Positions 1 through 64,000 of a DNA stretch of 64,000 nt are shown piece after piece. Below the pieces are notes generated by a model. It was not told the origin of the DNA. It saw only the letters and a list, made by a program, of their open reading frames with translations, and did no database searches. How positions within the stretch are numbered: position 1 is the first letter of the stretch; every line of letters begins with the position of its first letter. Origin of the DNA: Alphaproteobacteria bacterium (GTDB taxonomy: Bacteria > Pseudomonadota > Alphaproteobacteria > Rs-D84); the NCBI GenBank assembly GCA_015062485.1, contig SUUO01000002.1, positions 19,605 through 83,604 on the forward strand. Reading direction: 5' to 3'. The translations under genes were made by a program, and so were the position numbers.

Positions 1-216
1 CATTTGTACCGGCACGGTAATTTTACCGCCCAATGTGATATCGGCCGCCACGTGTTCAACCAATTCCAAATCCACATTCGTCGCAGACATAATCAAATCA
101 TCTGCAACCTCTAACTTAACATTCATCAAAATCGGCAATGTCGCACGCTTTTCCACGATGGACTGCATATGCCCCAGCGCACGTATCAAAACCTGACGAA
201 ATACTGAAAATTCCAT
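1..216 (-). CDS. dnaN: DNA polymerase III beta sliding clamp, N-terminal fragment (gene runs off the window start)
   Basis: Reverse translation from the ATG at 216-214 gives MEFSVFRQVLIRALGHMQSIVEKRATLPILMNVKLEVADDLIMSATNVDLEL. This matches the conserved DnaN N-terminus. The ORF is open to the window edge, so it is missing from the ORF track. Confidence 0.75.
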   Translation of the reverse strand, partial: MEFSVFRQVLIRALGHMQSIVEKRATLPILMNVKLEVADDLIMSATNVDLELVEHVAADITLGGKITVPVQM

Positions 217-316
217 TACATACTCCTAAGATTTTCTGTGTATCCCACACTCTTTTGAGTCCAGTTTACCAAAAAACCCCGATTCGGTGCAAGGGCAAAA
301 GCACCACAATATCCCA

Positions 317-2395
317 TTACTGATGCAAAACATCAAAAACCAAATCTGCCATTGGCGCATTTATCCAATCTGCATCATCACGATATTCGGGCGCACCACG
401 TTTAAGTGCCGTTTCACACGGTGTTCCATCCGCCAACCAGTTTTCAAGCAAATCCCCCGCCAACCATCCAACACCCGCCCCCGCGACCAGGCCAATACCA
501 CCCGTAAACGGCGCCAACAACAAACCGATACCCGTGGCGGACGCAACCTTGCCGGCAACGGCGGCACCACTGATTGCGATATCAGGCTCCGCCAAATTAC
601 CGGATATTTCTATTGAATTTACCACCTTGCCCGTCAGGGACAACTTAATCCCACGCACCGGCACCGTGGTCAATGCCAATTTTAATTTTTCATCCCCTAA
701 ATCCAAATCCCCCGCCAAGCGCACATTTATCGCATTTGTTTCAACGGCGACCCCTTGTTCTGTATGCACCTGTCCATCACGCAGTTTTACATTCAGCGCA
801 GCACATTTAATTTTTATCTGGTCATATTTTTTTTCTTCATTAAACATATCTTGAATACTGTGACGCAACGATGTCAAAAAGTCTGTTCCATACATATATG
901 CCACCAACGCCGAATGCGCATAGCCCGAACCAACCGAATAGATACGCACCGGCCCGGTAATAGTATTCATTATTTCAGACATATTTTTCCCATTTGCACG
1001 CACATACAATTCCAGGTTTATTGGCAATTCAGAAATTAAATCTGGGGCATCTAATTGATCTAATAAATCACCGACAAAAATACGCTCGCCAATTCCACCA
1101 AATGTAACATCCATATTGCCATCGGACGCGATATCAATATTTGCACCAATACGCAATGTGCCATCTGCTATTTTTGAATTTAAATCAATACGCCCAACAT
1201 TATCCGCGACCTCTACACGCAAGCTCATATCATCAATAGAAAAATCGCGATACACCCCCAAACGCCCCATATCAATTTTTAAGCTAACCTTGCGATTAAC
1301 AAACCATTGACCGAACAAGGGAATATCTTTAAAAACATTTAATTTACGCTTTGGCTTTATCCAATTACGCCCATACAGCCCTGGGAACAAATCTGTTAAA
1401 CTAACATCTTCACCAGATATATTCAAATTTACAACCGGCACCACCCCGCCCCAATTATAATCCCCAGACAAATCTATATTTTTACCATTGATTGCAATTG
1501 ATGATTTACGCAACGTTATTTTTTTTCTGTCAAATCCGCCCGCCATATTAACGATAACATCCGGCCAGTTTTGCAAATTTAAATTAAATAACTTGCCAAA
1601 TTCGTCAACGTCTTGAATTTGCCCTTTGATAATAAAATCTATTGGGGTTTTACTGGTCCCTTCCAGGGCAACATTTGCAATCAACGCATCCCCCCCCATA
1701 GACAGCGCGACCTTCATCGGATATATTTTACGTTCCGCATTATATTCCGCAAAATTGATGATAAACGGGAACACCCTGTCATCAACAGACTTTATCCAGC
1801 CAGCATATTCACGCCCATCTTTATGTTTCATATACCGCAAACTGACCCCGCCAATATCATAGGTTTCATCAAACACGTGCGCGGTTAAATTTTTAATTTC
1901 AATACCACCCAATCCAAATTCACGAAACGGATATTTTGCCGGCACCACATCCGCCCCCGCCACCAAAGATTCCTGGGCGACGGGCTTTTTAGCCGGTAAT
2001 ATAGAATAATCACCATCTGCATTTTTTTCAATGCACGTCACCGCATCATAAATAACAACCTTTTGAATTGTTGGCCTGTCACGGAACAAAGACACCAGAT
2101 TCAATGTCACATCTATCTTTTTGGCTGTAAACGCATCTGCGTGCGTTGCCCAGTCTGAATTTTTAATACGCACATCATTTAGTTCCACCTGGGGACGCAA
2201 AGAAAATTTCCACGCAACGGCACCATCAATCTCTATCGGTAATCCCGTCGCATCACGCAGAACCGACACAACATTTCCACGCAGCGAATCCAAATCTATT
2301 TGCGACAATGCGATAACAACGGCGGCCGCCATCCCCCCCAGGAACAGCCCCAGCACGCGAAATATCTGCAAAAGAATACTGCGTCTTGCAATCAT
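317..2395 (-). CDS. AsmA-family envelope biogenesis protein
   Basis: 692-aa ORF with an N-terminal membrane anchor (LGLFLGGMAAAVVIAL) followed by a long beta-rich periplasmic region. The family call rests on architecture only. Confidence 0.5.
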   Translation of the reverse strand: MIARRSILLQIFRVLGLFLGGMAAAVVIALSQIDLDSLRGNVVSVLRDATGLPIEIDGAVAWKFSLRPQVELNDVRIKNSDWATHADAFTAKKIDVTLNLVSLFRDRPTIQKVVIYDAVTCIEKNADGDYSILPAKKPVAQESLVAGADVVPAKYPFREFGLGGIEIKNLTAHVFDETYDIGGVSLRYMKHKDGREYAGWIKSVDDRVFPFIINFAEYNAERKIYPMKVALSMGGDALIANVALEGTSKTPIDFIIKGQIQDVDEFGKLFNLNLQNWPDVIVNMAGGFDRKKITLRKSSIAINGKNIDLSGDYNWGGVVPVVNLNISGEDVSLTDLFPGLYGRNWIKPKRKLNVFKDIPLFGQWFVNRKVSLKIDMGRLGVYRDFSIDDMSLRVEVADNVGRIDLNSKIADGTLRIGANIDIASDGNMDVTFGGIGERIFVGDLLDQLDAPDLISELPINLELYVRANGKNMSEIMNTITGPVRIYSVGSGYAHSALVAYMYGTDFLTSLRHSIQDMFNEEKKYDQIKIKCAALNVKLRDGQVHTEQGVAVETNAINVRLAGDLDLGDEKLKLALTTVPVRGIKLSLTGKVVNSIEISGNLAEPDIAISGAAVAGKVASATGIGLLLAPFTGGIGLVAGAGVGWLAGDLLENWLADGTPCETALKRGAPEYRDDADWINAPMADLVFDVLHQ

Positions 2396-2413
2396 TTAAT
2401 CTATCACACGCCT

Positions 2414-3382
2414 TTATGGAATCTTTAATTCCAACAATTTTATCACCGGCATCATAAAGTCTGGCACAGACGCCCGCAACGTCATCATTCGTCCCGTTAC
2501 CGGATGTTGAAATGTTAATTTATACGCAAACAAAAACAAGTTATTCGTCACCAATATCGACGCCAGGGCCGGATCAACCAAACAATCACGACCATACAAC
2601 GTATCCCCAACAATCGGCGCCCCAAGTGTTAGTGCACTGTGCAGGCGCAACTGATGCGTCCGACCGGTCTTTGGCGAAAATAAAACCCACGAAATATTTC
2701 CGGCACTGGCCAACACCTGGTAATTTGTAACCGCGCGTTGTGGCCGTTGCCCCGTGCCACTGTTGACACGCTCAGGCGTATCAAAAACCTGGCCCTTTAT
2801 CATATAGTTATCGATTACACCACGACTTGGCTTTACATCACCATTAAGCAATGCCAAATATTCCTTGTGCGCGTCCTTGTTTTGAAATTGCGCGCTTAAA
2901 TGTTGCGCCGCACGTTGATTCTTGGCAACAACCAACAGACCGCTGGTCTCTTTATCCAATCGATGAACCAGTGATATTTTGTCATACGGAAATAATGCCG
3001 CCGCCATTTTATCGATAGATTTTCTGATACCACTGCCACCCTGCACCGCCAATCCCGCGGGCTTGTTAAAGACGACAATATCATCATCATTGTGAATGAT
3101 ACACTGACGCAATTCCTCCAGGTCCGTCAGTGAAAATTTATCCCCCGCCGAAGATTTCTGCAAACGCGTTGCGAATCCCCCGATTGTTGGCGGAATTCGA
3201 ATCGCATCCCCGGCATTTAAAATTTCACGTCCGTGAACACGCTTGGAATTAACACGAATTTGCCCACCACGACACAGTTTATAAAATTCACGCAACGGCA
3301 TAGACGGATAATTACGAACAAACCACCGTTGCAGGCGCGTTCCATCATCTGTCTTGGCAATAGTTACAATTTCTGCGGCCAT
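2414..3382 (-). CDS. RluA-family (RluC/RluD-type) rRNA pseudouridine synthase with N-terminal S4 domain
   Basis: Catalytic motif HRLDKETSGLLVVAK and an S4-like segment (LQRWFVRNYP...GQIRVNSKRV). The start is trimmed to MAAEIV at 3382, because the longer ORF would overlap the pilin gene. Confidence 0.8.
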   Translation of the reverse strand: MAAEIVTIAKTDDGTRLQRWFVRNYPSMPLREFYKLCRGGQIRVNSKRVHGREILNAGDAIRIPPTIGGFATRLQKSSAGDKFSLTDLEELRQCIIHNDDDIVVFNKPAGLAVQGGSGIRKSIDKMAAALFPYDKISLVHRLDKETSGLLVVAKNQRAAQHLSAQFQNKDAHKEYLALLNGDVKPSRGVIDNYMIKGQVFDTPERVNSGTGQRPQRAVTNYQVLASAGNISWVLFSPKTGRTHQLRLHSALTLGAPIVGDTLYGRDCLVDPALASILVTNNLFLFAYKLTFQHPVTGRMMTLRASVPDFMMPVIKLLELKIP

Positions 3383-3411
3383 TATACCCCCGGCATCATC
3401 TAACAAAAATC

Positions 3412-3876
3412 TTATTCGCCATACGTAATCTGAACCGTATTGCGCCCATTTCCGTTTGTGCACGAACCCGATGCACCACTGCTTTTACCGTCTGACATTT
3501 TATATCCAATCGAATCAGACCAAGCCTTGGTTATAAATGTTTCACATTCATTTTTGCTAAGGCCCGTAATAGTTACCACAAACTGACGTGGATTGGATGG
3601 ATCAACGGCAACTTCGTACTTACCACCATATGGATTCGTATCAGACATCCCAATTGCATTAAAGATTGTAGAATTATTTATATTCGAAAAATCATCATAT
3701 TCCCCGTGAATATTGCGCACCTGGGTTACGATTTGCAAAACTTCTTCGTTAACGGTATTACGTTTTTGGGTATTCATTGCCAACTGAATCATTTCGATTG
3801 CCCCAACGGTAATAACACCCATAATTGCCAACACACCCAACATCTCAATCATTGAACGTCCAGATTCTTGTTTCAT
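3412..3876 (-). CDS. Type IV pilin / pseudopilin-like protein (prepilin-type N-terminus)
   Basis: MKQESG|RSMIEMLGVLAIMGVITVGAIEMI has a short basic leader ending in Gly, Glu at +5 and a hydrophobic helix. There is a C-terminal Cys pair. GGAGG lies 8 nt upstream of the ATG at 3876. Confidence 0.65.
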   Translation of the reverse strand: MKQESGRSMIEMLGVLAIMGVITVGAIEMIQLAMNTQKRNTVNEEVLQIVTQVRNIHGEYDDFSNINNSTIFNAIGMSDTNPYGGKYEVAVDPSNPRQFVVTITGLSKNECETFITKAWSDSIGYKMSDGKSSGASGSCTNGNGRNTVQITYGE

Positions 3877-3927
3877 ATGTATTGCCTCCATTTGCTATTT
3901 AGTTTTTATTATTCTATCATAAAGATT

Positions 3928-5355
3928 ATGAATATTCAATTTTCTGATTTAATTGCAAACGCCCCACACGCCCCCGGCGTGTACAAAATGTATGATGCGG
4001 AAAACAATCTGCTCTATGTGGGCAAGGCACGCGATTTATCAAACCGCCTGAACCAATATGTAGATATTTCCAAACTGGAATTACATAAACAGGTTATGCG
4101 CACCCTGGTCACGCGTGTTGAATGGGAAACGGTCGCCACGGAATCAGATGCACTAATACGGGAACAAGAGTTAATAAAAAACCTTAAACCAAAATACAAC
4201 ATAATGCTAACCGACGGGAAAATGTATCCAATGCTGGCATTAACAACCGACGACTTTCCACGTCTATTGAAATTCCGTGGCAAAATATCCCAGCGTCGTG
4301 ACGTATACGGTCCATACCCATCGGTATCTGCACTAAACGAAACAATAAAAACCATTCAAAAGGTGTGTGGCCTGCGCACCTGTACCGACACATTTATGCG
4401 CAACCGCGCGCGCCCGTGCTTACTGCATCAAATCGGACGTTGCAACGCACCCTGCTGTTTCCCTGACAAACAAAAATACGCAGAAAGCGTGCGTATAGCG
4501 CGGAAAATACTAACCGGTGACAGTCGCCCGATTATAAACGATTTAACCGCACAGATGCAGCAACTTTCCGACGCAAACGAATTTGAATCCGCGGCCATAA
4601 TCCGCGACAAAATAATCGCACTGACCCACACATCAAATCGCGGAAAGCGCCAAAACAATGCGTATAGCGCAATTTCAGACTGGGACAAAAACGTATCAGA
4701 CCTGGAACAATGGCTGGGGTTAAAAATTGAACGAGTTGGTGTTTTTGATAACTCGCATTTATTCGGCAAACAGCCGGTCGGTGCAATGATAACATTTGGA
4801 CACGACGGTTTTGACAAAGCGGGCTATCGACACTTTAAATTACAAGACAAATCCCGCGCCGGCAATGATATTGCAATGATGTCTGAATTTGTACGTCGCG
4901 CGGTTGAACGCGGTCCAAAACTGGATTTGATAATTGTCGACGGGGGCCCGGCGCAATGGAACATTGCACAACGCGCATCCAATGGGATTCCGGTCTTTGG
5001 CGTAACCAAGGGCGTTGTACGTGACGGCGACGAACACTTTATTTTACCAGATGGCACTATATTCCGCGACCTGCCCAAGGACAGTCCGCTGTTTTTAATG
5101 TTACGCGCCGTCCGGGACGAGGCACATCGTTTCGTCATCACATACCACCGCACAACACGTGCCAAACAAATGACCGCATCTGTCCTGGACGAAATAGACG
5201 GCATCGGCCCCACGCGCAAGCGTGCATTATTACAACATTTCGGTTCTGTTCGCGCGATTGTGGATGCGGATTTAAATGCGCTTAAACGCGTACCGGGACT
5301 TGGCCAAAGTGCCGCTGAAAAAATATATGCCCATTTCCATTCAGAAGTGATATAA
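3928..5355 (+). CDS. uvrC: Excinuclease ABC subunit C (compact, about 475 aa)
   Basis: GIY-YIG N-terminus (GVYKMYDAENNLLYVGKARDL), UVR motif (FESAAIIRDKIIAL), endonuclease region (VFDNSHLFG) and C-terminal (HhH)2 (GIGPTRKRALLQHFGS...VPGLG). Confidence 0.9.
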   Translation: MNIQFSDLIANAPHAPGVYKMYDAENNLLYVGKARDLSNRLNQYVDISKLELHKQVMRTLVTRVEWETVATESDALIREQELIKNLKPKYNIMLTDGKMYPMLALTTDDFPRLLKFRGKISQRRDVYGPYPSVSALNETIKTIQKVCGLRTCTDTFMRNRARPCLLHQIGRCNAPCCFPDKQKYAESVRIARKILTGDSRPIINDLTAQMQQLSDANEFESAAIIRDKIIALTHTSNRGKRQNNAYSAISDWDKNVSDLEQWLGLKIERVGVFDNSHLFGKQPVGAMITFGHDGFDKAGYRHFKLQDKSRAGNDIAMMSEFVRRAVERGPKLDLIIVDGGPAQWNIAQRASNGIPVFGVTKGVVRDGDEHFILPDGTIFRDLPKDSPLFLMLRAVRDEAHRFVITYHRTTRAKQMTASVLDEIDGIGPTRKRALLQHFGSVRAIVDADLNALKRVPGLGQSAAEKIYAHFHSEVI

Positions 5356-5396
5356 TTACCGTATTCATATATCAATGAATTAAAAAGGAGAACTAT

Positions 5397-6029
5397 ATGA
5401 AAAAATTTGTAAACTTTTTATCTGCGTTTCGAATTGCATCGGCATTTGCGATTATACCGACGTTATTACTGGGCTGGTATTGGACAACATTTATTCTGTA
5501 TGTACTGGCATCATTGTCCGACTTCTTTGACGGATACCTGGCCCGCAAATATAATTGTGTCAGCAAACTGGGTGGCGTAATGGATCACATCGGCGACAAA
5601 TTATTGGTTGCGAACACACTGATTGTGCTGTCGGTTGTATTAATGTTCCTGCTGCCTGCCTTTATTCCAGGCTTTCCATCTTGGACAATTATCGTACCGG
5701 TTATCTTGATGATATCACGTGAATTGTATATTTCTGGTCTGCGCGAATTTCTGGGCACCCAGAAAATTGAAATGCCGGTACCAAAGGCACGCTTTTCAAT
5801 GGGCAAAATCAAAACAACATTGCAAATGGTTGCAACGTGCGCCTTGTTATTGGGGTTATGTATGCCACAATTGGTATTGGTCCCCAGTATGGAAATCTTT
5901 GCAATCTATGCATTCTTTGGCCTGATGTATGGTGGCGTAATTTGTTTATGGTTGGCATTGGTGGCCAGTCTTTGGTCCGCAACTCAGTACACACACACAT
6001 TCTTGGGACACTTGAAAAAAATAAAATAA
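5397..6029 (+). CDS. pgsA: CDP-diacylglycerol--glycerol-3-phosphate 3-phosphatidyltransferase
   Basis: CDP-alcohol phosphatidyltransferase motif DGYLARKYNCVSKLGGVMDHIGDK in a polytopic membrane protein. Confidence 0.8.
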   Translation: MKKFVNFLSAFRIASAFAIIPTLLLGWYWTTFILYVLASLSDFFDGYLARKYNCVSKLGGVMDHIGDKLLVANTLIVLSVVLMFLLPAFIPGFPSWTIIVPVILMISRELYISGLREFLGTQKIEMPVPKARFSMGKIKTTLQMVATCALLLGLCMPQLVLVPSMEIFAIYAFFGLMYGGVICLWLALVASLWSATQYTHTFLGHLKKIK

Positions 6030-6046
6030 AAACACGCTATACGCAT

Positions 6047-6072
6047 AAAAACCGGCATTTGCCGGTTTTTTA
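6047..6072. terminator. Bidirectional intrinsic terminator
   Basis: AAAAACCGGC-ATTT-GCCGGTTTTTT hairpin between convergent pgsA and the 6070-6261 ORF. Confidence 0.7.
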
Positions 6073-6261
6073 TTTTTGCTTTTGCATTTCTTGTTTCAGG
6101 CGACACATTTGCTCAAAGTTTTTATTAGAAACTTTTTGACAGGTCTTAACACACGAAAAAACCGTAGCCGCCATCAACAGCAAACAAATCGCGACAACAA
6201 CATTACTGCGCACCTCTATTTTACGCTGCATTTCGTCCCGCTTGCGTTCCCAATTACTCAT
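6070..6261 (-). CDS. Small membrane protein, hypothetical (C-terminus ...EMQKQK)
   Basis: 63-aa ORF with one TM segment (VVVAICLLLMAATVF). It starts 6 nt after the stop of the upstream ORF on the same strand. Confidence 0.4.
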   Translation of the reverse strand: MSNWERKRDEMQRKIEVRSNVVVAICLLLMAATVFSCVKTCQKVSNKNFEQMCRLKQEMQKQK

Positions 6262-6267
6262 AATATC

Positions 6268-6681
6268 CTACTTTTGTTTTTCAAGATGCATTTGTGTAAT
6301 ATTTTTCATCAAAATTTTATGTTTCAGATCAACCACAACCGTATCACCCGGCGTTACCCGATTTGCCCCACGAAACACAAAAGTTGCCGGTTCGCCATTT
6401 GGACGCATTGCATAAACACGCCTATCATTTTTTGGCTTGTTCCCCAAAATATAAAGCGTATCCCCCGTATTCGTGCGTGCCGGTAATTGGGTATCCACAT
6501 ATGTACCATCGGTTTTAACACCCGGAATCAAATTCGTATCCGCCACAACATCTTGTTTTTTCGTTTCGCGTGCATCACCCAACTTTGAAATCCCCAACGC
6601 CACCCCAGAAAACATCAGTACAAACACCAAAAAACACAGGGTATCTCTGTCAACATTTTCAAAAAATCTTTTGTCTTTCAT
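6268..6681 (-). CDS. Membrane-anchored hypothetical protein (C-terminus ...QMHLEKQK)
   Basis: 137-aa ORF with an N-terminal TM segment (LCFLVFVLMFSGVALGI). Its last 21 nt are 18/21 identical to the 3' end of ORF 25265-25648. Confidence 0.5.
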   Translation of the reverse strand: MKDKRFFENVDRDTLCFLVFVLMFSGVALGISKLGDARETKKQDVVADTNLIPGVKTDGTYVDTQLPARTNTGDTLYILGNKPKNDRRVYAMRPNGEPATFVFRGANRVTPGDTVVVDLKHKILMKNITQMHLEKQK

Positions 6682-6734
6682 ATCTATTCCTTATACCTCT
6701 CGCTTAATATATCAAAACTTGGCGCGACCGCAAC

Positions 6735-6761
6735 AAAAAATCCCGCCACGGCGGGATTTTT
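6735..6761 (-). terminator. Intrinsic terminator downstream of dnaJ
   Basis: AAAAAATCCCGCC-ACG-GCGGGATTTTT hairpin 5 nt after the dnaJ stop. Confidence 0.7.
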
Positions 6762-6765
6762 ATTT

Positions 6766-7887
6766 TCAGAACCAGCCTTTTTTATCAGATTTTGTTCCCG
6801 CAAATTCATTTAATATTTTCTTTTGCTTGTCCGTTAACTTTGTTGGGATATTGATTGCAACATCAATGTACAAATCCCCAAATCCACCGCGACGCGTTGG
6901 CATACCGTGCCCACGCACACGCAGTTTTTCACCGACCTGGGTGCCAGACGGCACCTTGACCGCTAATTTTTTATCATCGATTGTCTCGACATCTATTTCC
7001 CCGCCCAGGGCCAATGTTGTAAACGGCACATCGACACGCATAATTAAATCATTTCCCTGACGCGTAAAACGTTTGTCGGGACGCACACGCACATCCAAAT
7101 AGAAATCACCCGCCGGTGCACCGTTGGCGCCCGCCTCGCCCTGGCCGGCCAGGCGTAGGCGCGTTCCATCTTCTACCCCGGCTGGTATTTTTACATCCAA
7201 CGTGCGCTGCTTATGTACCGTACCCAACCCGTCACAGGCACTGCACTTTTTATCAATTTTATGCCCCAACCCATTACAGTCCGGACACGGACGTTCAACC
7301 GCAAAGAACCCCTGGCGTGTGTGAACCACACCCGCGCCGCCACACGTTGGGCACACGGGCGCCGCCGTGCCATCAGCGGTACCATTGCCGTGGCATTTTT
7401 CACATTCTACATTACTTGAAAATTTTACGGTGTGCGTTGTACCAAAATACGCATCGCGCAAATCAATTACCACCTCGTCCAGTAAATCGCGCCCCGCGCG
7501 CTGGGACGTGCGCGCACCCGCACCACCACCAAAATCACCAAAACCAAACCCACGCATAGCCTCGCGCAGGATGTCTTCCATTCCGGCACCGCCCCCCATA
7601 TTAAAATGGAACGCCCCATCACCAAATGGATTTCCACCAAAGCCCGCACCGGCCCCATTACCACCGGCGAACGCCGCATCACCAAAGCGATCATATGCCG
7701 CACGTTTTTGCGGATCTTTCAAGATATCGAACGCATTGTTGACTTCCTTGAATTTCTCTTCGGCGTCCTTGCTATCAGGATTTCTGTCGGGATGATATTT
7801 CATAACCAACTTGTGATACGCCTTTTTAATGTCGCTTTCCGATGCATCACGTGCCACCCCAAGAACTTCGTATGGATTTTTATTCAT
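6766..7887 (-). CDS. dnaJ: Molecular chaperone DnaJ
   Basis: J domain with HPD ([16 protein letters not shown]), a G/F-rich linker and four CxxCxGxG repeats. Confidence 0.95.
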
Positions 7888-7916
7888 ATTATCTGCCTAT
7901 TATTTCATTACAGATT

Positions 7917-7945
7917 ATATAAGCCCCACCCACCTAAAAATCAAG
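7917..7945 (-). promoter_or_regulatory. Possible sigma-32 type heat-shock promoter for dnaJ
   Basis: The minus strand reads CTTG-N18-CTTATAT, resembling the alphaproteobacterial RpoH consensus CTTG-N17/18-CYTATNT. Confidence 0.35.
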
Positions 7946-8018
7946 TCCCAAATATAAAATGGGTATAAATTCTTTGGGCTTGCCAAAATTTTAAAAATGT
8001 TCTAATAATAATGGCATT

Positions 8019-9998
8019 ATGACAGATAAAAATACACACACATATGACGCATCAGACATCCAGGTATTGGAGGGTCTGGAACCCGTACGCCTGCGCCCGG
8101 GGATGTATATTGGTGGCACCGACGAAAAGGCGTGGCACCACCTGCCGATTGAAATTATGGACAACTCGATTGATGAGGCGGTCGCCGGCTTTGCCAAGAA
8201 AATTACGGTTAACTTAATCGATTCCAAGACGATTGAAATCACCGACGACGGTCGTGGTATCCCGGTTGACGAACATCCCAAATACCCCGGCAAATCGGCA
8301 TTAGAGGTTATCTTAACCACACTGCATTCGGGTGGAAAATTTAATAATAATGTTTACAAGACCAGTGGCGGTCTGCACGGTGTGGGTTCGGCGGTTGTAA
8401 ACGCTTTATCATCTGAAATGGTGGTTGATATTGCACGCGACGGATACAATTGGCACCAGACGTTTTCCCGCGGAATCACAACATCACCGATGACACGTGG
8501 GGACGCAACCAATAAACACGGCACCAAAATCCGCTTTACAATTGATGATGAAATTTTTGGTGCGTCTGCAACATTCAAACCGGTAAAAATTTATCGTATG
8601 GCCCGTGCCAAGGCTTTCCTGTCCCGTGGCGTAAAAATAGACTGGCAATGTAATCCCGAATTATTGACCGAGGATATGGGAATCCCCGCCACAACAACAT
8701 TCTTTTACCCCAATGGTGTTGCGGATTTCTTGGCGGAAAAAACGGATTCAAAACCACGCATTTTACCCCGTATTTTTAGTGGTTCTGTCGATTTCCCGGA
8801 CGATTCGGGTCGCGTTGAATGGGCACTGACATTTTTAACAGATGAAAATGGTGCGGCATCTGACGATGGTTTTTTCTCGTCTTACTGTAACACGATTGCA
8901 ACAATCGATGGTGGCACCCACGAAACCGGCTTTAAATCCGCAATTACCAAGGGGATAAAAGCATACGGGGAAAAGGTTAATAACAAAGCCGCCGCAACCA
9001 TTATCGGCGAAGACGTATTTGATTCGGTTGCCGCAATTGTTTCTGTGTTTTACAAGACACCACAATTTTTGGGCCAGACCAAGGAAAAATTATCCAACCC
9101 AGAGGTTGCACGCTATACCGAAAATGCATTGCGTGATCCGTGGGAAATGTTTTTGGCATCCGACCCAAAGACGGCAAATGCATTACTGGAATTTGTAATA
9201 AATCTGGCCAACGCCCGTATCAAGACCAAGGCGGTCAAAGACGTTGCCCGCAAAACCCCGACAAAACGCATTCGTATGCCGGCGAAATTGGCGGACTGTT
9301 CCAAACACGGCGTCGCCGGCACAGAATTATTTATAGTAGAGGGGGAATCGGCCGGCGGCACCGCCAAGCAGGCACGCGATCGCGCAACCCAGGCTATTAT
9401 GCCCCTGCGCGGCAAGGTTTTAAACGTTATATCAAATTCCGATGAACGATTCGGTAATAACAAAGAATTAAATGATTTAATTGATATCATCGGTGCCGGC
9501 ACCGCCAAAGATTGGAACGAGGATAAATTACGCTATGAAAAAATAATCGTTATGACCGATGCCGACGTCGACGGCAGTCATATTGCATCACTGCTTATGG
9601 CGTTTTTCTATCAGTTTATGCCACAGTTAATCTATGGTGGTCACTTGTATCTATCTTGTCCACCGTTGTATAAACTGACCTGTGGAACCGAATCGGTTTA
9701 CGTTGACACGGATGAAGAACTGGAACAATTAAAGGCAACAAAATATAAAAACAAGAAAATCGAAATCTCTCGATTCAAGGGGTTGGGTGAAATGATGCCG
9801 AACCAGTTAAAGGAAACGACAATGTCACCCAAAACACGTCGCCTTATCCGTGTGGATTTACCGCCACGCACCGAAGACGGCGTCGAAGACACTGAAAAAA
9901 CACGCACAATTGTTTCGGAACTGATGGGTAAAAAGCCTGAATTTAGATTTAAATTCATCACCGAACACGCCCAATTTGTAAAGGATTTGTTCGTGTAA
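8019..9998 (+). CDS. parE: DNA topoisomerase IV subunit B
   Basis: GHKL ATPase N-terminus (LEGLEPVRLRPGMYIGGTDEKAWHHL..DNSIDEA) and Toprim (EGESAGG, DADVDGSHI). At 659 aa it lacks the long GyrB insertion. Confidence 0.8.
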   Translation: MTDKNTHTYDASDIQVLEGLEPVRLRPGMYIGGTDEKAWHHLPIEIMDNSIDEAVAGFAKKITVNLIDSKTIEITDDGRGIPVDEHPKYPGKSALEVILTTLHSGGKFNNNVYKTSGGLHGVGSAVVNALSSEMVVDIARDGYNWHQTFSRGITTSPMTRGDATNKHGTKIRFTIDDEIFGASATFKPVKIYRMARAKAFLSRGVKIDWQCNPELLTEDMGIPATTTFFYPNGVADFLAEKTDSKPRILPRIFSGSVDFPDDSGRVEWALTFLTDENGAASDDGFFSSYCNTIATIDGGTHETGFKSAITKGIKAYGEKVNNKAAATIIGEDVFDSVAAIVSVFYKTPQFLGQTKEKLSNPEVARYTENALRDPWEMFLASDPKTANALLEFVINLANARIKTKAVKDVARKTPTKRIRMPAKLADCSKHGVAGTELFIVEGESAGGTAKQARDRATQAIMPLRGKVLNVISNSDERFGNNKELNDLIDIIGAGTAKDWNEDKLRYEKIIVMTDADVDGSHIASLLMAFFYQFMPQLIYGGHLYLSCPPLYKLTCGTESVYVDTDEELEQLKATKYKNKKIEISRFKGLGEMMPNQLKETTMSPKTRRLIRVDLPPRTEDGVEDTEKTRTIVSELMGKKPEFRFKFITEHAQFVKDLFV

Positions 9999-10018
9999 TC
10001 ACAAAACACAACAGACAT

Positions 10019-10047
10019 AAAAAATCCCGGCATTGCCGGGATTTTTT
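10019..10047. terminator. Bidirectional intrinsic terminator
   Basis: AAAAAATCCCGGC-ATT-GCCGGGATTTTTT between convergent parE and the 10046-11380 ORF. Confidence 0.75.
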
Positions 10048-11380
10048 AATGGATACCAACTGTAAATTCGTCACCCCAACCGGCAACCGTCTGACCGCCA
10101 ATTGTACAATTCAAATCTTCAAAGCCCTCTTCTACCTGGTGTTTCTTTACAACGCTGCTGGTAATCAAACCGCCGGCCGTACCCAACACAACACCCGCAA
10201 TAGAATCCGATGCAAGGCGCGCCGTATTAAATTTACCTTCTTCCGTCTTCCACTTGCTGACTTCTAAATCCGCCACGTTGGCCCGCAAACTATCAAGCGC
10301 CGCCTCAACACGCGTTGCCGCCTCTCCGGACAACACAATCGTTGTTGATGAATCATCCCCCGCGACACAGGTCTCCTTTACCAATAGGCTCAAATCATCA
10401 TACAGGCGTAAAAAAGCATCCTTGTCCGGTGCATTACCACAATAATCTTCCAGTGCTTTAATTTCTGCCAAAACCTCTGCAAAATCTGCACATTGCGTTT
10501 TCCAAGATGCAAGTTTGCCCAACAAAGCAGAATCACAAACATATTTATCGGGATTTTCGCCGACACCTGATATTTTACAAGAATATTCATTTCCTTCTTT
10601 TACAAAATTACCACCATTTACACAAAGGCACTTTCCTATACTTGGCGTCCATATTGTTTCCGACGACGGTTTTGCACAACACGCCTTGCACAGTTCGGAC
10701 GTACAAACCGATGGATGACATTTACCAACAACCGGTTTAACCGGCACTTCTGGATTGGTCGGCGGTGTTGGCTCCACAGATTTCGCAGTGCCCACACATT
10801 TACCATCCTTATCCGCCGTCATTCCGCCACGACATTTGGTTGCAACACATTTAAACAATGGTCCTTCGAAACACACCCCTTTAAACTCAACCCCCAAAAT
10901 ATCTGTCTTGTTATATCCACTGCAATCAATATCCGTTAATTTTTTGCATCCACCATCACCTGGCACACAATCACCAACCGCTACATCACCAAAACCCTTG
11001 GTGTGACAGACTCCATCCTCTACAACAACCCATCTGTTATCAACAATACCTGGGTTTTTACATTGATATTTTACCTCTTTATCGATAACCTGCCCTTTAA
11101 AAATATGTCCCGGGGCCATAGTTACTACATCCAATCTGCCACAGCCACCACTTTTGCCCATATCGCATTCATACGCGTGTCCATCCCCAGAATTCTTTTT
11201 CCCAGAATTTGTGTACCCCTGCTTTGCCAACAAGTATTCACGTTCAGATACGTACAAAAATTCATTATCATCTGGTTCTTGATTACCTACATAACTGATT
11301 GTCACCGGTGTATTACAATCCGCCATAACAGCCGGCATCATCAAAAACAAAGAAAACACAGCAAACACTATATTTTTCAT
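10046..11380 (-). CDS. Secreted cysteine-rich protein with C-terminal Gly-rich hydrophobic segment, hypothetical
   Basis: Signal peptide (MKNIVFAVFSLFLMMPAVMA), more than 35 Cys, a Pro-rich linker (EPTPPTNPEVPVKP) and a late hydrophobic segment (IAGVVLGTAGGLITSSVV). Confidence 0.6.
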   Translation of the reverse strand: MKNIVFAVFSLFLMMPAVMADCNTPVTISYVGNQEPDDNEFLYVSEREYLLAKQGYTNSGKKNSGDGHAYECDMGKSGGCGRLDVVTMAPGHIFKGQVIDKEVKYQCKNPGIVDNRWVVVEDGVCHTKGFGDVAVGDCVPGDGGCKKLTDIDCSGYNKTDILGVEFKGVCFEGPLFKCVATKCRGGMTADKDGKCVGTAKSVEPTPPTNPEVPVKPVVGKCHPSVCTSELCKACCAKPSSETIWTPSIGKCLCVNGGNFVKEGNEYSCKISGVGENPDKYVCDSALLGKLASWKTQCADFAEVLAEIKALEDYCGNAPDKDAFLRLYDDLSLLVKETCVAGDDSSTTIVLSGEAATRVEAALDSLRANVADLEVSKWKTEEGKFNTARLASDSIAGVVLGTAGGLITSSVVKKHQVEEGFEDLNCTIGGQTVAGWGDEFTVGIH

Positions 11381-11454
11381 TACATTCCCCCATATAATAT
11401 CAAGTATATTTTATCATAAAAACAACACCTAACAAAACAAAAACTTAGATAAAT

Positions 11455-11483
11455 AAAAAATCCCGCGTCCCGCGGGATTTTTT
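11455..11483 (-). terminator. Intrinsic terminator downstream of dnaA
   Basis: AAAAAATCCCGCG-TCC-CGCGGGATTTTTT abutting the dnaA stop. Confidence 0.7.
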
Positions 11484-12768
11484 ATTTACATTCGTTAATC
11501 AATTGTTGAATCTGGGCGGCCAACAATAAATCATTCGCCTTTTGTTTTTCAATCTGACGTACCGCATACAAAACCGTCGCGTGATCACGTCCACCAACAT
11601 AATTTCCAATTTCCGCCAAAGACAGGCCCGTTGCACCCTTTAATACCGCCATCATTGTCTGACGTGCCAAGACCAAATTACGACTGCGCCCGGTGCCACA
11701 TACCGCGTCATATGAAACACCCAATTTTTCACACATATTTTTAACCATCGCCAATGGTGTTTTTGCGCGCTGTAATGTATCCGCCAACAAACGGGATGCA
11801 ACATCCATATCAACACTTGCACCCATCAATTCAGAATAAGTTTTGATTTTCGTCGCCACACCCGCAACCAAGTGTCCATCATTTGCAATGCGATTTGCCA
11901 ATTCATTTGCAACATCGGCCGCAACCCCCGCACGACGCAATAAAACAGATTTAACGTGCGCATTTGGTGCCACAACATCCGCAACCAGGCCCGATGCCAA
12001 CAAAGACTGTGCACGTCTGTCGAATCCGGTCAAATTATTTGGCGCCGCATTTGCAGTTAAAACAACATTCTTGCCTGCGGCTTTTAAATCCATAACCAAC
12101 TGCAAGAATTCATCCATTGTTGCCTTTTTTCCGGCCAAACCTTGTACATCATCCAGAATAAAAGTATCACAATTACGGCAATAATCTTTGAATGCAAAAA
12201 CGGTGCGATCGTGCAAACTGCGTGTAAAGTCGGATACAAACTGACCGCCATTCATCATAATAACGCGACCCGTGGATGCATTTTTAACACAACCCGCCAA
12301 CAAAGATTTTCCGCAACCGGCGCCCCCGTGAATATACAGTGGTGAAAAAGATGCCGCACCAGACGCAATCTTTTTGCACGCCGACAGAACAAAAACATTG
12401 TCATCTGTCGCAACAAAAGAATCGAATGCAACGGTGTTGTTTGCCTCTGGCGCAATGCTTGGCGCAAAAGATTGCGTATTATTATCATTTGCAACCGGTG
12501 CAACAGATGCATTGCGTTTTGTACCCGCAACATAAACATTCAATGCCAAACCAAAGTTTTCCACCACATTACGCAAAACATTTCCATACGCCGCATTGAT
12601 ATAGTTAAAAGAGAACTGATTCTGTACGCCGCAATTTAACACACCATTTTCAATTTCAAACGCAATCGGCGCAATCCAAGAAGTAAAACCCGCGGCATCA
12701 ATTTTTTCGGCAACAGCCCCCTTGATAACATCAACGTTTACCATTTGATTTGTCGCCATTGCCTGCAT
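11482..12768 (-). CDS. dnaA: Chromosomal replication initiator protein DnaA
   Basis: AAA+ Walker A (GGAGCGKSLL), Walker B (FILDDVQ) and domain IV (LSLAEIGNYVGGRDHATVLYAVRQIE). The start is placed at the ATG at 12768, 7 nt after GGAG. Confidence 0.9.
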   Translation of the reverse strand: MQAMATNQMVNVDVIKGAVAEKIDAAGFTSWIAPIAFEIENGVLNCGVQNQFSFNYINAAYGNVLRNVVENFGLALNVYVAGTKRNASVAPVANDNNTQSFAPSIAPEANNTVAFDSFVATDDNVFVLSACKKIASGAASFSPLYIHGGAGCGKSLLAGCVKNASTGRVIMMNGGQFVSDFTRSLHDRTVFAFKDYCRNCDTFILDDVQGLAGKKATMDEFLQLVMDLKAAGKNVVLTANAAPNNLTGFDRRAQSLLASGLVADVVAPNAHVKSVLLRRAGVAADVANELANRIANDGHLVAGVATKIKTYSELMGASVDMDVASRLLADTLQRAKTPLAMVKNMCEKLGVSYDAVCGTGRSRNLVLARQTMMAVLKGATGLSLAEIGNYVGGRDHATVLYAVRQIEKQKANDLLLAAQIQQLINECK

Positions 12769-13173
12769 TCTTATTCTCCTTTCCTTCCCGTTTTGTTGCA
12801 CCCGTATCCCGCGTTTTGATTGCAAAAGACACCCGCACATAAACGCTAAATCTTTCCCAACAAAAGAAAAAATTTAGTGTTTATACTTGCCTTAACTTCT
12901 ACACTCTTCTCGCTTCTGTACCGGGTTCTTCCTTTCAAAAACCGGGTACCGTTTTTATATTTTGGCACCAAACTTTTCTTTATATTATTCAGAAAAAGTT
13001 TCGCACCCTTTTGTGATATTTCTATCGTTTTGGATACGTCAAATAATTTATAAGATTAATTTCAATTTACAACTACTTTAAAACGTTTTTTTAACATTTA
13101 TTTTTTTGACAACGATTCGTTTTTTTGCCTGTTTTCTGCACTTTGTATATACACTGTCTATACAAATTTTTTA

Positions 13174-14196
13174 TTAAGCACGAACATAACCGCCATCAAC
13201 TTTTCGCACGATTCCTTGCAATTCTAAAACAACCAACTCACTTTTGATTTCCGAAACAGATTTTTTGACAACCTCTGCCAATACAGATTCTGACACCGGA
13301 ATTGTTCCCAACGCATCAATAAGACTATTTTCCGAATCGAATTTTTTCTCATTTTTTTGTTTTTGGGGTGTGTCATTACCTTTTTCAAAAAAATCCCCCA
13401 CCCCCATACAAAGTGTTGCCACACCCGCACGAATCAAGGAATTAGGCCCCGCCCCCCGCGGATCTGACGGATGTGACGGAATTGCATATACCGGCCGCCC
13501 ATATTCAACTGCGAATCGCGCCGTCGTCATAGAGCCCGATTTCATATCCGCCTCGCCCAGAATCAGGGTATCACACATCCCCGCAACGATTCGATTGCGC
13601 TGAACAAAGTTTGGGGCCGTTGGCTTAAAACCAACCGGCATTTCGCTTATCACACATCCACGTTCCAAGATTTGGTAATAAAGCGATTCGTTTTCAAGTG
13701 GCCAAATATAATCAACCCCACCCGCCAGAACCGCAATCGTCACCGCATCCGCCGATGCACGCAACGCGCCACGATGCGCCGCCGTATCACAGCCCATTGC
13801 CATCCCAGACGCCACCACAAAACCACGCGACGCAAACGCCATTGACATATTCGCCATAAATTCCATCCCCGCCGCCGTTGCGTGCCGCGTTCCAACCATC
13901 GACACAACCGGACGTGTCAATGCATCCACATTGCCACGCACCGATATTACCGGCGGATGGTTTTTAATGGCCTTTAAGCCCACTGGATATCGCGCATCAT
14001 CATCACATATGTATTCTATCCCCAGATTTGCGGCATTATCCATTTCACGCCGCACCATATCAATATGTGACGCATCCATCATTAAACTGGCCGCCGCCTG
14101 TTCCACAGAACCGAATCGCGCAATCAAATCATTATATCGCGCGGGCCCAATACCCGGCGTTCGCAAAATCAGCAATTTTTCAAATAAATCTTTCAT
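13174..14196 (-). CDS. dprA: DNA-processing protein DprA (Smf)
   Basis: Rossmann-like DprA core (VSMVGTRHAT...SGMAMGCDTAAHRGAL...GGVDYIWP) and a C-terminal winged-helix-like tail. Confidence 0.85.
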   Translation of the reverse strand: MKDLFEKLLILRTPGIGPARYNDLIARFGSVEQAAASLMMDASHIDMVRREMDNAANLGIEYICDDDARYPVGLKAIKNHPPVISVRGNVDALTRPVVSMVGTRHATAAGMEFMANMSMAFASRGFVVASGMAMGCDTAAHRGALRASADAVTIAVLAGGVDYIWPLENESLYYQILERGCVISEMPVGFKPTAPNFVQRNRIVAGMCDTLILGEADMKSGSMTTARFAVEYGRPVYAIPSHPSDPRGAGPNSLIRAGVATLCMGVGDFFEKGNDTPQKQKNEKKFDSENSLIDALGTIPVSESVLAEVVKKSVSEIKSELVVLELQGIVRKVDGGYVRA

Positions 14197-14242
14197 ATTA
14201 CGATCATAGCGAATTTATATATAATGATAAAAGTCAAAAATT

Positions 14243-14268
14243 AAATCCCCATTGCGGGGATTTTTTTT
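14243..14268 (-). terminator. Intrinsic terminator
   Basis: AAATCCCC-ATTG-CGGGGATTTTTTTT immediately after the stop of ORF 14267-15103. Confidence 0.65.
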
Positions 14269-15103
14269 AACATTTCAACAATGCGTCATAATCAAATTCC
14301 TTGCAGTCATCTGGTGCCACCCCTTTTGGCCACACGGACGCATCATCACAATACTTCTTTAATTCGGTCAAAGAATCACGAATATCATCATACTTAGAAG
14401 ACTTTTCCTGATGCAAAACCTTCATCTGGGAACACAGCAATTGTGTCTTATCTGTTATACTGGCCTGTCCCTCAACCGCGCCACCAATTAATTTATTACC
14501 GAACAATTCCATTGCGCCAACACCAATTCCTGCGCCCCCGACGGCGCCACCAACCGTTGCCCAGGTACGTCCCTTTTTCTTGGCATCCAAGATACGGTTT
14601 TTTAACGTTTCTTCATTTGCCCATTCGCCACAGGTGATATTTTCACCCATTACAAAGTATTTTGTTGGGATATCTGAAACATTGATACGCGAATCGTTTG
14701 ATTTTAATCCAACCTTTACAAAACAAACATTATTTTCTGGGAACTCTACATCCTCTATCATAGAATTATAGTCTGCACTGTTACTGTACTTGGACGCCCA
14801 AACAAAAGTCGCCCCCACACCAATATTATTTTGGATACAGGCCGCCTTTTCGCGTTCACGCATATCTTTTGTTTTTTCTTCCTTTTCAACAACATCTGGA
14901 ACGACCGTTGGCGCCTCTTCCACCACAGTGGTATCGGCCGGAACGACATTCGTTGCCGCCATATTATTGATGTATTTCTTGGATACCGCGCGTGCCTCCA
15001 TCTGATTTGCCATCGACGCGCGTCCACGCGACGACGCCGGCACCGCGCCCCACGCCGGTACAACAACAGATGCAAATGCAAACATAATAAACAAATTTCT
15101 CAT
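14267..15103 (-). CDS. Secreted hypothetical protein with Gly-zipper hydrophobic segment
   Basis: Signal peptide (MRNLFIMFAFASVVVPAWG), the segment WATVGGAVGGAGIGVGAMELF, and a Cys-containing C-terminus. GAGGGA RBS lies 9 nt upstream of the ATG at 15103. Confidence 0.55.
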   Translation of the reverse strand: MRNLFIMFAFASVVVPAWGAVPASSRGRASMANQMEARAVSKKYINNMAATNVVPADTTVVEEAPTVVPDVVEKEEKTKDMREREKAACIQNNIGVGATFVWASKYSNSADYNSMIEDVEFPENNVCFVKVGLKSNDSRINVSDIPTKYFVMGENITCGEWANEETLKNRILDAKKKGRTWATVGGAVGGAGIGVGAMELFGNKLIGGAVEGQASITDKTQLLCSQMKVLHQEKSSKYDDIRDSLTELKKYCDDASVWPKGVAPDDCKEFDYDALLKC

Positions 15104-15202
15104 CGTCCATTTCCCTCTAATAATATCAGGGATATTATACCACAAAATCCCTTAAAAATAAAGATATAAAACAAACGGCCACAAAATCGTGACCGTTAAG
15201 AT

Positions 15203-15793
15203 TTATTTTTTCCACTTCCATTCTATTTTTGATTCTGTCCCACCAATCAGTCGCCCAATATTCGCGCGATGTCGCCACATACAAAGCAACCCAATCGCCA
15301 AGAATGGCCAACCAACCGAATAACTAATTGCAAACCCCAACACCGGAATTAAACAGAACACAATCACCGCCCCCAGCGATGAAATCCCCGACGTCAACGC
15401 AACCAACAACCATTCAATTCCACATACCACAAAGGATACCGGACTGACCGCCAGCAACACACCAAACAGGGATGAAATCCCCTTGCCCCCGCGAAAGCGC
15501 AACCACACCGGATAGCAATGACCAACAATTGCCGCAAACCCGCACCAGGCGCCAAATGCCACATCCGCGACCCAATAACCAATAAACACCGCAACAATTG
15601 CCTTGGCCATATCCAGAATCCACACCAACCCCGCCATACGCAGTCCACCCACACGCATAACGTTTGTCGCGCCGATATTACCACTGCCAACCTTGCGCAG
15701 GTCCCCCTTGCCCATCATTTTGGTAAACAACAGTCCCATTGGAACAGAACCCAGCAAATAAGCAATAATTATTGCCAAAACAAAATATATCAT
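15203..15793 (-). CDS. plsY: Glycerol-3-phosphate acyltransferase PlsY
   Basis: Polytopic membrane protein with GSGNIGATNVMR and the FRGGKG motif. Confidence 0.9.
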   Translation of the reverse strand: MIYFVLAIIIAYLLGSVPMGLLFTKMMGKGDLRKVGSGNIGATNVMRVGGLRMAGLVWILDMAKAIVAVFIGYWVADVAFGAWCGFAAIVGHCYPVWLRFRGGKGISSLFGVLLAVSPVSFVVCGIEWLLVALTSGISSLGAVIVFCLIPVLGFAISYSVGWPFLAIGLLCMWRHRANIGRLIGGTESKIEWKWKK

Positions 15794-15866
15794 ATTCTTT
15801 TTCCTTGATTTTAAGTTTCTTTTCTATAAAATAACAAAAACATTACAAAAATAAAAGGAAAATAAC

Positions 15867-16127
15867 GTGGCAAATCACAAGTCATCTGAAAAAAGAATTT
15901 TGGTCTCGGCCAAGAAAAATGCTATTAACACATCTCGTCGCAGTGCTGTAAAAACAGCGGCCAAGAAGGTTCTGGTTGCGGTTGAATCCGGCGACAAAGC
16001 GGCGGCAACGATTGCGGCACGCAACGCAGAAAGCAAGATTATGAAATCTGCGGGCAAAATTATGCCAAAGAAACGCGCTGCTCGTAAAATTTCTCGTTTG
16101 ACCAAGAAAGTCGCTGCAATGGCTTAA
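15867..16127 (+). CDS. rpsT: 30S ribosomal protein S20
   Basis: MANHKSSEKRILVSAKKNAINTSRRSAVKT... is a basic 86-aa protein. GTG start follows an AAAGGA RBS. Confidence 0.95.
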   Translation: MANHKSSEKRILVSAKKNAINTSRRSAVKTAAKKVLVAVESGDKAAATIAARNAESKIMKSAGKIMPKKRAARKISRLTKKVAAMA

Positions 16128-16151
16128 TGCGTGTTGAACGCAAACAAATTC

Positions 16152-16174
16152 GTGCGCCACGTGCGCACTTTTTG
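16152..16174 (+). terminator. Intrinsic terminator of rpsT
   Basis: GTGCGC-CACGT-GCGCAC followed by TTTTT. Confidence 0.7.
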
Positions 16175-16385
16175 TCGTTATAATAATTAATCAACGTACC
16201 ATATGTAATTAAGTCCCCTTGCGCTGAATAAAAATTAAATAGAATGATTTAGATAAAAAGAAATCAGGAATCGTAGTGCACCTTGCAAAATTAAAGATAA
16301 TGGTATAGATAAACTAATTGGGTGTATCGTAGTGTACAGACACTACATAAGACACCCCCAATTCGCTTTAGATATGCCATTAAAT

Positions 16386-18014
16386 TTAATTTAGCGGTGC
16401 GCCCCAATGCTGTTGAATCGTACGCTCTGAATCCAGCGGACTTACCAACACCTGTGGCGTCAGGATAACCACCAGAACCTCTCGTGTGGATGCGGTTTCA
16501 CGTGATCCCGACAGCGCCATAAAGTCCGGATCCCCCAGGCCATAACGCGTATCTTCGCTGGTCTGTTTTTCAAAGCCCGATACAACCAACATCTGACCCG
16601 ATTCCATAATCACTTCTTGCATAAAGCTACGTTCTTCAACCTCTGGTAATTGCAGGGTAACCTCGCCAATCGTCTGGGTTGACATACGCAACAATTCACG
16701 AACCGACATACGGAATAACAGCAAAATACGCCCATTTTCCAAAACATTTGGCAACAGTTGCATTGTGAAACCCGTTTCCAGATCGTCTTGGTCAACGGTA
16801 CTGGATTCAACCGTTGTAAAATTACGTGATTCAAAACGTTTGATGTATCCGGTTGTACGTGTGTTACTTACCGGTGCAACGCGATTTGAACGCGTTGTCA
16901 CACCAACGTTTGTTACCAGGGATACCTTGCCCTGTTTTGCCAACGCCTCTATCAGGGCATTACTGCCCGCGGCGGCCGACAAAGAACCATTCATAATTTG
17001 GTCATTTGTATACGCACCCTCGACCGTGGTGGACCCTTCCATATGGGTTGCACCGGTCAGGGCCGACACCGCATTCGACAATACCGCAATATTCATCGAA
17101 CTTGCCTCGGTCGATGCCAGGTTATTTTTTGGATTTGCAACGATATTCAATCCAGACGTTGAATTAATCGCCGCCGCTAAATTCAAACCAAACGCCGTAT
17201 CATTTGAAATTGTAACCTGTAAAACCTTTACATCAATTGTCACCAACTGGGACAGACGTTTATTCTGGCGCTCAATATATTCACCAATACGATTTAAAAT
17301 CGATGGCGGTGCGGTGACCGTAATTGTGCCCAAACTGCGCGACACGGTAAAGTCTGCATTATCCGCCTTGCCAATAATAGATGCGATTGTACTTTCAACC
17401 TCGTCCCATTCTTTCAGGGTTGATTCCAAAGATACCTGGTTCCCTTCGTCGGTGGTAACGGCCGTCTGATACGACACGTCCGTACCCAACGCATATAATG
17501 TAAATGTCTTGGTTTCTGTTTCATAGAAAACGATGGCATTATTATCATAGTACCAAAGGATATCTAAATCCGTCGAAATCTGGGACAGCAAGCCCGACAA
17601 TTTGCCGGTATACGCAACATTTACAGTCTTACGTAATTTTTCGGCATTAACCTGGCTGTCGATGCGCACCGGAATACCGGTTACCGAATAAATATCGTTT
17701 GCCAAAACCTGTAATGAGACCGGTTCATTTAATAATATAGTAACACCGGTATCTGTTTCGAATTTAGCCGGCAAATTATTACGATGTTCCAATACGGTCG
17801 ACGTATCCCCCAGCCATACCCCTTCGGACATAGAAACAGTATCACCCGTTGCCACCTTGGCACGTGGATTCTTTGCCATTTCGAACGCATCATACGCGTT
17901 AATAAAATCAGTATCAACGGCGGCCGCCACCTTGGCCGATTCTTTGGTTGCACAACCCGCCAATGCCGCGCATATCAGTCCACAGACAGCCAACAATTTA
18001 AATGATTTTTTCAT
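16386..18014 (-). CDS. PilN-like lipoprotein secretin (type IVb pilus / R64 PilN family)
   Basis: Lipobox (LAGC). The secretin C-domain ends ..VVSGFEKQTSEDTRYGLGDPDFMALSGSRETASTREVLVVILTPQVL. The start is placed at MKKSFKLL (18014). Confidence 0.65.
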   Translation of the reverse strand: MKKSFKLLAVCGLICAALAGCATKESAKVAAAVDTDFINAYDAFEMAKNPRAKVATGDTVSMSEGVWLGDTSTVLEHRNNLPAKFETDTGVTILLNEPVSLQVLANDIYSVTGIPVRIDSQVNAEKLRKTVNVAYTGKLSGLLSQISTDLDILWYYDNNAIVFYETETKTFTLYALGTDVSYQTAVTTDEGNQVSLESTLKEWDEVESTIASIIGKADNADFTVSRSLGTITVTAPPSILNRIGEYIERQNKRLSQLVTIDVKVLQVTISNDTAFGLNLAAAINSTSGLNIVANPKNNLASTEASSMNIAVLSNAVSALTGATHMEGSTTVEGAYTNDQIMNGSLSAAAGSNALIEALAKQGKVSLVTNVGVTTRSNRVAPVSNTRTTGYIKRFESRNFTTVESSTVDQDDLETGFTMQLLPNVLENGRILLLFRMSVRELLRMSTQTIGEVTLQLPEVEERSFMQEVIMESGQMLVVSGFEKQTSEDTRYGLGDPDFMALSGSRETASTREVLVVILTPQVLVSPLDSERTIQQHWGAPLN

Positions 18015-18048
18015 ATGTAATCTCCCCCTTGGCAGACGCATTTATTTT

Positions 18049-18990
18049 TTATTGTTCCGACGTTGAAATTACCAACACACGATTTCCCTTATAGAATTTT
18101 GCATATGGAACCGGTGTTGCACGACCAAAATTACGCACCAGCGCAGACGCCACATCAACAAAACGTCCTTTGAACACGGCACTGGCCTGGATTGGATATT
18201 CACGCGACGTTGTCCAAACCAAATCCCAGCCCTCTTTATCACACCAAGACTGCAAAACATCACGCAATGTCTGGCCATTAGCAACAACCCATGAACGAAC
18301 CTGATCCTTTACAACCTTGGGCGCCTCTGCATCGGCGGTTTCCGCAACCAAGATTTCTGTTTCTGATTCTGTAACGGTTTCTGTTGCCTCTGCTTCGGAT
18401 ACAATATTGCCATTCGCATCCATTGTTGTCTTTATACCGGCGCGTTCCGCAAACGCAGCATAGTTATCCGCATACTTGCCACAGTTTTTGCGATTACTGC
18501 GCGACACAGACAAAACCGTACCGCCATCATCTTCTAACATTTCTCGACTTAGCAGTGGCATTTCCGTACCATCGGCACATTCGTCATCAAAGCCGGCCGG
18601 CACCTGCATCCCGTGCAACATATTTGCACCACCGGACCAACCCATAAATTCACCACGCGCCCCCAGATTAAAGTTGTTTTCAACAACCAAATCCGCACCA
18701 ACACGCGACACAATACGAATATTATCAGAATTCTTTTTCGGCCCATCACAGGCAACCTCTACATCCGCATCCGAACCCGCCAATGGCCACGCCGGAACAT
18801 CTGCATATTGCGTCACCATTTCCGTTTCGTCAATTTGAACAGATTCTGTAACCTCTTCCACGCCACCATCGACAATTTTGTCCTGGCCATAGAACACCTC
18901 AGACGTAACGACCTGGGGTAAATTTTCAGCAGCGAAACAATATCCTGCCGCCGTTGCGCACATTGCTGCAAACAAAATTTTGCGGAACAT
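18049..18990 (-). CDS. Secreted protein with C-terminal TcpQ/PilL-like domain
   Basis: Signal peptide and an acidic middle region. The C-terminus WVVANGQTLRDVLQSWCDKEGWDLVWTTSREYPIQASAVFKGRFVDVASALVRNF resembles the TcpQ domain found in PilL proteins. The gene sits directly upstream of the secretin. Confidence 0.5.
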   Translation of the reverse strand: MFRKILFAAMCATAAGYCFAAENLPQVVTSEVFYGQDKIVDGGVEEVTESVQIDETEMVTQYADVPAWPLAGSDADVEVACDGPKKNSDNIRIVSRVGADLVVENNFNLGARGEFMGWSGGANMLHGMQVPAGFDDECADGTEMPLLSREMLEDDGGTVLSVSRSNRKNCGKYADNYAAFAERAGIKTTMDANGNIVSEAEATETVTESETEILVAETADAEAPKVVKDQVRSWVVANGQTLRDVLQSWCDKEGWDLVWTTSREYPIQASAVFKGRFVDVASALVRNFGRATPVPYAKFYKGNRVLVISTSEQ

Positions 18991-19165
18991 AATTAAAACC
19001 TTCCTTCTTTTAATTTAGTAATATTATATCAATTTGACCGAATCTGTGCAAGGGCTAAAACACACATAAATCAAACAAAAAAATATCCCCCAAAGATAAA
19101 ATCGCACGAATCGGCAAAAGATGCTATACTGGCATACGAACAAAAGATAAATCGGGGGTAAATAA

Positions 19166-19708
19166 ATGGAAAATTGGCTGATTTTAGGCGCTTTTATATT
19201 AATCATTTGTATCTGTATTGCGATGATGTTTTTTATGTACCGCATAAACGGTCGTATCAGCGACGCAAACAAAACACTAAGCCACCAATACAGCCTTATT
19301 GTAAAAATTCAGTCTGTGCTAAAGAATAAATCTGCAACGAATGCCGTGGCCGAAAACGCCGAAATGATTTACCAGGATTTGTTGCAAAACCTAATTCCTA
19401 TTATGGCAACGATTGATATTATGCCCCGCAACACATCCGAGCACCCCTTGTGGCGCGCATTGGGCGGAATTATGGACGAATACGCACGCAATCCATTTGC
19501 ATTGGAAAAATTACGTCGCGCAATAAAACTTGATTCTGAAATTGCCCGCAGCGTTGATAATTATATGCGACGCGCGGATGCATTTTTGGCACATCTGAAC
19601 GCAACCGAACCAGACGGAATATTGTCCGCAACATTTACGGATGGATTACTGGGTAAATCTCTTACTTTCTTTGCCCAGGCAAAACAACTTGCAACCCAGG
19701 GTGAATAG
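19166..19708 (+). CDS. Membrane-anchored hypothetical protein
   Basis: 180-aa ORF with an N-terminal TM segment (LILGAFILIICICIAMMFFM). Its stop abuts the sufB start. GGGGG RBS is present. Confidence 0.5.
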   Translation: MENWLILGAFILIICICIAMMFFMYRINGRISDANKTLSHQYSLIVKIQSVLKNKSATNAVAENAEMIYQDLLQNLIPIMATIDIMPRNTSEHPLWRALGGIMDEYARNPFALEKLRRAIKLDSEIARSVDNYMRRADAFLAHLNATEPDGILSATFTDGLLGKSLTFFAQAKQLATQGE

Positions 19709-21037
19709 TTGGCAAAACTGTCTGAAAATCTTATTCGTGAAATTTCAAAGCAACGCAATGAACCCATATGGTTGCTGCAATGGCGTCTGGCGGCGTTTGA
19801 TGCCTGGAAAAAAATGATTGAGCCACACTGGGCCGAATTTGATTATGCGCCGATTGATTATGATGCGCTAAATTATTACAACGAACCACAGCCAATTGAC
19901 AACTCTGATCTGGCACACGTGTATGACAAAATGGGCCTGCCAGAAAGTGAAAAACGCGCCCTGTTGGGGATGGCAACCGACACCGTTATCGACAGCCGTT
20001 CTGTGCACACATCATACATGGACGAACTGAAAAAATACGGAATAATATTTCTACCGTTTTCGGACGCGGTACAGCAATATCCAGACCTGGTAAAAAAATA
20101 CCTGGGGACGGTGGTGCCGGCAACCGACAACTTCTTTGCGGCACTGAATGCGGCTGTATTTTCAGACGGCACATTTGTATATATTCCACCAAACGTCACC
20201 TGTCCCATTGATTTGGCCAGTTATTTTAGAATCGAAACCGCAAAAATTGGACAATTTGAACGAACGCTTATCATCGCCGATTGTGGCGCAAAACTGACCT
20301 ATATGGAGGGCTGCAGTGCCCCCCGTCGTCCTAACCATCAATTACACAGCGGTGTCGTTGAAATTATTGCACACGACGATGCAGTCGTAAAATATGCAAC
20401 GGTTCAAAATTGGTTCAGCGGCGATTTCAAAGATGGAAAAAACACCGGTGGCATATTAAATTTTGTCACCAAGCGTGGACGCTGTGACGCACGTGCCAAA
20501 TTATACTGGACCCAGGTTGAAATTGGCTCCGCCATAACTTGGAAATACCCATCAACGATTCTGGCGGGCGATGATGCGGTCAGTGATTTTTATTCACTTG
20601 CAATAACCCGCGGGGGACAATTAGCCGACACCGGAACCAAGATGATTCATATCGGCAACAACACAAAATCAAATATTGTTTCATATGGTGTGGCAACCGA
20701 TGCATCCCAACAAACATTTCGTTCACTGGTATCCTTTACCGGCACGGGATGCACAAACGCATCAAAATGTGACACACGCATAATTGGTGACACCGCAATT
20801 GCGAACACAATTCCACGAATAGTACACGGCGCACCAAATAATAATCAATCACACGAAGCCACCACCGGTGCCATAGACGAACAACAGTTAACATATCTTG
20901 AAATGGCAGGCATTGAACGCGATACCGCAATCGCCCTGATTGTTGGCGCAATGGCAAATCCGGTAATATCACGCCTGCCGATGGAATTTTTGGTTGAATC
21001 AAAACAATTAATTCAAATGGCATTATCAAAGGATTAA
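19709..21037 (+). CDS. sufB: Fe-S cluster assembly protein SufB
   Basis: ..EPIWLLQWRLAAFDAWKKM.. and the beta-helix core (FVYIPPNVTCP..LIIADCGAKLTYMEGCSAP). The start appears to be TTG directly after the upstream TAG. Confidence 0.9.
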   Translation: MAKLSENLIREISKQRNEPIWLLQWRLAAFDAWKKMIEPHWAEFDYAPIDYDALNYYNEPQPIDNSDLAHVYDKMGLPESEKRALLGMATDTVIDSRSVHTSYMDELKKYGIIFLPFSDAVQQYPDLVKKYLGTVVPATDNFFAALNAAVFSDGTFVYIPPNVTCPIDLASYFRIETAKIGQFERTLIIADCGAKLTYMEGCSAPRRPNHQLHSGVVEIIAHDDAVVKYATVQNWFSGDFKDGKNTGGILNFVTKRGRCDARAKLYWTQVEIGSAITWKYPSTILAGDDAVSDFYSLAITRGGQLADTGTKMIHIGNNTKSNIVSYGVATDASQQTFRSLVSFTGTGCTNASKCDTRIIGDTAIANTIPRIVHGAPNNNQSHEATTGAIDEQQLTYLEMAGIERDTAIALIVGAMANPVISRLPMEFLVESKQLIQMALSKD

Positions 21038-21039
21038 AA

Positions 21040-21717
21040 ATGCTGAACATAACAAACCTAAACGTATCACTGGATGGCAAACAATTATTATCAGATATCA
21101 ATCTGAATATTACACGTGGCGCACGCCACTTGTTGGCGGGACATAACGGTTCTGGCAAATCAAGTTTAGCACAAACAATTGCCGGAAACCCTGCGTATAG
21201 CGTTGATTCTGGCTCTATAATTTTCGACGGTCACGATATTACAAACGATAACACAACAACCCGTGCCTTACTGGGTATATTCTTAGGTGCCCAGAACGTT
21301 CCTGAAATACCGGGGCTTACCGTACTAAGTTTTTTAAAACATTCTTGTGCGGCCCATACACATTTTAATACCGGTCACGAATTATCAATGGGCGATTTTT
21401 TGCAACACTTGGAATCGGCCCGCGAACAACTTGATATTCCAAAAGAATGGTTAAACCGATATATCAATGTCGGCTTTTCAGGTGGCGAACGAAAACGCCT
21501 TATGTTATTACAATTAATTATGACACAACCAAAGCTAGCCATTCTGGATGAACCAGATTCCGGTGCAGACGCCACAACCAAAGACCTGATTGCAAACACA
21601 ATCAACAATATGCACGACACCACATTTTTGTTCATATCGCACCAGCCTGATTTTACCAATAAAATACAGCCGACCGCGATAACGACTTTATCATCTGGAC
21701 AAATTGTGATAAAATAA
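21040..21717 (+). CDS. sufC: Fe-S cluster assembly ATPase SufC
   Basis: Walker A (GHNGSGKSSL), ABC signature (FSGGERKR) and Walker B (LAILDEPDSG). Confidence 0.9.
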   Translation: MLNITNLNVSLDGKQLLSDINLNITRGARHLLAGHNGSGKSSLAQTIAGNPAYSVDSGSIIFDGHDITNDNTTTRALLGIFLGAQNVPEIPGLTVLSFLKHSCAAHTHFNTGHELSMGDFLQHLESAREQLDIPKEWLNRYINVGFSGGERKRLMLLQLIMTQPKLAILDEPDSGADATTKDLIANTINNMHDTTFLFISHQPDFTNKIQPTAITTLSSGQIVIK

Positions 21718-21738
21718 AGACCTAAGGGGGGAAATACT

Positions 21739-22587
21739 ATGAACGACCAACAAACAACACTTAAACAATGGCTGGTTAGCACGCCCATATTTTTTGCGCT
21801 TACATCATTTTTGTTTGCGGTTACATTATCTGTATTGGCGGGATTGTTGATGCCAAAATCCGAAACAACACTAAGCATAATCGGCACCGCAATGATTGTC
21901 ACAACCATAATATCTGGAATATTGGCAATTCGCCGGATTCCGACACACAAAATGGATCGCGCCGGCATCGTAACAATCTTTAATATAAAGATGATAATTT
22001 TGGTCCTGATGTCTGTGATATCACTGATTATGGCATTTAACCTGGTGCCGCTTCAAATGTGGTTATTGACCCTGATGCAGAACCCAACTGGTATTATCAT
22101 CGGATTCTTGCTAGCGGTGTGCTTGGTTCTGTTATCACTTTATATACTGGGGGTTACAATTATGGGATTTTGGGCGTGCTTCCTGCGTGCACGTACAATG
22201 AATATCCCACTTTGGAAAATTATTTGTTCCATCCCCTTTGGCTTTGATATGTTGTGGGTGCCGGGATATTTTATCCCCGCAAAGCAATCAAAGAAACCTG
22301 TTGTTGCCACAAATATAAAATGGATTTCAAACCTGACCGATTGGACATTTACTCGTTTATCTAATGCGGGATTTTTGTTCGCCGCCTTGATTATTGGAAC
22401 GGGCATATTTAACGGTCTTACAACAACGTTATTAAGTTTATCTATATTATTGCTGTTTGCGATATGGATAATGCAAATGGGCGATAAAAAATTCGAAAAG
22501 AACATTGGCAACACTTATGCAACAACCGCGGTAATTATCAATATCGTGATGATTGCATATATGATATTCACCATATGGATATTATAA
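21739..22587 (+). CDS. Polytopic membrane protein, hypothetical (occupies the usual sufD position)
   Basis: 282-aa ORF with 7-8 hydrophobic helices. No SufD-like sequence is present. Confidence 0.55.
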   Translation: MNDQQTTLKQWLVSTPIFFALTSFLFAVTLSVLAGLLMPKSETTLSIIGTAMIVTTIISGILAIRRIPTHKMDRAGIVTIFNIKMIILVLMSVISLIMAFNLVPLQMWLLTLMQNPTGIIIGFLLAVCLVLLSLYILGVTIMGFWACFLRARTMNIPLWKIICSIPFGFDMLWVPGYFIPAKQSKKPVVATNIKWISNLTDWTFTRLSNAGFLFAALIIGTGIFNGLTTTLLSLSILLLFAIWIMQMGDKKFEKNIGNTYATTAVIINIVMIAYMIFTIWIL

Positions 22588-22601
22588 GTTAAGGACAAAA
22601 G

Positions 22602-23645
22602 ATGAATGGAATAATTGTATTTGGCATAATCTTGTTTACGCTTTGGATTGGGCGTTCAATATTTATCCCAATTCTGGTTGCGGCATTTTTGTGGTACCTG
22701 GTTAATGCGACATCAGAATATTTTCGTCGCGTATTTCCGCATCAAACACCACGAACACATCGCGACAAGATATATGACCTGGTATATGATTGCATATCGT
22801 ATGCGGTGTCATTATTGACAATATGCGGCATTGTTTATCTGTTCATAACCCAGGTAAAACCAATGTTCAGCGAACTGGCAACCGCCCTGCCCGCGATCCA
22901 GGACAAACTAATATCATTTGGCAATTATTTATCGGGCTCTGTTGGATTAAAGTTTGACGCAAATATGATTCCCAATATAACCAAGGTCGCGGCAAACATT
23001 GGCGCGTCTGCGGCGGGATTTGCAACATCAATTGGAATGGTTTTTGTTTATATGATATTTATGTTCATTGAACAAAGTACATTTAACAAAAAATTCACTG
23101 CCCTTATCCCGAACAAATCACGTGCAAAAAAGATGAGATATATCATCGACAGCATAGATAACAATATGAAAAAATATTTATTTATGAAGACGGTTATTTC
23201 CGGCATCACCGGCATTGTGTCATACCTTTGGTTGCAAATGATTGGATTGGAATTTGCGGGTGTCTGGGCATTTATTGTGTTCATCACCAGTTATATTCCA
23301 ACAATCGGCGCGATTGTTGCGTGCTCGTTACCAATACTGTATTCATTTACAGTGGCCCCCGGGTGGGAATTGCCATTATTAACCGCGGGTGGCCTGATTG
23401 GTTTACAGATACTGTTTGGTAATATTATGGAACCAAAACTGATGGGAAAAAGTTTAAACCTGTCTACATTGGCGATATTAATCAACCTGGTATTCTGGGG
23501 AATGATTTGGGGTATTGCCGGAATGTTTTTCAGCGTTCCAATCTTGGTTGGGATTTATATTGTCGCCGCCCAATTTGATTCAACACGTTGGATTGCGGTA
23601 CTATTATCCGCCGACGGAAAAATCCCAGATAAAAACGAAGATTAA
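22602..23645 (+). CDS. AI-2E family (PerM/YhhT-like) transporter
   Basis: Polytopic protein. The C-terminal region GLQILFGNIMEPKLMGKSLNLSTLAILINLVFWGMIWGIAGMFFSVPIL is typical of the family. Confidence 0.7.
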   Translation: MNGIIVFGIILFTLWIGRSIFIPILVAAFLWYLVNATSEYFRRVFPHQTPRTHRDKIYDLVYDCISYAVSLLTICGIVYLFITQVKPMFSELATALPAIQDKLISFGNYLSGSVGLKFDANMIPNITKVAANIGASAAGFATSIGMVFVYMIFMFIEQSTFNKKFTALIPNKSRAKKMRYIIDSIDNNMKKYLFMKTVISGITGIVSYLWLQMIGLEFAGVWAFIVFITSYIPTIGAIVACSLPILYSFTVAPGWELPLLTAGGLIGLQILFGNIMEPKLMGKSLNLSTLAILINLVFWGMIWGIAGMFFSVPILVGIYIVAAQFDSTRWIAVLLSADGKIPDKNED

Positions 23646-23664
23646 AAATCAATCTATACGCATA

Positions 23665-23692
23665 AAAACCGGGCTTTTTTTAAGCCCGGTTT
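23665..23692 (+). terminator. Intrinsic terminator (right arm overlaps the ruvX 3' end)
   Basis: AAAAACCGGGC-TTTTTTTAA-GCCCGGTTT. Confidence 0.55.
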
Positions 23693-24126
23693 ATTAATGC
23701 AATCGCGTTTTCCAATATCACACGTGCCGATTCCGAATCCAGTTTTTCTTTGATATCACGCACCCGCACACGCCCCATTGATTCCTGGGCCGAGACAGAT
23801 GTCAGATTTTCTTCGACCGTCACAATCGGCAAATCTGTTTTTTGCGACAATGCGTTTATAAATTCACGCACCATTTTTGTTGTATCACTTTCCGCGCCAT
23901 CGGGATACAATGGCAAACCAACAACAATTCCACACGCGCACTCATCAGACGCCATACGTGCAACAATTGCCGCCGCTTCATCATCCGCCCCCAGATTTAT
24001 CGTGGGACGCACAAAAACAAAGTTACGCGTATCATCCGACACCGCCACCCCAATGCGACGTGCCCCCCAATCAATACCAATTATGCGTCCCGAACGCGGA
24101 AAACCCTTGAAATCTGGCAAAATCAT
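23680..24126 (-). CDS. ruvX: Holliday junction resolvase-like RNase RuvX (YqgF)
   Basis: GRIIGIDWGARRIGVAVSD...VVGLPLYPDGAES is the YqgF fold signature. Confidence 0.85.
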   Translation of the reverse strand: MILPDFKGFPRSGRIIGIDWGARRIGVAVSDDTRNFVFVRPTINLGADDEAAAIVARMASDECACGIVVGLPLYPDGAESDTTKMVREFINALSQKTDLPIVTVEENLTSVSAQESMGRVRVRDIKEKLDSESARVILENAIALINRA

Positions 24127-24157
24127 TGTATAATTCCTTTACTTTGTAAATATAGGA

Positions 24158-24460
24158 TTGAAAATGGCATTTAGCAAGCAACAATTACAAAAATTCGCAG
24201 ATTTAATCAAAATCGAAATTACGGACGAAAAACTGGCCGAAATGAATATCGATTCGGTCGTTGAATGGCTGGATAAATTACAAAAAATTGACACAACCGG
24301 TGTTGAACCAATGTTAAACCCGGCCGAACACAAATTACCACGTCGCGCCGATGTTGTAACCGATGGCAACATTCGCGATTTGGTTTTGGCCAACACTCCG
24401 GATAACGCCGGCACATCACGTGGATATTTCGCGGTTCCAAAGGTTATGGATGGAGACTAA
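24158..24460 (+). CDS. gatC: Glutamyl/aspartyl-tRNA amidotransferase subunit C
   Basis: 100-aa protein with ...LAEMNIDSVVEWLDKLQKIDTTGVEPM... and the C-terminal FAVPKV motif. Confidence 0.9.
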   Translation: MKMAFSKQQLQKFADLIKIEITDEKLAEMNIDSVVEWLDKLQKIDTTGVEPMLNPAEHKLPRRADVVTDGNIRDLVLANTPDNAGTSRGYFAVPKVMDGD

Positions 24461-24470
24461 AGGATCAATT

Positions 24471-24749
24471 ATGCAACGTACAATATCAAAACAACTTGCA
24501 ATAACATATCTGGACAACCGTCTGAACAAATGCGATTCTGCAATCGCAACAATGCAGTTGGAGTCATATTACACAAACGATGAGCCACCACTTAAAATCG
24601 GCGCGATAAACCCAGTTACACGTCAATATGCACACGGTATCGGCGACACCGTTGATGTCGAACCACGCATTCTTGTGAATTACGGATGTTTGTTAACCAA
24701 TGTCATTCGCTCTGAATTCCTAGAAAATTATATCCGCAGCCAAAGATAG
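24471..24749 (+). CDS. Hypothetical 92-aa protein inserted in the gat operon
   Basis: ATG lies 7 nt after an AAAGGA RBS and 10 nt after the gatC stop. No motif was recognised. Confidence 0.5.
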   Translation: MQRTISKQLAITYLDNRLNKCDSAIATMQLESYYTNDEPPLKIGAINPVTRQYAHGIGDTVDVEPRILVNYGCLLTNVIRSEFLENYIRSQR

Positions 24750-24754
24750 AAACA

Positions 24755-25252
24755 ATGACTGACCCAAAGCAAACGATTGCTGTAAATTTTGTAGAATATG
24801 AACAGTACGAACATTTCCCAAACCACGTTCAAACATTGGGGTATGTCAGCATTGCAGATGCACTTAAATTGATGGACATATTCGCCAATCCACGACAGTC
24901 TGCATTCTTAGGTCTAATTCAGAATTCACCGAAATTACAAGAATTATTGCAACACGACAATGTTGCCCCAAACGCCTGCATCAAAACACTAAGTATGCAA
25001 TTCAATGACCAGGTTCACTTTGGTAATATACCCGGGGCGGGCAATCGTTATCGTTCATTGGATATTGATGGCTTGTTCTATCTAGACACAAATCCGCAAT
25101 GTGCAACAAAAACAAACACCAGGAAATGGACCGACAAAAAGAAACTACTATGTTGTGCACGCAATTTACGTGCTGGCAAATGTACTGACGAGTTTATAAA
25201 AAATACATTGGGCGCAATCCTGTACCCACAACATTATGGAAAGCAAAAATAA
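24755..25252 (+). CDS. Hypothetical 165-aa protein with conserved Cys/His C-terminal module (...CTDEFIKNTLGAILYPQHYGKQK)
   Basis: Starts 5 nt after the upstream stop. The C-terminal 35 aa are paralogous to the next ORF. Confidence 0.55.
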   Translation: MTDPKQTIAVNFVEYEQYEHFPNHVQTLGYVSIADALKLMDIFANPRQSAFLGLIQNSPKLQELLQHDNVAPNACIKTLSMQFNDQVHFGNIPGAGNRYRSLDIDGLFYLDTNPQCATKTNTRKWTDKKKLLCCARNLRAGKCTDEFIKNTLGAILYPQHYGKQK

Positions 25253-25264
25253 AGGAACCCCGTA

Positions 25265-25648
25265 ATGGAACATAAATATAGAGTGAAACTTGTGTCTCTG
25301 TACGAATATACAAGATCACCACAAACCAGTATCACCGAAACACAATTACACGCAATGGCGAAACAAATTGCTGCGCAATCGGTATTACCATCGGACTGTT
25401 GTTGGGGGGAAATACTTGCGTTTTTTAATATAGGTTATTCAATGCATACAAGCACAAGTAAAACCCCTACACCAAAAACATCTATCCGCAAGACACCTAC
25501 GTATCGTTGTGACTTAGTCTTTCATCAAGACAATCGTAAATGTACATCCTGTTTTGAATCTTTATCCCACGGCAGATGCAGTGACAAATTTGTACGCAAC
25601 ACATTGGGTACTGTGTTATATCCGCAACATTATGAAAAACAAAAGTAA
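25265..25648 (+). CDS. Hypothetical 127-aa protein, paralog of the preceding ORF (...CSDKFVRNTLGTVLYPQHYEKQK)
   Basis: AAAGGA RBS. Shares C-x2-C-x8-C-[ST]-D-x-F-[IV]-x-N-T-L-G-x2-L-Y-P-Q-H-Y-x-K-Q-K with ORF 24755-25252. Confidence 0.55.
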   Translation: MEHKYRVKLVSLYEYTRSPQTSITETQLHAMAKQIAAQSVLPSDCCWGEILAFFNIGYSMHTSTSKTPTPKTSIRKTPTYRCDLVFHQDNRKCTSCFESLSHGRCSDKFVRNTLGTVLYPQHYEKQK

Positions 25649-25660
25649 AAGAAGAGAAAA

Positions 25661-27127
25661 ATGATTAACCTTACACTTACCGAAGCATTAAAGAAATTAA
25701 ACAGTGGCGAAATTAGTGCCGTGGAATTAACACGTGCGTATCTGGACCGTATTGAAAAATATGGTGCGGATTTAAATTGCTATATCACCACAACACCGGA
25801 ACGTGCGCTTGCCGATGCGGCGGCGTCCGATGCGCGGCGTGCTGCGGGCGATGCAAAATTCTTGGACGGCGCCCCAATCGCAATGAAGGATTTATTTGCC
25901 ACACGCGGTATCCGCACAACGGCGGCATCGCGTATGCTGGAAAACTTTGTCCCCGAATACGAATCGACTGTTTCCCAGAAATTTATTGATGCGGGTACAG
26001 TATTACTGGGCAAGGCAAACCTGGACGAATTCGCAATGGGCACATTTAGTAAGACCAGTTTCTTTGGTGCACCCGTCAACCCATGGCAAATGGAAAATCG
26101 TTTAACCGCCGGCGGTTCATCGGGTGGTTCTACATCGGCCGTGGCTGGGGGATTGGCGATTGCGGCGACTGGTACCGACACGGGCGGTTCAATTCGTTTC
26201 CCGGCCGCAATCACCGGTATGGTTGGAATGAAACCAACATATGGTCTGTGTTCACGTTGGGGATGTGTTGCATTTGCGTCCAGCCTTGACACACCGGGGC
26301 CAATTGCACGCACGGTTGACGATGCCGCATTAATGTTGTCCGCTATGGCGGGCCACGACCCAAAAGATTCAACAAGCAGCAAACACGGTTTTGCCTGCAC
26401 CGCGCCACTGGAACCTGTATTGGGCAATGGGAAAAAATTACGCGTCGGCATTATCCGCGAATTCAAAGACGTTAAAATTTCAGATGATATGAAAACGTTA
26501 TTTGAAAAACGCATCAGCGATTTAAAATCGATGGGCGCCGAAATTGTTGAGGTTTCAATTCCAAACATCTTGGATGCATTGGCGGCATATTATATTATTG
26601 CCCCGGCCGAGGCCTCATCCAACTTGGCCCGTTATGACGGTATGCGTTATGGCCTGCGGGTCGAGGGACGCGACATTTACGATACATTCAAAAAATCACG
26701 CGCCGCCGGCTTTGGCGACGAGGTTAAACGCCGTATGATTATCGGCACCGCCGTATTAAGCAGCCAATCTTATGATGTATACTTTATGCAGGCCGCCCGC
26801 GTTCGTCGTATGATTTCAGACAGCTTTAACAAAGCATTCACAGAATGCGATTTAATCATATGCCCATCCAGTGCCGGCACGGCAATGCCATTGGATTCTG
26901 GATTATTACCATTGGAATTCTATGCATTGGATTTATTCACGGTTGCGATGAACCTGGCGGGGGTACCTGCGTGCAGTGTACCAGCGGGCTTGTCCACAAA
27001 TGGTCTGCCCCTGGGGATTCAGGTTGTGGGAAATCGCTTTGACGATATGCGTGTTCTGCAACTGGCAAAACATATTGAAACCGCGGCCGCAATTGACAAC
27101 CGCCCAACAACAATTATGGGGAAATAA
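25661..27127 (+). CDS. gatA: Glutamyl-tRNA(Gln) amidotransferase subunit A
   Basis: Amidase signature (GGSSGGSTSAVAGG..GTDTGGSIRFPAA) and the catalytic Lys region (PIAMKDLF). Confidence 0.95.
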   Translation: MINLTLTEALKKLNSGEISAVELTRAYLDRIEKYGADLNCYITTTPERALADAAASDARRAAGDAKFLDGAPIAMKDLFATRGIRTTAASRMLENFVPEYESTVSQKFIDAGTVLLGKANLDEFAMGTFSKTSFFGAPVNPWQMENRLTAGGSSGGSTSAVAGGLAIAATGTDTGGSIRFPAAITGMVGMKPTYGLCSRWGCVAFASSLDTPGPIARTVDDAALMLSAMAGHDPKDSTSSKHGFACTAPLEPVLGNGKKLRVGIIREFKDVKISDDMKTLFEKRISDLKSMGAEIVEVSIPNILDALAAYYIIAPAEASSNLARYDGMRYGLRVEGRDIYDTFKKSRAAGFGDEVKRRMIIGTAVLSSQSYDVYFMQAARVRRMISDSFNKAFTECDLIICPSSAGTAMPLDSGLLPLEFYALDLFTVAMNLAGVPACSVPAGLSTNGLPLGIQVVGNRFDDMRVLQLAKHIETAAAIDNRPTTIMGK

Positions 27128-27130
27128 TAT

Positions 27131-28411
27131 ATGAAAAAAAACGCATTGGATTTTTCATATACACTGTCACCAGCCCAGCGTCAAGAAATCGACGAGTTGC
27201 TAAAACAGCACTCGCCCGAGGAAATCTTGACCTCATTGGTAGACAGGCCTATTGACCCAAAAACGGAACAAATTATAAAAGCCGATAAAAATTCATATGC
27301 ATTCTGGGGTCCTGAAACATCCAAACTGGTACGGACCCCCGAAACACTATTTTTACCAATGTCATTTGAAGCATTCAAAATCAGTGGCGCATCTGAATTA
27401 AATTTTAAACACCCATCTGCGAAATTTGCATCCCTAGAACTGGCGATGTCCGCATTGACCATTGCAAAATGGTCCGAAGAATTAAATCTGAAAGAGTTCT
27501 TTCTAAAAAACGCTAATTTTTCAAGCAAACATCGCTGGCCACACACCTGTAATATTGATTTTTCATACACACCCAATATGACTACCGAAGACAAAATATC
27601 AAAAATCATCAGTCATATGTGCCAAATAAATTCTGATGCAATGCTGGTATGGACAAATCCTGGACTTGGTTGGGTTGCGCGAAAAAAACTGGATTTAGAA
27701 CCAATATTTTACGCATTTGGTCGAAAATTCTTTCATTTTACAGACCCAAAAACAGGTGAAACACAAACACTAAGCACCGGTGCAAGTGACGAAGCAGAAC
27801 AAAAGATTGCAAGTTGGAACGCACAAAACCCAAATATGCAATTACAACAAACATTCCATATCGGAATGCCTATCACACGTGAAATTCGTATTTTCACACT
27901 TGGTGGTGAAATTGTTGGTTTCGTACCATATTGGACACCCATTGCATTTAAAAATCAAAACGTATATGGACTGGACAAAGATATAACCCTGGATGCCGCG
28001 TTAAAGCGTATGAACACATTTACACAAGATGAATTAAATTATCTGCACAACGAAACAAAAAAGATAATCCAACACCCAAAATTCCACGACACAGATTGGG
28101 CAATTGATTGGATTATTACACGCGACAAAATATGGTATATGACAGATATGCAAGTTGCTCAACAATCATATATGGATTATGACAATATGATTTTTGCATC
28201 AGATACAGGTCGCACGCGTGTTCATCAATTTTTGAATCAGCAACTTGAATCTATGCGACACGCACAAAAAAATTTATCTCTATTTGATAAAATAGTGCTA
28301 AAATTAACAGGCGCATCAACTGACATTGATAAAAATCTGAAACGTTCTGGTTATCCAAGTCAGAAACAAATAATTAAATTAAACCAACAAATTGGAACGA
28401 AACAAAAATGA
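27131..28411 (+). CDS. Hypothetical 426-aa protein, possible ATP-grasp-like fold
   Basis: GGGGA RBS 3 nt after the gatA stop. Segments LQQTFHIGMPITREIRIFTLGGEIVGFVPYW and DWAIDWIITRDKIWYMTDMQVAQQS resemble ATP-grasp C-domain strands. This is a weak, motif-level call. The protein ends ...GTKQK. Confidence 0.5.
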   Translation: MKKNALDFSYTLSPAQRQEIDELLKQHSPEEILTSLVDRPIDPKTEQIIKADKNSYAFWGPETSKLVRTPETLFLPMSFEAFKISGASELNFKHPSAKFASLELAMSALTIAKWSEELNLKEFFLKNANFSSKHRWPHTCNIDFSYTPNMTTEDKISKIISHMCQINSDAMLVWTNPGLGWVARKKLDLEPIFYAFGRKFFHFTDPKTGETQTLSTGASDEAEQKIASWNAQNPNMQLQQTFHIGMPITREIRIFTLGGEIVGFVPYWTPIAFKNQNVYGLDKDITLDAALKRMNTFTQDELNYLHNETKKIIQHPKFHDTDWAIDWIITRDKIWYMTDMQVAQQSYMDYDNMIFASDTGRTRVHQFLNQQLESMRHAQKNLSLFDKIVLKLTGASTDIDKNLKRSGYPSQKQIIKLNQQIGTKQK

Positions 28412-28447
28412 AAAACGCGTTAGAAATTTTGGTTAGAGTAAAAAAAA

Positions 28448-28523
28448 TGGTGGCTAGGGACGGAATCGAACCGCCGACACAGGGATTTTCAGTCCCTTGC
28501 TCTACCAACTGAGCTACCTAGCC
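28448..28523 (-). tRNA. tRNA-Phe (GAA), CCA encoded
   Basis: The minus strand GGCTAGGTAGCTCAGTTGGTAGAGCAAGGGACTGAAAATCCCTGTGTCGGCGGTTCGATTCCGTCCCTAGCCACCA folds into a canonical cloverleaf with anticodon loop CTGAAAA. Confidence 0.95.
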
Positions 28524-28578
28524 AACGCGGGACAAATAATAAGATACTAAAAACAAAAAAGCAAGGGAAAAAGAAACA

Positions 28579-30099
28579 ATGTTTACAATAAAAGGCAAAA
28601 CGTGTGATTGGGAACTGGTAATTGGACTTGAAACACATATCGAAGTACTGTCCAATTCTAAATTATTTAGTGGCGCATCCGCCGACTATAATCCAACCGT
28701 TTCACCCAACACCCAGGTTTCAATGGTTGACGTTGCAATGCCCGGTATGTTGCCGGTATTAAATGAATATTGCGTTGAACAGGCTATCAAGTTCGGCCTG
28801 GGGATAAACGCCGAGATTTCACGCCACAGTCGTTTTGCACGTAAACAGTATTTTTACCCTGACCTGCCCCAGGGGTATCAGATTTCACAACCCGCCGACG
28901 AACCGCCCGTTGTCGGTCGCGGCTGGGTTGAAATTATGGGCGACGACGGTAACCCCAAGAAGATATTTATTGAACGTGCACATTTGGAACAAGATGCCGG
29001 TAAATTAAAGCACGATGTTCACCCATCAAAATCCTTTGCGGACTATAACCGTACGGGTGTTGCCCTGCTTGAAATTGTGACATTCCTGGACGTAAAAAAT
29101 CCAGAAAACAATTCATATATCTCATCCCCAGACGAGGCCGAACGCTATCTGCGTGAAATTCGTGAAATTGCACGCGCCCTGGGCGTATCACGCGCAAATA
29201 TGGAAGAAGGCTCTATGCGTGCCGACGTAAATGTATCGGTTCGTCCGGTGGGTTCAACCGAATTCCGCACCCGCACAGAAACAAAAAATATGGTTTCATT
29301 TAAATTCATTAAATCCGCCATTGAATACGAGGCCCGTCGTCAAATCGAGGCATACGAAAACGGTGGCACCGTCACCCAGGATACAATGCGCTATAACCAG
29401 GGCGACGGCACTACATCCGTAATGCGCAGCAAAGAAGACGCCCTGGACTATCGTTATTTTCCAGATCCTGACTTGTTACCGGTGGAAATTGACGACGAAA
29501 CAATTGAACGCATTCGCGCGAACCTGCCGGAATTACCATCCGCAACACGCGCGCGCTATACGCACGATTTCGGGCTGTCTGAATATGACGCGGCGCGCCT
29601 GACCGAAACAACGGATATCTCGCATTGGTATGATACGGCCGTTGCCGGCAACGCAACCCGTGCCAAGGGGGTTGCCAACTGGATGATAAGTGAATTATTC
29701 GCACACCCTGAAAACTGGGATGTAAAAAACGAAAAATCTGGTGTTGTAGATGAAATGCGTATCATCACGCCATCTGATTTGGCCGAACTGGTTGATATGT
29801 TGGGCGAAAACACAATTAACGGCAAACAGGCCAAAGAAATATTTATCAAAATGTTAGACGGCGAATCCGGCACACCACGTGAAATCGCAGATAAATTCGG
29901 TATGAAACAAATGACCGACACGGGCGCGATAGAATCAATCGTTGACGAAGTAATCGCCAAAAACCCGGCCCAGGTTGAACAGTATAAATCTGGCAAGGTT
30001 GGATTGCTGGGCTTCTTTGTTGGCAATGTGATGAAAGCAACCGGTGGCACCGCAAATCCAGCCGTTGTAAATGAAATCTTGCGAAATAAACTGGCATAA
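28579..30099 (+). CDS. gatB: Glutamyl/aspartyl-tRNA amidotransferase subunit B
   Basis: WELVIGLETHIEV..., ...YFYPDLPQGYQISQ... and a C-terminal YqeY-like tail (GKVGLLGFFVGNVMKATGGTANP). Confidence 0.95.
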   Translation: MFTIKGKTCDWELVIGLETHIEVLSNSKLFSGASADYNPTVSPNTQVSMVDVAMPGMLPVLNEYCVEQAIKFGLGINAEISRHSRFARKQYFYPDLPQGYQISQPADEPPVVGRGWVEIMGDDGNPKKIFIERAHLEQDAGKLKHDVHPSKSFADYNRTGVALLEIVTFLDVKNPENNSYISSPDEAERYLREIREIARALGVSRANMEEGSMRADVNVSVRPVGSTEFRTRTETKNMVSFKFIKSAIEYEARRQIEAYENGGTVTQDTMRYNQGDGTTSVMRSKEDALDYRYFPDPDLLPVEIDDETIERIRANLPELPSATRARYTHDFGLSEYDAARLTETTDISHWYDTAVAGNATRAKGVANWMISELFAHPENWDVKNEKSGVVDEMRIITPSDLAELVDMLGENTINGKQAKEIFIKMLDGESGTPREIADKFGMKQMTDTGAIESIVDEVIAKNPAQVEQYKSGKVGLLGFFVGNVMKATGGTANPAVVNEILRNKLA

Positions 30100-30101
30100 C
30101 A

Positions 30102-30320
30102 ATGACAATAGAAGATTTGGCAAAACAATTAATAGAATGCAGAGGACTTGAATTGTACAGACTATTGCAGATATTAAAAGAAATGAGAACAGATGAGGCT
30201 CGCGCCAAGGTACGCGCCCGCGAACGTGAATACGCCGCTAAACAGGCTTGGCGCAAATGCAATGCAAAATATCGCCAAATTCAGCATCAATTTAAACACA
30301 CACATACGAAAAAAATATAA
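30102..30320 (+). CDS. Small basic hypothetical protein (72 aa)
   Basis: ORF starts 2 nt after the gatB stop. No clear RBS, and coding status is uncertain. Confidence 0.3.
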   Translation: MTIEDLAKQLIECRGLELYRLLQILKEMRTDEARAKVRAREREYAAKQAWRKCNAKYRQIQHQFKHTHTKKI

Positions 30321-30340
30321 ACCAAAAAAAGGGGTAAATT

Positions 30341-30523
30341 ATGTCTAAAAAAAATACACGAAACGTAATTGTTGCAACAACAGATCCAATCTTGGGAACG
30401 ACATACAAAACACAACCTGTTGCAACCATATCCGAAGACATCGTACACGCACAAAAACAATATAAAAACATCAAAACACAGCAAACACACAAAGTACGCG
30501 GTGAACGCACTAAAAACAAATAA
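30341..30523 (+). CDS. Small basic hypothetical protein (60 aa)
   Basis: Good AAGGGG RBS 7 nt upstream. The ORF ends 2 nt before miaB. Confidence 0.4.
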   Translation: MSKKNTRNVIVATTDPILGTTYKTQPVATISEDIVHAQKQYKNIKTQQTHKVRGERTKNK

Positions 30524-30525
30524 TA

Positions 30526-31836
30526 ATGCCAATGAAAAAATTCTTTATTCAAACATTTGGTTGCCAAATGAACGTCTATGACGGATGGCGTATTGCAACA
30601 ATGCTGGAACACCACGGTTTCGTGCGTACAGACGACGTTTCCGACGCCGACATAATCATTCTGAATACGTGTGCTGTTCGTGCGAAAGCCACCGACAAAG
30701 TCTATTCCGCCCTGGGCCGCATCAGACGTGCAAAAAAGCCATCTGCACTGATGGGAATCGTCGGATGCGTTGCCCGCGAATCGGGGGCCGATGCTTTTCG
30801 ACGTGTACCCGATTTGAATTTTGTTTTGGGGCCGCAATCCTATCACAAATTACCGGAAATTCTTAATAACCCAGATGCCAAATTATTGAATATCGATTTG
30901 GGTGGCCTGGAAAAATTTGATTCCCTGCCCCAGATGGTGAAATCACCAACTGTTTCATATATTCCAATCCAAGAGGGCTGCAATCATTGTTGCACATACT
31001 GTATCGTTCCATACACACGTGGCCGCGAAATATCACGCAAATTTGAAGACTGTGTACGTGATACAATTCACGCCGCCAAAACAGGTGCGGTGGAAATTTG
31101 TTTCCTGGGGCAAAATGTAAATGGTTATAAATACACCGATGAAAACGGACACACATATCGCCTGTCGGATCTTATACAAGAAGCCGCAAAAATCCCGGAA
31201 ATAATGCGTATACGCTTTACATCCAGTTATCCAACTGAAATGACAGATGACCTGATTGAAATGTTTCGAACAGAGCCCAAGTTATTGCCATTTTTAAATA
31301 TGCCAATCCAAAGTGGCGCCCCCGACGTTCTGAAACGCATGAACCGCCCCTATGATTTGGATCAATATTTAACCATTATTAAAAAATTACGCTGTGCGCG
31401 TTCTGACATTCAAATCTCGTCTGATTTTATTGTTGGGTTTCCCGGCGAAACCGATTCGGATTTTGAACAAACGGTCGATATTGCAAAACGTGTTGGATAT
31501 ATCAATTCATACTGTTTCAAGTATTCACCGCGTCCACATACCGCCGCCGCCATTATGCCAGATCAAATCCCAGAAAATATTAAATCAGATCGCCTGGCAA
31601 TCCTGGACACGACATTAAATGAAATCCAACGCGCCTTTAACGAAAGTTGCGTGGGCAAAACACTATCCTGTCTGTGCGAAGGGGTCGATAAAACGGGCCG
31701 TCATTTGGTCTATCGCACGCCATATATGCAGCAATGCATTGTTGCCCGCCCCGACACGGGCGATGCGCCAACATTGGCCAACATTGAAATTACCGCCGCA
31801 AACAAGGCATCCCTGCGTGGTAAAATTGCTAAATAA
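30526..31836 (+). CDS. miaB: tRNA-i6A37 methylthiotransferase MiaB
   Basis: N-terminal UPF0004 Cys triad (FGCQMN..NTCAVR..GC), radical-SAM motif (CNHCCTYCIVP) and a C-terminal TRAM domain. Confidence 0.9.
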   Translation: MPMKKFFIQTFGCQMNVYDGWRIATMLEHHGFVRTDDVSDADIIILNTCAVRAKATDKVYSALGRIRRAKKPSALMGIVGCVARESGADAFRRVPDLNFVLGPQSYHKLPEILNNPDAKLLNIDLGGLEKFDSLPQMVKSPTVSYIPIQEGCNHCCTYCIVPYTRGREISRKFEDCVRDTIHAAKTGAVEICFLGQNVNGYKYTDENGHTYRLSDLIQEAAKIPEIMRIRFTSSYPTEMTDDLIEMFRTEPKLLPFLNMPIQSGAPDVLKRMNRPYDLDQYLTIIKKLRCARSDIQISSDFIVGFPGETDSDFEQTVDIAKRVGYINSYCFKYSPRPHTAAAIMPDQIPENIKSDRLAILDTTLNEIQRAFNESCVGKTLSCLCEGVDKTGRHLVYRTPYMQQCIVARPDTGDAPTLANIEITAANKASLRGKIAK

Positions 31837-31841
31837 TTAAA

Positions 31842-33380
31842 TTAAAATTTTAAATCTATACCGGCGGTGATTTTATATCCCCGCCCATTTTTATTGTCTA
31901 TGCAATCAATTCCAACGTGTCCACCAATCATATCCATATCAGACATAAAATGCGCACGACCACCAACAACTAAATCACCATTCGACCCCAAACCAAAGCG
32001 CACACCATAGTCATATTTTATCCCCAACATTTCAAAGGAATAACTAACATCTGTACCAATACGCCCGAAATACTTTGTTTCCGCATCACGCAATATTTCT
32101 ATATGATTTGTGCCAATTCCAACATATGGCGCAACAGATAAATCGTTTATCGGTCTAAAATTATGACCGGCATCAATCGCGCCATATAGCGAATACCCAA
32201 CCGGATTATCAACTGATTCGATCCCATCAAATACATTCGCCATATCAAAACGCGTTATATTTCCACCAACCTTCCCGCGCAAGAACCCAAAATCATTTTC
32301 ATATTTACCCACTAAATTTGCGCCAATCATAAAACCCGAATATTCTTCAAACGAATCGGTGGCATTTAACAGATTAGCATAAACCCCAACCCCCGCGCCC
32401 ATTTGACCAACATTTATACCACCACGCAACACGGCGCCATAAATCGCCGTATCTTCGAACAACATATAAGATGCACCAAATGTGTTTTCATAATTAAAAT
32501 CATTCATATCAAACACATTAAATGCCGTTACAGAATCCATCATATTTATTGGTGCTATACGCACGGAATCCGCCATTATTTTATTTATATCATCCATCGA
32601 TAGCGCATTATCCAATGCCACAACCAATCCATTTGCCCCATCATCGGCACGCAACGAATTTATAAACAACCCAAGATTAGAATCTAAAAATTTTGTATAA
32701 TCTGTTTCCCGAATAAATTTGACATATGTATTATCATTTTCAACAAAAGTCTTCATCGCAAACAATGGATTTATCCGTCCGCCAGACACAACCTGAACAT
32801 ATGTATCCGGGGATACATCCATCAAAATTGGCACATTCAAAATCGATTCGATATTATCCAGCCCCAATCTTATATCCCCATCCAGACTAAGATTATGCGA
32901 ATTAATATTCCCCACATCCCACAGAACAAACGAATCGCGTAAATAAATCTTGCGCGCGGCATCCCCCACACGCATAACATCTGACAAATTTATACCATCG
33001 GCATTAACAACCAGGATATCGTAATCAACATTAAAATCTATTGCATTCAAATCCCTATTATCAGAAACAACCTGAACAACACTTGCGTTATTTCCCAATT
33101 TAAAAGATGCGTTAAAACCGCCCCGATTATATATTTCGAGCTTGCAATTATCACAAACATCAATTTGTCCAGAAACGAACACATCACCAGAATTTTCCAG
33201 AACGCGTGATCCAACCAACACGATATCTGGCACATTAAATTCTGCATACGAATGAACCACCACATCTTTATCCATAAGATATGTAGTGTTTTTAATAACC
33301 GTGCCATAAATATCGTACGCTATGCTGTCCAAAATCTTTTCTCTGATTTCAAACACTAGCACATAAGAAAACAATCCCAA
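31842..33380 (-). CDS. Autotransporter beta-barrel protein, apparently lacking a signal peptide (possibly 5'-truncated)
   Basis: The C-terminal ~270 aa show an alternating beta-strand pattern ending ...GYKITAGIDLKF. The N-terminus (TTG start, GLFSYVLVFEIREK) has no signal peptide, and an in-frame stop lies immediately upstream. Confidence 0.55.
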   Translation of the reverse strand: MGLFSYVLVFEIREKILDSIAYDIYGTVIKNTTYLMDKDVVVHSYAEFNVPDIVLVGSRVLENSGDVFVSGQIDVCDNCKLEIYNRGGFNASFKLGNNASVVQVVSDNRDLNAIDFNVDYDILVVNADGINLSDVMRVGDAARKIYLRDSFVLWDVGNINSHNLSLDGDIRLGLDNIESILNVPILMDVSPDTYVQVVSGGRINPLFAMKTFVENDNTYVKFIRETDYTKFLDSNLGLFINSLRADDGANGLVVALDNALSMDDINKIMADSVRIAPINMMDSVTAFNVFDMNDFNYENTFGASYMLFEDTAIYGAVLRGGINVGQMGAGVGVYANLLNATDSFEEYSGFMIGANLVGKYENDFGFLRGKVGGNITRFDMANVFDGIESVDNPVGYSLYGAIDAGHNFRPINDLSVAPYVGIGTNHIEILRDAETKYFGRIGTDVSYSFEMLGIKYDYGVRFGLGSNGDLVVGGRAHFMSDMDMIGGHVGIDCIDNKNGRGYKITAGIDLKF

Positions 33381-33391
33381 AGTAAAAACAA

Positions 33392-33420
33392 AAATAATCC
33401 CGGAACAATCCGGGATTTAT
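33392..33420 (-). terminator. Intrinsic terminator
   Basis: AATCCCGG-AACAA-TCCGGGATT, with a T-rich tract on the minus strand downstream of ORF 33442-33993. Confidence 0.55.
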
Positions 33421-33441
33421 GTTTATGCATCACAATAAATA

Positions 33442-33993
33442 TTATTTTTCTAATTTGCCCCATCCGGCTTTATAGCCACCGTCACGTTCCAGCCAGATTT
33501 TTGCACCGTTTAATTGTGCGGCACTCATACCCTGAATCATAAACGTTTGGTCTAATTTACGGCTCATACCGGTTTCAAGCATTGGCAACTTAACATTGAT
33601 TGGTGTTTTGTTACAGCACCCTGTTTCACCATATGCACATACGCCGCACTTGGCCAATTTAATTGTATATGGTACACCCGGGCGCAGGTCTTTCAAATCA
33701 ACAACCATTTTCAAGCCATTGTCAGTATCGTGGAATTTGATATGCCCCATATAAGATGTACCACCGTGACTGCTGCGTGTGTACATTTTTGCATAAACTT
33801 TATCAACATCGGCGTTTTCATATGTCTGATACACCACAACCGTATCACTTTCAATCATTTCAACCGGCTGTGCATATACCGCCTTTTTATGATGATGCAC
33901 TTTCTTTTCTGGACATCCCGTACAGGCACTTAACAGCGCTGCAACACCCAACACAGATGCAAACATAAACATTTTTTTCATTGCGTTTTTCAT
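33442..33993 (-). CDS. Lipoprotein with Cu,Zn-superoxide-dismutase-like fold lacking the His ligands
   Basis: Lipobox (LSAC). GHIKFHDTDNGLKMVVDLKDLRPGVPYTIKLAKCGVC aligns with the SodC pattern G.v.F.e...G......L..L.PG.HGFHiHe.G.C, but HGFHIHE is replaced by YTIKLAK. Confidence 0.4.
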   Translation of the reverse strand: MKNAMKKMFMFASVLGVAALLSACTGCPEKKVHHHKKAVYAQPVEMIESDTVVVYQTYENADVDKVYAKMYTRSSHGGTSYMGHIKFHDTDNGLKMVVDLKDLRPGVPYTIKLAKCGVCAYGETGCCNKTPINVKLPMLETGMSRKLDQTFMIQGMSAAQLNGAKIWLERDGGYKAGWGKLEK

Positions 33994-34183
33994 AAGAGTT
34001 CTCCTTTTGTTCCTTATGGTTACGCAACATATTGTATAACAAAAAACCTTACTTTTCGCCAGGTATGATTACCTAAAAAATGGCGGATTTTATGCGTATA
34101 GCGTGGGAATAGACACCTGTATTTTTACTTATAGAAAATTGATATTTTATACACACATAACAAACAACAAAAAAGGATACAAG

Positions 34184-34543
34184 ATGTATATACTTATGCA
34201 ACATTTAATCGCGTTTAAATACGCCTGTAAAATAAATCATTGGTCAACCGATTCGTATTCAGAACATTTATTATACGACCGTCTGACCGAAGATCTGGAT
34301 ACATTTGCAGACAACATTGCCGAATCGCACTTTATGGCATTAAATAAAAAAAATATATTTAAACCCGACTTGTTAAATCCAAAATTGATAAGCAAAGATT
34401 TGGTAAAGATGTGCGACACAATTATTGAATATTTGGAAAAGTTGCAAAACGATGATGATTTAAACGAAGGGGACCTGTCACTGCTTGGGGATATCGAATC
34501 GGCATTCCTGGGGAAACTGGCCCTGGCTAAATTAACGAAATAA
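34184..34543 (+). CDS. Small ferritin/Dps-like helical protein (weak)
   Basis: LIAFKYACKINHWSTDSYSEHLLYDRLTEDLDTFADNIAESHF resembles the Dps helix A/B pattern (..HW.v.G..f..lH......d.iAE). AAAGGA RBS is present. Confidence 0.35.
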   Translation: MYILMQHLIAFKYACKINHWSTDSYSEHLLYDRLTEDLDTFADNIAESHFMALNKKNIFKPDLLNPKLISKDLVKMCDTIIEYLEKLQNDDDLNEGDLSLLGDIESAFLGKLALAKLTK

Positions 34544-34574
34544 AAACACCCCACATAAAAGTGGGGTATTTTTA
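34543..34574 (+). terminator. Intrinsic terminator
   Basis: AAAAACACCCCAC-ATAAAA-GTGGGGTATTTTT. Confidence 0.7.
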
Positions 34575-34589
34575 TATCACACAATAACA

Positions 34590-34620
34590 TATAAAACGCC
34601 GGCAAAATCTGCCGGCGCCC
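34590..34620 (-). terminator. Intrinsic terminator downstream of the OMP gene
   Basis: GCCGGC-AAAATCT-GCCGGC, with a T-tract on the minus strand. Confidence 0.6.
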
Positions 34621-34640
34621 ATATGAACGAAATGTCATAC

Positions 34641-35252
34641 TTAGAACATAAAGCGGATACCAACATCGCCACCAAAATTATGCAGACCTGAATTAACATC
34701 TACATAGTTATAGCGTGCGGCCAAATCAACAGCGAAACGTTTCATATCAAACGTCACACCCATTGTTCCCATTGCTGAAAACGATGTCTTGCTGTTGCCG
34801 TGATGTGGAACCAATGTACCGCTGCGTGTGATATCTGTGAACGCAACACCGGCACCCATACCAAAGAATGGACGAACAATTTCATACGGTCCAAATTCCC
34901 AATAACCGTTCATTAACAATGTCTGCATTTTCGCTTTAATTTTTGCATCGCCGACACTGCCAAAGTTTTCGGTATCTTCCAATTTACCGAATATAGACCA
35001 TTCGATTTCAGCGCGCATTTTATCACAAACTTCTAAACCCAACGCTGCACGACCTTGCAGAACCGTATCCGTCAAAGATTCTTTTTGCCCGTTATAGCGA
35101 TAGTTTAAGTTTGTATATGATGCACCACCACGTAAACCGACATATGGGTCCATACCCCACATTGTCCAACTGCTGCCCTGGTTTGGGTTATTCATAGCGA
35201 ACGCGGGGCACGCCAATAACACCGCCAGTGTTGATATTGCTAATTTTTTCAT
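34641..35252 (-). CDS. Small outer-membrane beta-barrel protein (OmpA-like/Omp25-type 8-strand barrel)
   Basis: Signal peptide (LLACPAFA), alternating aromatic beta-strands and a C-terminal ...GGDVGIRFMF. Confidence 0.6.
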   Translation of the reverse strand: MKKLAISTLAVLLACPAFAMNNPNQGSSWTMWGMDPYVGLRGGASYTNLNYRYNGQKESLTDTVLQGRAALGLEVCDKMRAEIEWSIFGKLEDTENFGSVGDAKIKAKMQTLLMNGYWEFGPYEIVRPFFGMGAGVAFTDITRSGTLVPHHGNSKTSFSAMGTMGVTFDMKRFAVDLAARYNYVDVNSGLHNFGGDVGIRFMF

Positions 35253-35380
35253 TTTCTCTCCTTTTATAGATTTTGTTTTTTTGTGTTTTTCGTTTCATGT
35301 CAACACCCTAATTCTATCAATCGAATATAAATATTTGCATAGGTATGAATCCCTGGGGAAAGTATCAAAGGATAAGAAAT

Positions 35381-35410
35381 AAAAAACGGCCACACCGTGA
35401 CCGTTTATTT
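35381..35410 (-). terminator. Intrinsic terminator (copy A of a duplicated terminator)
   Basis: The minus strand reads ACGGTCAC-GGT-GTGGCCGT followed by TTTTTT. It is near-identical to 35565-35590. Confidence 0.65.
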
Positions 35411-35412
35411 CT

Positions 35413-35563
35413 GGTGGACTTTGCTTGGGACTGTAAATCCCCATATTCGCATTCGCTCTATGGGCCCCATTCACTACGTAAGACTCGAACGGCGCAGTTG
35501 CTTGTTCTCGTCAACTGGCGTTCCGAACCCTTTTACGGGTTCTCGTCCGCTTGGTCCAAACCA
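35413..35563 (-). pseudogene. Decayed tRNA-Lys-like duplicate / tRNA-like RNA ending in GTCCACCA
   Basis: The minus-strand segment carries fragments matching the adjacent tRNA-Lys (AGCAACTG, GTTCGAGTC, AGTCCC...GTCCACCA). It is followed by a second copy of the tRNA terminator. No complete cloverleaf can be drawn. Confidence 0.4.
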
Positions 35564-35564
35564 T

Positions 35565-35590
35565 AAAAAAACGGCCACACCTGTGACCGT
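35565..35590 (-). terminator. Intrinsic terminator of tRNA-Lys (copy B)
   Basis: The minus strand reads ACGGTCAC-AGGT-GTGGCCGT followed by TTTTTTT. Confidence 0.7.
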
Positions 35591-35597
35591 TTATTTA

Positions 35598-35673
35598 TGG
35601 TGGACGCGCAGGGACTCGAACCCTGGACCCACTGATTAAGAGTCAGTTGCTCTACCAACTGAGCTACGCATCC
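35598..35673 (-). tRNA. tRNA-Lys (CTT), CCA encoded
   Basis: The minus strand GGATGCGTAGCTCAGTTGGTAGAGCAACTGACTCTTAATCAGTGGGTCCAGGGTTCGAGTCCCTGCGCGTCCACCA folds into a canonical cloverleaf. Confidence 0.95.
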
Positions 35674-35704
35674 AGAACTGAAATTCTTTTTCAGAACGGG
35701 GCTA

Positions 35705-35732
35705 ATTATAGACATTTTTACACAAAATGCAA
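35705..35732 (-). promoter_or_regulatory. Sigma-70-like promoter of tRNA-Lys
   Basis: The minus strand reads TTGCAT-N16-TATAAT, about 30 nt upstream of the tRNA 5' end. Confidence 0.5.
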
Positions 35733-35753
35733 GTTTTTATATCGTTTACAAGA

Positions 35754-36362
35754 TCACTCTTCATAAAAGCAAGTTCCATTTAATAAAAACCTACCACTTT
35801 CATCTGCGTACACGCCACCATCATAATCTTCAAACCAACAATCTGATGCAGATGTTGAATTATAGTCTGAATATACACTTCCACAATAGCCATCAACACA
35901 ATCAAAATCCGTTCCTGGGCAAGACTCTAATCCATACGAATTAAAAAAACTCCCCGATTGTTGTACCGACGCATATATATCCCCATAACTAACCGATATA
36001 TTCACCCCGGGACAATATCCATAGGTACAATCCGATTCATAAAAATTAACATCTGCATTCTCTGAAACACTCAAGGTTGCATACATACCCGCATCCACAT
36101 CAATAACAATATTACAATCGGTATCAATATCATCTATGGTCCACAAAAAACCATCCCAGTCACTATCATCTAAAACATCCGAACATAAAACACCATTATA
36201 TTCTATATCTTCAATCAACATACAACTGGTCCCATAATAGTTATTAACCTCATATCCATCATTCACACTATACATCGTACACGGCGTCAACCACCGCCCA
36301 GCCTTTGTATCAAAAATTACCACCGACATTATCAAGCAACCAAATATAAGAATCTTTTTCAC
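35754..36362 (-). CDS. Secreted acidic cysteine-rich protein (202 aa), hypothetical
   Basis: GTG start after an AAGGGGG RBS. Signal-like N-terminus (MKKILIFGCLIMSVVIF), 13 Cys, D/E/Y/G/S-rich, ends ...GTCFYEE. Confidence 0.6.
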   Translation of the reverse strand: MKKILIFGCLIMSVVIFDTKAGRWLTPCTMYSVNDGYEVNNYYGTSCMLIEDIEYNGVLCSDVLDDSDWDGFLWTIDDIDTDCNIVIDVDAGMYATLSVSENADVNFYESDCTYGYCPGVNISVSYGDIYASVQQSGSFFNSYGLESCPGTDFDCVDGYCGSVYSDYNSTSASDCWFEDYDGGVYADESGRFLLNGTCFYEE

Positions 36363-36565
36363 AGTTCGCCCCCTTGCATTTTTTCAAGAAAAAACCACCA
36401 AATCCGGTGGCAGGAGGTTCGTAACTATTAAAATGGAAATAGTGCCGTGCCTTCAATATATAACACGGACCCTCCTGCCTTTTTTGTATTGCAGGAGTCC
36501 TTTACCGTCCCTACGGACGCCATTTTATAAGGGTTACGACACCCCGAACCATCCAAGTGATTCAT
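36363..36565 (-). promoter_or_regulatory. Structured 5' leader, family copy 1 (three-way junction + alternative hairpin + terminator)
   Basis: P1 is GGCAGGAGG (36480-36472) paired with CCUCCUGCC (36418-36410). P2 is CCGUG/CACGG and P3 is ACUAUU/AAUAGU. The terminator is CCACC-GGAUUU-GGUGG-U6. Upstream GGACUCCUGC (36501-36492) can pair with the P1 5' strand instead. Confidence 0.6.
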
Positions 36566-36570
36566 ACCAA

Positions 36571-36599
36571 TTATATTAGTTTTTATATATTATGGCAAG
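36571..36599 (-). promoter_or_regulatory. Sigma-70-like promoter driving leader copy 1
   Basis: The minus strand reads TTGCCA-N17-TATAAT. Confidence 0.6.
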
Positions 36600-36602
36600 T
36601 TT

Positions 36603-37814
36603 TTATAATTCTGTGCATCTAACCGACATACATTTTGGACGTAATTCTATATTTTTTATATCTTCAACCGTCTGCGCGCCCGCCAACGTCATTACACGCG
36701 ACAAATCTTGCTTCAGATAATCAAACAAGGACACAACCCCCATCCATCCCCCCAGGGACAATGCATAAATCACTGGACGCCCAATCGCAACCACATCCGC
36801 ACCCGCGGCAATCGCCTTGAATATATGCGTGCCATTTCTGATACCACTATCAAAAATAATGGGAACACGCTTGTTTACACGCGCGGCAATTTCGGGCAAA
36901 ACCTCAATCGATGCGGGTGCGCCGTCCAGTTGCCGTCCACCGTGATTAGATACCCATAGCGCATCTGCGCCCGCCGCGATTGCCGCATCTGCATCATCGG
37001 GATGCTGAATCCCCTTTACAATCACGGGCAACCGCGTAAAAGATTTTACATACCGCACCGTATCAGATGCGAATCGGTTTTGTGCGGCGGCAAATATGGC
37101 ACCAATCCCCTGCCCTTTGGTATCACCAGACTTTTTTGCAACGTTCGGCAACGCCAATGGAAATTTAAAATCATTTTTTGCATCCCGAAATCTGTTTCCT
37201 CCAACCGGCGCATCCACCGTCAGAACAATCGCACGCATTCCCAAACTTTCGGCCAACCTTACAATTTGGCGATTAAACGCATCATCCTTGCTAAGGTATA
37301 GTTGAAACCATTGTGGTGCGCCCTCACCCGCCACCGCGATATCACGCAAAGATGAACTGGCATAATTACTGATTGCCATAATTGTATCAACCACTGCGGC
37401 ACCGCGTGCGGTTCCGGCCTCGGCCGAGATGTGCGCCAATCCGTGTGCCGCCGCCGGCGCAATTATCACCGGCAAAGAAATATCTATTCCCAATACTGAC
37501 GTTTTTAAATCAGGCTTATCCACACCACGCAAAACACGCGGAACGATATCAATGTCATCAAACGCACTTATATTGCGTTGTAATGTTTTTTCCGATTCGG
37601 CCCCGCCCGCAATATAGTCAAACCCACCACGCGGAATAACCATTGATGCACGCGCCTCTAATTCATTGACATCTATTATTTCTATTGGATTAACATTTGT
37701 TGGCGCATTGTATTTTTGATTTTCCATACGCATACGATTATACCTGTATAAAATATACCCCAGCGCAGACGCCAACATACAAATAAACAGCACCCAGATA
37801 AAAATTCTTTTCAT
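36603..37814 (-). CDS. FMN-dependent alpha-hydroxy-acid dehydrogenase/oxidase (LldD/lactate oxidase family) with N-terminal membrane anchor
   Basis: TIM-barrel FMN motifs (..VIVKGIQHPDDA..., WVSNHGGRQLD, DSGIRNGTHIFKAIAAGAD). N-terminal TM segment (IFIWVLFICMLASALGYIL). Confidence 0.8.
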   Translation of the reverse strand: MKRIFIWVLFICMLASALGYILYRYNRMRMENQKYNAPTNVNPIEIIDVNELEARASMVIPRGGFDYIAGGAESEKTLQRNISAFDDIDIVPRVLRGVDKPDLKTSVLGIDISLPVIIAPAAAHGLAHISAEAGTARGAAVVDTIMAISNYASSSLRDIAVAGEGAPQWFQLYLSKDDAFNRQIVRLAESLGMRAIVLTVDAPVGGNRFRDAKNDFKFPLALPNVAKKSGDTKGQGIGAIFAAAQNRFASDTVRYVKSFTRLPVIVKGIQHPDDADAAIAAGADALWVSNHGGRQLDGAPASIEVLPEIAARVNKRVPIIFDSGIRNGTHIFKAIAAGADVVAIGRPVIYALSLGGWMGVVSLFDYLKQDLSRVMTLAGAQTVEDIKNIELRPKCMSVRCTEL

Positions 37815-37886
37815 AATAAAATCCCCCGCTTTTATGACTTTATCATAACGGGGGGATATAAATTTATCTGACAGTATTCCTGGCGT

Positions 37887-39215
37887 TTACTTTAAATAAG
37901 CCGATGGATTATACGCTTTGGTCCCCTTGCGTATTTCAAAGTGCAACTGGGGGGTGTCCACCTTGCCGGATGCGCCAACCGTGCCAATTTTTTGACCAAC
38001 ACTTACACGTGTGCCGCGCCGCACCGCCAAAGAATCCATATGCGCATAAACCGTCATCCATCCGGATGCGTGCTGAATAATAATCAGGTTTCCCATCCCC
38101 TTAACCTCGTTCCCGGCATACGCAACAACGCCATTTTCCGCCGCCTTGACCGCGGTACCACGCGTGGCACCAATATTTATACCATCATTAAACAGACCAT
38201 TCGATTTTGCCCCATAATTCGATAATATCTTGCCACGAACCGGCCACGCAAACTTGGACGAAGATCGTGCCGCAATCGCCGGTAATTTCTTGGACGGATC
38301 AGATGAAATCTTTTTTGCTTCTTTTTTTACTGGTGCGACTGTTGCAACCTTGTCATTTGTATTCTTTTGTGATGCAACCGGCTTTGCGCCCTCTGCCACC
38401 TTGACATTTGCGGTTTTAAGGTTTGGTACCTTTAACCTCTGTCCAACCGATAGTGTGAATGGCGCCTTTAATTTATTCATAACCGCCAAATCATTTACCG
38501 GCACAGAATATTTACGCGAAATCGAATACAGCGTATCACCCGGTCCCACTGTAATATCTGCCAGTGCAACACGTGTTGTCGTCTGAACACCAGCCGCCTT
38601 TTTCGCCGGCACCGCAATCACATCAGACGTTACCGCCGACCGCGCCACACCGGGTAAATTTAATTTCTGCCCCACAGATAATGTATACGGCGCGCTTAGT
38701 TTATTGACAGACGCCAATTCATCAACCGTTGTATTATACTTGCGCGCCAACGAATACATAGTATCCCCACGCGCAACAACTATTTCATTTGGTTTAGACG
38801 CACCCACATTCGATGCCCCGCCATACATCGGCACACGCAGATAGTCATCCGTCCCAGATTCTGTTTTTGATTCGATTGGCGATTCGTATTCAGCAACCAC
38901 CACCGCTTGTTCTGATTTTGCATCATCCTGTGCCTGGGGCGGGATGATATAATCATCCACCGATGCATACATAACATAGTCATCCGATGACGATGCATCC
39001 GTTCCATAAAGATTTGGCGACGCATATATACCATAGTCCGTTGCCGCCGACGCGTAAATTTCAGGGTTTACATTTGGATCCGCCAACAACGCCGGGTATC
39101 GCGCAGAAATAAAATCCCCCACACTGTCCGGCAAGGTTAAAATTTTCGGCTGTAAATCACACCCAATCATCAGGGGCAAAACAAACACGGATAAAATCAG
39201 ACTGAATTTTTTCAC
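37887..39215 (-). CDS. LysM-domain M23 peptidase lipoprotein (NlpD-like)
   Basis: Lipobox (MIGC), two LysM repeats (VARGDTMYSLARKYNTTVDELASVNKL; VGPGDTLYSISRKYSVPVNDLAVMNKL) and an M23 C-terminus (GINIGATRGTAV..HASGWMTVYAH..LHFEIRKG). Confidence 0.85.
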   Translation of the reverse strand: MKKFSLILSVFVLPLMIGCDLQPKILTLPDSVGDFISARYPALLADPNVNPEIYASAATDYGIYASPNLYGTDASSSDDYVMYASVDDYIIPPQAQDDAKSEQAVVVAEYESPIESKTESGTDDYLRVPMYGGASNVGASKPNEIVVARGDTMYSLARKYNTTVDELASVNKLSAPYTLSVGQKLNLPGVARSAVTSDVIAVPAKKAAGVQTTTRVALADITVGPGDTLYSISRKYSVPVNDLAVMNKLKAPFTLSVGQRLKVPNLKTANVKVAEGAKPVASQKNTNDKVATVAPVKKEAKKISSDPSKKLPAIAARSSSKFAWPVRGKILSNYGAKSNGLFNDGINIGATRGTAVKAAENGVVAYAGNEVKGMGNLIIIQHASGWMTVYAHMDSLAVRRGTRVSVGQKIGTVGASGKVDTPQLHFEIRKGTKAYNPSAYLK

Positions 39216-39235
39216 AAAATCATTATATCATAAAA

Positions 39236-39943
39236 TCAGTCACGACGCATAAATAAAATACTGACTTCAAACAATAACCACAATGGCAACGCCAATAAAA
39301 TCTGACTAACCACATCGGGTGGGGTTAAAACCGCGGCGACCACCGCAATAAGAACAATCGCATACCGGCGCATTTGTATAACACGCGCACGCCCCAACAC
39401 ACCAATACGATTTAACAATACCATAATCAGCGGTAATTGAAACGCAATTCCAAATACTTTTAACAAACCAACCGCAAACCCCAGATAGTCACGTGCCGCC
39501 GGCATCACCATTGCCGGCACCGGCGCAGATAAATTTAAATCTATGAAAAACTTGAACACAACCGGGAACAACACATAAAAAGCAAACGCCGCCCCCACAA
39601 CGAACAAAATCGGAGACATAATCAGGAACGGCCAAATAAACTTGCGTTCTTTATCCCGCAGGCCCGGCGCCACATACGCCCACACGTGCCACAGCAAAAC
39701 CGGCAAAGAAACAAACAACGCAAATGTAAATCCCAACGAGAGACTAATCATCATCCCATCGGACAGGCCCCCATACAACATTGCCCCATCGGGCCAGACC
39801 ATCAACAACGGCGCGGTCAAGAAATCTTGAATTTGTGGCGCAAAATAAACGCCCGCAAAAAATGCAATCACAAAGATTAGCAGCACCCACAGGATTCGCC
39901 GGCGCATTTCTGCAAAATGTTGCATCAGGGTCATATTTTTCAT
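39236..39943 (-). CDS. tatC: Twin-arginine translocase subunit TatC
   Basis: HFAEMRRRILWVLL... and six TM segments in the family pattern. Confidence 0.9.
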   Translation of the reverse strand: MKNMTLMQHFAEMRRRILWVLLIFVIAFFAGVYFAPQIQDFLTAPLLMVWPDGAMLYGGLSDGMMISLSLGFTFALFVSLPVLLWHVWAYVAPGLRDKERKFIWPFLIMSPILFVVGAAFAFYVLFPVVFKFFIDLNLSAPVPAMVMPAARDYLGFAVGLLKVFGIAFQLPLIMVLLNRIGVLGRARVIQMRRYAIVLIAVVAAVLTPPDVVSQILLALPLWLLFEVSILFMRRD

Positions 39944-40239
39944 TTTTTGCCCCGCCCTGATTTTTTAACAGATGACTTTTTACCCAGTTTTTTTATGGGC
40001 TCTGAAATCTCAGATAAAATATCATCAGTTGTTGTTTTTATTAAATCGTCAATTGGGGCCTCGCGTTCAATCTGCTCTTTGATTTTTTCAGACGCATCTG
40101 TAATTCGCCAAATAATACCGCGAATAAATTTCACCACACGTGCCAAAAATTTTGCGACATCTGGCCAATGGCGCGCCGGTATCACCAACACCGCCACCAA
40201 CAACACCACTAAAAATTCAGCCCCACTTATCCCAAACAT
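39940..40239 (-). CDS. tatB: Twin-arginine translocase subunit TatB
   Basis: MFGISGAEFLVVLLVAVLVIPARHWPDV... is a TatA/B-type N-terminus. ATGA overlap with tatC. Confidence 0.75.
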   Translation of the reverse strand: MFGISGAEFLVVLLVAVLVIPARHWPDVAKFLARVVKFIRGIIWRITDASEKIKEQIEREAPIDDLIKTTTDDILSEISEPIKKLGKKSSVKKSGRGKK

Positions 40240-40244
40240 TTTAT

Positions 40245-40859
40245 TTAATCATAGAAATCATCACCACCACTGGTGCTGATTGTTTTATGTCTTTGAATTT
40301 GAAAATAATCACGTCCAAAATTTGTTTTTGTTTTCAGATTATTAAACGCAACATCTGTTTTTGCACCCGTTGCATCAACCACCGACCAAGAATTTAAGCG
40401 CACCGGATTTTTATCAAATACCACCGTCATATTCCCCAGGCCTTCCTGACCTTTTAGGTTCATTTTTAACGCAAATGTATTTTTGCCATCGGTTGTTTCA
40501 ACAACGTTAATGTCTGCATTTGTCAAATCGATATTTTTACGCACCAATATCCCCGCGGGCGTACTGGTCAGTGGAACGGTTGTAATCTGGTCCAATGATT
40601 TATCAAAGAAATATAAATCATCACCGTCTGAAATTAACTGTATCGGCATATTGGCATAATCCAGACGCACACGCCCCGGACGCAACATTGCAAAGTCCCC
40701 ACGTTCATCGTGTCCATTTGCGGTTTGAACAAAACCGCCCGCCAATCCCGTAATTGAATTAAGATATTTTTCGGCGCGCCCCACCAAAGACGTATCAACC
40801 GCCGCATTTGCCACGCCACACGCTAACCAACAGGCCAAGAATAAAATATTTCTAAACAT
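40245..40859 (-). CDS. lolA: Outer-membrane lipoprotein carrier LolA
   Basis: Signal peptide. FVQTANGHDERGDFAMLRPGRVRLDY..PIQLISDGDDLYFFDKSLDQITTVPL matches the LolA pattern. Confidence 0.7.
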   Translation of the reverse strand: MFRNILFLACWLACGVANAAVDTSLVGRAEKYLNSITGLAGGFVQTANGHDERGDFAMLRPGRVRLDYANMPIQLISDGDDLYFFDKSLDQITTVPLTSTPAGILVRKNIDLTNADINVVETTDGKNTFALKMNLKGQEGLGNMTVVFDKNPVRLNSWSVVDATGAKTDVAFNNLKTKTNFGRDYFQIQRHKTISTSGGDDFYD

Positions 40860-41815
40860 TATTTAATTTCCCCCCGAAATAATTCCACAATTCTGTTACG
40901 AACATTTTCAACCGAATCGTTAACAATCGCGCCCGCCGCGCACAGGTGTCCACCACCACCCAGTGCCTCTGCAATATGATTAATCGGTTTACCACGACTG
41001 CGTAATGACACGCCGGTCTGTTCTGCCTTTTGCTCTTTCAAGAATGCGATGTATTCCACCCCTTTGATAGAGCCCAACAAATTCAACACCGTTTCACCAC
41101 GTCCGTCCAGATATTTATAATCCTTGTGCGGGATGATTGCGATGGCCAATTTTCCTTTGAATAAAAACTCTGCGCGTGATGCGGCGCCGGCCTCGACCAC
41201 AACGGCCTTGCGCGGTTTATTGCGCAGCGCCTCAAACAAATGACGCAACACAACACCATTATCAACCAATTCACCCATAATACACATTACACGACCATCG
41301 CGAACAAACTTAAAATTACCCGTATCTGTAATTAATGCAACCGCCAACAAATCCAACACATCTTTGTCAAATTGCCAATTTGCCATCTTCATAATATCGA
41401 ACAAAATTTGTCCGGTTGCGGCCGCCGTTTCATCATCAATACACAACGTTCCTAGTTTATCGTCATTTTGATGATGATCGATTTCAACAATGAATCGTGC
41501 GCTGTCTACGATTGGACGCGCGCCACCAATATGCTTTGGCGTACCATAATCCAACAGGATAACCAAATCATATATTTGTGTTAAATCGACACGCTCGTAA
41601 TATTTAATCCAGGACCGCATCGGCATTTCGTCCAGATATTCAGGAATATTTCCATCATAAATGCACGTTGCGCGCACACCATAGTTTAATTCAATTAACT
41701 TCGCCAGCGCCAGCACACTGCAATACGAATCACCATCAGGATTTTTATGTCCCATAATTGCGATATTTTTCGCAGTTTTTATTTTTTCAATAAATGTTTT
41801 TACATTTTGTTCCAT
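40859..41815 (-). CDS. nrnA: DHH/DHHA1 oligoribonuclease-pAp phosphatase NrnA
   Basis: DHH motifs (GHKNPDGDSYCS, EIDHHQND) and DHHA1 (GGGGH). Confidence 0.8.
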   Translation of the reverse strand: MEQNVKTFIEKIKTAKNIAIMGHKNPDGDSYCSVLALAKLIELNYGVRATCIYDGNIPEYLDEMPMRSWIKYYERVDLTQIYDLVILLDYGTPKHIGGARPIVDSARFIVEIDHHQNDDKLGTLCIDDETAAATGQILFDIMKMANWQFDKDVLDLLAVALITDTGNFKFVRDGRVMCIMGELVDNGVVLRHLFEALRNKPRKAVVVEAGAASRAEFLFKGKLAIAIIPHKDYKYLDGRGETVLNLLGSIKGVEYIAFLKEQKAEQTGVSLRSRGKPINHIAEALGGGGHLCAAGAIVNDSVENVRNRIVELFRGEIK

Positions 41816-41818
41816 ATT

Positions 41819-43567
41819 TTACACCGCAATATCTTCCAGGACGAATTGTGCCGACACACGTCCGTTATATTCATTTTCTTTCAGTTTACCCAGCATCTTT
41901 ATCTTAGCATTGATATTTCCATCATCCAGTAAAAAATCCCCAACCGGTGTTCCCACCAAATTAAACCCAACAAAAGACAGATTTGTCCCACTGCTGGTTG
42001 CGATTGTTCCACGCAAATGCGACCCATTTCCCATTGTTGATGCATATCGCAACATCGCCCCACTTAACACCAACGTTGGTTCTGGGTTCCCCTGACCAAA
42101 TGGTTCCAGTGCATTTAATTTATTTACCAATCGCATTGTTGCCGCGCCCGCATCCATTTCTGCATCAACGAAAACCTCCCGTTCCGGCATTTGACCGTGC
42201 AGTTGTTCACGTACCGCATTTTCCAGGAAATCACAAAATGCGTTTTCGTTTTCCGCACTTAATGAAAATCCCGCCGCGGCCGCGTGTCCGCCACCTTCGG
42301 AAATAATGCCCGCCGCCAATGCATCGTGAATAATCTTACCCAAATCAACCCCCGGGATTGAACGTCCCGATCCATTGATTATCCCATCAGACTTGGTCGC
42401 GACACACGATGGCAAATTATATTTATCCTTTAACCGACCCGCGATTATTCCCATAACCCCACCGTGCCAGTTATCACCGCACAGGAATAAACTGCAATTT
42501 CCCTTGGCACAGCATTTATCCGCCATATCAATTGCGCGCAACATAATTGCATTTTGAATATCTATGCGATCTTGATTCATCTGGTGCAGTTTTTCCGCCA
42601 ACGAATGCGCAATCAACGGATTATCTGTTAATAATAATTCCAATGCCGGCGCCGCAGAATCCAAACGTCCCGCCGCATTCAATCGTGGCCCCAGCGCAAA
42701 TCCCGCCGCATACACAGACGGCTTTTTTATACCGGCAACATCCATCAGCACGCGCAACCCCAAATTCTGACGCAGGCCCATAACTTTTAATCCGGTTGCA
42801 ACAAACGCGCGATTTAACCCAACCAGTGGCATCGTGTCACAAATCGTCCCCAGCGCCACTAAATCCATAAAATTCATCAAATTCAGTGAATCTATTTTTT
42901 TCTTTATATCTGCGGATAAATCACGTGATTTTAATTCACGATTAACCGCAACAACGGTCAAAAACGCCACCCCAACCCCGGCCAAATAATCCAGGCCCGA
43001 CACATCATCATTGCGCTTTGGGTTTACAACGGCATCTGCATTTGGCAAAATTGCATCCGGCGAATGATGGTCTGTGACAACAACACGCAATCCACATTGC
43101 TTGGCAAAGTCTACCTCTTCATTGCCACTGATACCACAATCAACGGTGATTAAGAGTTTTGCACCCGCATCTGCAATTTCTTGGACGGCCACGGTATTTA
43201 ATCCGTACCCTTCGCCCTCGCGCGTGGGCAGGTGCCAAATAACATCCGCACCAATTTGACACATATATTTTACAAACACCGCCGTTGATGTAATACCATC
43301 AACGTCATAGTCACCATAAATCGCGATTTTGTCCCCCGCCACAACCGCATCTGCGATTATACGTGCGGCATTATCCATATCATACAGAACCGATGGATTG
43401 GGCATATATTCCTTGATACTGGGGTTCAGGAACCTATCCGCATTTTCAATACCACGCGCTTTCAGTATCTTTAAGACTAAATCATCTGCGCCTGGGAAAT
43501 TATCATCTGAATATGTCGGCAACACCCACGCCTGGCCCAGCATGGATTTTTCTACTATCTTTTTCAC
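41819..43567 (-). CDS. recJ: Single-stranded-DNA-specific exonuclease RecJ
   Basis: DHH motifs (YGDYDVDGITS, VTVDCG, VVTDHHSP), DHHA1 (GGGHAAAAG) and a C-terminal OB region. Confidence 0.9.
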   Translation of the reverse strand: MKKIVEKSMLGQAWVLPTYSDDNFPGADDLVLKILKARGIENADRFLNPSIKEYMPNPSVLYDMDNAARIIADAVVAGDKIAIYGDYDVDGITSTAVFVKYMCQIGADVIWHLPTREGEGYGLNTVAVQEIADAGAKLLITVDCGISGNEEVDFAKQCGLRVVVTDHHSPDAILPNADAVVNPKRNDDVSGLDYLAGVGVAFLTVVAVNRELKSRDLSADIKKKIDSLNLMNFMDLVALGTICDTMPLVGLNRAFVATGLKVMGLRQNLGLRVLMDVAGIKKPSVYAAGFALGPRLNAAGRLDSAAPALELLLTDNPLIAHSLAEKLHQMNQDRIDIQNAIMLRAIDMADKCCAKGNCSLFLCGDNWHGGVMGIIAGRLKDKYNLPSCVATKSDGIINGSGRSIPGVDLGKIIHDALAAGIISEGGGHAAAAGFSLSAENENAFCDFLENAVREQLHGQMPEREVFVDAEMDAGAATMRLVNKLNALEPFGQGNPEPTLVLSGAMLRYASTMGNGSHLRGTIATSSGTNLSFVGFNLVGTPVGDFLLDDGNINAKIKMLGKLKENEYNGRVSAQFVLEDIAV

Positions 43568-43610
43568 GCACTACTCTTTTTTTTATTATCAGAATTATTA
43601 TAATCTAAAA

Positions 43611-45236
43611 TTATTCAAATAGCAACGGCAGTATAGAATCCAAAATTTTACCCGTTGTTGGCACCGCATTCCACGCCGCCGTTTTCCAACCCCACGAATC
43701 TTTTGTCGCCTGGGGCTCATCCATAACAACTAAAATTGTATATTGCGGCGCACTAACTGGAAAGATTCCCACAAATGCCGTAACATTACGTTTATGATCG
43801 ATTTTCCCATTAGTATATTTTACCGCGGTCGCCGTTTTTCCACCAATTTCAACCCCCGCCACACGAGCCTGTTTTCCACTAGTCTCCTCGGCAACACGCA
43901 ACATTATCGGACGCAATTTTGCAGAAATTTCATCGGACAAGACACGTTCACCACGCACCACACCAACACCACGCTTTTGTAGTGTTGGATATGTATAAAT
44001 ACCACCATTTGATACGGCATTCACCGCCAACATCAAATGCATTGGCGTCACAGAAATACCGTGACCATAAGAACGCGTCGCACGCTCAACCGGTCCCCAC
44101 TTGTTGGGCAACAACGGCTTTTCCGTACGTCCAAATTCTAAATTTAATGCCTCATCAAAATGTAACCGTTCAAAGAATTCCTTCTGTGCACCATCTGGCA
44201 AATCCAATGCAATCTGTGCACTGCCCACATTACACGAATGCACCATAATTTCTTCTATTGTCAAACTAGGACGTGGTGGTTTAAAACTACGCAAATCGGT
44301 AATCTTTGCGGCAACCCGCCCAAATTTATCCAGTATTTTAAACGGTTCTTTGACATAATATTCCTTGTTAATACCATTTTCCAATGCCAGCGCCGTATTA
44401 AAGATTTTAAATATAGAACCCATTTCAAACACGCCACGCATCGGCATAAACATACGATTGCGCGCCGGATCCAACGATATATTTTCCGGGTCATAATCCG
44501 GCAGGGATACCATCGCCACAATTTCACCCGTACGTGAATTCATCAGCATTCCCATCGCAGATTTTGCCCGATACGTCTGCATTGCGATTGACAGCTGATC
44601 ATAGAACACGGCCTGGACACGCGCATCCAACGATAATTGCAACGGATCTTTATTTTCCGTCAGATATTTATTATAAACACGTTCGGCCCCTTCCAATCCG
44701 CGACCATCACCACTAACAAATCCGACCGCGTGTGAAAACATACGTCCCTTTGGATACTTTCTATCCTGAACCGGTTCAATTTCCAACCCGCGCAAGCGCG
44801 CCTTTTTAATCATATCACGTTGATATTCACTGGCATATTTTTTCAGGTATATAAACCGGCGTGATGAATTCACCAATTCCAGTGCCTGATTTAAAGAGTA
44901 CTCGTACGGCATCGCGCGATGAATCATATTTGCAACCGCATCTTTGTCCACCACATCGCGATTACGCAAAACAATATGTCCCGACATAACATTCTTCGCC
45001 AGAATTTCACCATTTCTGTCGACAATATCCGCACGATGCACGGTCCAATCCCCATCCGCCACCGCACGCCGTGTGTTATCCGTACCACTTATTCCCAAAT
45101 ACAATGTCCAACCAATAAATACGATAAACGCAGCACGCAACCACTTGTACACTGTATGCATACGACCACGCCCCGCCCCATCACCACGAATGCCGGCAAA
45201 CCCACGTTTATAAATATCTTGGCCAACATTAAACAT
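43611..45236 (-). CDS. ftsI: Penicillin-binding protein (FtsI/PBP3-type transpeptidase)
   Basis: N-terminal TM. SxxK (GSIFKIF), SxN (HSCNVG) and KTG-like (GGKTATA) motifs. Follows an ftsL-like gene. Confidence 0.8.
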   Translation of the reverse strand: MFNVGQDIYKRGFAGIRGDGAGRGRMHTVYKWLRAAFIVFIGWTLYLGISGTDNTRRAVADGDWTVHRADIVDRNGEILAKNVMSGHIVLRNRDVVDKDAVANMIHRAMPYEYSLNQALELVNSSRRFIYLKKYASEYQRDMIKKARLRGLEIEPVQDRKYPKGRMFSHAVGFVSGDGRGLEGAERVYNKYLTENKDPLQLSLDARVQAVFYDQLSIAMQTYRAKSAMGMLMNSRTGEIVAMVSLPDYDPENISLDPARNRMFMPMRGVFEMGSIFKIFNTALALENGINKEYYVKEPFKILDKFGRVAAKITDLRSFKPPRPSLTIEEIMVHSCNVGSAQIALDLPDGAQKEFFERLHFDEALNLEFGRTEKPLLPNKWGPVERATRSYGHGISVTPMHLMLAVNAVSNGGIYTYPTLQKRGVGVVRGERVLSDEISAKLRPIMLRVAEETSGKQARVAGVEIGGKTATAVKYTNGKIDHKRNVTAFVGIFPVSAPQYTILVVMDEPQATKDSWGWKTAAWNAVPTTGKILDSILPLLFE

Positions 45237-45543
45237 CTGACTTTTTTATTTCCCTGTCTGGTAATGCATCAATTGTGATTGATTTTTGATATCCGATTGC
45301 CGTGGCATTTGGCACCACCCCACCGACCAGGTTTCTTAAAACCTCTGGTCTTTTATAGCCCTCGAATCGTGTTGTGGCATCGGCAATTTCTTGTTGTGTA
45401 CGCACGATTTCGTTTCGCACGTGATTTCGCGTACGATTTTGCGTACGATAACAAACCTGTAATCCAATGGTCAGAAACAGCACCCCACACAACGCCCATA
45501 TACCAATATGAAACATTTTTTCATCTTCACTCATTGATGCCAT
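45229..45543 (-). CDS. FtsL-like small bitopic division protein
   Basis: 104 aa with a single TM (IGIWALCGVLFLTIGLQVCY). Overlaps the ftsI start by 8 nt, which is the position expected for ftsL. Confidence 0.4.
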   Translation of the reverse strand: MASMSEDEKMFHIGIWALCGVLFLTIGLQVCYRTQNRTRNHVRNEIVRTQQEIADATTRFEGYKRPEVLRNLVGGVVPNATAIGYQKSITIDALPDREIKKSDV

Positions 45544-45571
45544 TCCCCCGTTTTAATTCCCACATATTTTA

Positions 45572-45934
45572 TCATAAATTATGAAAAAAACGAACCATAG
45601 ATTCCAAACCGTTCAATCGTCCCGCCCCCAGATTGATATCCAGACTTGAAAATTCAGACAAAATATCAATTTCTTTTATTTCTTGTGGTGTTTTTTTATC
45701 AACCATCGCAATTAGGATTGCAACAATTCCGCGCACCAAAGCCGAATCGGCACGCCCATAAAACTTGTTCCCATCACGACAAATTTCAACCTTGGACGTA
45801 CACCCCACAATCTCGGCACATAACGCATTCGACGGCACCGCCGCCAAATAACGCCCCAAATCCATAACAAATTCTAATTTCTGGACCGGATCTGAAATCG
45901 ATTGTAAAAAATTTTTTATCTCCGCATACGTCAT
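45572..45934 (-). CDS. sufE: Cysteine desulfuration protein SufE
   Basis: ..AEIVGCTSKVEI.. active-site Cys context and the C-terminal RLNGLESMV motif. Confidence 0.75.
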   Translation of the reverse strand: MTYAEIKNFLQSISDPVQKLEFVMDLGRYLAAVPSNALCAEIVGCTSKVEICRDGNKFYGRADSALVRGIVAILIAMVDKKTPQEIKEIDILSEFSSLDINLGAGRLNGLESMVRFFHNL

Positions 45935-45940
45935 CTGCCT

Positions 45941-46255
45941 TTACCACCCCTGCTCTGTTAAATCCAGTTCCAGTCGCGCCACATCAGACATCTTCGACAA
46001 ATCCCACGGCGGATCCCATACCAATTCAACGCGCACCGGCAAACCCGCCGATACATTTTGTACCGCATCTTGCAGTTGCTGCATCAATTCTTCCATCATT
46101 GGACACGTCGGACTGGTAAAGGTCATTGTGATAACAATCTCTTTATCATTGATATCGATATTATACACCAACCCCAAATCCCATATATTAACCGGAATTT
46201 CCGGGTCATAGACCGTCTTGATTGCGGCAATTATATCATCCCTGGACACCGTCAT
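45941..46255 (-). CDS. sufT: Fe-S assembly protein SufT (DUF59/MIP18 family)
   Basis: IKTVYDPEIPVNIWDLGLVY...TFTSPTCPMMEEL. ATGA overlap with the sufS stop. Confidence 0.75.
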   Translation of the reverse strand: MTVSRDDIIAAIKTVYDPEIPVNIWDLGLVYNIDINDKEIVITMTFTSPTCPMMEELMQQLQDAVQNVSAGLPVRVELVWDPPWDLSKMSDVARLELDLTEQGW

Positions 46256-47343
46256 TTCACACACCCCCGCACGACATCTATAAACGCATCAATATCGTCT
46301 TTGGTATTATATGGCCCAACAGATACACGTATCGAACCGTCTATGTTCAACACACGATGAATCCAGGACGCACACATATTCCCAACACGCACACAAATAT
46401 TATGCGCACCCGCAATCACACCGAAATCCAGCACGTGCATATCATCAATAACAAAACTAAACACACACGCATCACGACGGGTTAATATTTTAACGCGTTC
46501 CAATTTTGATAATTCATCATAAAGGTACCCAATTAAATTCAAATCCGCCCGCTTACTTTGAATTTCAGAAATTGCGACACCCAATCCCAAAATCTGGGTC
46601 AATGGCAATGTCCCCGCCTCAAAGCATTCGGGGGGCGACATAAAATGCGCAACACCATCTCGGGACACGGTATTTACCATTCCGCCACCAAACTTGTCCG
46701 GCATAAAACGTGATGGATTTTTTATATACATCACGCCAATCCCGGTATCTGCGCCAATCTTGTGCCCGGACCACGCAACAAAGTCCGCATCCCACGCAAT
46801 CACATCTATGGATTTATGCACAACATATTGCGCGGCATCAACAACCACAATAACATTTGGATTTTTTTCACGTGCCCTACGCACGATTTCCGGGATATTT
46901 TGCGCAACCCCCAAAACATTAGACATTGCCGTCACAACAAAAATATCTGCATATGGAATTTGTTCTGTATCAATATTTAACTGCTCATCCAGTGGCACAA
47001 CAACCGTTTTTGCACCACTCATTTGAAATGGCAAACGTGCACTGTGATGATCCAAATCAGACACCGCCACGACCGAATCTGGGGTTGGCTTTAAGATATT
47101 AACGATTCGATTTATTGCATCTGTCGTCCCAGACGTAAAAACAATATTTTCATATTTTGCATTCATAAACCGTGCAACCGCATTCCGCACATCGCGCACC
47201 ATATCATCAACGGCGCCCACACGTGCACAAACACCCCGCCCCGAATTTGCGTATTTTTCACGCAGAAATTCGGCCTGGGCATCAACAAGCCGTTCTGATT
47301 TTAGCATTGTTGCGGCGGCATCTAAGTATATGAATTTATTCAT
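46252..47343 (-). CDS. sufS: Cysteine desulfurase SufS (class V aminotransferase)
   Basis: YLDAAAT..., PLP-Lys region (VAWSGHKIGADTGIGV) and the active-site Cys loop (RVGNMCAS). Confidence 0.85.
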   Translation of the reverse strand: MNKFIYLDAAATMLKSERLVDAQAEFLREKYANSGRGVCARVGAVDDMVRDVRNAVARFMNAKYENIVFTSGTTDAINRIVNILKPTPDSVVAVSDLDHHSARLPFQMSGAKTVVVPLDEQLNIDTEQIPYADIFVVTAMSNVLGVAQNIPEIVRRAREKNPNVIVVVDAAQYVVHKSIDVIAWDADFVAWSGHKIGADTGIGVMYIKNPSRFMPDKFGGGMVNTVSRDGVAHFMSPPECFEAGTLPLTQILGLGVAISEIQSKRADLNLIGYLYDELSKLERVKILTRRDACVFSFVIDDMHVLDFGVIAGAHNICVRVGNMCASWIHRVLNIDGSIRVSVGPYNTKDDIDAFIDVVRGCVK

Positions 47344-47417
47344 TTTGTTTTTCTCTTGCATTTTGCGCTGATTATAATACACTCTTGCCAAATATCAATA
47401 AATATAAGGAGAAAAAG

Positions 47418-47744
47418 ATGGCACTAGTACATGCAAACGATACAACAATTGATACATTTATCGGCAATGGTATAACGCTGGTCGATTTCTGGGCATCTTG
47501 GTGTGGTCCATGCCGTATGTTTGGCCCTATTTTTGAGGCTGTATCCGAAAAAATGCCAGACGTCACATTTATAAAATTTGAGATAGATGAGGCAAATCGT
47601 CGCACCCCGGCCAAATATGGCATTCGCAGTATTCCATCTGTTTTGGCATTTAAAAACGGCGAATTGGTCGAGGCACGCAGTGGCCTTATGGACGAAGACA
47701 CGGTTATTGATTGGATAAAGGAATTACAAAATGGCAACAGTTAA
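47418..47744 (+). CDS. trxA: Thioredoxin
   Basis: WASWCGPCRM active site. AAGGAG RBS before the ATG at 47418. Confidence 0.9.
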   Translation: MALVHANDTTIDTFIGNGITLVDFWASWCGPCRMFGPIFEAVSEKMPDVTFIKFEIDEANRRTPAKYGIRSIPSVLAFKNGELVEARSGLMDEDTVIDWIKELQNGNS

Positions 47745-48162
47745 TTACAAAACCATCGAATTGGATTCAAAGTACAAGCCAAAGTTATCCGAACCATATA
47801 TGTGTGTGGAACAGTTGGCATATTTCTATAACATCTTGAACACCCAGCGCGAAGAATTGCTTAGCGAACGAGACGAGGTTTTAAACGCCGTCCGTATGGC
47901 CGACAAGACCGAGGCCGTTGGTGCCGGCGACGAATCGGACAACGCATCGTACAACCAAGATATTACAATGGACCTGCGTATGTCTGAACGCAGCAATAAA
48001 TTATTACAAAAGGTTAACGCCGCCCTGGATCGCATTGAAAATGGCACATATGGTTTCAGTGTTGTATCCGGCGATGAAATTGGCCTTAAACGTATGATGG
48101 CGCGCCCATTGGCGACAATGACCGTTGAAGAGCAAGAAGAATACGAAGCACGCAAGAAATAA
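47731..48162 (+). CDS. dksA: DksA/TraR-family RNA polymerase-binding factor lacking the four zinc-finger Cys
   Basis: Coiled-coil with DxxDxA-like acidic tip (GAGDESDNASYNQD). The C-terminus GTYGFSVVSGDEIGLKRMMARPLATMTVEEQ aligns with YGYCESCGVEIG..RP.A..C..C, with all four Cys substituted. Confidence 0.7.
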   Translation: MATVNYKTIELDSKYKPKLSEPYMCVEQLAYFYNILNTQREELLSERDEVLNAVRMADKTEAVGAGDESDNASYNQDITMDLRMSERSNKLLQKVNAALDRIENGTYGFSVVSGDEIGLKRMMARPLATMTVEEQEEYEARKK

Positions 48163-48191
48163 AAAATCCCGGCAAATGCCGGGATTTTTTT
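48161..48191 (+). terminator. Intrinsic terminator of dksA (identical to 49341-49371)
   Basis: AAAAAATCCCGGC-AAAT-GCCGGGATTTTTTT. Confidence 0.8.
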
Positions 48192-48257
48192 ATAAGATAT
48201 GGAACAAGAGATATGTGATATCCCACTTCGCACAATGCTTCGTGGGACAAGTGAAAC

Positions 48258-48476
48258 ACTTAGATAAATAAAAGTTTAGCGTAGTTTGCCCGTTGGGCAA
48301 ACAAAGCGCAATGCGCAAAGAGCAATGAGCAATTAAAATAACCTCGTCATACCGGCGAAGGCCGGTATCCATTGCATTCCGCCCAGTTTCGAAATTAAGA
48401 AGAACACAGTGGACCCCGGCCTACGCCGGGGTGACGGCTTTAAGAGTTCCTTAGATAAACTTTTATTTATCTAAGT
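48258..48476. mobile_element. MITE-like element with perfect 21-bp terminal inverted repeats and four internal palindromic hairpins
   Basis: The left TIR ACTTAGATAAATAAAAGTTTA (48258-48278) is the reverse complement of 48456-48476. Internal hairpins are GTTTGCCC/GGGCAAAC, GCGC/GCGC, ATACCGGC/GCCGGTAT and CCCCGGC/GCCGGGG. No coding capacity. Confidence 0.6.
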
Positions 48477-48478
48477 AA

Positions 48479-48507
48479 TTGCACAAACATAAACTATCCG
48501 CTATAAT
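48479..48507 (+). promoter_or_regulatory. Sigma-70-like promoter driving leader copy 3
   Basis: TTGCAC-N17-TATAAT, beginning 3 nt after the MITE right end. Confidence 0.6.
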
Positions 48508-48513
48508 CGTTAC

Positions 48514-48741
48514 GTTATGACGATTTTGTCATAATGGGGTGTCATAGCCCGTGATTTCGGCACCATGTATTGATTACGTGGTGATAAATATTCTTTCTCC
48601 AATCATTGGGTTGGAGGGCTGTGAATAATACGTGTTTATCACGTAAAATAAGCACACTATACCGAATTATAGCTATGAACCTCCAACCGCTTGAATTTCT
48701 CGGCGGTTTTTTCATTCGTGAAAATCAAAGGAGGTCAAAGA
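48514..48741 (+). promoter_or_regulatory. Structured 5' leader, family copy 3
   Basis: P1 is GGUUGGAGG (48610-48618) paired with CCUCCAACC (48681-48689). P2 is UGUG..ACGUG/CACGU..CACA and P3 is CUAUA/UAUAG. The terminator AACCGC..GCGGUU-U6 shares 4 nt with P1. The alternative hairpin CUCCAAUC (48598-48605) pairs with GGUUGGAG. Confidence 0.6.
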
Positions 48742-49317
48742 ATGAAGAAACTTATTTATGTTATACCAATTGTATTGGGTGGATTGGTATCTGATGCATA
48801 TTCTCACAATCTGCGTCAGGCAGCTGTAACCATAGATGGAATATCGTACGAAGTGTGGATTAACCAAGAATCTGAAGATGCCGGAAGTTATCAAATTGAT
48901 GCGGGTACAAAAGAATGTTTTGACGGCGACATACTGATTGAGTATTCTGATGACTTTTCAATGGAAACAGCCCGAAGTATATGTATCCAAGGAATAGCCT
49001 GTTTCCCGGGAAACGCCGAATGTTTTGACGGTTCCACAACGGTTAAAATGTGCAGTGAATATACATTTAATTGTGTAACGGTTGAGATTGGTGCAATGGA
49101 ATCGGTTGATGGTTATAGTGATACTTTCACCTGTATTCAGGGGTATTATAAGGACAAGATGGAATGTCAACGCTGTCCGTCGTCAGGTGGGGTGTACGGA
49201 ACGACAAAATCCAGTGGTGCGACCAGTATTACAGAATGCTATATCCCATCAGGCACAGATTTTTCAGACTCTTCGGGAACGTGGGAATATGACCAGAATT
49301 GTTATTACAGCAAATAA
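48742..49317 (+). CDS. Secreted acidic cysteine-rich protein (191 aa), hypothetical
   Basis: AGGAGG RBS 7 nt upstream of the ATG at 48742. Signal-like N-terminus (MKKLIYVIPIVLGGLV) and 12 Cys. Contains C-x2-G-Y-Y-x5-C-x2-C-P-x2-G-x-Y... spacing and ends ...QNCYYSK. Confidence 0.6.
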   Translation: MKKLIYVIPIVLGGLVSDAYSHNLRQAAVTIDGISYEVWINQESEDAGSYQIDAGTKECFDGDILIEYSDDFSMETARSICIQGIACFPGNAECFDGSTTVKMCSEYTFNCVTVEIGAMESVDGYSDTFTCIQGYYKDKMECQRCPSSGGVYGTTKSSGATSITECYIPSGTDFSDSSGTWEYDQNCYYSK

Positions 49318-49340
49318 TAACTTAGCGTCTGTCCACTGAT

Positions 49341-49372
49341 AAAAAATCCCGGCAAATGCCGGGATTTTTTTT
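49341..49372. terminator. Bidirectional intrinsic terminator (identical to 48161-48191)
   Basis: AAAAAATCCCGGC-AAAT-GCCGGGATTTTTTTT between convergent genes. Confidence 0.8.
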
Positions 49373-50021
49373 AAAACAACTTGAACTTGTAATTCGTACC
49401 TGCGCGGAATGTTGTATCTGCACTGGAAATTCCGGCACCTGCATTCATCGACCAGTTGTCTGTTAAACCAATCGCAAAGCCAAACGCGGCCGCCGATTCG
49501 CCATTATGATATCCATAGCCACCACCCACAGATACCTCGCCACGGGCAACATCAGATACCGCAACCGAAGACAATGCCGCCACACTTGCAATACCGGCCG
49601 ACAAATCTTTTTCTATATCACTAACCGTGTTTTCTAGTCTCGAAATTGCCGCGCTGTTTAATGCGATTGCATCTGCATTTGCCGCAATTGCATCATTTGC
49701 CAATACCGCATTGGTATAGTATCCCTGCATAATAAAGGCTGTATCATTGATAATGCCATTTACCACACCGATATTATCCGTTTCGTTTTCATACGCAGAT
49801 GTTGTGTTTTCTGTTTTTGCCCACGCCACCAGGTCTGTCATTGGATCAGAACTGCCATTCAGCGCGACACGCAAATCACGCATTGCATCCCACGAATTAT
49901 CGATACGTTCAATTGCCGCACGTGCATCATCCAATGTGGTATTCATTTCTGTACCATATGTTGCAAATGCTGGTGCTGTCATAATTGCGCACAATGCGCC
50001 ACCCAGAAAGATTTTTTTCAT
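49371..50021 (-). CDS. Minimal trimeric-autotransporter-like protein (coiled stalk + YadA-like C-terminal anchor)
   Basis: Signal peptide (ALCAIMTAPAFA) and heptad-like stalk. The C-terminus GIASVAALSSVAV...GEVSVGGGYGYHNGESAAAFGFAIGLTDNWSMNAGAGISSADTTFRAGTNYKFKLF matches the four-strand YadA anchor pattern. Confidence 0.55.
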   Translation of the reverse strand: MKKIFLGGALCAIMTAPAFATYGTEMNTTLDDARAAIERIDNSWDAMRDLRVALNGSSDPMTDLVAWAKTENTTSAYENETDNIGVVNGIINDTAFIMQGYYTNAVLANDAIAANADAIALNSAAISRLENTVSDIEKDLSAGIASVAALSSVAVSDVARGEVSVGGGYGYHNGESAAAFGFAIGLTDNWSMNAGAGISSADTTFRAGTNYKFKLF

Positions 50022-50299
50022 TTTCTTTTCCCTTTGTATTTTTGTTAAACAAAAACCACCAAATAAATTGGTGGCCAGGGGGTTAAGAAAATCATAAGAA
50101 AGAATGACCCCTGTGGCCTTTACGCATACGCGCTGTTATATAGCCACAGGCCCCCCGACCGTAATCGGGAAAATCAGACAAAATAAAAAGCGCATCCGCG
50201 CCAGTTTTTTGTCCCAGGTCGGATTCCAATGCGAATATTGACGCATCGCTTTCTTAAAGGATTTCTTACGTCCCCGAAGCCAACATCCCTGTTGGATTC
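50022..50299 (-). promoter_or_regulatory. Structured 5' leader, family copy 2
   Basis: P1 is GGUCGGGGGG (50160-50151) paired with CCCCCUGGCC (50082-50073), including two G-U pairs. P2 is CCUGUGGC/GCCACAGG and P3 is UCAU/AUGA. The terminator is CCACCAA-UUUAU-UUGGUGG-U5. The alternative strand UUCCCGA lies at 50171-50165. The 5' end GAAUC matches copy 1. Confidence 0.55.
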
Positions 50300-50305
50300 A
50301 CATCA

Positions 50306-50334
50306 ATTATAAAATACACACAACAAAATATAAA
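50306..50334 (-). promoter_or_regulatory. Possible promoter driving leader copy 2
   Basis: The minus strand reads TTTATA-N17-TATAAT. The -35 element is weak. Confidence 0.4.
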
Positions 50335-50373
50335 GAAAAATATTTATTTATATATGCATTATATTGCACTTTG

Positions 50374-50402
50374 AAAAATCCCGCCGAATGGCGGGATTTT
50401 TT
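50374..50402 (-). terminator. Intrinsic terminator of tatA
   Basis: AAAAATCCCGCC-GAAT-GGCGGGATTTTTT. Confidence 0.7.
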
Positions 50403-50592
50403 ATTTCTTTTTCTTGGCTGGCGCTTTCTTGACGGCCTTTTTTGGTTCTTTTTTCTTGGTATCTTTCAGTTCTTTTTTAAATACATTGATACCATCCGCC
50501 AAATTGCGCATCATTCCCGGGATTTTGTTGCTCATAAACAAAATCATAACCAAGATTACAATTAAAATTATTTCGGTCCAACCTAATCTCAT
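50401..50592 (-). CDS. tatA: Twin-arginine translocase subunit TatA/E
   Basis: MRLGWTEIILIVILVMILFMSNKIPGMMRNLADGINVFKKE... has a TM helix followed by an amphipathic helix and a Lys-rich tail. Confidence 0.8.
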   Translation of the reverse strand: MRLGWTEIILIVILVMILFMSNKIPGMMRNLADGINVFKKELKDTKKKEPKKAVKKAPAKKKK

Positions 50593-50607
50593 ATCTGTCC
50601 CCTTTGA

Positions 50608-51369
50608 TTATTTTGCAACATAGCAATCCAAACCATCGGATTTTGCATTGCGACAGAATCCATTTGCCTCGGCTGCGGTCTTAAATCCAACACGCAAACG
50701 ATATGTTGTTGTACCATTTTTCAACTGTGCCGCCAGGATAACAAACTGTTGTCCCTGGAACAGGCTTGCGTGCGCGGCGCGCATCTGACGCTGTGCGTTT
50801 TCCGCCAATGCACGTGTGCTGTACGATCCCAACTGAACATACCAATCAAACACAGACTTTGTAACCGCGGGTTTTGCGGCCGGCTTTGGCTGAGGCTTAG
50901 CCGCCGGCTTTGCGGCGGGTTTAGCGGCGGGTTTCGGTGTCGCTTTGGCCGCTGGGTTAAATGTGACCTCTTTTCTGTCTTCAACAACACGCACCGGCGT
51001 ACCAACGGGCTGGGCGGGTTGCGGTTGTGCAACCGGCTGTGGTTTTGGTTGCGGTTGTGCGACGGGCTGCGCAACCGGCTGTGGCTGGGCCACTGGTTTT
51101 GGTGCCGGTGGCATAACATTCATATCCGGTGCCGGCGCACCATCAACAACAATTGCCGGCGCATCCAGATCAACCTCTATCGCGGACGAAGATGTCCCCC
51201 CAACCGTACGAATAATCACATAGGTCGCCAGAACAATGACAACCAACCCCACCGTCAACAACAGCCACGGCTTCTTTGGGCGCGGGGCCGCAAACGGCGT
51301 TGCATCCGGCAGTGTATCCATCGACGCACCGTCATCTAAATCCAATAAATCCAAGTTATCATCGTTCAT
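50608..51369 (-). CDS. SPOR-domain protein with Pro/Ala/Lys/Gln repeat linker
   Basis: A single TM and tandem PVAQPQP and KPAAKPAA repeats. The C-terminal SPOR pattern is WYVQLGSYSTRALAENAQRQM...YRLRVGFKTAAEANGFCRNAK. Confidence 0.75.
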   Translation of the reverse strand: MNDDNLDLLDLDDGASMDTLPDATPFAAPRPKKPWLLLTVGLVVIVLATYVIIRTVGGTSSSAIEVDLDAPAIVVDGAPAPDMNVMPPAPKPVAQPQPVAQPVAQPQPKPQPVAQPQPAQPVGTPVRVVEDRKEVTFNPAAKATPKPAAKPAAKPAAKPQPKPAAKPAVTKSVFDWYVQLGSYSTRALAENAQRQMRAAHASLFQGQQFVILAAQLKNGTTTYRLRVGFKTAAEANGFCRNAKSDGLDCYVAK

Positions 51370-51444
51370 TGTAAATTCCCCCATTTATGAAATTCTCTTG
51401 TCTTATTATATCATAAAAAAAACGAATAACCAAACGCATAGAAT

Positions 51445-51476
51445 AAAAAAAGAGACACGAAATTCGTGTCTCTTTT
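51445..51476 (-). terminator. Intrinsic terminator downstream of thrS and the small lipoprotein gene
   Basis: AGAGACACG-AAATT-CGTGTCTCT with a 7-T tract on the minus strand. Confidence 0.75.
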
Positions 51477-51482
51477 GTCCTT

Positions 51483-51623
51483 TTATTTTGGCATTTGCCC
51501 AAAGTTCGGTGGCACAATCAGTTTATGATTCTGCTCAACAATGGGTTCAACCTCGCACTGTTTGGCACAGGCCGACAATACACACGGCATAGTCAAAACC
51601 AACAACAGCATTATTTTTTTCAT
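51483..51623 (-). CDS. Small lipoprotein (46 aa), below the ORF-track length cutoff
   Basis: The minus strand encodes MKKIMLLLVLTMPCVLSACAKQCEVEPIVEQNHKLIVPPNFGQMPK. It has a lipobox (LSAC) and a strong GGGGGA RBS, and is followed by a terminator. Confidence 0.55.
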   Translation of the reverse strand: MKKIMLLLVLTMPCVLSACAKQCEVEPIVEQNHKLIVPPNFGQMPK

Positions 51624-51638
51624 ATCATCCCCCTGCTT

Positions 51639-53372
51639 TTACAATGGTAATTTCACTGCATCTTTCATCATTTCGACAAATTTATCCAGTGGCATTGATT
51701 CCTGCTTTTCAACACCCAAACGGCGCAATGTCACCATTTTGTCGGCGGCTTCTTTTTCACCAACAACGGCGATGATTGGCGTTTTAGCAAGCGACAGTTC
51801 ACGGATTTTATAGTTAACCTTTTCATCACGCAAATCTGCACGCACATTCACGCCCGCCGCACGCAGTGCATTAACAACCTCGTTTGCATATTCTGCGTGT
51901 TTTTCAGAAATCGGGGTTACCACAACCGGTTCTGGCGACAACCACAGTGGCAAATTACCACCCGTTGATTCCAGCAAGATTCCCATAAAGCGTTCGATTG
52001 AACCCAACATTGCACGGTGCAACATAATTGGACGATGCTTTTCACCATCTTCGCCAACATAACTTAAATCGAATCGTTCCGGCAGGTTCATATCCAACTG
52101 CACTGTACCACACTGCCATACACGTCCCATCGAATCGCGCAGATAGTTATCAATTTTCGGACCATAGAACGCGGCGTCCCCTTCGGCGATTTCAAATTCA
52201 ATGCCGTTTGATTCCAGCGCGTGCTTTAATGCACCCTCGGCCTTGTCCCAGATTTCATCCGACCCGATACGGAATTCAGATTCCTTGCGCGTGGCCAATT
52301 TCATTGTGATTTTATCAAATCCGAATTTGCCATAAATATCCTTGATAAAGCGCAGGATTTTTACAACCTCTTCTTCCAGTTGTTCTTCGGTACAGAAGAT
52401 ATGCGCATCGTCCTGGGTAAATTCACGAACGCGCATCAACCCCGACAGGCCACCCGCCGCCTCATAACGATGAACCTTGCCAAATTCGGCCATATATAAT
52501 GGCAAGTCCTTGTATGAACGCAGCCCGTGTCCAAACACCAACATCCCACCCGGACAAGACATTGGTTTAATACAGAACACTTTGCCATCTTGGGTTTTAC
52601 CAGAATAATTGTGTTCACCATATTTTGCCCAGTGGCCCGATCGCTCCCACAGACATCTGTCCATAACCGCCGGTGTTGAAATTTCCTGGTATCCGGCCAA
52701 TTCTTGGCGTTGGCGTACATATTCAATCAAACGACGATAAATCTTGTACCCCTTGTCGTGCCAGAACACCGACCCCGGTGCATATTCTGGTTCAAAGTGG
52801 AACAAATCCATATCCTTGCCCAGTTTGCGATTATCGCGCGCGGCGGCCTCTTCCTGCATCTTCAGGAAATTATCCAATTCCTCTTTGGTTGCAAACGCAT
52901 CAACATAGATACGCTGTAACATTTTATTTTTTGCATCCCCCTTCCAGTATGCGCCGGCAACACTGCGGATTTTGAACGCGTCACGTGGCAGATCCTTGGA
53001 ACTTTCCACGTGTGGCCCGCGGCACAGGTCAACAAAATCACGGAAAGTATAAATCGATAACGCCTCGCCCGCCGCATCATATTCGTTTAACCATTCCATT
53101 TTATATGGTTGGTCGGCGAAAATTTCTTTGGCTTCGTCAATCGACACATTACGCTGTTCAAAACGACCATTTGATTTAATCAAATCACGCATTTCACGTT
53201 CGATTTTTGCAAAGTCTTCCTCTGAAAAACGGTATTCTGTATCAAAATCATAATAGAACCCATTTTCAATTGCCGGTCCACCCGCGAATTTAACATCTGG
53301 GTGTAACTTTTTTACCGCCGCCGCCATAACGTGCGCCAACGAGTGACGAATAATTTCAATATCATATGACAT
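51639..53372 (-). CDS. thrS: Threonine--tRNA ligase (lacks the N-terminal TGS domain)
   Basis: Begins at the editing-domain motif (IRHSLAHVMAAAV). Class II motifs (FRDFVDLCRGPH, HRYEAAGGLSGLMRVREFTQDDAHIF, GFYGPKID) and a C-terminal anticodon-binding domain. Confidence 0.95.
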   Translation of the reverse strand: MSYDIEIIRHSLAHVMAAAVKKLHPDVKFAGGPAIENGFYYDFDTEYRFSEEDFAKIEREMRDLIKSNGRFEQRNVSIDEAKEIFADQPYKMEWLNEYDAAGEALSIYTFRDFVDLCRGPHVESSKDLPRDAFKIRSVAGAYWKGDAKNKMLQRIYVDAFATKEELDNFLKMQEEAAARDNRKLGKDMDLFHFEPEYAPGSVFWHDKGYKIYRRLIEYVRQRQELAGYQEISTPAVMDRCLWERSGHWAKYGEHNYSGKTQDGKVFCIKPMSCPGGMLVFGHGLRSYKDLPLYMAEFGKVHRYEAAGGLSGLMRVREFTQDDAHIFCTEEQLEEEVVKILRFIKDIYGKFGFDKITMKLATRKESEFRIGSDEIWDKAEGALKHALESNGIEFEIAEGDAAFYGPKIDNYLRDSMGRVWQCGTVQLDMNLPERFDLSYVGEDGEKHRPIMLHRAMLGSIERFMGILLESTGGNLPLWLSPEPVVVTPISEKHAEYANEVVNALRAAGVNVRADLRDEKVNYKIRELSLAKTPIIAVVGEKEAADKMVTLRRLGVEKQESMPLDKFVEMMKDAVKLPL

Positions 53373-53415
53373 AATAACTGTCCCTTAGTGTTTTTTATTA
53401 TTTTTTGACTGATTA

Positions 53416-53444
53416 ATTATAAGAATTTGTGCCAAGCACCGCAA
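53416..53444 (-). promoter_or_regulatory. Sigma-70-like promoter of thrS
   Basis: The minus strand reads TTGCGG-N17-TATAAT. Confidence 0.45.
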
Positions 53445-53548
53445 TAGAATTTACACCCCCAACGGGGTTGTAGTAGTTGTTGTAAAGAAAGACTTAAACA
53501 AATTCATACCTAAAATTCTATGCCTTTGATTTTCAAAAGTCAACTAAT

Positions 53549-53571
53549 AAAAAACCGGCAAACGCCGGTTT
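53549..53571 (-). terminator. Intrinsic terminator of the gltX-hlyIII operon
   Basis: AAACCGGC-GTTT-GCCGGTTTTTT on the minus strand. Confidence 0.7.
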
Positions 53572-53573
53572 AC

Positions 53574-54311
53574 TTATAAATCCAAAATGCACCCAAACAA
53601 AACGGCAAAGAAGAAGCACACACTGCCCCCGATTACAAACAGATGCCAAACGGCATGCGAAAACTTCATCCGGCGCCATAAATAGAATATCACACCAATT
53701 GTGTATGCCAATCCCCCCGCCAAAATAAACCACAGACCGCGCACGGGAATACTACGAATCATTGCCGGCAAAATAAACAACAACGTCCACCCCATCGCAA
53801 CATACAGCCCCACCATCCACTTTGGTTGCTGCTTTGGATTACGGATTTTCATGTACGACCCGAACAGCACAATCCCCCACAGGATTCCAAACACAATCCA
53901 TCCAATCAATCCCCGCAAATTTACCAACAAAAACGGCGTATACGTCCCCGCAATCAGGGCATATATTGCAACACTGTCCCAGACCTCAAAAAAGCATTCG
54001 TGTTTTTTACCAATTGTTGCGTGGCACATTGTTGACCCGAAATACAGTGTTATCATAGTCACACCAAAAATCGCGCACGACACAATCGCCCATGCGTCAC
54101 CCTTGATGCCCGCAAACACCACCAACAATGTCAATGCCGCAATGGCCAATCCGATACCAATACCGTGGGTTAAAATATTTACAATTTCTTCGGCGTGTGT
54201 GCTTGGCTTTTCCCAACGGAACAACCCCGTTGCACGCAAAACCTTTAACAATCTTGATGCGTGTTCATCTTTTTTTACCGCGCGAACACGCGCCCTTTTT
54301 TCCTTTGTCAT
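53574..54311 (-). CDS. Hemolysin III / PAQR-family membrane protein
   Basis: Seven TM helices with family motifs (EEIVNILTHGIG, HATIG, FSHAVWHLFV). Confidence 0.8.
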   Translation of the reverse strand: MTKEKRARVRAVKKDEHASRLLKVLRATGLFRWEKPSTHAEEIVNILTHGIGIGLAIAALTLLVVFAGIKGDAWAIVSCAIFGVTMITLYFGSTMCHATIGKKHECFFEVWDSVAIYALIAGTYTPFLLVNLRGLIGWIVFGILWGIVLFGSYMKIRNPKQQPKWMVGLYVAMGWTLLFILPAMIRSIPVRGLWFILAGGLAYTIGVIFYLWRRMKFSHAVWHLFVIGGSVCFFFAVLFGCILDL

Positions 54312-55885
54312 TTTATCACCTTTTCGATTCGTTGTTTAACCCGTTCACCGCCCATAACCGACATAATGGAATACAGGTCCGGTGTATTTGTTCGACCCGA
54401 TAATGCCACACGCAGGTTCATTGCCACATCACCATTTTTAACACCTGTCCTTTCGGCAACCGCAACAATTTTCGCCCACCAGGAATCCTTGTCATCGGCC
54501 GGATTATATGTTTCCAAAAATGATTTTAACACATCGTGATTAAATTCATATTCGGTGTTTGGAACAAACAATTCATCCCAGAAAAATGCAACATTTTCCA
54601 ATGTCTGGGACCAAGTGATAAAGTCCTTGCGGACACGCTTTGGATTATCACGTTCAATCCCCAAAACGCCCGTCAAGTAATCTACATCCGCCACCTGCAT
54701 TTTGTTTGCGTCCGTACCATATTCATTTGCCCACGTGACAACACGCGCAACCAATTCCGGCACCGGCAGCGAACCAATAAATTCCTTGGCCCACCATTCC
54801 AGTTTTTTCATATCAAACAGCGCACCCGACATTGGGATTTTTTTCGCGCGCATTTCATAATCCCAAAATGATTTAACCGCGCCCTTCATCTTGGCTTCTT
54901 CATAGCCCGACGCCGCAATATTCCCCAAATATTCAATCACCGATTCGACCGGCCACCCCGCCTCTAAGAAGAAGGCAACATTTGCCTCTGGGTCTTTGCG
55001 CTTTGATAATTTGCGTTGTTTGCCAGATTCTTCATCAATCTTATCAATGGTTGATGTATGAATATACAATGGTGCGGTCCAGCCCATCATACGGAATAAC
55101 TGCACGTGCAACGGCAATGATGGCAACCATTCTTCGCCACGAATAACGTGTGTTGTACGCATAAAGTGGTCATCACACAAATGCGCAAAATGATACGTTG
55201 GCAAACCGTCATTTGATTTAATTAAAACGATATCCTCGTTATTTTCCGGGAATCCGATTGAACCACGCACCGCATCCTTACAGAAAATTCTTTGTTCTGG
55301 ATTACCGGACGAATACAAACGAATCGATGGAATTTCACCATTATCCAAATGCGCAATAATTTCCGCATCTGTTAAATCACGATCGCGCGCAAATTCACCA
55401 TAGATACCGGTTGCAAAGCCCGCCGCCTTTTGATTATCACGAATTTTTTCCATATCATCCGCCGTCAAAAAGCACGGATATGCCAACCCATTTTCTAATA
55501 AATGCGCCACCACCGAATGATAAATATCTTTGCGTTTTGATTGATAGTACGGACCATATTTTTCATCGTTGTTATAAGTCAAACCGAATCGGTCCATTGA
55601 CGCCTCTATAATTTTAACGGCGTCCATAACTTCGCGCTTGGTGTCTGTATCTTCGATACGCAACATAAACACACCACCCGATTGCTGGGCCAATTTACAG
55701 TCTATCAACGCACCATACAAACCACCAATATGCATATATCCCGTCGGGCTTGGGGCGAATCGTGTGACAAAAGCGCCCTCACCCAGATTACGTGGCGGGA
55801 ATTTTTCTTCTAATTCATCCAATGTATATTTTGGTGCGCCGCCCAACACACGCGCGATTAAGTCTTTTGATAAACCCGTTCTCAT
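54308..55885 (-). CDS. gltX: Glutamate--tRNA ligase
   Basis: RFAPSPTGYMHIGG (HIGH) and KLSKRK (KMSKS). 4-nt overlap with the downstream gene. Confidence 0.9.
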   Translation of the reverse strand: MRTGLSKDLIARVLGGAPKYTLDELEEKFPPRNLGEGAFVTRFAPSPTGYMHIGGLYGALIDCKLAQQSGGVFMLRIEDTDTKREVMDAVKIIEASMDRFGLTYNNDEKYGPYYQSKRKDIYHSVVAHLLENGLAYPCFLTADDMEKIRDNQKAAGFATGIYGEFARDRDLTDAEIIAHLDNGEIPSIRLYSSGNPEQRIFCKDAVRGSIGFPENNEDIVLIKSNDGLPTYHFAHLCDDHFMRTTHVIRGEEWLPSLPLHVQLFRMMGWTAPLYIHTSTIDKIDEESGKQRKLSKRKDPEANVAFFLEAGWPVESVIEYLGNIAASGYEEAKMKGAVKSFWDYEMRAKKIPMSGALFDMKKLEWWAKEFIGSLPVPELVARVVTWANEYGTDANKMQVADVDYLTGVLGIERDNPKRVRKDFITWSQTLENVAFFWDELFVPNTEYEFNHDVLKSFLETYNPADDKDSWWAKIVAVAERTGVKNGDVAMNLRVALSGRTNTPDLYSIMSVMGGERVKQRIEKVIK

Positions 55886-55931
55886 CTATATATTCCTTGT
55901 GTTTTACCAATCCCAATTCTATACTAAATAT

Positions 55932-56555
55932 ATGGAAAAACAAGAAATAAGAACATTTGGACGCCGTCACGGTAAAAAACTATCCACGCGTCAATCGACA
56001 CTGATTGACACGGTTTTACCAACCATAAAACCCACAACGGGCAATATACTGGAAATCGGATTTGGTGCGGGCGAACACGTACGCGACCTGGCACGCAATA
56101 ACCCGGATAAAATTATAATCGGTGCCGAACCATTTATGAATGGGGTGGCCAGCCTGCTGTCTGCAATAACCGATGAAAAATCGAATCGGATTTTGGATGA
56201 ATATACGGGCATTCGTATCTGGGCGGATGATGTGCGGGACTTCCTGCGTGAAACAGATTCGAAATTTGAACAAATCTGGGTCTTGCACCCCGACCCCTGG
56301 CCAAAAGCGCGACACGAAAAACGCAGATTATTATCTGCTGAATTCTTAAATCTGTTATCAAAATATTTATCCGAAAATGGCGAAATAATAATCGGCACAG
56401 ATCACTGGGAATACTTTGATTGGATACGTGAACAAATAAAGTCAACGTCCCTGATTGCGACTATTCCAGACATGGAAATTATTCAAACGCGTTATCAGCA
56501 CAAAAATAAGGCTGGCACCGCCGCCCCAAAATATTTAATTCTAAGAAACGCTTAG
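55932..56555 (+). CDS. trmB: tRNA (guanine-N7)-methyltransferase
   Basis: ..ILEIGFGAGEHV.. SAM motif and ..HPDPWPKARHEKRRL... The start is trimmed to MEKQEIRTFGRR, because the longer ORF is antisense to gltX. Confidence 0.85.
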   Translation: MEKQEIRTFGRRHGKKLSTRQSTLIDTVLPTIKPTTGNILEIGFGAGEHVRDLARNNPDKIIIGAEPFMNGVASLLSAITDEKSNRILDEYTGIRIWADDVRDFLRETDSKFEQIWVLHPDPWPKARHEKRRLLSAEFLNLLSKYLSENGEIIIGTDHWEYFDWIREQIKSTSLIATIPDMEIIQTRYQHKNKAGTAAPKYLILRNA

Positions 56556-57226
56556 TAATTTACAAAAAATCGTAATCCAGACAATAAATCAGGCCGTATC
56601 GATTCGACCAGACGTCGTGCCTGATCGATTCGTTCGGGACGATTTTCCAACGCAAAATGCAACGCACCACCAAAGTCAGCATCCCACGCATTCAGCATTC
56701 CATAAACCCGCCCCACAAAATCTGATTTTTTACCCGCGTCTTTTGTCAAAACGAACAAAACCGCCGACGCATTTATTCGCTTTAATTCGTGGAACAAATT
56801 CGCCCAATTATCCGAATCGATGTCCCCAATATCCAGCCCAATTACCAAATCCCGATTAAAGAACAAATCATCACGAATAATTGCGACCTGGTCTATCATA
56901 GATTTAAGATGCTTGTACCGAACAAAAACCTGGGCACCACAGGCCCCCTGTTTAAGGGATGCGTTAATCCGCACCGTTAAATCAGACATAACACCTTCGT
57001 CCACCTTGTCATCATTGACATAAAAACGTCCAATGATTTTTTTGTCTTGAGCCTCTACCCAGGGCCAAACAACCGGCACCGCATCGGGCACGACCGACAA
57101 CACATCCACATTATAATCGGTTGCAAATTCAACCATACGTGCCAAATCCGTGCTGTCTATTTCCGCACCACACCACACACCGATTTTGGTATTTATATCA
57201 CTTAAAAAAGAATTCATATCAATCAT
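56552..57226 (-). CDS. Hypothetical cytoplasmic protein (224 aa)
   Basis: Long ORF with alternating beta-alpha character. No motif was recognised. Confidence 0.5.
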   Translation of the reverse strand: MIDMNSFLSDINTKIGVWCGAEIDSTDLARMVEFATDYNVDVLSVVPDAVPVVWPWVEAQDKKIIGRFYVNDDKVDEGVMSDLTVRINASLKQGACGAQVFVRYKHLKSMIDQVAIIRDDLFFNRDLVIGLDIGDIDSDNWANLFHELKRINASAVLFVLTKDAGKKSDFVGRVYGMLNAWDADFGGALHFALENRPERIDQARRLVESIRPDLLSGLRFFVNY

Positions 57227-57268
57227 AACACTTTTTACTTTATCACAAATATGATAGAATAAAAAACG

Positions 57269-58177
57269 ATGAAAAAGAATTTTGAAAATATTTTACTGGG
57301 ACTTCTGTGGTTGCTAGCCGCGACCCTGGGGACAACATTTTGGTTCAACACCCGTTTCGGTTTTAATCTGTTTTCGGGGGCACATTGGGATTACCTGGCA
57401 ACGCAACAGGCATCACGCGCCCCGGTCAGTTTTTGGTTCTATTTTTCATTTGTCGCGGCAACATTTATCACGCTGTTTGTGCTTTATTTGTTGATAAAGC
57501 CACGCCGGCGTCATATCAAGATTTCTGCACCACAAAAAACAAATACAGCACCCAAAACCAATCCCGATGCATCGCAAATAAACATTATACCCGGCACGGT
57601 TCAACACGCCCCCATCACACCGGTGGCACCCACCGCGGCACCAATGCCGCCACGCCCACCGCGATTAAATATCGCGCCCGCGAACACATTTGCACCGGCG
57701 ACACCAGTGCCCACGACAATGACACCCACTATCCCTGCGACGACCACAACGCCATCTGTCCAAACAAAACAAGACTGGCCCGAAATTCGTGAAATCTTTT
57801 CAATGGCGGGCTATGTTATTAAACCGGAACCATTTATCAATGGAAAGAAGATGGCATTACTGGCCATTGGCACGGACGAGGTTTTATACCTTGGCGCGGT
57901 TGGCATATCAACATCCCAAATGCAGGGTTGCGTTAATAAGTTACAACAAATATTCCGTGACACACTAGATGACATTGAAATCACGGTTAATGCATTTGTG
58001 CTGAACCCAACGGGGACAAACGCCGATGAATCTGTATTAACATTTAATTCAATCGATGAATTACGTCATTATATGAACGAACATCGCAACACACCACTGG
58101 ATACGGATGATGCTGAAAATTTTGCGGCGTATTCTGAATACATAACAACCGTAATTGAATACATAGGGAAACTGTAA
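57269..58177 (+). CDS. Membrane protein with Pro/Thr-rich linker and C-terminal globular domain, hypothetical
   Basis: Two N-terminal TM segments, about 100 aa of P/T/A-rich linker, and a 130-aa C-terminal domain. It is the first gene of a four-gene co-directional cluster. Confidence 0.55.
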   Translation: MKKNFENILLGLLWLLAATLGTTFWFNTRFGFNLFSGAHWDYLATQQASRAPVSFWFYFSFVAATFITLFVLYLLIKPRRRHIKISAPQKTNTAPKTNPDASQINIIPGTVQHAPITPVAPTAAPMPPRPPRLNIAPANTFAPATPVPTTMTPTIPATTTTPSVQTKQDWPEIREIFSMAGYVIKPEPFINGKKMALLAIGTDEVLYLGAVGISTSQMQGCVNKLQQIFRDTLDDIEITVNAFVLNPTGTNADESVLTFNSIDELRHYMNEHRNTPLDTDDAENFAAYSEYITTVIEYIGKL

Positions 58178-58677
58178 TGCAATTAAACGAAAGCGCGGCT
58201 GAAAAAATCTTGGCGGATATGTCTATGGACGATATGCCCGTGATGGAATATACGCCACAACCCACCGCCCTTTCCCCCGATTGGTTTAAAAAATACAAGG
58301 AATTATGTCACGCCTTTACGGCCAGTCTGACCGATTCTGTCCAAGAATTAGCATTTATGAATTTATCCCAGGATGAATTTATGGGCCTGTTGATGGGACA
58401 AAATATTCCGCAAAATATATCATTTCGTTTTCGTGTGCCGTTAATGTTGGGCGGGAAAATGGAAATTGATAATATGTTTATGTGCTGGACATTTCCACAC
58501 AGTATGCGCCTTGATAAATTTATAATTATGCAATCAGACGCAAAAACATTATGGCTACCCAATCCGGCAAAAAAAATATATCTGCCGGCGCATACGACCG
58601 GCGGTGGCGACGGCGGTAATGCGACCGAAGACAGACTGGCCCAAATGGCAGCGCAGTTGGCGGCGGAACGCGATTAA
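58177..58677 (+). CDS. Hypothetical protein with degenerate HNH-like (beta-beta-alpha-Me) spacing
   Basis: TAATG overlap with the upstream gene. FRFRVPLMLGGKMEIDNMFMCWTFPHSM keeps the P-x3-GG-x5-N-x3-C-x4-H spacing of HNH nucleases but lacks the upstream catalytic His. Confidence 0.45.
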   Translation: MQLNESAAEKILADMSMDDMPVMEYTPQPTALSPDWFKKYKELCHAFTASLTDSVQELAFMNLSQDEFMGLLMGQNIPQNISFRFRVPLMLGGKMEIDNMFMCWTFPHSMRLDKFIIMQSDAKTLWLPNPAKKIYLPAHTTGGGDGGNATEDRLAQMAAQLAAERD

Positions 58678-58691
58678 AGAATGGATAAAAT

Positions 58692-59132
58692 ATGGCATTA
58701 ACACGTGATGAATTTTTATCTGCAATGAAATCCCGGGGTGCATTTATTGCCCCCGCCGCAACGCCCCAACAAATAACAAATACAAATTCTGTGTTACAAC
58801 ATATTCGTGCGGCAATCTTGCCAATGTTTATGATTGAATTTTTTGCCACAACATCTGGCATATCATTGGATTCTGGATATATATTTGGGCCAAACGAATT
58901 TGACAACGGACCACGCACACCGGTTCCCAATATTATTGACGTGAACCGCGAATATGGAACCCTGCCCGGGACCAGTGGCAAAACAATATTTGGTCGCAAC
59001 GATTTATTTTTATTTGCGTTTGATACATTTGGCACGTGCTATATGTTGGATAATTTATCATTGCGCATATTGCGTAAATATGATGACCCATATCGCGCAA
59101 TGACCGATTGCTTGATTGCCGGGAAATATTAA
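58692..59132 (+). CDS. SUKH (SMI1/KNR4)-like immunity-type protein (weak)
   Basis: ..AILPMFMIEFFATTSGISLDSGYIFGPNE.. and ..KTIFGRNDLFLFAFDTFGTCYMLD.. fit the SUKH-1 pattern. Confidence 0.4.
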   Translation: MALTRDEFLSAMKSRGAFIAPAATPQQITNTNSVLQHIRAAILPMFMIEFFATTSGISLDSGYIFGPNEFDNGPRTPVPNIIDVNREYGTLPGTSGKTIFGRNDLFLFAFDTFGTCYMLDNLSLRILRKYDDPYRAMTDCLIAGKY

Positions 59133-59133
59133 G

Positions 59134-59340
59134 ATGAAAAAAATATCTGTATCTTTATCGGGCCATCAAACCAGTATCACCCTGGAACCAGAATTTATCG
59201 ACGTCTTAAAACGAATCGCCGGTACACGTGGCGTATCCATTGCATCGATAATTTGTGAAATTGATAACAAACGTGCACCAGACACGAATTTATCATCCGC
59301 CATCCGCGTTTGGATTTTAACCCAGGTTATGAAAGATTAA
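59134..59340 (+). CDS. Ribbon-helix-helix protein (RHH_4 type)
   Basis: KISVSLSGHQTSITLEPEFIDVLKRIAGTRGVSIASIICEIDNKRAPDTNLSSAIRVWIL matches the alphaproteobacterial RHH_4 pattern (S..L.GH.TS..LE.eFw..l..iA...g.s...l...iD......NLSSAiRv). Confidence 0.7.
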   Translation: MKKISVSLSGHQTSITLEPEFIDVLKRIAGTRGVSIASIICEIDNKRAPDTNLSSAIRVWILTQVMKD

Positions 59341-61358
59341 TTTTCTTTATCAATCGCACTCATTGCAACCGATGATATGGTGGCAAATGCCAATATGATA
59401 ATAAACCACCAATTCATACCAATTACCCGATATGGGGTTATATGCGCCCCCCATACAAATCCATCAATATGTCCCGACGCGCCGATTGGCATACTTTCTA
59501 TTACCACGCCATCTGCACCAACAAACGCGCTGATACCTGAATAGTTCGCGCGAATAATCGGCAACCCCGATTCAATGGCATAGCGCCGCACCATATCCAA
59601 ATGCTGATATGTCCCGGGTGTTTTCCCAAACCAGTTATCATTGGTGATATTTATAATTGCATCTGGATTTAATCCCGCCCCATCCGGCAGCAAGGAATCT
59701 GAAAAAATAACCTCGTAACACACGGCGGGGGCAAATACAAAATCACGTCCCGCGATATCCAAACTAATTAATTCTGGCCCATCACCGGGGACCAAATTTG
59801 CCGGCGCCGGCAAGAATCCCAACGGCCTATATTCGCCAAACGGTACCAGGTGAGATTTGCTGTATACGCTTAAAATCCGGCCATTTTCATCAGACACAAT
59901 CATCGAATTTTGTAACCCCAATGATGGATTATAAGTTGTCGCCCCAATAATAACATTTGTCCCCAACGCCACCCCCAGTGGCATCTGGTCGCCATCAACA
60001 ACAACGAACGGGTACGCCGTTTCTGGATAAACTATTAAATCCGGCGTCGCGTCCCCCACCCCCATAAACAACATTTTACCCAAATTTTCTTCGGCGTTTT
60101 TTATTGCCATCTCGCGATTATGCGTTGCCTTTTGCGATTGTGATATGGCGGGTTGCACAATACGTATCAGTTGCGGTTTTAAATCCGCCCCACTATCAGA
60201 GCGCTTCATATTTTCACGTCCCGCAAATACACCAATCAACCCCAACACAACAAATACCATCAACGTTGCAAGATTTACACGTTTGCGCAAACGCAATAAT
60301 TCCACCACCGCGCCCGCAAACCCAATAATTACAAAGGTCAACCCCAATGCCCCCCACAAAGACATAGAATTTGCAAGCATTGGCATCGGCATTGAAATAT
60401 TTGCAATCGGATTCCACGGGAATCCCGTAAACACCCATTCACGCAACCATAAAACGATTACCCAAATGGCCGCAAAGAAAAATGGCCGCGCCCCGGGCTT
60501 CATACGTACCACACGCAAAATCGCAAATGGTGTCCCGAAAATTATCATCCCCGCCAACGCCAGGCCAATCAACCCCGGCACCGTCCAAATTGCATATTGC
60601 GTGGCCAATTCCGGCACAACATAAATAGAATTCAAAACCCACCAAAACATACCAACACCATACATTGCCCCAAATGGTGCCACACGCCAGAATGCACGCC
60701 AAAAACCAATCTTTTTATTTGCGCGCACCGTCAACCAATATGCCCCCATAAAACATAAAATTGTCAGCCACCACATATTAAATGGCGCAAATCCAAATGT
60801 CGCAAGACCACCAAACACTGCGTACAGCGCATATTGCCAAAAAGAATCCGTACGTATTTTAAATTTATTTAAGAAAGCAAACAACCCCGCCCCCGGACAC
60901 CCCAATGCACATTCACACGCATCACAAGCATCCATCTTATACGGATTTTTTATTCCCAATTTTGCCAAGATTTTTATTTCCTTGCTTTCCATAATTTTCG
61001 CCTGTTTATCATTCAAATGATCATATCCCAATAAATGTAAAACACCGTGCACAACCATATGTGCCGTATGATCGGCGACAGATTTATTTTGCTGGGCCGC
61101 CTCGCGCAGGACGGTGTCCAATGAAATATAAATATCCCCCAACAAAACATCATCCCCCAATTCAAACGACAAGACATTTGTTGGTGCATCCTTGCCACGC
61201 CAATCACGATTTAACGCGTGAATTTCCGCATCATCGGTTAATATAATTGAAACCTCTGATTCTTTGTGTGCGGGAAAACCCTGCGTACAGACGATTTTTT
61301 CAAAATCGATTTTGTACTTTTTCCATCTGCTATCGTGTATATCAACAAAGACTTTCAT
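59337..61358 (-). CDS. In-frame fusion of rRNA maturation RNase YbeY (N-terminal) and apolipoprotein N-acyltransferase Lnt (C-terminal)
   Basis: The first ~150 aa carry the YbeY zinc motif (HMVVHGVLHLLGYDH). They are followed by Lnt TM helices (FGGLATFGFAPFNMWWL) and a CN-hydrolase domain with E (LIVYPETA), K (YSKSHLVPFGEY) and C (PAVCYEVIF). No stop codon separates them. Confidence 0.8.
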   Translation of the reverse strand: MKVFVDIHDSRWKKYKIDFEKIVCTQGFPAHKESEVSIILTDDAEIHALNRDWRGKDAPTNVLSFELGDDVLLGDIYISLDTVLREAAQQNKSVADHTAHMVVHGVLHLLGYDHLNDKQAKIMESKEIKILAKLGIKNPYKMDACDACECALGCPGAGLFAFLNKFKIRTDSFWQYALYAVFGGLATFGFAPFNMWWLTILCFMGAYWLTVRANKKIGFWRAFWRVAPFGAMYGVGMFWWVLNSIYVVPELATQYAIWTVPGLIGLALAGMIIFGTPFAILRVVRMKPGARPFFFAAIWVIVLWLREWVFTGFPWNPIANISMPMPMLANSMSLWGALGLTFVIIGFAGAVVELLRLRKRVNLATLMVFVVLGLIGVFAGRENMKRSDSGADLKPQLIRIVQPAISQSQKATHNREMAIKNAEENLGKMLFMGVGDATPDLIVYPETAYPFVVVDGDQMPLGVALGTNVIIGATTYNPSLGLQNSMIVSDENGRILSVYSKSHLVPFGEYRPLGFLPAPANLVPGDGPELISLDIAGRDFVFAPAVCYEVIFSDSLLPDGAGLNPDAIINITNDNWFGKTPGTYQHLDMVRRYAIESGLPIIRANYSGISAFVGADGVVIESMPIGASGHIDGFVWGAHITPYRVIGMNWWFIIILAFATISSVAMSAIDKEN

Positions 61359-61395
61359 ATTATAATGTTCCCCCTGCACCTAATCATATTGGATT

Positions 61396-63249
61396 TTATG
61401 CCCGATATTCACCATCCTTGGCGCGTGCGGCATCAAGAATCGCTGATTTATTTTTCACCTTTGCCGCTGATGCCTTGAACGACAACTTCTTTAACGCATC
61501 CATCATTTTCTTTACATCATTAATTGCCCTGTTATAAATATCAATTATATCAGAATCTAATTCTATCATTTCCGCATTTTTCTTGGCGGTGTTAAAATTC
61601 TTTTCTGCCAATTGATATTGTTCCTTGGCCGCTGACGCATCCCCAGATTCCTGGGCGATACGCCCCATTTCCTGGCGGGCAAGTCCTGCATTATAATACG
61701 TCATTGCCTTTACCCGTCGATCCAGTAACATAGACTTGTTTGAATTCATATATTCGTTACATTTGACGACCGTATCAATACACTTTTGGTAATACTCTAC
61801 CGACTTATTTTTATCCCCCAGCATTTTGTACGTTAGCGCCAACGAACTGTACGCCTCCATATTGTCTGGATTTAACGCCAAGGCCTCAACATAAAGTTTT
61901 TCGGCGTCTTTATATTTTCCTTTTTTAAATTTCTTGTCTGCTTTGTTTACCACCGCCATAGATTTTTCATAATTTGAATCTTTGGCTTTTTCGTCAAATT
62001 TAAATGTGTCACCGGACGTTTTTATATCCGCAACAATCTTACGTCCGGTATCAAAATCATTCAAAAATTCACGCACAGTATTTGTATTTGGCCGACTGCG
62101 TCCCAATAAAAATTCAATATTTTGTTGTGATATTACAAAATGCCCATTCTTGTATACGGTGTTAACATTAACCATTGAAAAAGAATCCCGTGTCCAATCC
62201 AAGATTTGTTCTGCACTGATTGCGCCAATCGCGTACAACGCGCACGTATATCGACGAACACGTGTCCCATCACGCCATTTTGATGGAACATTCGTCACAT
62301 CTGCAAATGCATCCGCCACCTGTTGTACGGTGGTGGCCGACGCCAATTTTTCTGCGATATGTTTCATATCCGCGGGACGTTGATAACCCGCCATCAACAA
62401 TGCAATTTGCATTTGTGGTGTAATATTATCATACGGTTTAATCGCATTATAAAGCGCGGGTAACGTTTCATAAATCAAATGCCGACGTGCCTGCTCATAA
62501 TTTTTATCTGCGCTCAAAGTTTTGGTATTATTTTTAAGATTTTTTTCTTTATACAAAACGCCATTGTCGTTATACCAATATTGCCACGTACACCCCAGTC
62601 CATTTGTATACCGTTTTTCCCCAGAATGTAATTTTGGTGACGCGCGATACGTTTCAAGTTCCGTCAACGCCACCGCAATTTCATCCCAGTATTCTTTTGC
62701 CGCCTGCTTTACAAATTCCGATTGCGATTGATTTGTCGAAATTGCACTCAAATGCGGAACCGTATTATTAATGTCTTTTACCTTTGACTTTACATCAATA
62801 CTCATTATATCTATGGTATTGTCATCATCTGAATCATCATCATCTGTTAATTCTGCAATCCACTCTTTAACCGTTTCTTTTATAAAAGATTCGTCCCGGC
62901 TTAAATCAATCCCCGCCGCCGTCGCCACCAACATCATATAGTAAACTATATGCCCCATAAAATTAGGATTCTTTTTAATAAATGCCCGCCACAGTTTCTT
63001 TTTACCTTTACCGTCTGTCTTTTTAATCTTGGCCAACAACTCTTCCAGTTTACGTGTCAGATGATTATCAAGCAGCGCATATTTCAATGTCCATGTAATA
63101 AACTGCATCAAAGAATGAAACGCAATCTTTCCCCCGCGTCCGACGCGTTTACCCGTACTTTTTGGCCAATTACCCCGAACCAGTTTTTTGCGCGCCTTTC
63201 CAAAATACATATGTGGCGCATTCACAACTTTTTCAAAATTCTTAGACAT
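61396..63249 (-). CDS. Large hypothetical protein with central lysozyme-like (GH24-like) region and C-terminal TPR repeats
   Basis: ..SGEKRYTNGLGCTWQYWY.., ..ITPQMQIALLMAGYQRP.. and ..GTRVRRYTCALYAIG.. resemble the GH24 layout. The TPR-like segment is KYKDAEKLYVEALALNPDNMEAYSSLALTYKMLGDKNKSVEYYQKCI. The start is at MSKNFEKV (63249). Confidence 0.5.
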   Translation of the reverse strand: MSKNFEKVVNAPHMYFGKARKKLVRGNWPKSTGKRVGRGGKIAFHSLMQFITWTLKYALLDNHLTRKLEELLAKIKKTDGKGKKKLWRAFIKKNPNFMGHIVYYMMLVATAAGIDLSRDESFIKETVKEWIAELTDDDDSDDDNTIDIMSIDVKSKVKDINNTVPHLSAISTNQSQSEFVKQAAKEYWDEIAVALTELETYRASPKLHSGEKRYTNGLGCTWQYWYNDNGVLYKEKNLKNNTKTLSADKNYEQARRHLIYETLPALYNAIKPYDNITPQMQIALLMAGYQRPADMKHIAEKLASATTVQQVADAFADVTNVPSKWRDGTRVRRYTCALYAIGAISAEQILDWTRDSFSMVNVNTVYKNGHFVISQQNIEFLLGRSRPNTNTVREFLNDFDTGRKIVADIKTSGDTFKFDEKAKDSNYEKSMAVVNKADKKFKKGKYKDAEKLYVEALALNPDNMEAYSSLALTYKMLGDKNKSVEYYQKCIDTVVKCNEYMNSNKSMLLDRRVKAMTYYNAGLARQEMGRIAQESGDASAAKEQYQLAEKNFNTAKKNAEMIELDSDIIDIYNRAINDVKKMMDALKKLSFKASAAKVKNKSAILDAARAKDGEYRA

Positions 63250-63250
63250 A

Positions 63251-63613
63251 TTACTTTTTCCCCAATCCTGTTTTCTTTGCAATGCGTGAACGCTTGCGCG
63301 CGTATGCGGGTGCAACAAATGGATAGTCCACCGGCAATCCCCACTTTGCCCGATATTGTTCAGGCGTCATATTAAATTTCCGCTTTACATAGCGCCGCAA
63401 CATAATATGCCACGTGCCATCTTCCAGGCATTGAATTTTATCGGGCTGAATTGAATCTTCGATTTGTTGTGGTGTAACAGATGCCCCGCGCAAGATTTCA
63501 CGCGCTTGCTTTACCGCGGTTTCCATATCCAACGCCGGATTTGCCGCAATTGCCGCCGCCGCCAGGTTTGCCACCGCCAGCGCAAATTCAGAACTTTTAT
63601 TTATATTTACCAA
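63251..63613 (-). CDS. mucR: Ros/MucR-family transcriptional regulator with degenerate zinc site
   Basis: C-terminal ..MTPEQYRAKWGLPVDYPFVAPAYARKRSRIAKKTGLG. The CLECG..H....H ligand positions read CLEDG..Y....F/K. Confidence 0.8.
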   Translation of the reverse strand: MVNINKSSEFALAVANLAAAAIAANPALDMETAVKQAREILRGASVTPQQIEDSIQPDKIQCLEDGTWHIMLRRYVKRKFNMTPEQYRAKWGLPVDYPFVAPAYARKRSRIAKKTGLGKK

Positions 63614-63685
63614 TTGCCAACCCCTGTGTTTTTTAATAGAATAATTATACCATAAATAAACATTAAATAAAAGCGAAGTAAAACT

Positions 63686-64000
63686 ATGACACGACCACTG
63701 GCTGATTTAATGCGCCCCAACACAATCGCAGATGTTGTTGGTCAAACAACATTGCTGGGTGAAAACGGCCTGGTCCGTCGTATGGTAGATAATAAAAAAT
63801 TATCAAATTTAATTTTATGGGGGCCGCCCGGATGCGGAAAAACAACAATCGCACGCGCATTGGCAAATTCGGTCGATATGGATTTTGTACCGATGTCTGC
63901 GGTATTTTCCGGCACGGCGGATATAAAAAAGGCAATGGATGCCGCACGTATGAATCGCGACATTGGTCGCAATACATTGCTGTTTATTGATGAAATTCAT
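63686..64000 (+). CDS. rarA: Replication-associated recombination protein A (AAA+ ATPase), N-terminal fragment
   Basis: MTRPLADLMRPNTIADVVGQTTLLGENGLVRRMVDNKKLSNLILWGPPGCGKTTIARALA...LLFIDEIH. The ORF is open to the window end, so it is absent from the ORF track. Confidence 0.85.
   Translation, partial: MTRPLADLMRPNTIADVVGQTTLLGENGLVRRMVDNKKLSNLILWGPPGCGKTTIARALANSVDMDFVPMSAVFSGTADIKKAMDAARMNRDIGRNTLLFIDEIH

Follow-up and report, generated by a model that had tools for sequence, protein, structure and literature searches.

Organisation of the gat operon

The window (the whole 64-kb stretch of DNA that was analysed) carries a gat operon in the order gatC, ORF1, ORF2, ORF3, gatA, ORF4, tRNA-Phe(GAA), gatB, with all genes on the forward strand except the tRNA. 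The genes gatC (24158–24460), gatA (25661–27127) and gatB (28579–30099) were identified with Pfam (GatC, 5.4e-12; Amidase, 1.6e-136; GatB_N, 5.3e-101 and GatB_Yqey, 3.2e-43), and all three products score above their NCBIfam equivalog cut-offs (TIGR00135, 63.9 bits vs. 47.1; TIGR00132, 511.2 bits vs. 481.1; NF004015, 636.1 bits vs. 628). The called start of gatC is a TTG; an alternative ATG at 24164, which is probably the true start, gives a protein of 98 aa, and the relatives' proteins have 97–98 aa. Between gatC and gatA lie ORF1 (24471–24749, 92 aa), ORF2 (24755–25252, 165 aa) and ORF3 (25265–25648, 127 aa), whilst ORF4 (27131–28411, 426 aa) follows gatA and precedes the tRNA-Phe gene (28448–28523, reverse strand, CCA encoded; ARAGORN and Rfam, 73 bits), which is antisense to the gat genes. 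The intergenic gaps from gatC through ORF4 are 10, 5, 12, 12 and 3 nt, and TAAAGGA is found 5′ of ORF1 and ORF3. An earlier note on this DNA had reported the three tightly packed ORFs that part gatC from gatA, the 426-aa ORF 3 nt past the gatA stop with an opposing tRNA-Phe behind it, and AAAGGA-type ribosome-binding sites, and our coordinates and gaps agree with it throughout. Downstream of gatB, in a junction absent from that note, two clade-specific small ORFs of 72 aa (30102–30320, forward) and 60 aa (30341–30523, forward) are packed in a similar way before the conserved neighbour, a miaB-like radical SAM gene (30526–31836, forward), whose orthologues match Pfam UPF0004 and Radical_SAM at every locus and share 68–92% identity between loci.

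A promoter-like site 5′ of gatC (24107–24134, forward; TTGAAA-16 nt-TATAAT, 11/12 matches), recognised by its consensus match alone, is the sole strong sigma-70-type match in positions 23600–30600, and a scan of the same region found no convincing internal promoter or terminator between gatC and ORF4. Co-transcription of gatC through ORF4 from this putative promoter is therefore plausible, in line with the co-transcription that the earlier note read from the gene spacing. The same note raised translational coupling; this would fit the 4-nt overlaps seen in relatives, which join ORF1 to ORF2 and ORF2 to gatA in locus L013, and a gene of the ORF2/ORF3 family (family A, below) to gatA in L023.

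Selection, rates and composition

All four inserted ORFs are real genes, as the earlier note had supposed, and are under purifying selection, with clusters of homologues and dN/dS values (0.10–0.19) far from 1. Between the window and L013, dN/dS is 0.116 for ORF1, 0.102 for ORF2 and 0.138 for ORF4, beside 0.066 for gatA, 0.069 for gatC and 0.15 for the gatB/miaB small ORFs; ORF3 gives 0.19 against L017, with few substitutions. The values for ORF1 and ORF2 (~0.10) are near that of gatC, and these two genes are thus unlike dispensable cargo within the subclade. ORF4 is 40–47% identical between loci, whereas GatA and GatB are mostly 75–87% identical (54% for GatA of L007), so that ORF4 evolves about three times faster than the Gat proteins. 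We found no GatA or GatB residue that tracks the presence of ORF4, and the C-terminus of GatA is unaltered. GC3 is 0.307 in ORF4, 0.312 in ORF3 and 0.373 in ORF2, compared with 0.481 in gatA, 0.471 in gatB and a mean of 0.431 (sd 0.039) in 18 other genes.

Small-protein families in the gatC/gatA gap

ORF2 and ORF3 form a new small-protein family, which we refer to as family A. ORF2 has 43 full-length homologue clusters (38–98% identity) with C75, C116, C134, C143, G141, D145 and P158 invariant, and ends in a Cys-containing hairpin and the tail ...LYPQHYGKQK. ORF3 is a second paralogue (75 bits with the family A HMM), sharing 54% identity with ORF2 over its C-terminal 39 aa (E=5e-15); it belongs to an 11-member cluster at 90% identity and is present in the same-species contigs L017–L020, yet missing from L013. 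The family combines a variable N-terminal beta/alpha part with a conserved two-helix C-terminal hairpin, C-x8-GKC-D-F...LG..LYPQ.Y.KQK. Across 42 family A members there was no consistent Pfam match, and the AF2 model of ORF2 (pLDDT 71.6) has no fold match in the PDB (best E=0.63). ORF1 represents a second small family (family B), with 19 homologue clusters at 63–98% identity, nearly all of 92 aa, and a mean column identity of 70%; a copy only 40% identical occupies the gatC/gatA gap of L001. Searches of Pfam, NCBIfam and PADLOC gave no match for ORF1, and PHROGs gave one at chance level (E=0.31). A further gap family (family C) occurs in relatives and is absent from the window. Family A is the commonest of the gap families (21/30 gap ORFs, 0–4 copies per gap), and a search with its HMM, which covered the 64-kb window and also nine flanking loci, gave matches in the gatC/gatA gap only. 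None of the small gap ORFs resembles GatC in a Pfam search.

ORF4, a divergent member of the R2K clade of ATP-grasp proteins

The earlier note could name no homologue for any inserted ORF, which does not hold for ORF4. Its AF2 model (pLDDT 86.5) finds ATP-grasp proteins in all of its best 50 Foldseek matches in the PDB; the highest TM-score among the PDB matches listed is to Cdc123 (8phd, 8phv; 0.35/0.47–0.49), and the BFVD matches include a virus ATP-grasp protein and a giant-virus Cdc123. ArgX/LysW and tubulin-tyrosine ligase (TTL) are also among the fold matches from these searches. ORF4 has 27 full-length homologue clusters, and a profile search returned 629 matches. It aligns by hhalign with relatives of ~260 aa (100% probability, E=7.7e-50) that match Pfam R2K_3, although its own direct score to R2K_3 is 12.7 bits, under the 26.3 cut-off. 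ORF4 is therefore a divergent R2K-clade ATP-grasp protein, kin of Cdc123 and R2K_3.

The R2K clade (CDC123/R2K.1, R2K.2 and R2K.3) was defined by Burroughs, Zhang and Aravind (2015; PMC4431377), who predicted its members to be protein-peptide ligases. In common with this clade, which includes Pfam R2K_3 (PF14243), ORF4 adopts an ATP-grasp fold. One of its strands closes with an invariant Lys (K126), and a second invariant Lys (K133) stands seven residues on, in a loop that lacks the ssxGbGl motif; ORF4 also has the E..R pair (E251 with R253), the Asp D326 and an acidic motif in the final strand (D339). That strand reads D-M-Q (Q341; D-M-A in relatives) rather than ExN or the ExGD of R2K.3, and ORF4 has clade-specific additions of ~46 aa at the N-terminus, ~40 aa internally and ~70 aa, helical, at the C-terminus, where it ends ...GYP.Q...KQK and resembles the family A tail. 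All seven named residues are invariant in the ORF4 alignment, so the nucleotide- and metal-binding site is intact and the protein is predicted to be catalytically competent. Some phages carry distant relatives (phrog_12834, Fusobacterium phage phiFN37, Clostridium phage Maintenon), but our searches found no phage match for ORF4 itself. The wider family is sporadic and partly phage-borne, as are R2K.2 and R2K.3, whilst ORF4 itself is fixed in a housekeeping operon and vertically inherited.

Eukaryotic Cdc123 is an R2K ATP-grasp factor that assembles eIF2 through eIF2-gamma. It shares with ORF4 the metal-ligand spacing D-x13-D-x-polar (human D233/D246xN248, ORF4 D326/D339xQ341) and an association with a translation-related system; however, sequence similarity between the two is undetectable, and any ORF4 partner would be bacterial. 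By analogy with these relatives, ORF4 most likely binds ATP and either joins amino acids or peptides to a target (a protein or another carboxylate/amine) or, in the manner of Cdc123, serves in ATP-dependent assembly.

Distribution across relatives

We compared 15 distinct loci, including ~12 kb of each genome lacking ORF4. The common order is gatC-[0–4 small ORFs]-gatA-[ORF4 or nothing]-tRNA-Phe(−)-gatB-[1–2 small ORFs]-miaB, and the tRNA keeps its place and strand in 15/15 loci, with or without ORF4. ORF4 lies between gatA and the tRNA in all subgroups of the clade; wherever it is present it starts 1–13 nt from the gatA stop, and its tree recovers the same groups as the gatB+miaB tree. The inserted ORFs are conserved within the clade and specific to it, although the single four-ORF module of the earlier note breaks up: ORF4 is present without gap ORFs in L005, L007 and L008, and gap ORFs without ORF4 in the operon in L014, L016 and L023, where tblastn of the locus DNA found no ORF4 remnant. 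These last loci nest within the window's own subclade, with GatA and GatB ~88–91% identical to the window's. That ORF4 and the gap ORFs come and go separately argues for long-term passengers rather than one module. Other junctions behave like the gat gaps: gatB/miaB holds one or two small ORFs at every locus, and sufC/AI-2E a 282–315-aa ORF in some loci only. Partial duplicates of the tRNA-Phe 3′ half adjoin the tRNA in L001, L006 and L012, marking this region as an insertion hot spot, and dissimilar extra ORFs sit here in L001 and L010.

Discussion

On balance we lean towards an explanation in which this essential operon, in a small uncultured gut and rumen clade of Alphaproteobacteria, holds at its junctions clade-specific passengers that stand outside the amidotransferase. 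What counts against it is that family A always sits directly 3′ of gatC in the gap, often with a 4-nt overlap with gatA; the fixed positions of family A and ORF4 would be equally expected of Gat subunits or partners made in a fixed ratio. The gatC-like dN/dS of ORF1 and ORF2 also speaks against dispensable cargo.

The inserted genes could instead have a genuine accessory role in tRNA-dependent amidation or in translation. ORF4 would then, like Cdc123, use ATP to assemble or modify GatCAB or a partner bound to it, and families A and B would be extra GatC-like small subunits or regulators. Their exclusive, conserved positions and close spacing (1–13 nt or 4-nt overlaps), the confinement of family A to its gap, the Cdc123 matches and the gatC-like constraint on ORF1 and ORF2 would all suit such a role. 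We nevertheless regard it as unlikely: three genomes with Gat proteins close to the window's have no ORF4 in the operon and three others have no family A, substitutions in GatA and GatB are uncorrelated with ORF4, the number of copies ranges from 0 to 4, ORF4 diverges faster than the Gat proteins, the small ORFs lack similarity to GatC, and the papers we searched contain no link between GatCAB and ATP-grasp proteins. A link of ORF4 or the small ORFs to GatCAB or translation is possible, if unsupported.

ORF4 might otherwise be a ligase that adds residues to, or activates, the C-terminal tail of family A proteins. Such pairing has parallels in RimK with S6, LysX/ArgX with LysW, and tubulin-tyrosine ligase. 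The predicted peptide-ligase activity of R2K proteins (PMC4431377), the ArgX/LysW and TTL fold matches, the strictly conserved family A tail and its counterpart on ORF4 point this way, and, as in LysX/ArgX-LysW, RimK-S6 and the graspetide RiPPs, an ATP-grasp gene shares a putative transcription unit with small Cys-containing proteins that have a conserved C-terminal tail. However, the tails here are basic (KQK, KTK) where those of S6 and LysW are acidic, the proteins are folded and of 92–170 aa rather than short precursors, six loci have either the enzyme or the small proteins but not both, and the ~260-aa ORF4 relatives have no family A neighbours, which makes this reading quite improbable.

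That the ORFs form a selfish or recently mobile element (island, prophage remnant, toxin-antitoxin or defence cassette) exploiting the operon's expression, as the earlier note suggested, is highly improbable, for although the low GC3 of ORF2–4, the tRNA-Phe duplicates suggesting integrase activity, the phage-borne relatives of ORF4 and the extra ORFs of L001 and L010 would fit, the window has no integrase, transposase, other mobility gene or repeat boundary, the tRNA 3′ half occurs in it only once, PADLOC returned no defence match and PHROGs weak matches only, ORF4 has no phage match, and it is inherited vertically under purifying selection.

Passengers in a housekeeping operon, our preferred reading, have a precedent. 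The contiguity of gatC, gatA and gatB, taken as the norm in the earlier note, is just a tendency: in Moraxella catarrhalis the beta-lactamase gene bro-1 lies between gatA and gatB, as PMC8406222 relates from Akochy et al. (2012). On that account bro-1, like ORF4, is an unrelated accessory gene tolerated at this junction, but it is recent, strain-variable and alters the GatA C-terminus, whereas ORF4 is old, clade-wide and leaves GatA unchanged. If gatA-tRNA-Phe-gatB without ORF4 is assumed to be ancestral, ORF4 would have been acquired once, in the clade ancestor or earlier, into the space that parts gatA from the 3′ end of the tRNA-Phe gene on the opposite strand, then inherited vertically, with at least two or three clean losses from the operon. 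The gatC/gatA array would be younger, growing by local duplication and divergence. The passengers would fall into at least two sets that are independent of each other, ORF4 and the small-protein array, which may be expressed from the gat operon without belonging to the amidotransferase.

Layout and coding status of the inserted genes

The interruption of the gat operon described in the earlier note is real: ORF list, sequence and both tRNA finders all give a layout in which gatC (24158-24460; an alternative ATG at 24164 gives 98 aa, as in relatives) is followed on the plus strand by three small open-reading frames, ORF1 (24471-24749, 92 aa), ORF2 (24755-25252, 165 aa) and ORF3 (25265-25648, 127 aa), then by gatA (25661-27127), ORF4 (27131-28411, 426 aa), a minus-strand tRNA-Phe(GAA) (28448-28523) and plus-strand gatB (28579-30099). 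The gap between gatB and miaB is filled as the gatC-gatA gap is, by two small ORFs (30102-30320 and 30341-30523). All three subunits pass their NCBIfam equivalog cut-offs (GatC, TIGR00135, 63.9 vs. 47.1; GatA, TIGR00132, 511.2 vs. 481.1; GatB, NF004015, 636.1 vs. 628). The tight packing was likewise as claimed, with spacers of 10, 5, 12, 12 and 3 nt from gatC through ORF4, whilst the AAAGGA-type ribosome-binding sites were recovered upstream of ORF1 and ORF3, as TAAAGGA.

ORF1-ORF4 are genes. Homologue clusters numbered 27 for ORF4 (full length, 40-100% identity), 43 for ORF2 (38-98% identity, with whole-protein coverage in nearly all) and 19 for ORF1 (63-98% identity), and ORF3 belongs to an 11-member cluster at 90% identity found on up to 16 contigs. 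The homologues come from metagenome-assembled genomes, several from ruminant gut assemblies, every public name being 'hypothetical protein [Alphaproteobacteria bacterium]'. The dN/dS comparison proposed beforehand (Nei-Gojobori, against L013) gave 0.116 for ORF1, 0.102 for ORF2 and 0.138 for ORF4, vs. 0.069 for gatC and 0.066 for gatA; ORF3, compared with the same-species locus L017, gave 0.19, a figure with few substitutions behind it.

We infer that co-transcription from gatC to ORF4 is plausible, because the sole strong promoter-like site lies just 5' of gatC (24107-24134, 11 of 12 matches) and the totals of promoter-like and terminator-like matches do not rise above the shuffled-sequence level. 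The operon contains no detectable leader, riboswitch or T-box, the only Rfam matches in the window being two tRNAs. No gatB promoter was detected, so gatB may depend for its expression on read-through across the antisense tRNA-Phe. The 55-nt spacer between the tRNA 5' end and gatB (28524-28578) is highly conserved in the window, L001 and L006, and on its minus strand a plausible tRNA promoter can be seen by eye (TTGCTT-17 nt-TATTAT).

Against near-identical strains of the same species (L017-L020), synonymous divergence over positions 24164-30099 was strongly mosaic, with dS of 0.29 in gatC, 0.016 in ORF1, 0.11 in ORF2, 0.05 in ORF3, 0.08 in gatA, 0.008 in ORF4 and 0.06 in gatB, which suggests inter-strain recombination inside the operon. 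The second ORF between gatB and miaB (30341-30523, 60 aa) looks like an allele swap: it shares 39% identity with its counterpart in L017-L019 (56 aa at L017:11579-11749) and 82% with the L013 copy, beside a gatB with 100% protein identity between the window and L017-L019. GC skew is negative over almost the whole window (1-64000, cumulative -10.8), and large ORFs outside the gat block lie mostly on the minus strand.

Gain and loss across related loci

The synteny comparison advised in the earlier note was made across fifteen distinct loci, and the interrupted gat order proved common to this clade of uncultured gut and rumen Alphaproteobacteria, with varying small-ORF and ORF4 content. All fifteen share the upstream order sufBD-sufC-(membrane ORF, present or absent)-AI-2E transporter-ruvX(-)-gatC and the downstream order gatC-(0-4 small ORFs)-gatA-(ORF4 or nothing)-tRNA-Phe(-)-gatB-(1-2 small ORFs)-miaB. 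As the antisense tRNA-Phe is present in every one, it is long established in the operon and lies outside any insertion.

ORF4 occurs in every major subgroup, invariably 1-13 nt past gatA, and is absent from the operon in three loci (L014, from GCA_046882065.1, L016, from GCA_052847215.1, and L023), which have a gatA-tRNA spacer of 35-186 nt and no ORF4 remnant. Because the groups in the ORF4 tree are those of the gatB+miaB tree, and the three loci lacking it nest within the window's own subclade, ORF4 has been inherited vertically, with two or three losses. Three further loci (L005, L007 and L008) carry ORF4 and have a gatC-gatA gap free of small ORFs; in midpoint-rooted trees L005 and L008 are deepest, whilst the position of L007 shifts with gene choice, and the small-ORF array probably grew later. 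The single four-ORF module that had been proposed therefore breaks up, with ORF4 alone in L005, L007 and L008 and small ORFs alone in L014, L016 and L023: the inserted ORFs are at least two independent gene sets.

Several features of individual loci and junctions were seen in the same comparison. The L007 gatA (L007:5425-6987, ~520 aa) is 54% identical to that of the window, though its gatB reaches 84%, and may have been replaced or be unusually divergent; gatB of L013 (L013:9484-11004) is called as two ORFs of 99 and 371 aa, owing either to a pseudogenising frameshift or to faulty assembly. The junction between sufC and the AI-2E transporter is also variable in the clade: a hydrophobic, membrane-like ORF of 282 aa (21739-22587 in the window) is present in most loci and missing in L001 and L005. 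The gatB-miaB gap holds one or two clade-specific small ORFs at every locus, and one family among these has an N-terminal '..ITG..Y' motif (MKIIGI..N.PITGV.YG in several loci). L008 and L009 (= L005) are titled 'uncultured Muribaculaceae bacterium', yet show the same alphaproteobacterial gene order, and these assembled genomes are probably mislabelled or mis-binned.

ORF4, placed as a divergent R2K-clade ATP-grasp protein

The statement that the inserted ORFs had no nameable homologue holds for ORF1-ORF3 but not for ORF4, which we assign to the R2K clade of ATP-grasp enzymes as a divergent member, nearest to R2K_3-like proteins and outside both R2K.3 (Pfam PF14243) and CDC123 (R2K.1). Its AlphaFold2 model, built on a 26-sequence alignment, has a pLDDT of 86.5 and a pTM of 0.83, and in the suggested Foldseek search against the PDB all of the 50 best matches listed, including all 34 at E<=1e-3, were ATP-grasp proteins: D-Ala-D-Ala ligase (Ddl), succinyl-CoA synthetase beta (SCS-beta), PurK, DcsG, ArgX and Cdc123, the highest TM-scores among these 50 being to human Cdc123 (0.35/0.47-0.49). 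The best matches in BFVD were a haloarchaeal virus ATP-grasp protein, a giant-virus Cdc123 and tubulin-tyrosine-ligase-like proteins. The model thus predicts an ATP-grasp fold (RAGNYA and kinase-like domains), and ORF4, with its conserved binding residues, is a putative ATP-dependent ligase.

By sequence, ORF4 gave only sub-threshold matches in Pfam, NCBIfam and PHROGs, only chance-level matches to PDB sequences (alignment profile A1) and no tblastn match among 50,697 phage records. When 1.84 billion representative proteins were searched by profile, 629 matches came back; among those listed, the clade itself accounts for only five full-length representative clusters and the remainder are mostly ~250-285-aa proteins covering the ORF4 core. 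Five of ten such ~260-aa relatives scanned reach the Pfam R2K_3 gathering score (26.5-32.1 bits), the group also matches phrog_12834, and a few of its members are carried by phages (Fusobacterium phage phiFN37 and Clostridium phage Maintenon). These ~260-aa proteins align with ORF4 in hhalign at 100% probability (E=7.7e-50, 232 columns), ORF4 having in addition ~46 aa at the N-terminus, ~40 aa internally (roughly residues 198-243) and a helical stretch of ~70 aa at the C-terminus.

The R2K clade is recognised by a Lys ending RAGNYA strand 2, a second Lys/Arg in the next loop and no ssxGbGl motif, together with two features of the kinase-like domain, a strand-4 Asp and a last-strand motif of ExN type whose Asn is at times swapped for other polar residues (PMC4431377). 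In ORF4, K126 ends the predicted strand 122-127 and so provides the Lys, K133, H134 and R135 are invariant in the loop NANFSSKHRWP, ssxGbGl is absent, E251 and R253 of the R2K pattern are present, and D326 is invariant in predicted strand 323-329; the last strand (335-342) has D339-M-Q341 in place of ExN, and D-M-A in relatives. We place ORF4 as a divergent R2K member, and in neither R2K.3 nor CDC123, because these features are present but the final-strand motif is a variant and the R2K_3 cut-off is failed (12.7 vs. 26.3 bits). R2K.3 has ExGD in its final strand, where ORF4 has TDMQ and its relatives IDMA[E/L/D]; the likeness to CDC123, whose members bind eIF2-gamma, is purely structural (TM 0.35/0.49), and Pfam D123 has no match in ORF4 at E<=1.

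Small proteins in the gatC-gatA gap

ORF2 and ORF3 are paralogues (family A) whose likeness is confined to the C-terminal ~39 aa (54% identity, E=5e-15), where the family HMM has the motif C-x(2-5)-C-x8-GKC-x-D-x-F-x4-LG-x2-L-[YF]-P-Q-x-Y-x-KQK. Across the window and nine related loci this HMM found 15 members, every one between gatC and gatA, and nothing significant in the rest of the 64-kb window or in the flanks of those loci. When three added loci are included, the 30 gap ORFs divide into 21 of family A, three of family B (the ORF1 type, mean column identity 70%), five of family C (190-215 aa, no window member) and one orphan.

Four cysteines (C75, C116, C134 and C143) are invariant in the ORF2 orthologue group. 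The AlphaFold2 model of ORF2, of moderate confidence (pLDDT 71.6), has two beta-hairpins, helices and a C-terminal two-helix hairpin, and matches no PDB fold (best E=0.63); PDB sequences gave only chance-level matches to the family's alignment profile (A2), and a Pfam scan of all 42 ORF2-family members gave no consistent family. ORF1-ORF3 have no match in NCBIfam or PADLOC and only chance-level matches in Pfam and PHROGs (E=0.065-0.31), for example ORF3 with DZR (E=0.071, 13.7 bits against a cut-off of 27.3). Descent of ORF1-ORF3 from gatC duplicates was rejected, as they have no similarity to GatC.

Basic C-terminal tails (KQK, KTK, TKHK, KNK) end almost all clade-specific proteins here, in the window at 25240-25252 (ORF2), 25636-25648 (ORF3), 28397-28411 (ORF4) and 30509-30523 (gatB-miaB ORF), and are lacking from housekeeping neighbours; they could be a common signal (e.g. 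for targeting or turnover) or mere composition.

Relationship of the inserted genes to GatCAB

The earlier observation stands, and its interpretation in part. With some reservation we favour long-resident, vertically inherited accessory genes that a housekeeping operon expresses: a divergent ATP-grasp enzyme of the R2K clade, accompanied by a separately evolving tandem array of new small Cys proteins. Most bacteria cannot do without GatCAB, for which no dedicated accessory factor is known; no paper linking it with ATP-grasp proteins was found in the literature searched.

That the inserted genes are true Gat or translation accessories we consider unlikely. Family A is exclusive to the gatC-gatA gap and the junctions are very tight or overlapping, as if these proteins were made with the Gat subunits, but no GatA or GatB column separates ORF4-lacking from ORF4-bearing genomes across the whole clade, and ORF4 has changed far more quickly than the genes around it (40-47% identity across loci where gatA and gatB mostly share 75-87%). 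No change is seen at the C-terminus of GatA or the N-terminus of GatB between genomes with and without ORF4, and co-adaptation of the two subunits with it was rejected, no specific substitutions having been found. GC3 is low in ORF4 (0.307), ORF3 (0.312) and ORF2 (0.373), vs. 0.481 in gatA, 0.471 in gatB and a mean of 0.431 (sd 0.039) in 18 other large genes.

Gene position and fold resemblance prompt a more specific proposal, which we hold to be distinctly improbable, that a bacterial Cdc123-like R2K ATP-grasp was taken over to assemble (with ATP) or covalently modify the GatCAB transamidosome, or some other translation component encoded in the operon, with families A and B as additional lineage-specific subunits or regulators; such a factor would mirror Cdc123-eIF2 in a prokaryote. 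It is very doubtful that ORF4 and family A form an enzyme-substrate pair, as the two are decoupled in six loci and family A tails are KQK, KTK or KGK, not an acidic tail ending in Glu; a LysW-type carrier or RimK-S6-type substrate would be expected to have such a tail and to co-occur strictly with its ligase, and family A has neither property. A graspetide/RiPP system was rejected, the small proteins being too large and folded and decoupled from ORF4.

Insertion site and mobility

In relatives, partial duplicates of the tRNA-Phe 3' half lie on the 3' side of the tRNA, facing ORF4 (one at L001:10056-10143, one at L012:5211-5325 and two at L006:8380-8626, inside a ~120-nt tandem repeat), and look like leftover attachment sites from integration; the same side carries unrelated extra ORFs in L001 (225 aa) and L010 (153 aa). 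From these duplicates and extra ORFs, the tRNA-Phe site in relatives is an insertion hot spot of the type used by tRNA-targeting integrases. A precedent at the gatA-gatB junction is bro-1 of Moraxella catarrhalis, as mentioned in PMC8406222, citing Akochy et al. 2012. In the window itself the tRNA-Phe 3' 25-mer occurs only once, even with up to 3 mismatches allowed, and there is no integrase-sized unassigned ORF from gatC to miaB and no mobility gene; a tRNA-targeted island there was rejected, since att-like repeat and integrase gene are absent. The selfish or mobile cassette suggested earlier is thus extremely improbable, given the vertical descent of ORF4, the lack of a tRNA duplicate or mobility gene in the window and no PADLOC match of ORF1-ORF4 to defence or toxin-antitoxin models at E<=1.

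Implications

Two or three small-protein families, all uncharacterised, and a divergent subfamily of ATP-grasp proteins emerge from this locus; at present, metagenome-assembled genomes from gut and rumen list them under no name but 'hypothetical protein'. Were the Cdc123-like proposal true, these would be the first known accessory factors for tRNA-dependent amidation; genes acting on GatCAB would represent a new layer of control over Asn-/Gln-tRNA supply or translational fidelity, and would provide a first bacterial target for the R2K clade of ATP-grasp proteins, which is poorly understood. Should they instead be passengers, genes inserted at the junctions of the gat operon, which we judge likelier, the locus is still a clean natural case of gene birth, duplication and loss at the junctions of an essential operon.

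Follow-up and report, generated by a model that had tools for sequence, protein, structure and literature searches.

Three leaders ahead of genes for secreted or surface proteins, within a 64,000-nt stretch of an uncultured alphaproteobacterial genome (the window), belong to what sequence comparison confirms as one large, unannotated RNA family of reduced-genome gut Alphaproteobacteria. We consider it probable (about 0.6) that these leaders represent an RNA module of the c4/sRNA-Xcc1 type that has been rewired as a transcription attenuator. The junction core is distantly related to the known sRNA-Xcc1 and phage c4 antisense RNAs, and the leader around it has the form of a terminator/antiterminator switch.

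The sequence features quoted in the original prediction were all found in the three leaders, at positions 36363-36599 (minus strand; c1), 48514-48741 (plus strand; c2), and 50022-50299 (minus strand; c3), including the near-consensus promoters. Coordinates of these and of the additional elements are summarized in Table 1. Under its own sigma-70 promoter, each region would be transcribed, from a predicted start, as a leader of ~185-255 nt; for these uncultured organisms, start, termination, and read-through are all inferred.

Table 1. Elements of the three leader copies and their downstream genes. Scores in bits are to the family covariance model (R1); y and y′ (E1 loop and J3/1) and x and x′ (linker and P3 loop) denote complementary sites.
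Copy	Feature	Position	Strand	Sequence or description	Basis or score
c1	Promoter	36570-36598	−	TTGCCA-17-TATAAT	11/12 matches
c1	P0 hairpin	36546-36563	−	Immediately past predicted transcription start	Fold
c1	E1 hairpin	36531-36545	−	GGGG-UGUCGUAA-CCC; loop y, 36533-36540	y complementary to J3/1
c1	Linker x	36520-36529	−	UAUAAAAUGG, complement of P3 loop	Duplex −6.7 kcal/mol
c1	Hairpin H	36506-36519	−	CGUCC-GUAG-GGACG	
c1	Anti-P1	36491-36500	−	GGACUCCUGC, partner of P1 5′ strand	Minimum-energy structure
c1	Three-way junction core	36409-36479	−		71.8 bits
c1	P1	36471-36479 / 36409-36417	−	GGCAGGAGG/CCUCCUGCC	Quoted strands confirmed
c1	P2	36444-36470	−		
c1	P3	36424-36443 (x′ 36429-36436)	−	ACUAUU/AAUAGU	
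c1	J3/1 y′	36419-36425	−		
c1	Intrinsic terminator	36389-36411	−	GCCACCG-GAUU-UGGUGGU + U6, 7 pairs	Terminator scan
c1	RBS (36369-36375) and gene	35754-36375	−	202 aa, Cys-rich, signal peptide	
c2	Promoter	48479-48507	+	TGCACA-16-TATAAT	10/12 matches
c2	5′ domain overall	48515-48604	+		Fold
c2	P0	48515-48534	+		
c2	E1	48536-48550	+	Loop GUCAUAGC	y:y′ duplex −8.6 kcal/mol
c2	x	48551-48560	+		x:x′ duplex −5.4 kcal/mol
c2	H	48561-48583	+		
c2	Anti-P1	48597-48604	+	CUCCAAUC	
c2	Three-way junction core	48609-48688	+		77.5 bits
c2	P1	48609-48617 / 48680-48688	+	GGUUGGAGG/CCUCCAACC	
c2	P2	48618-48657	+		
c2	P3	48657-48672	+	CUAUA/UAUAG	
c2	J3/1 y′	48672-48678	+		
c2	Terminator	48685-48712	+	Bulged	Missed by terminator scan, visible in folding
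c2	RBS and gene	48729-49317	+	191 aa, Cys-rich, secreted	Weak Ephrin_rec_like match
c3	Promoter	50306-50334	−	TTTATA-17-TATAAT	10/12 matches
c3	5′ domain overall	50165-50299	−		Fold
c3	P0	50276-50299	−		
c3	E1	50259-50275	−	Loop UAAGAAA	
c3	x	50249-50255	−		
c3	Hairpin after x	50226-50249	−		
c3	Internal terminator-like hairpin + U-run	50180-50202	−	Within 5′ domain	
c3	Anti-P1	50165-50171	−	UUCCCGA	
c3	Three-way junction core	50073-50160	−	Most Xcc1-like copy	44.7 bits
c3	P1	50151-50160 / 50073-50082	−	GGUCGGGGGG/CCCCCUGGCC	
c3	P2	50110-50150	−		
c3	P3	50092-50107	−	UCAU/AUGA	
c3	J3/1 y′	50084-50090	−		
c3	Terminator	50051-50076	−	9 pairs + U5	Terminator scan
c3	RBS and gene	49371-50035	−	216 aa, short YadA-anchor autotransporter	PF03895, E = 7.3e-11

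The count of three copies also stands: a degenerate core pattern matches exactly three sites in the 64 kb (none expected), and a descriptor scan of the window for further P1-plus-U-run candidates gave nothing convincing besides the known copies. A covariance model built from homologs and run on the window puts the three copies on top, and the next-best match (24.5 bits) is an antisense echo of c1. Folded in isolation, each core gives a three-way junction and a hairpin (z = −3.4, −2.9, and −5.0 for c1, c2, and c3), and J3/1 ends in GAA, GAA, and UAA, respectively. For the full leaders z is −3.7, −5.3, and −5.1, and their minimum-energy structures contain the hairpin of anti-P1 with the P1 5′ strand. 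Beyond the earlier description, the leaders carry a P0 hairpin and two long-range pairings, E1 loop with J3/1 and linker x with the P3 loop. Aligning the three copies alone with MAFFT misaligned the helices, and the family alignment was used instead.

A pattern scan recovered at least 111 distinct homologs, nearly all of them in alphaproteobacterial MAGs from gut and rumen (‘Ca. Enterousia’ and its relatives), and every helix, anti-P1 included, is backed by covariation, which establishes the predicted structured leader family as genuine. P1 (100% paired, three covarying pairs) and the terminator base AACCAC:GUGGUU (98.6% paired) are universal partly by construction, because the retrieval pattern required GGNNGGRGGG, ARCCYCC, and GGYGGTTTTT and thereby the terminator and the inner P1 pairs. 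P1 pairs 1-4, the terminator 5′ strand, P2, P3, and the whole 5′ domain are unbiased by that pattern. Within the 5′ domain, pairing is 90-93% in the P0 helices, where double changes are frequent, 87.5% in the E1 stem, and ~92% in hairpin H; H and an A-rich linker are conserved in the family. The helix of anti-P1 with the P1 5′ strand is 91-94% paired and covaries at the two variable P1 positions, upholding the claim that the leaders hold mutually exclusive helices (anti-P1 with the P1 5′ strand vs. P1, and P1 vs. the full terminator). The values for P2 (85.5%) and P3 (92.5%) rest on a hand-projected structure; de novo folding of the MAFFT core alignment with RNAalifold yielded no helices besides P1 and the terminator stem. 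The score for covariation, 0.453, is reached by none of 500 shuffles (0.186) and compares with at most 0.125 in slid controls. G-U pairs are numerous on the sense strand only, and the −10 box forms a conserved column block across the family (alignment A4). The P2 loop, G-AAUAUAUUGAAUAA-G, and a bulged C are at least 90% conserved.

Gene context is equally regular. Orientation relative to promoter, terminator, and downstream ORF is fixed, and in ~100 of 118 cases a same-strand ORF with an RBS begins 10-40 nt past the U-run, leaving no space for another promoter. As a family figure, the ORF, equipped with an RBS, opens 15-35 nt beyond the U-run. The link to secreted and surface proteins, noticed at first for the two Cys-rich signal-peptide proteins (c1, c2) and the YadA-anchor protein (c3), extends family-wide, since the N-terminus resembles a signal peptide in 82 of 105 downstream ORFs. 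The c1 protein itself is an orphan, a search of 5.8 billion proteins returning it alone, and when it was used as a route to homologous loci, the contigs found only re-sampled the same organism. A response to temperature, one of the cues suggested earlier, is disfavored by the position of the RBS, 15-25 nt past the U-tract and outside the conserved helices. A leader-peptide attenuator was dropped as a candidate, as there is no conserved small ORF.

The layout of an intrinsic-terminator attenuator is present in these leaders, with a predicted function: a GC-rich hairpin with U-tract, an antiterminator helix that has nucleotides in common with it, and a competing anti-antiterminator. The terminator has GCC (c1), AACC (c2), or GGCC/CC (c3) in common with the P1 3′ strand, and its stability falls from −9.7, −9.2, and −12.4 kcal/mol when free to −2.0, −2.0, and −4.2 kcal/mol, respectively, with the 3′ strand held by P1. 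With the X and Y duplexes included, the two global states come out nearly equal in energy.

On this observed anatomy, covariation, and energetics we base a proposal for termination control, processing, and the trigger. The 5′ half of the transcript would present P0, E1, linker x, hairpin H, and anti-P1, in that order, and the 3′ half the P1/P2/P3 junction. Because anti-P1 precedes the P1 5′ strand by 2-11 nt, it would capture that strand first. The P1 3′ strand would then be left free, its last 2-4 nt completing a terminator of 7-9 bp, and the product of this OFF state would be a terminated RNA of ~190 nt. In the ON state P1 would form, reducing the terminator to a weak stem of 4-5 bp and allowing polymerase to enter the secreted- or surface-protein gene. 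The copy-specific pairings match the upstream a1/b1 (seqA) sites of c4/CI RNAs, which speaks for a switch set by RNA-RNA pairing or processing. A possible trigger is an RNase P cut at the GGU/GGC that opens P1, beside the 3′ ACC; the leaders offer the context for it (GGU/GGC at the start of P1, A/G-CC after P1), with cleavage itself a candidate event. Alternatively, a protein binding the conserved P2 loop might act as trigger; a junction-bound metabolite is less likely.

The two long-range pairings are, to judge from the sequences, hypervariable and private to each copy. Across 113 leaders the J3/1 9-mer takes 49 distinct forms, and 108 of these leaders contain, within the 5′ domain, a Watson-Crick complement to it 7 nt or longer, at a fixed position 50-69 nt upstream of P1. 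This complement averages 7.25 nt in the same leader vs. 4.45 nt in other leaders, and on the alignment the helix of E1 loop and J3/1 is 98% paired, with five of six pairs changed on both sides. For x and the P3 loop of the same leader, complementarity averages 7.53 nt, compared with 4.29 nt in other leaders; support here comes from this alignment-free test, as the x:x′ helix is just 39-53% paired on the MAFFT alignment. When trans targets of the P3-loop/J3/1 region were sought across the window, none rose above shuffled background: non-self duplexes reached −14 to −17.5 kcal/mol at best, inside the range for shuffled queries (−11.7 to −20.7 kcal/mol). One of the matches, of c3 to the c2 RBS (−14.5 kcal/mol), was rejected as not significant against those queries.

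The original prediction described the leaders as an apparently undescribed family, which is too strong for the junction core. In sequence and predicted structure, the core is distantly homologous to sRNA-Xcc1 (RF02221), scoring below threshold yet across the full model. In the Rfam covariance-model check that had been suggested, c3 matched RF02221 over model positions 1-87 (40.3 bits, E = 4.2e-5), which is below the gathering score of 53, and c1 and c2 gave no match at E ≤ 10. Relatives behave similarly, with sub-threshold full-length scores of 42.5 (L012), 33.4 (L037), and 32.7 bits (L030); among 18 related loci, none is annotated and none reaches the gathering score. Conversely, the family model ranks E. 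coli Xcc1 elements first in the two E. coli loci L130 and L131, at low scores of 22.0 and 19.1 bits (E = 7e-4 and 3e-3), while these genuine elements score ~80 bits to RF02221. Viral contigs scanned with the canonical Xcc1 P1 pattern yielded chance matches in GC-rich coding DNA, none at the Rfam gathering score.

Xcc1 and the gut family share a G-rich P1 of 9 bp, P2 with an A-rich loop (AAUA..GAAUAA), a short P3, a U-rich single-stranded J3/1, and ACC following P1, and both stand ~40 nt ahead of accessory genes (for Xcc1, the APSE and Xanthomonas papers). E. coli prophage Xcc1 elements likewise carry upstream complements, hairpin loop to J3/1 and x to P3 loop, a feature found here that lies outside Rfam's definition of RF02221. 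Because the full-length architecture recurs in these prophage elements, RF02221 appears to cover the 3′ domain only of a c4/CI-like cis element. There are differences as well. Most gut-family members have lost the distal P2b hairpin of Xcc1, and the family has, unlike Xcc1, the extra adjacent anti-P1 strand and the U-tract terminator that overlaps P1. In the E. coli elements, by contrast, a terminator is located within the 5′ domain, and a further pair of complementary sites lies over the Shine-Dalgarno sequence. The genes behind Xcc1 are of the symE/ORF6N/BRO-N types, whereas those behind the gut family encode secreted proteins.

Comparison with c4 (RF01695) and CI RNAs points the same way. 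In these, as in the gut family, the 5′ and 3′ ends close P1, two hairpins and a variable J3/1 follow, the 3′ end is ACC, and variable loops are complementary to upstream sites in the same transcript (a1/b1, seqA); the large variable P3 loop also has a counterpart in the C4 model (12 nt). P1 opens with GGW in both, and this motif is where RNase P processes c4 (PMC5320573). Phage P4 CI RNA controls transcription termination via upstream seqA and downstream seqC sites (PMC4825925). With the C4 model (gathering score 45 bits) the window copies gave no match, and the relative L037 reached 27.5 bits. P1 measures 9 bp in the gut family vs. 17 bp in the C4 model, and the gut family is, unlike c4/CI, chromosomal, in many copies, and outside a phage immunity operon. 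Downstream a2/b2 (seqC)-like sites over the RBS, searched up to 60 nt past the terminator, were rejected for the gut family, as a leader's own region matches no better than those of other leaders (5.63 vs. 5.38 nt and 4.23 vs. 4.03 nt); c3 has just a weak A-rich 7-nt candidate.

Several other readings of the leaders were weighed. Overlapping strands that serve as anti-antiterminator (anti-P1), antiterminator (P1), and terminator are a classical expression platform, as in T-box, PyrR, and many riboswitches, and a metabolite or second messenger bound in the three-way junction could stabilize P1 and block termination. The P2 loop and the bulged C, both ≥90% conserved, would suit such a sensor, as would the many copies per genome before varied, poorly characterized secreted proteins, at times in tandem as in some riboswitches. 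Multi-copy occurrence before varied secreted-protein genes resembles c-di-GMP-I riboswitches. We nevertheless regard a riboswitch, raised as a possibility in the original prediction, as quite improbable. Both J3/1 and the P3 loop vary strongly between copies and change in step with their upstream partners, a mark of RNA-RNA recognition and not of a pocket, and this hypervariability makes a metabolite pocket in the junction unlikely. Hardly any unpaired junction nucleotides are conserved (only the P2 loop is), the Rfam search gave no riboswitch match, and the relatives Xcc1 and c4 are antisense-type RNAs. Unlike riboswitch and T-box platforms, the gut family lacks a conserved ligand pocket, tRNA specifier, or T-box sequence, and its sensor elements are the copy-specific RNA-RNA pairings. 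Protein-dependent attenuation, in which a dedicated RNA-binding protein or an Hfq/ProQ-like chaperone on the A-rich P2 loop or H selects either P1 or anti-P1 in the manner of PyrR and TRAP, differs from the attenuator reading in the nature of the trigger only. It would account for the conservation of hairpin H and the A-rich linker, and for that of the A-rich P2 loop, the sole strongly conserved unpaired sequence and one common to Xcc1 (AAUACAAUA...GAAUAA). No candidate protein was identified and nothing in the window co-varies with the leaders, and we judge this version unlikely.

Stand-alone sRNA genes of the Xcc1 type are a somewhat more credible alternative, though still a doubtful one. 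The terminator would be constitutive, the RNA would act in trans or as a decoy, anti-P1 would merely stop P1 from disturbing termination, and downstream genes would be neighbors or recipients of basal read-through. In Xanthomonas Xcc1 was detected as a discrete RNA of 88 nt (PMC2996969), and it is treated as a trans-acting sRNA (bioRxiv 10.1101/2025.06.18.660453; PMC12189769). A strong terminator stands behind every core, and leader units also occur in tandem with no intervening ORF (three in locus L070, four within 2 kb of locus L089), which suggests that the RNA may also act alone. Set against this are the closely following ORFs described above, the exact 2-4 nt overlap of P1 and terminator together with the covarying anti-P1, which are hard to explain without regulated termination, and the lack of any window trans target above shuffled background. 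That the sequences are DNA-level repeats (a mobile promoter cassette, an attC-like site, or a REP-like element) with no functional RNA structure is highly improbable. Several copies occur per genome, at times in tandem, and the original discovery of Xcc1 was in an integron cassette (bioRxiv 10.1101/2025.06.18.660453), but compensatory changes preserve the helices despite sequence divergence, the plentiful G-U pairs of one strand would be A-C on the opposite strand, and orientation is fixed.

Within the attenuator reading, a more far-reaching version can be imagined, which we offer as speculation with the odds clearly against it. Each locus would carry a private address in its two pairings (E1 loop with J3/1, x with P3 loop), and the processed junction RNA would act on nascent transcripts of its own locus or of chosen paralogs, setting termination. 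The immunity logic of phage c4/CI would thus have been domesticated for dozens of hypervariable secreted and surface genes, and Xcc1 would be recast as the 3′ domain of a cis switch. If true, outcomes might include, for example, feedback, mutual exclusion, or stochastic surface variation.

Genomes of ‘Ca. Enterousia’ and Rs-D84 are ~0.75-1.0 Mb, and the organisms depend on other cells (PMC12306168). Finding three leaders in 64 kb, and multi-copy loci repeatedly, suggests that one leader class precedes the genes for a considerable fraction of their secreted and surface proteins, making it a candidate master control of surface presentation in uncultured gut symbionts. If RF02221 is the 3′ domain of a cis element, the wide annotation of Xcc1 as a trans-acting virulence sRNA would also have to be read differently. 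The family is well suited to experiment, with >100 natural variants and compensatory changes in two competing conformations.

A further likeness concerns IsrK (Salmonella Gifsy-1, RF01394), a leader that serves both as sRNA and as mRNA and has its own terminator; its terminated and read-through forms differ in activity (PMC4825925). The isrK model gave no match to the 5′ domains of the leaders, and IsrK is a translation activator, whereas the visible platform of the gut family is a transcription terminator. The terminator-like hairpin in the 5′ domain of c3 resembles IsrK, but c1, c2, and most family members are without one. In the E. coli locus L130, isrK lies directly 5′ of a C4 element, an arrangement like that of the leaders, in which the junction RNA comes after the 5′ domain.

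The leaders belong to a genuine RNA family with over 100 members, which is richer than first described. All of the strands quoted in the original prediction were found on the coding strands of the three leader regions (copies c1, c2, and c3). A degenerate core pattern matched exactly three sites in the 64-kb window (0 expected by chance), and R1, a covariance model built from family homologs and run with filters off, scored c2, c1, and c3 at 77.5, 71.8, and 44.7 bits, respectively. The window thus holds exactly three copies, as predicted, because the next-best R1 match reached only 24.5 bits, with none higher, and was an antisense echo of c1. Consensus scans also bore out a near-consensus promoter for each leader (10–11 of 12 matches), and located the c1 and c3 terminators; that of c2 is bulged, was missed by the scan, and is visible by folding only. 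Isolated cores fold into the predicted three-way junction and short hairpin (z = -3.4, -2.9, and -5.0 for c1, c2, and c3, respectively). Minimum-energy structures of the whole leaders (z = -3.7, -5.3, and -5.1) contain an anti-P1:P1-5′ hairpin and the full-length terminator in place of P1.

Positions of leader copies and other features. Coordinates refer to the window unless preceded by a locus number (L130 and L131, E. coli prophage loci; other L numbers, loci from other genomes). Terminator energies (kcal/mol) are for the free hairpin vs. its 3′ strand held by P1.
Feature	Position	Strand	Remarks
c1 leader	36363-36599	-	
c1 promoter	36598-36570	-	TTGCCA-17-TATAAT, 11/12 matches (consensus scan)
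c1 terminator	36411-36394	-	Consensus scan; -9.7 vs. -2.0
c2 leader	48514-48741	+	
c2 promoter	48480-48507	+	TGCACA-16-TATAAT, 10/12 matches (consensus scan)
c2 terminator			-9.2 vs. -2.0
c3 leader	50022-50299	-	
c3 promoter	50334-50306	-	TTTATA-17-TATAAT, 10/12 matches (consensus scan)
c3 terminator	50076-50054	-	Consensus scan; -12.4 vs. -4.2
c3 core matching RF02221	50065-50160	-	
c3 internal terminator-like hairpin	50180-50202	-	GGCGCGGAUGCGC + UUUUUAUUUU; scan 50202-50189
tRNA genes	28451-28523 and 35601-35673 (-)		Sole Rfam matches in window at gathering thresholds
Beta-barrel gene adjoining c1	34641-35252	-	
Variable cassette	35754-36362		Compared with L100:371-1000
Bidirectional terminator	49336-49368		AAAAAATCCCGGCAAATGCCGGGATTTTTTTT
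Tandem leaders	L070:5566-6073	-	
Four leader copies	L089:2370-4181	+	
E. coli Xcc1 elements	L130:2363-2610 and L131:2366-2612		Two complementary-site sets; read directly
isrK and C4 elements	L130:1462-1649		

Scanning one genome per GTDB species with the same pattern gave at least 119 stretches, and at least 111 distinct leaders were left once duplicates and three matches plainly due to chance had been dropped. Nearly all of the matches listed come from gut or rumen MAGs (“Candidatus Enterousia,” “Rickettsiales bacterium,” and uncultured Alphaproteobacteria); one locus, from sheep-colon MAG RGIG5353 (L019), is 97% identical to the window across 8 kb, which assigns the window to the species of that MAG. 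The Rs-D84 lineage, home of these leader-bearing organisms, has reduced genomes of about 0.75–1.0 Mb (PMC12306168), and both the size of the family and its hold on the secretome of such a gut lineage make it of interest. R1 found extra leader copies within the same 8-kb loci. L070 carries a tandem array of three complete units, every one with a promoter of its own, ahead of a 78-aa XRE-like ORF, the first unit having a U-run immediately after the P1 3′ strand and no separate terminator hairpin; L089 has four copies inside 2 kb.

These homologs (at least 111 leaders in the family MAFFT alignment, A4) substantiate the compensatory changes claimed from three copies. Right-aligned upstream sequences and A4 show that the entire leader is conserved, in the order -10 box, P0 hairpin (loop G(U/A)GUU), E1 hairpin, linker x, small hairpin H, A-rich spacer, anti-P1 (2–11 nt before P1), junction core, and terminator. 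The pattern demanded GGNNGGRGGG, ARCCYCC, and GGYGGTTTTT and thereby selected for the terminator 3′ strand and for five inner pairs of P1; the outer P1 pairs, the terminator 5′ strand, P2, P3, and everything upstream of P1 are free of this selection. With the hand-drawn structure projected onto A4, the percentage of paired cells was 90–93% for P0 (with many double changes), 87.5% for the E1 stem, about 92% for H, 85.5% for P2, and 92.5% for P3. P1 was 100% paired with three covarying pairs (inner five pairs pattern-selected), and the terminator base AACCAC:GUGGUU 98.6% paired (3′ strand pattern-selected). Pairing of anti-P1 with the P1 5′ strand (91–94%) tracks P1 at its two variable positions. 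The P1 5′ strand has two competing pairings, both supported by covariation. The covariation score was 0.453, compared to 0.186 in shuffles (0 of 500 reached the observed value) and at most 0.125 for slid partners.

Two long-range pairings, E1 loop with J3/1 and x with the P3 loop, are specific to each copy and were confirmed by alignment-free tests with cross-leader controls. The former is 98% paired on A4, with both sides changing in five of six pairs (61, 54, 55, 30, and 14 cells). In 108 of 113 leaders, the 5′ domain contains a stretch of 7 nt or more that is Watson-Crick complementary to that leader's J3/1 9-mer (the one preceding the P1 3′ strand), always 50–69 nt upstream of P1; the complement averages 7.25 nt in the same leader vs. 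4.45 nt in other leaders, and 49 distinct 9-mers occur among the 113. The helix between x and the P3 loop is just 39–53% paired on the MAFFT alignment, where its columns fall in length-variable regions, and its support therefore comes from the alignment-free comparison, in which the match between the P3 loop and the segment following E1 averages 7.53 nt within a leader and 4.29 nt between leaders.

The family is distantly homologous to sRNA-Xcc1 (Rfam RF02221), has the topology of c4, and is not a categorically new class. At permissive thresholds, c1 had no Rfam match and c2 no sRNA-Xcc1 or other family-specific match. No copy attained a gathering score, as the claim of novelty would have it, but the c3 core matches RF02221 over the whole model (40.3 bits, E = 4.2e-5; gathering score 53), making c3 the most Xcc1-like copy in the window. 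None of 18 related loci attains any Rfam gathering score; end-to-end RF02221 matches below threshold occur in L012 (42.5 bits), L037 (33.4), and L030 (32.7). With the Rfam Xcc1 consensus, elements turn up in 305 E. coli genomes, and the two fetched (L130 and L131) score 79.6 and 79.8 bits and are therefore genuine Xcc1. R1 ranks them first in their loci, with low scores (22.0 and 19.1 bits).

Both E. coli elements have a promoter upstream, and antirepressor-like prophage genes (ORF6N and BRO-N) follow about 40 nt downstream. The loop of an upstream hairpin (GGUG-CUCAAAA-CACC) is complementary to J3/1 (UUUUGAG), and the segment that follows, x1, to the P3 loop (GCAAGUAG with CUACUUGC in L130; UGCAAAG with CUUUGCA in L131). 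Both sites are repeated downstream, CUCAAAA in a hairpin loop and x2 (CAAGUAG or UUGCAAAG) running into the AGGA Shine-Dalgarno of the ORF6N/BRO-N gene; x1, the P3 loop, and x2 covary between the two loci. RF02221 leaves out this layout, which is that of the phage P1/P7 c4 antisense RNA (a1/b1 upstream, a2/b2 over the RBS) and of the Rfam C4 model (P1, P2, P3 with a 12-nt loop, J3/1, then ACC), and resembles phage P4 CI RNA with its seqA and seqC sites. RNase P releases c4 from a longer transcript by cutting at a GGW motif where P1 begins, and the target specificity of c4 resides in its variable loops (PMC5320573). P4 CI RNA controls transcription termination via seqA and seqC, and IsrK is a leader with interacting terminated and read-through isoforms (PMC4825925). 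L130 also carries an isrK element that is immediately followed by a C4 antisense RNA element, ahead of a Rha-family gene, with the Xcc1 element about 850 nt further downstream preceding the ORF6N gene; two c4-type modules therefore share one immunity region. Upstream of anti-P1, the 5′ domain of c3 contains a terminator-like hairpin that could yield a short 5′ RNA; it resembles the terminators found inside IsrK and inside the 5′ domains of E. coli Xcc1.

In contrast to E. coli Xcc1 and c4, the window family has no downstream complementary sites over the RBS; in their place are anti-P1 and a U-tract terminator overlapping P1, which argues for a transcriptional platform. The terminator depends on what becomes of the P1 3′ strand, as its energies with and without P1 illustrate. 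The nested minimum-energy state (anti-P1, long-range helix, and full terminator) has -64.7, -73.6, and -99.4 kcal/mol for c1, c2, and c3, vs. -58.0, -60.0, and -86.8 with P1 enforced, figures that do not include the two long-range duplexes (together about -12 to -14 kcal/mol), which puts the two conformations at roughly the same energy. The OFF fold (anti-P1 with full terminator) should form first during transcription, since RNA polymerase reaches anti-P1 just ahead of the P1 5′ strand. The leader probably regulates the secreted-protein gene that follows it by transcription attenuation.

Several other explanations were weighed. A DNA repeat would accord with multiple copies per genome, but the sense strand is rich in G-U pairs, and the structure therefore forms at the RNA level. 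A ligand riboswitch would share the competing helices and terminator, yet the junction is hypervariable, making a metabolite a less likely input. Protein-mediated control overlaps with attenuation, whose input would be the pairing or processing of RNA or else a protein that binds the conserved P2 loop. A stand-alone sRNA would accord with the searchable literature, in which sRNA-Xcc1 is treated as trans-acting and we found no description of its 5′ domain; the present results bear on how that RNA is understood. On the attenuator reading, RNase P might process the terminated transcript to an Xcc1-like RNA about 90 nt long.

An ORF with an RBS begins 10–40 nt past the U-run in about 100 of 118 leaders, and 82 of 105 downstream ORFs have a signal-peptide-like N-terminus by a simple heuristic. 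The two secreted Cys-rich proteins and YadA-like adhesin predicted in the window held up: the c1 and c2 ORFs (202 and 191 aa) are Cys-rich with signal peptides, and that of c3 (216 aa) has a YadA anchor. Pfam domains are rare among leader-downstream proteins (Flg_new in five, XRE-type HTH in at least three, as well as DNA methylases, glycosyltransferases, a trypsin, and an OMP barrel), and a search of 5.8 billion proteins found no relative of that of c1. In the related genome L100, a gene for an unrelated 210-aa secreted protein takes the place of the c1 ORF between leader and tRNA gene, while the tRNA region is 93% identical to the window and the leader, lldD, and genes beyond about 80%; a stable leader therefore fronts a fast-turnover gene. 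The second tRNA gene, directly downstream of the c1-controlled gene, is the conserved border of this cassette. A small outer-membrane beta-barrel (Opacity-family) gene without a leader copy adjoins the c1 locus. Pairing of the c3 P3-loop/J3/1 (50084-50104, -) with the c2 RBS/start (48718-48756, +) reached -14.5 kcal/mol, a value that shuffled controls equal. A strong bidirectional terminator separates the c2 and c3 genes, which are convergent, and accounts for weak Rfam matches there to STnc370 and Leu_leader.
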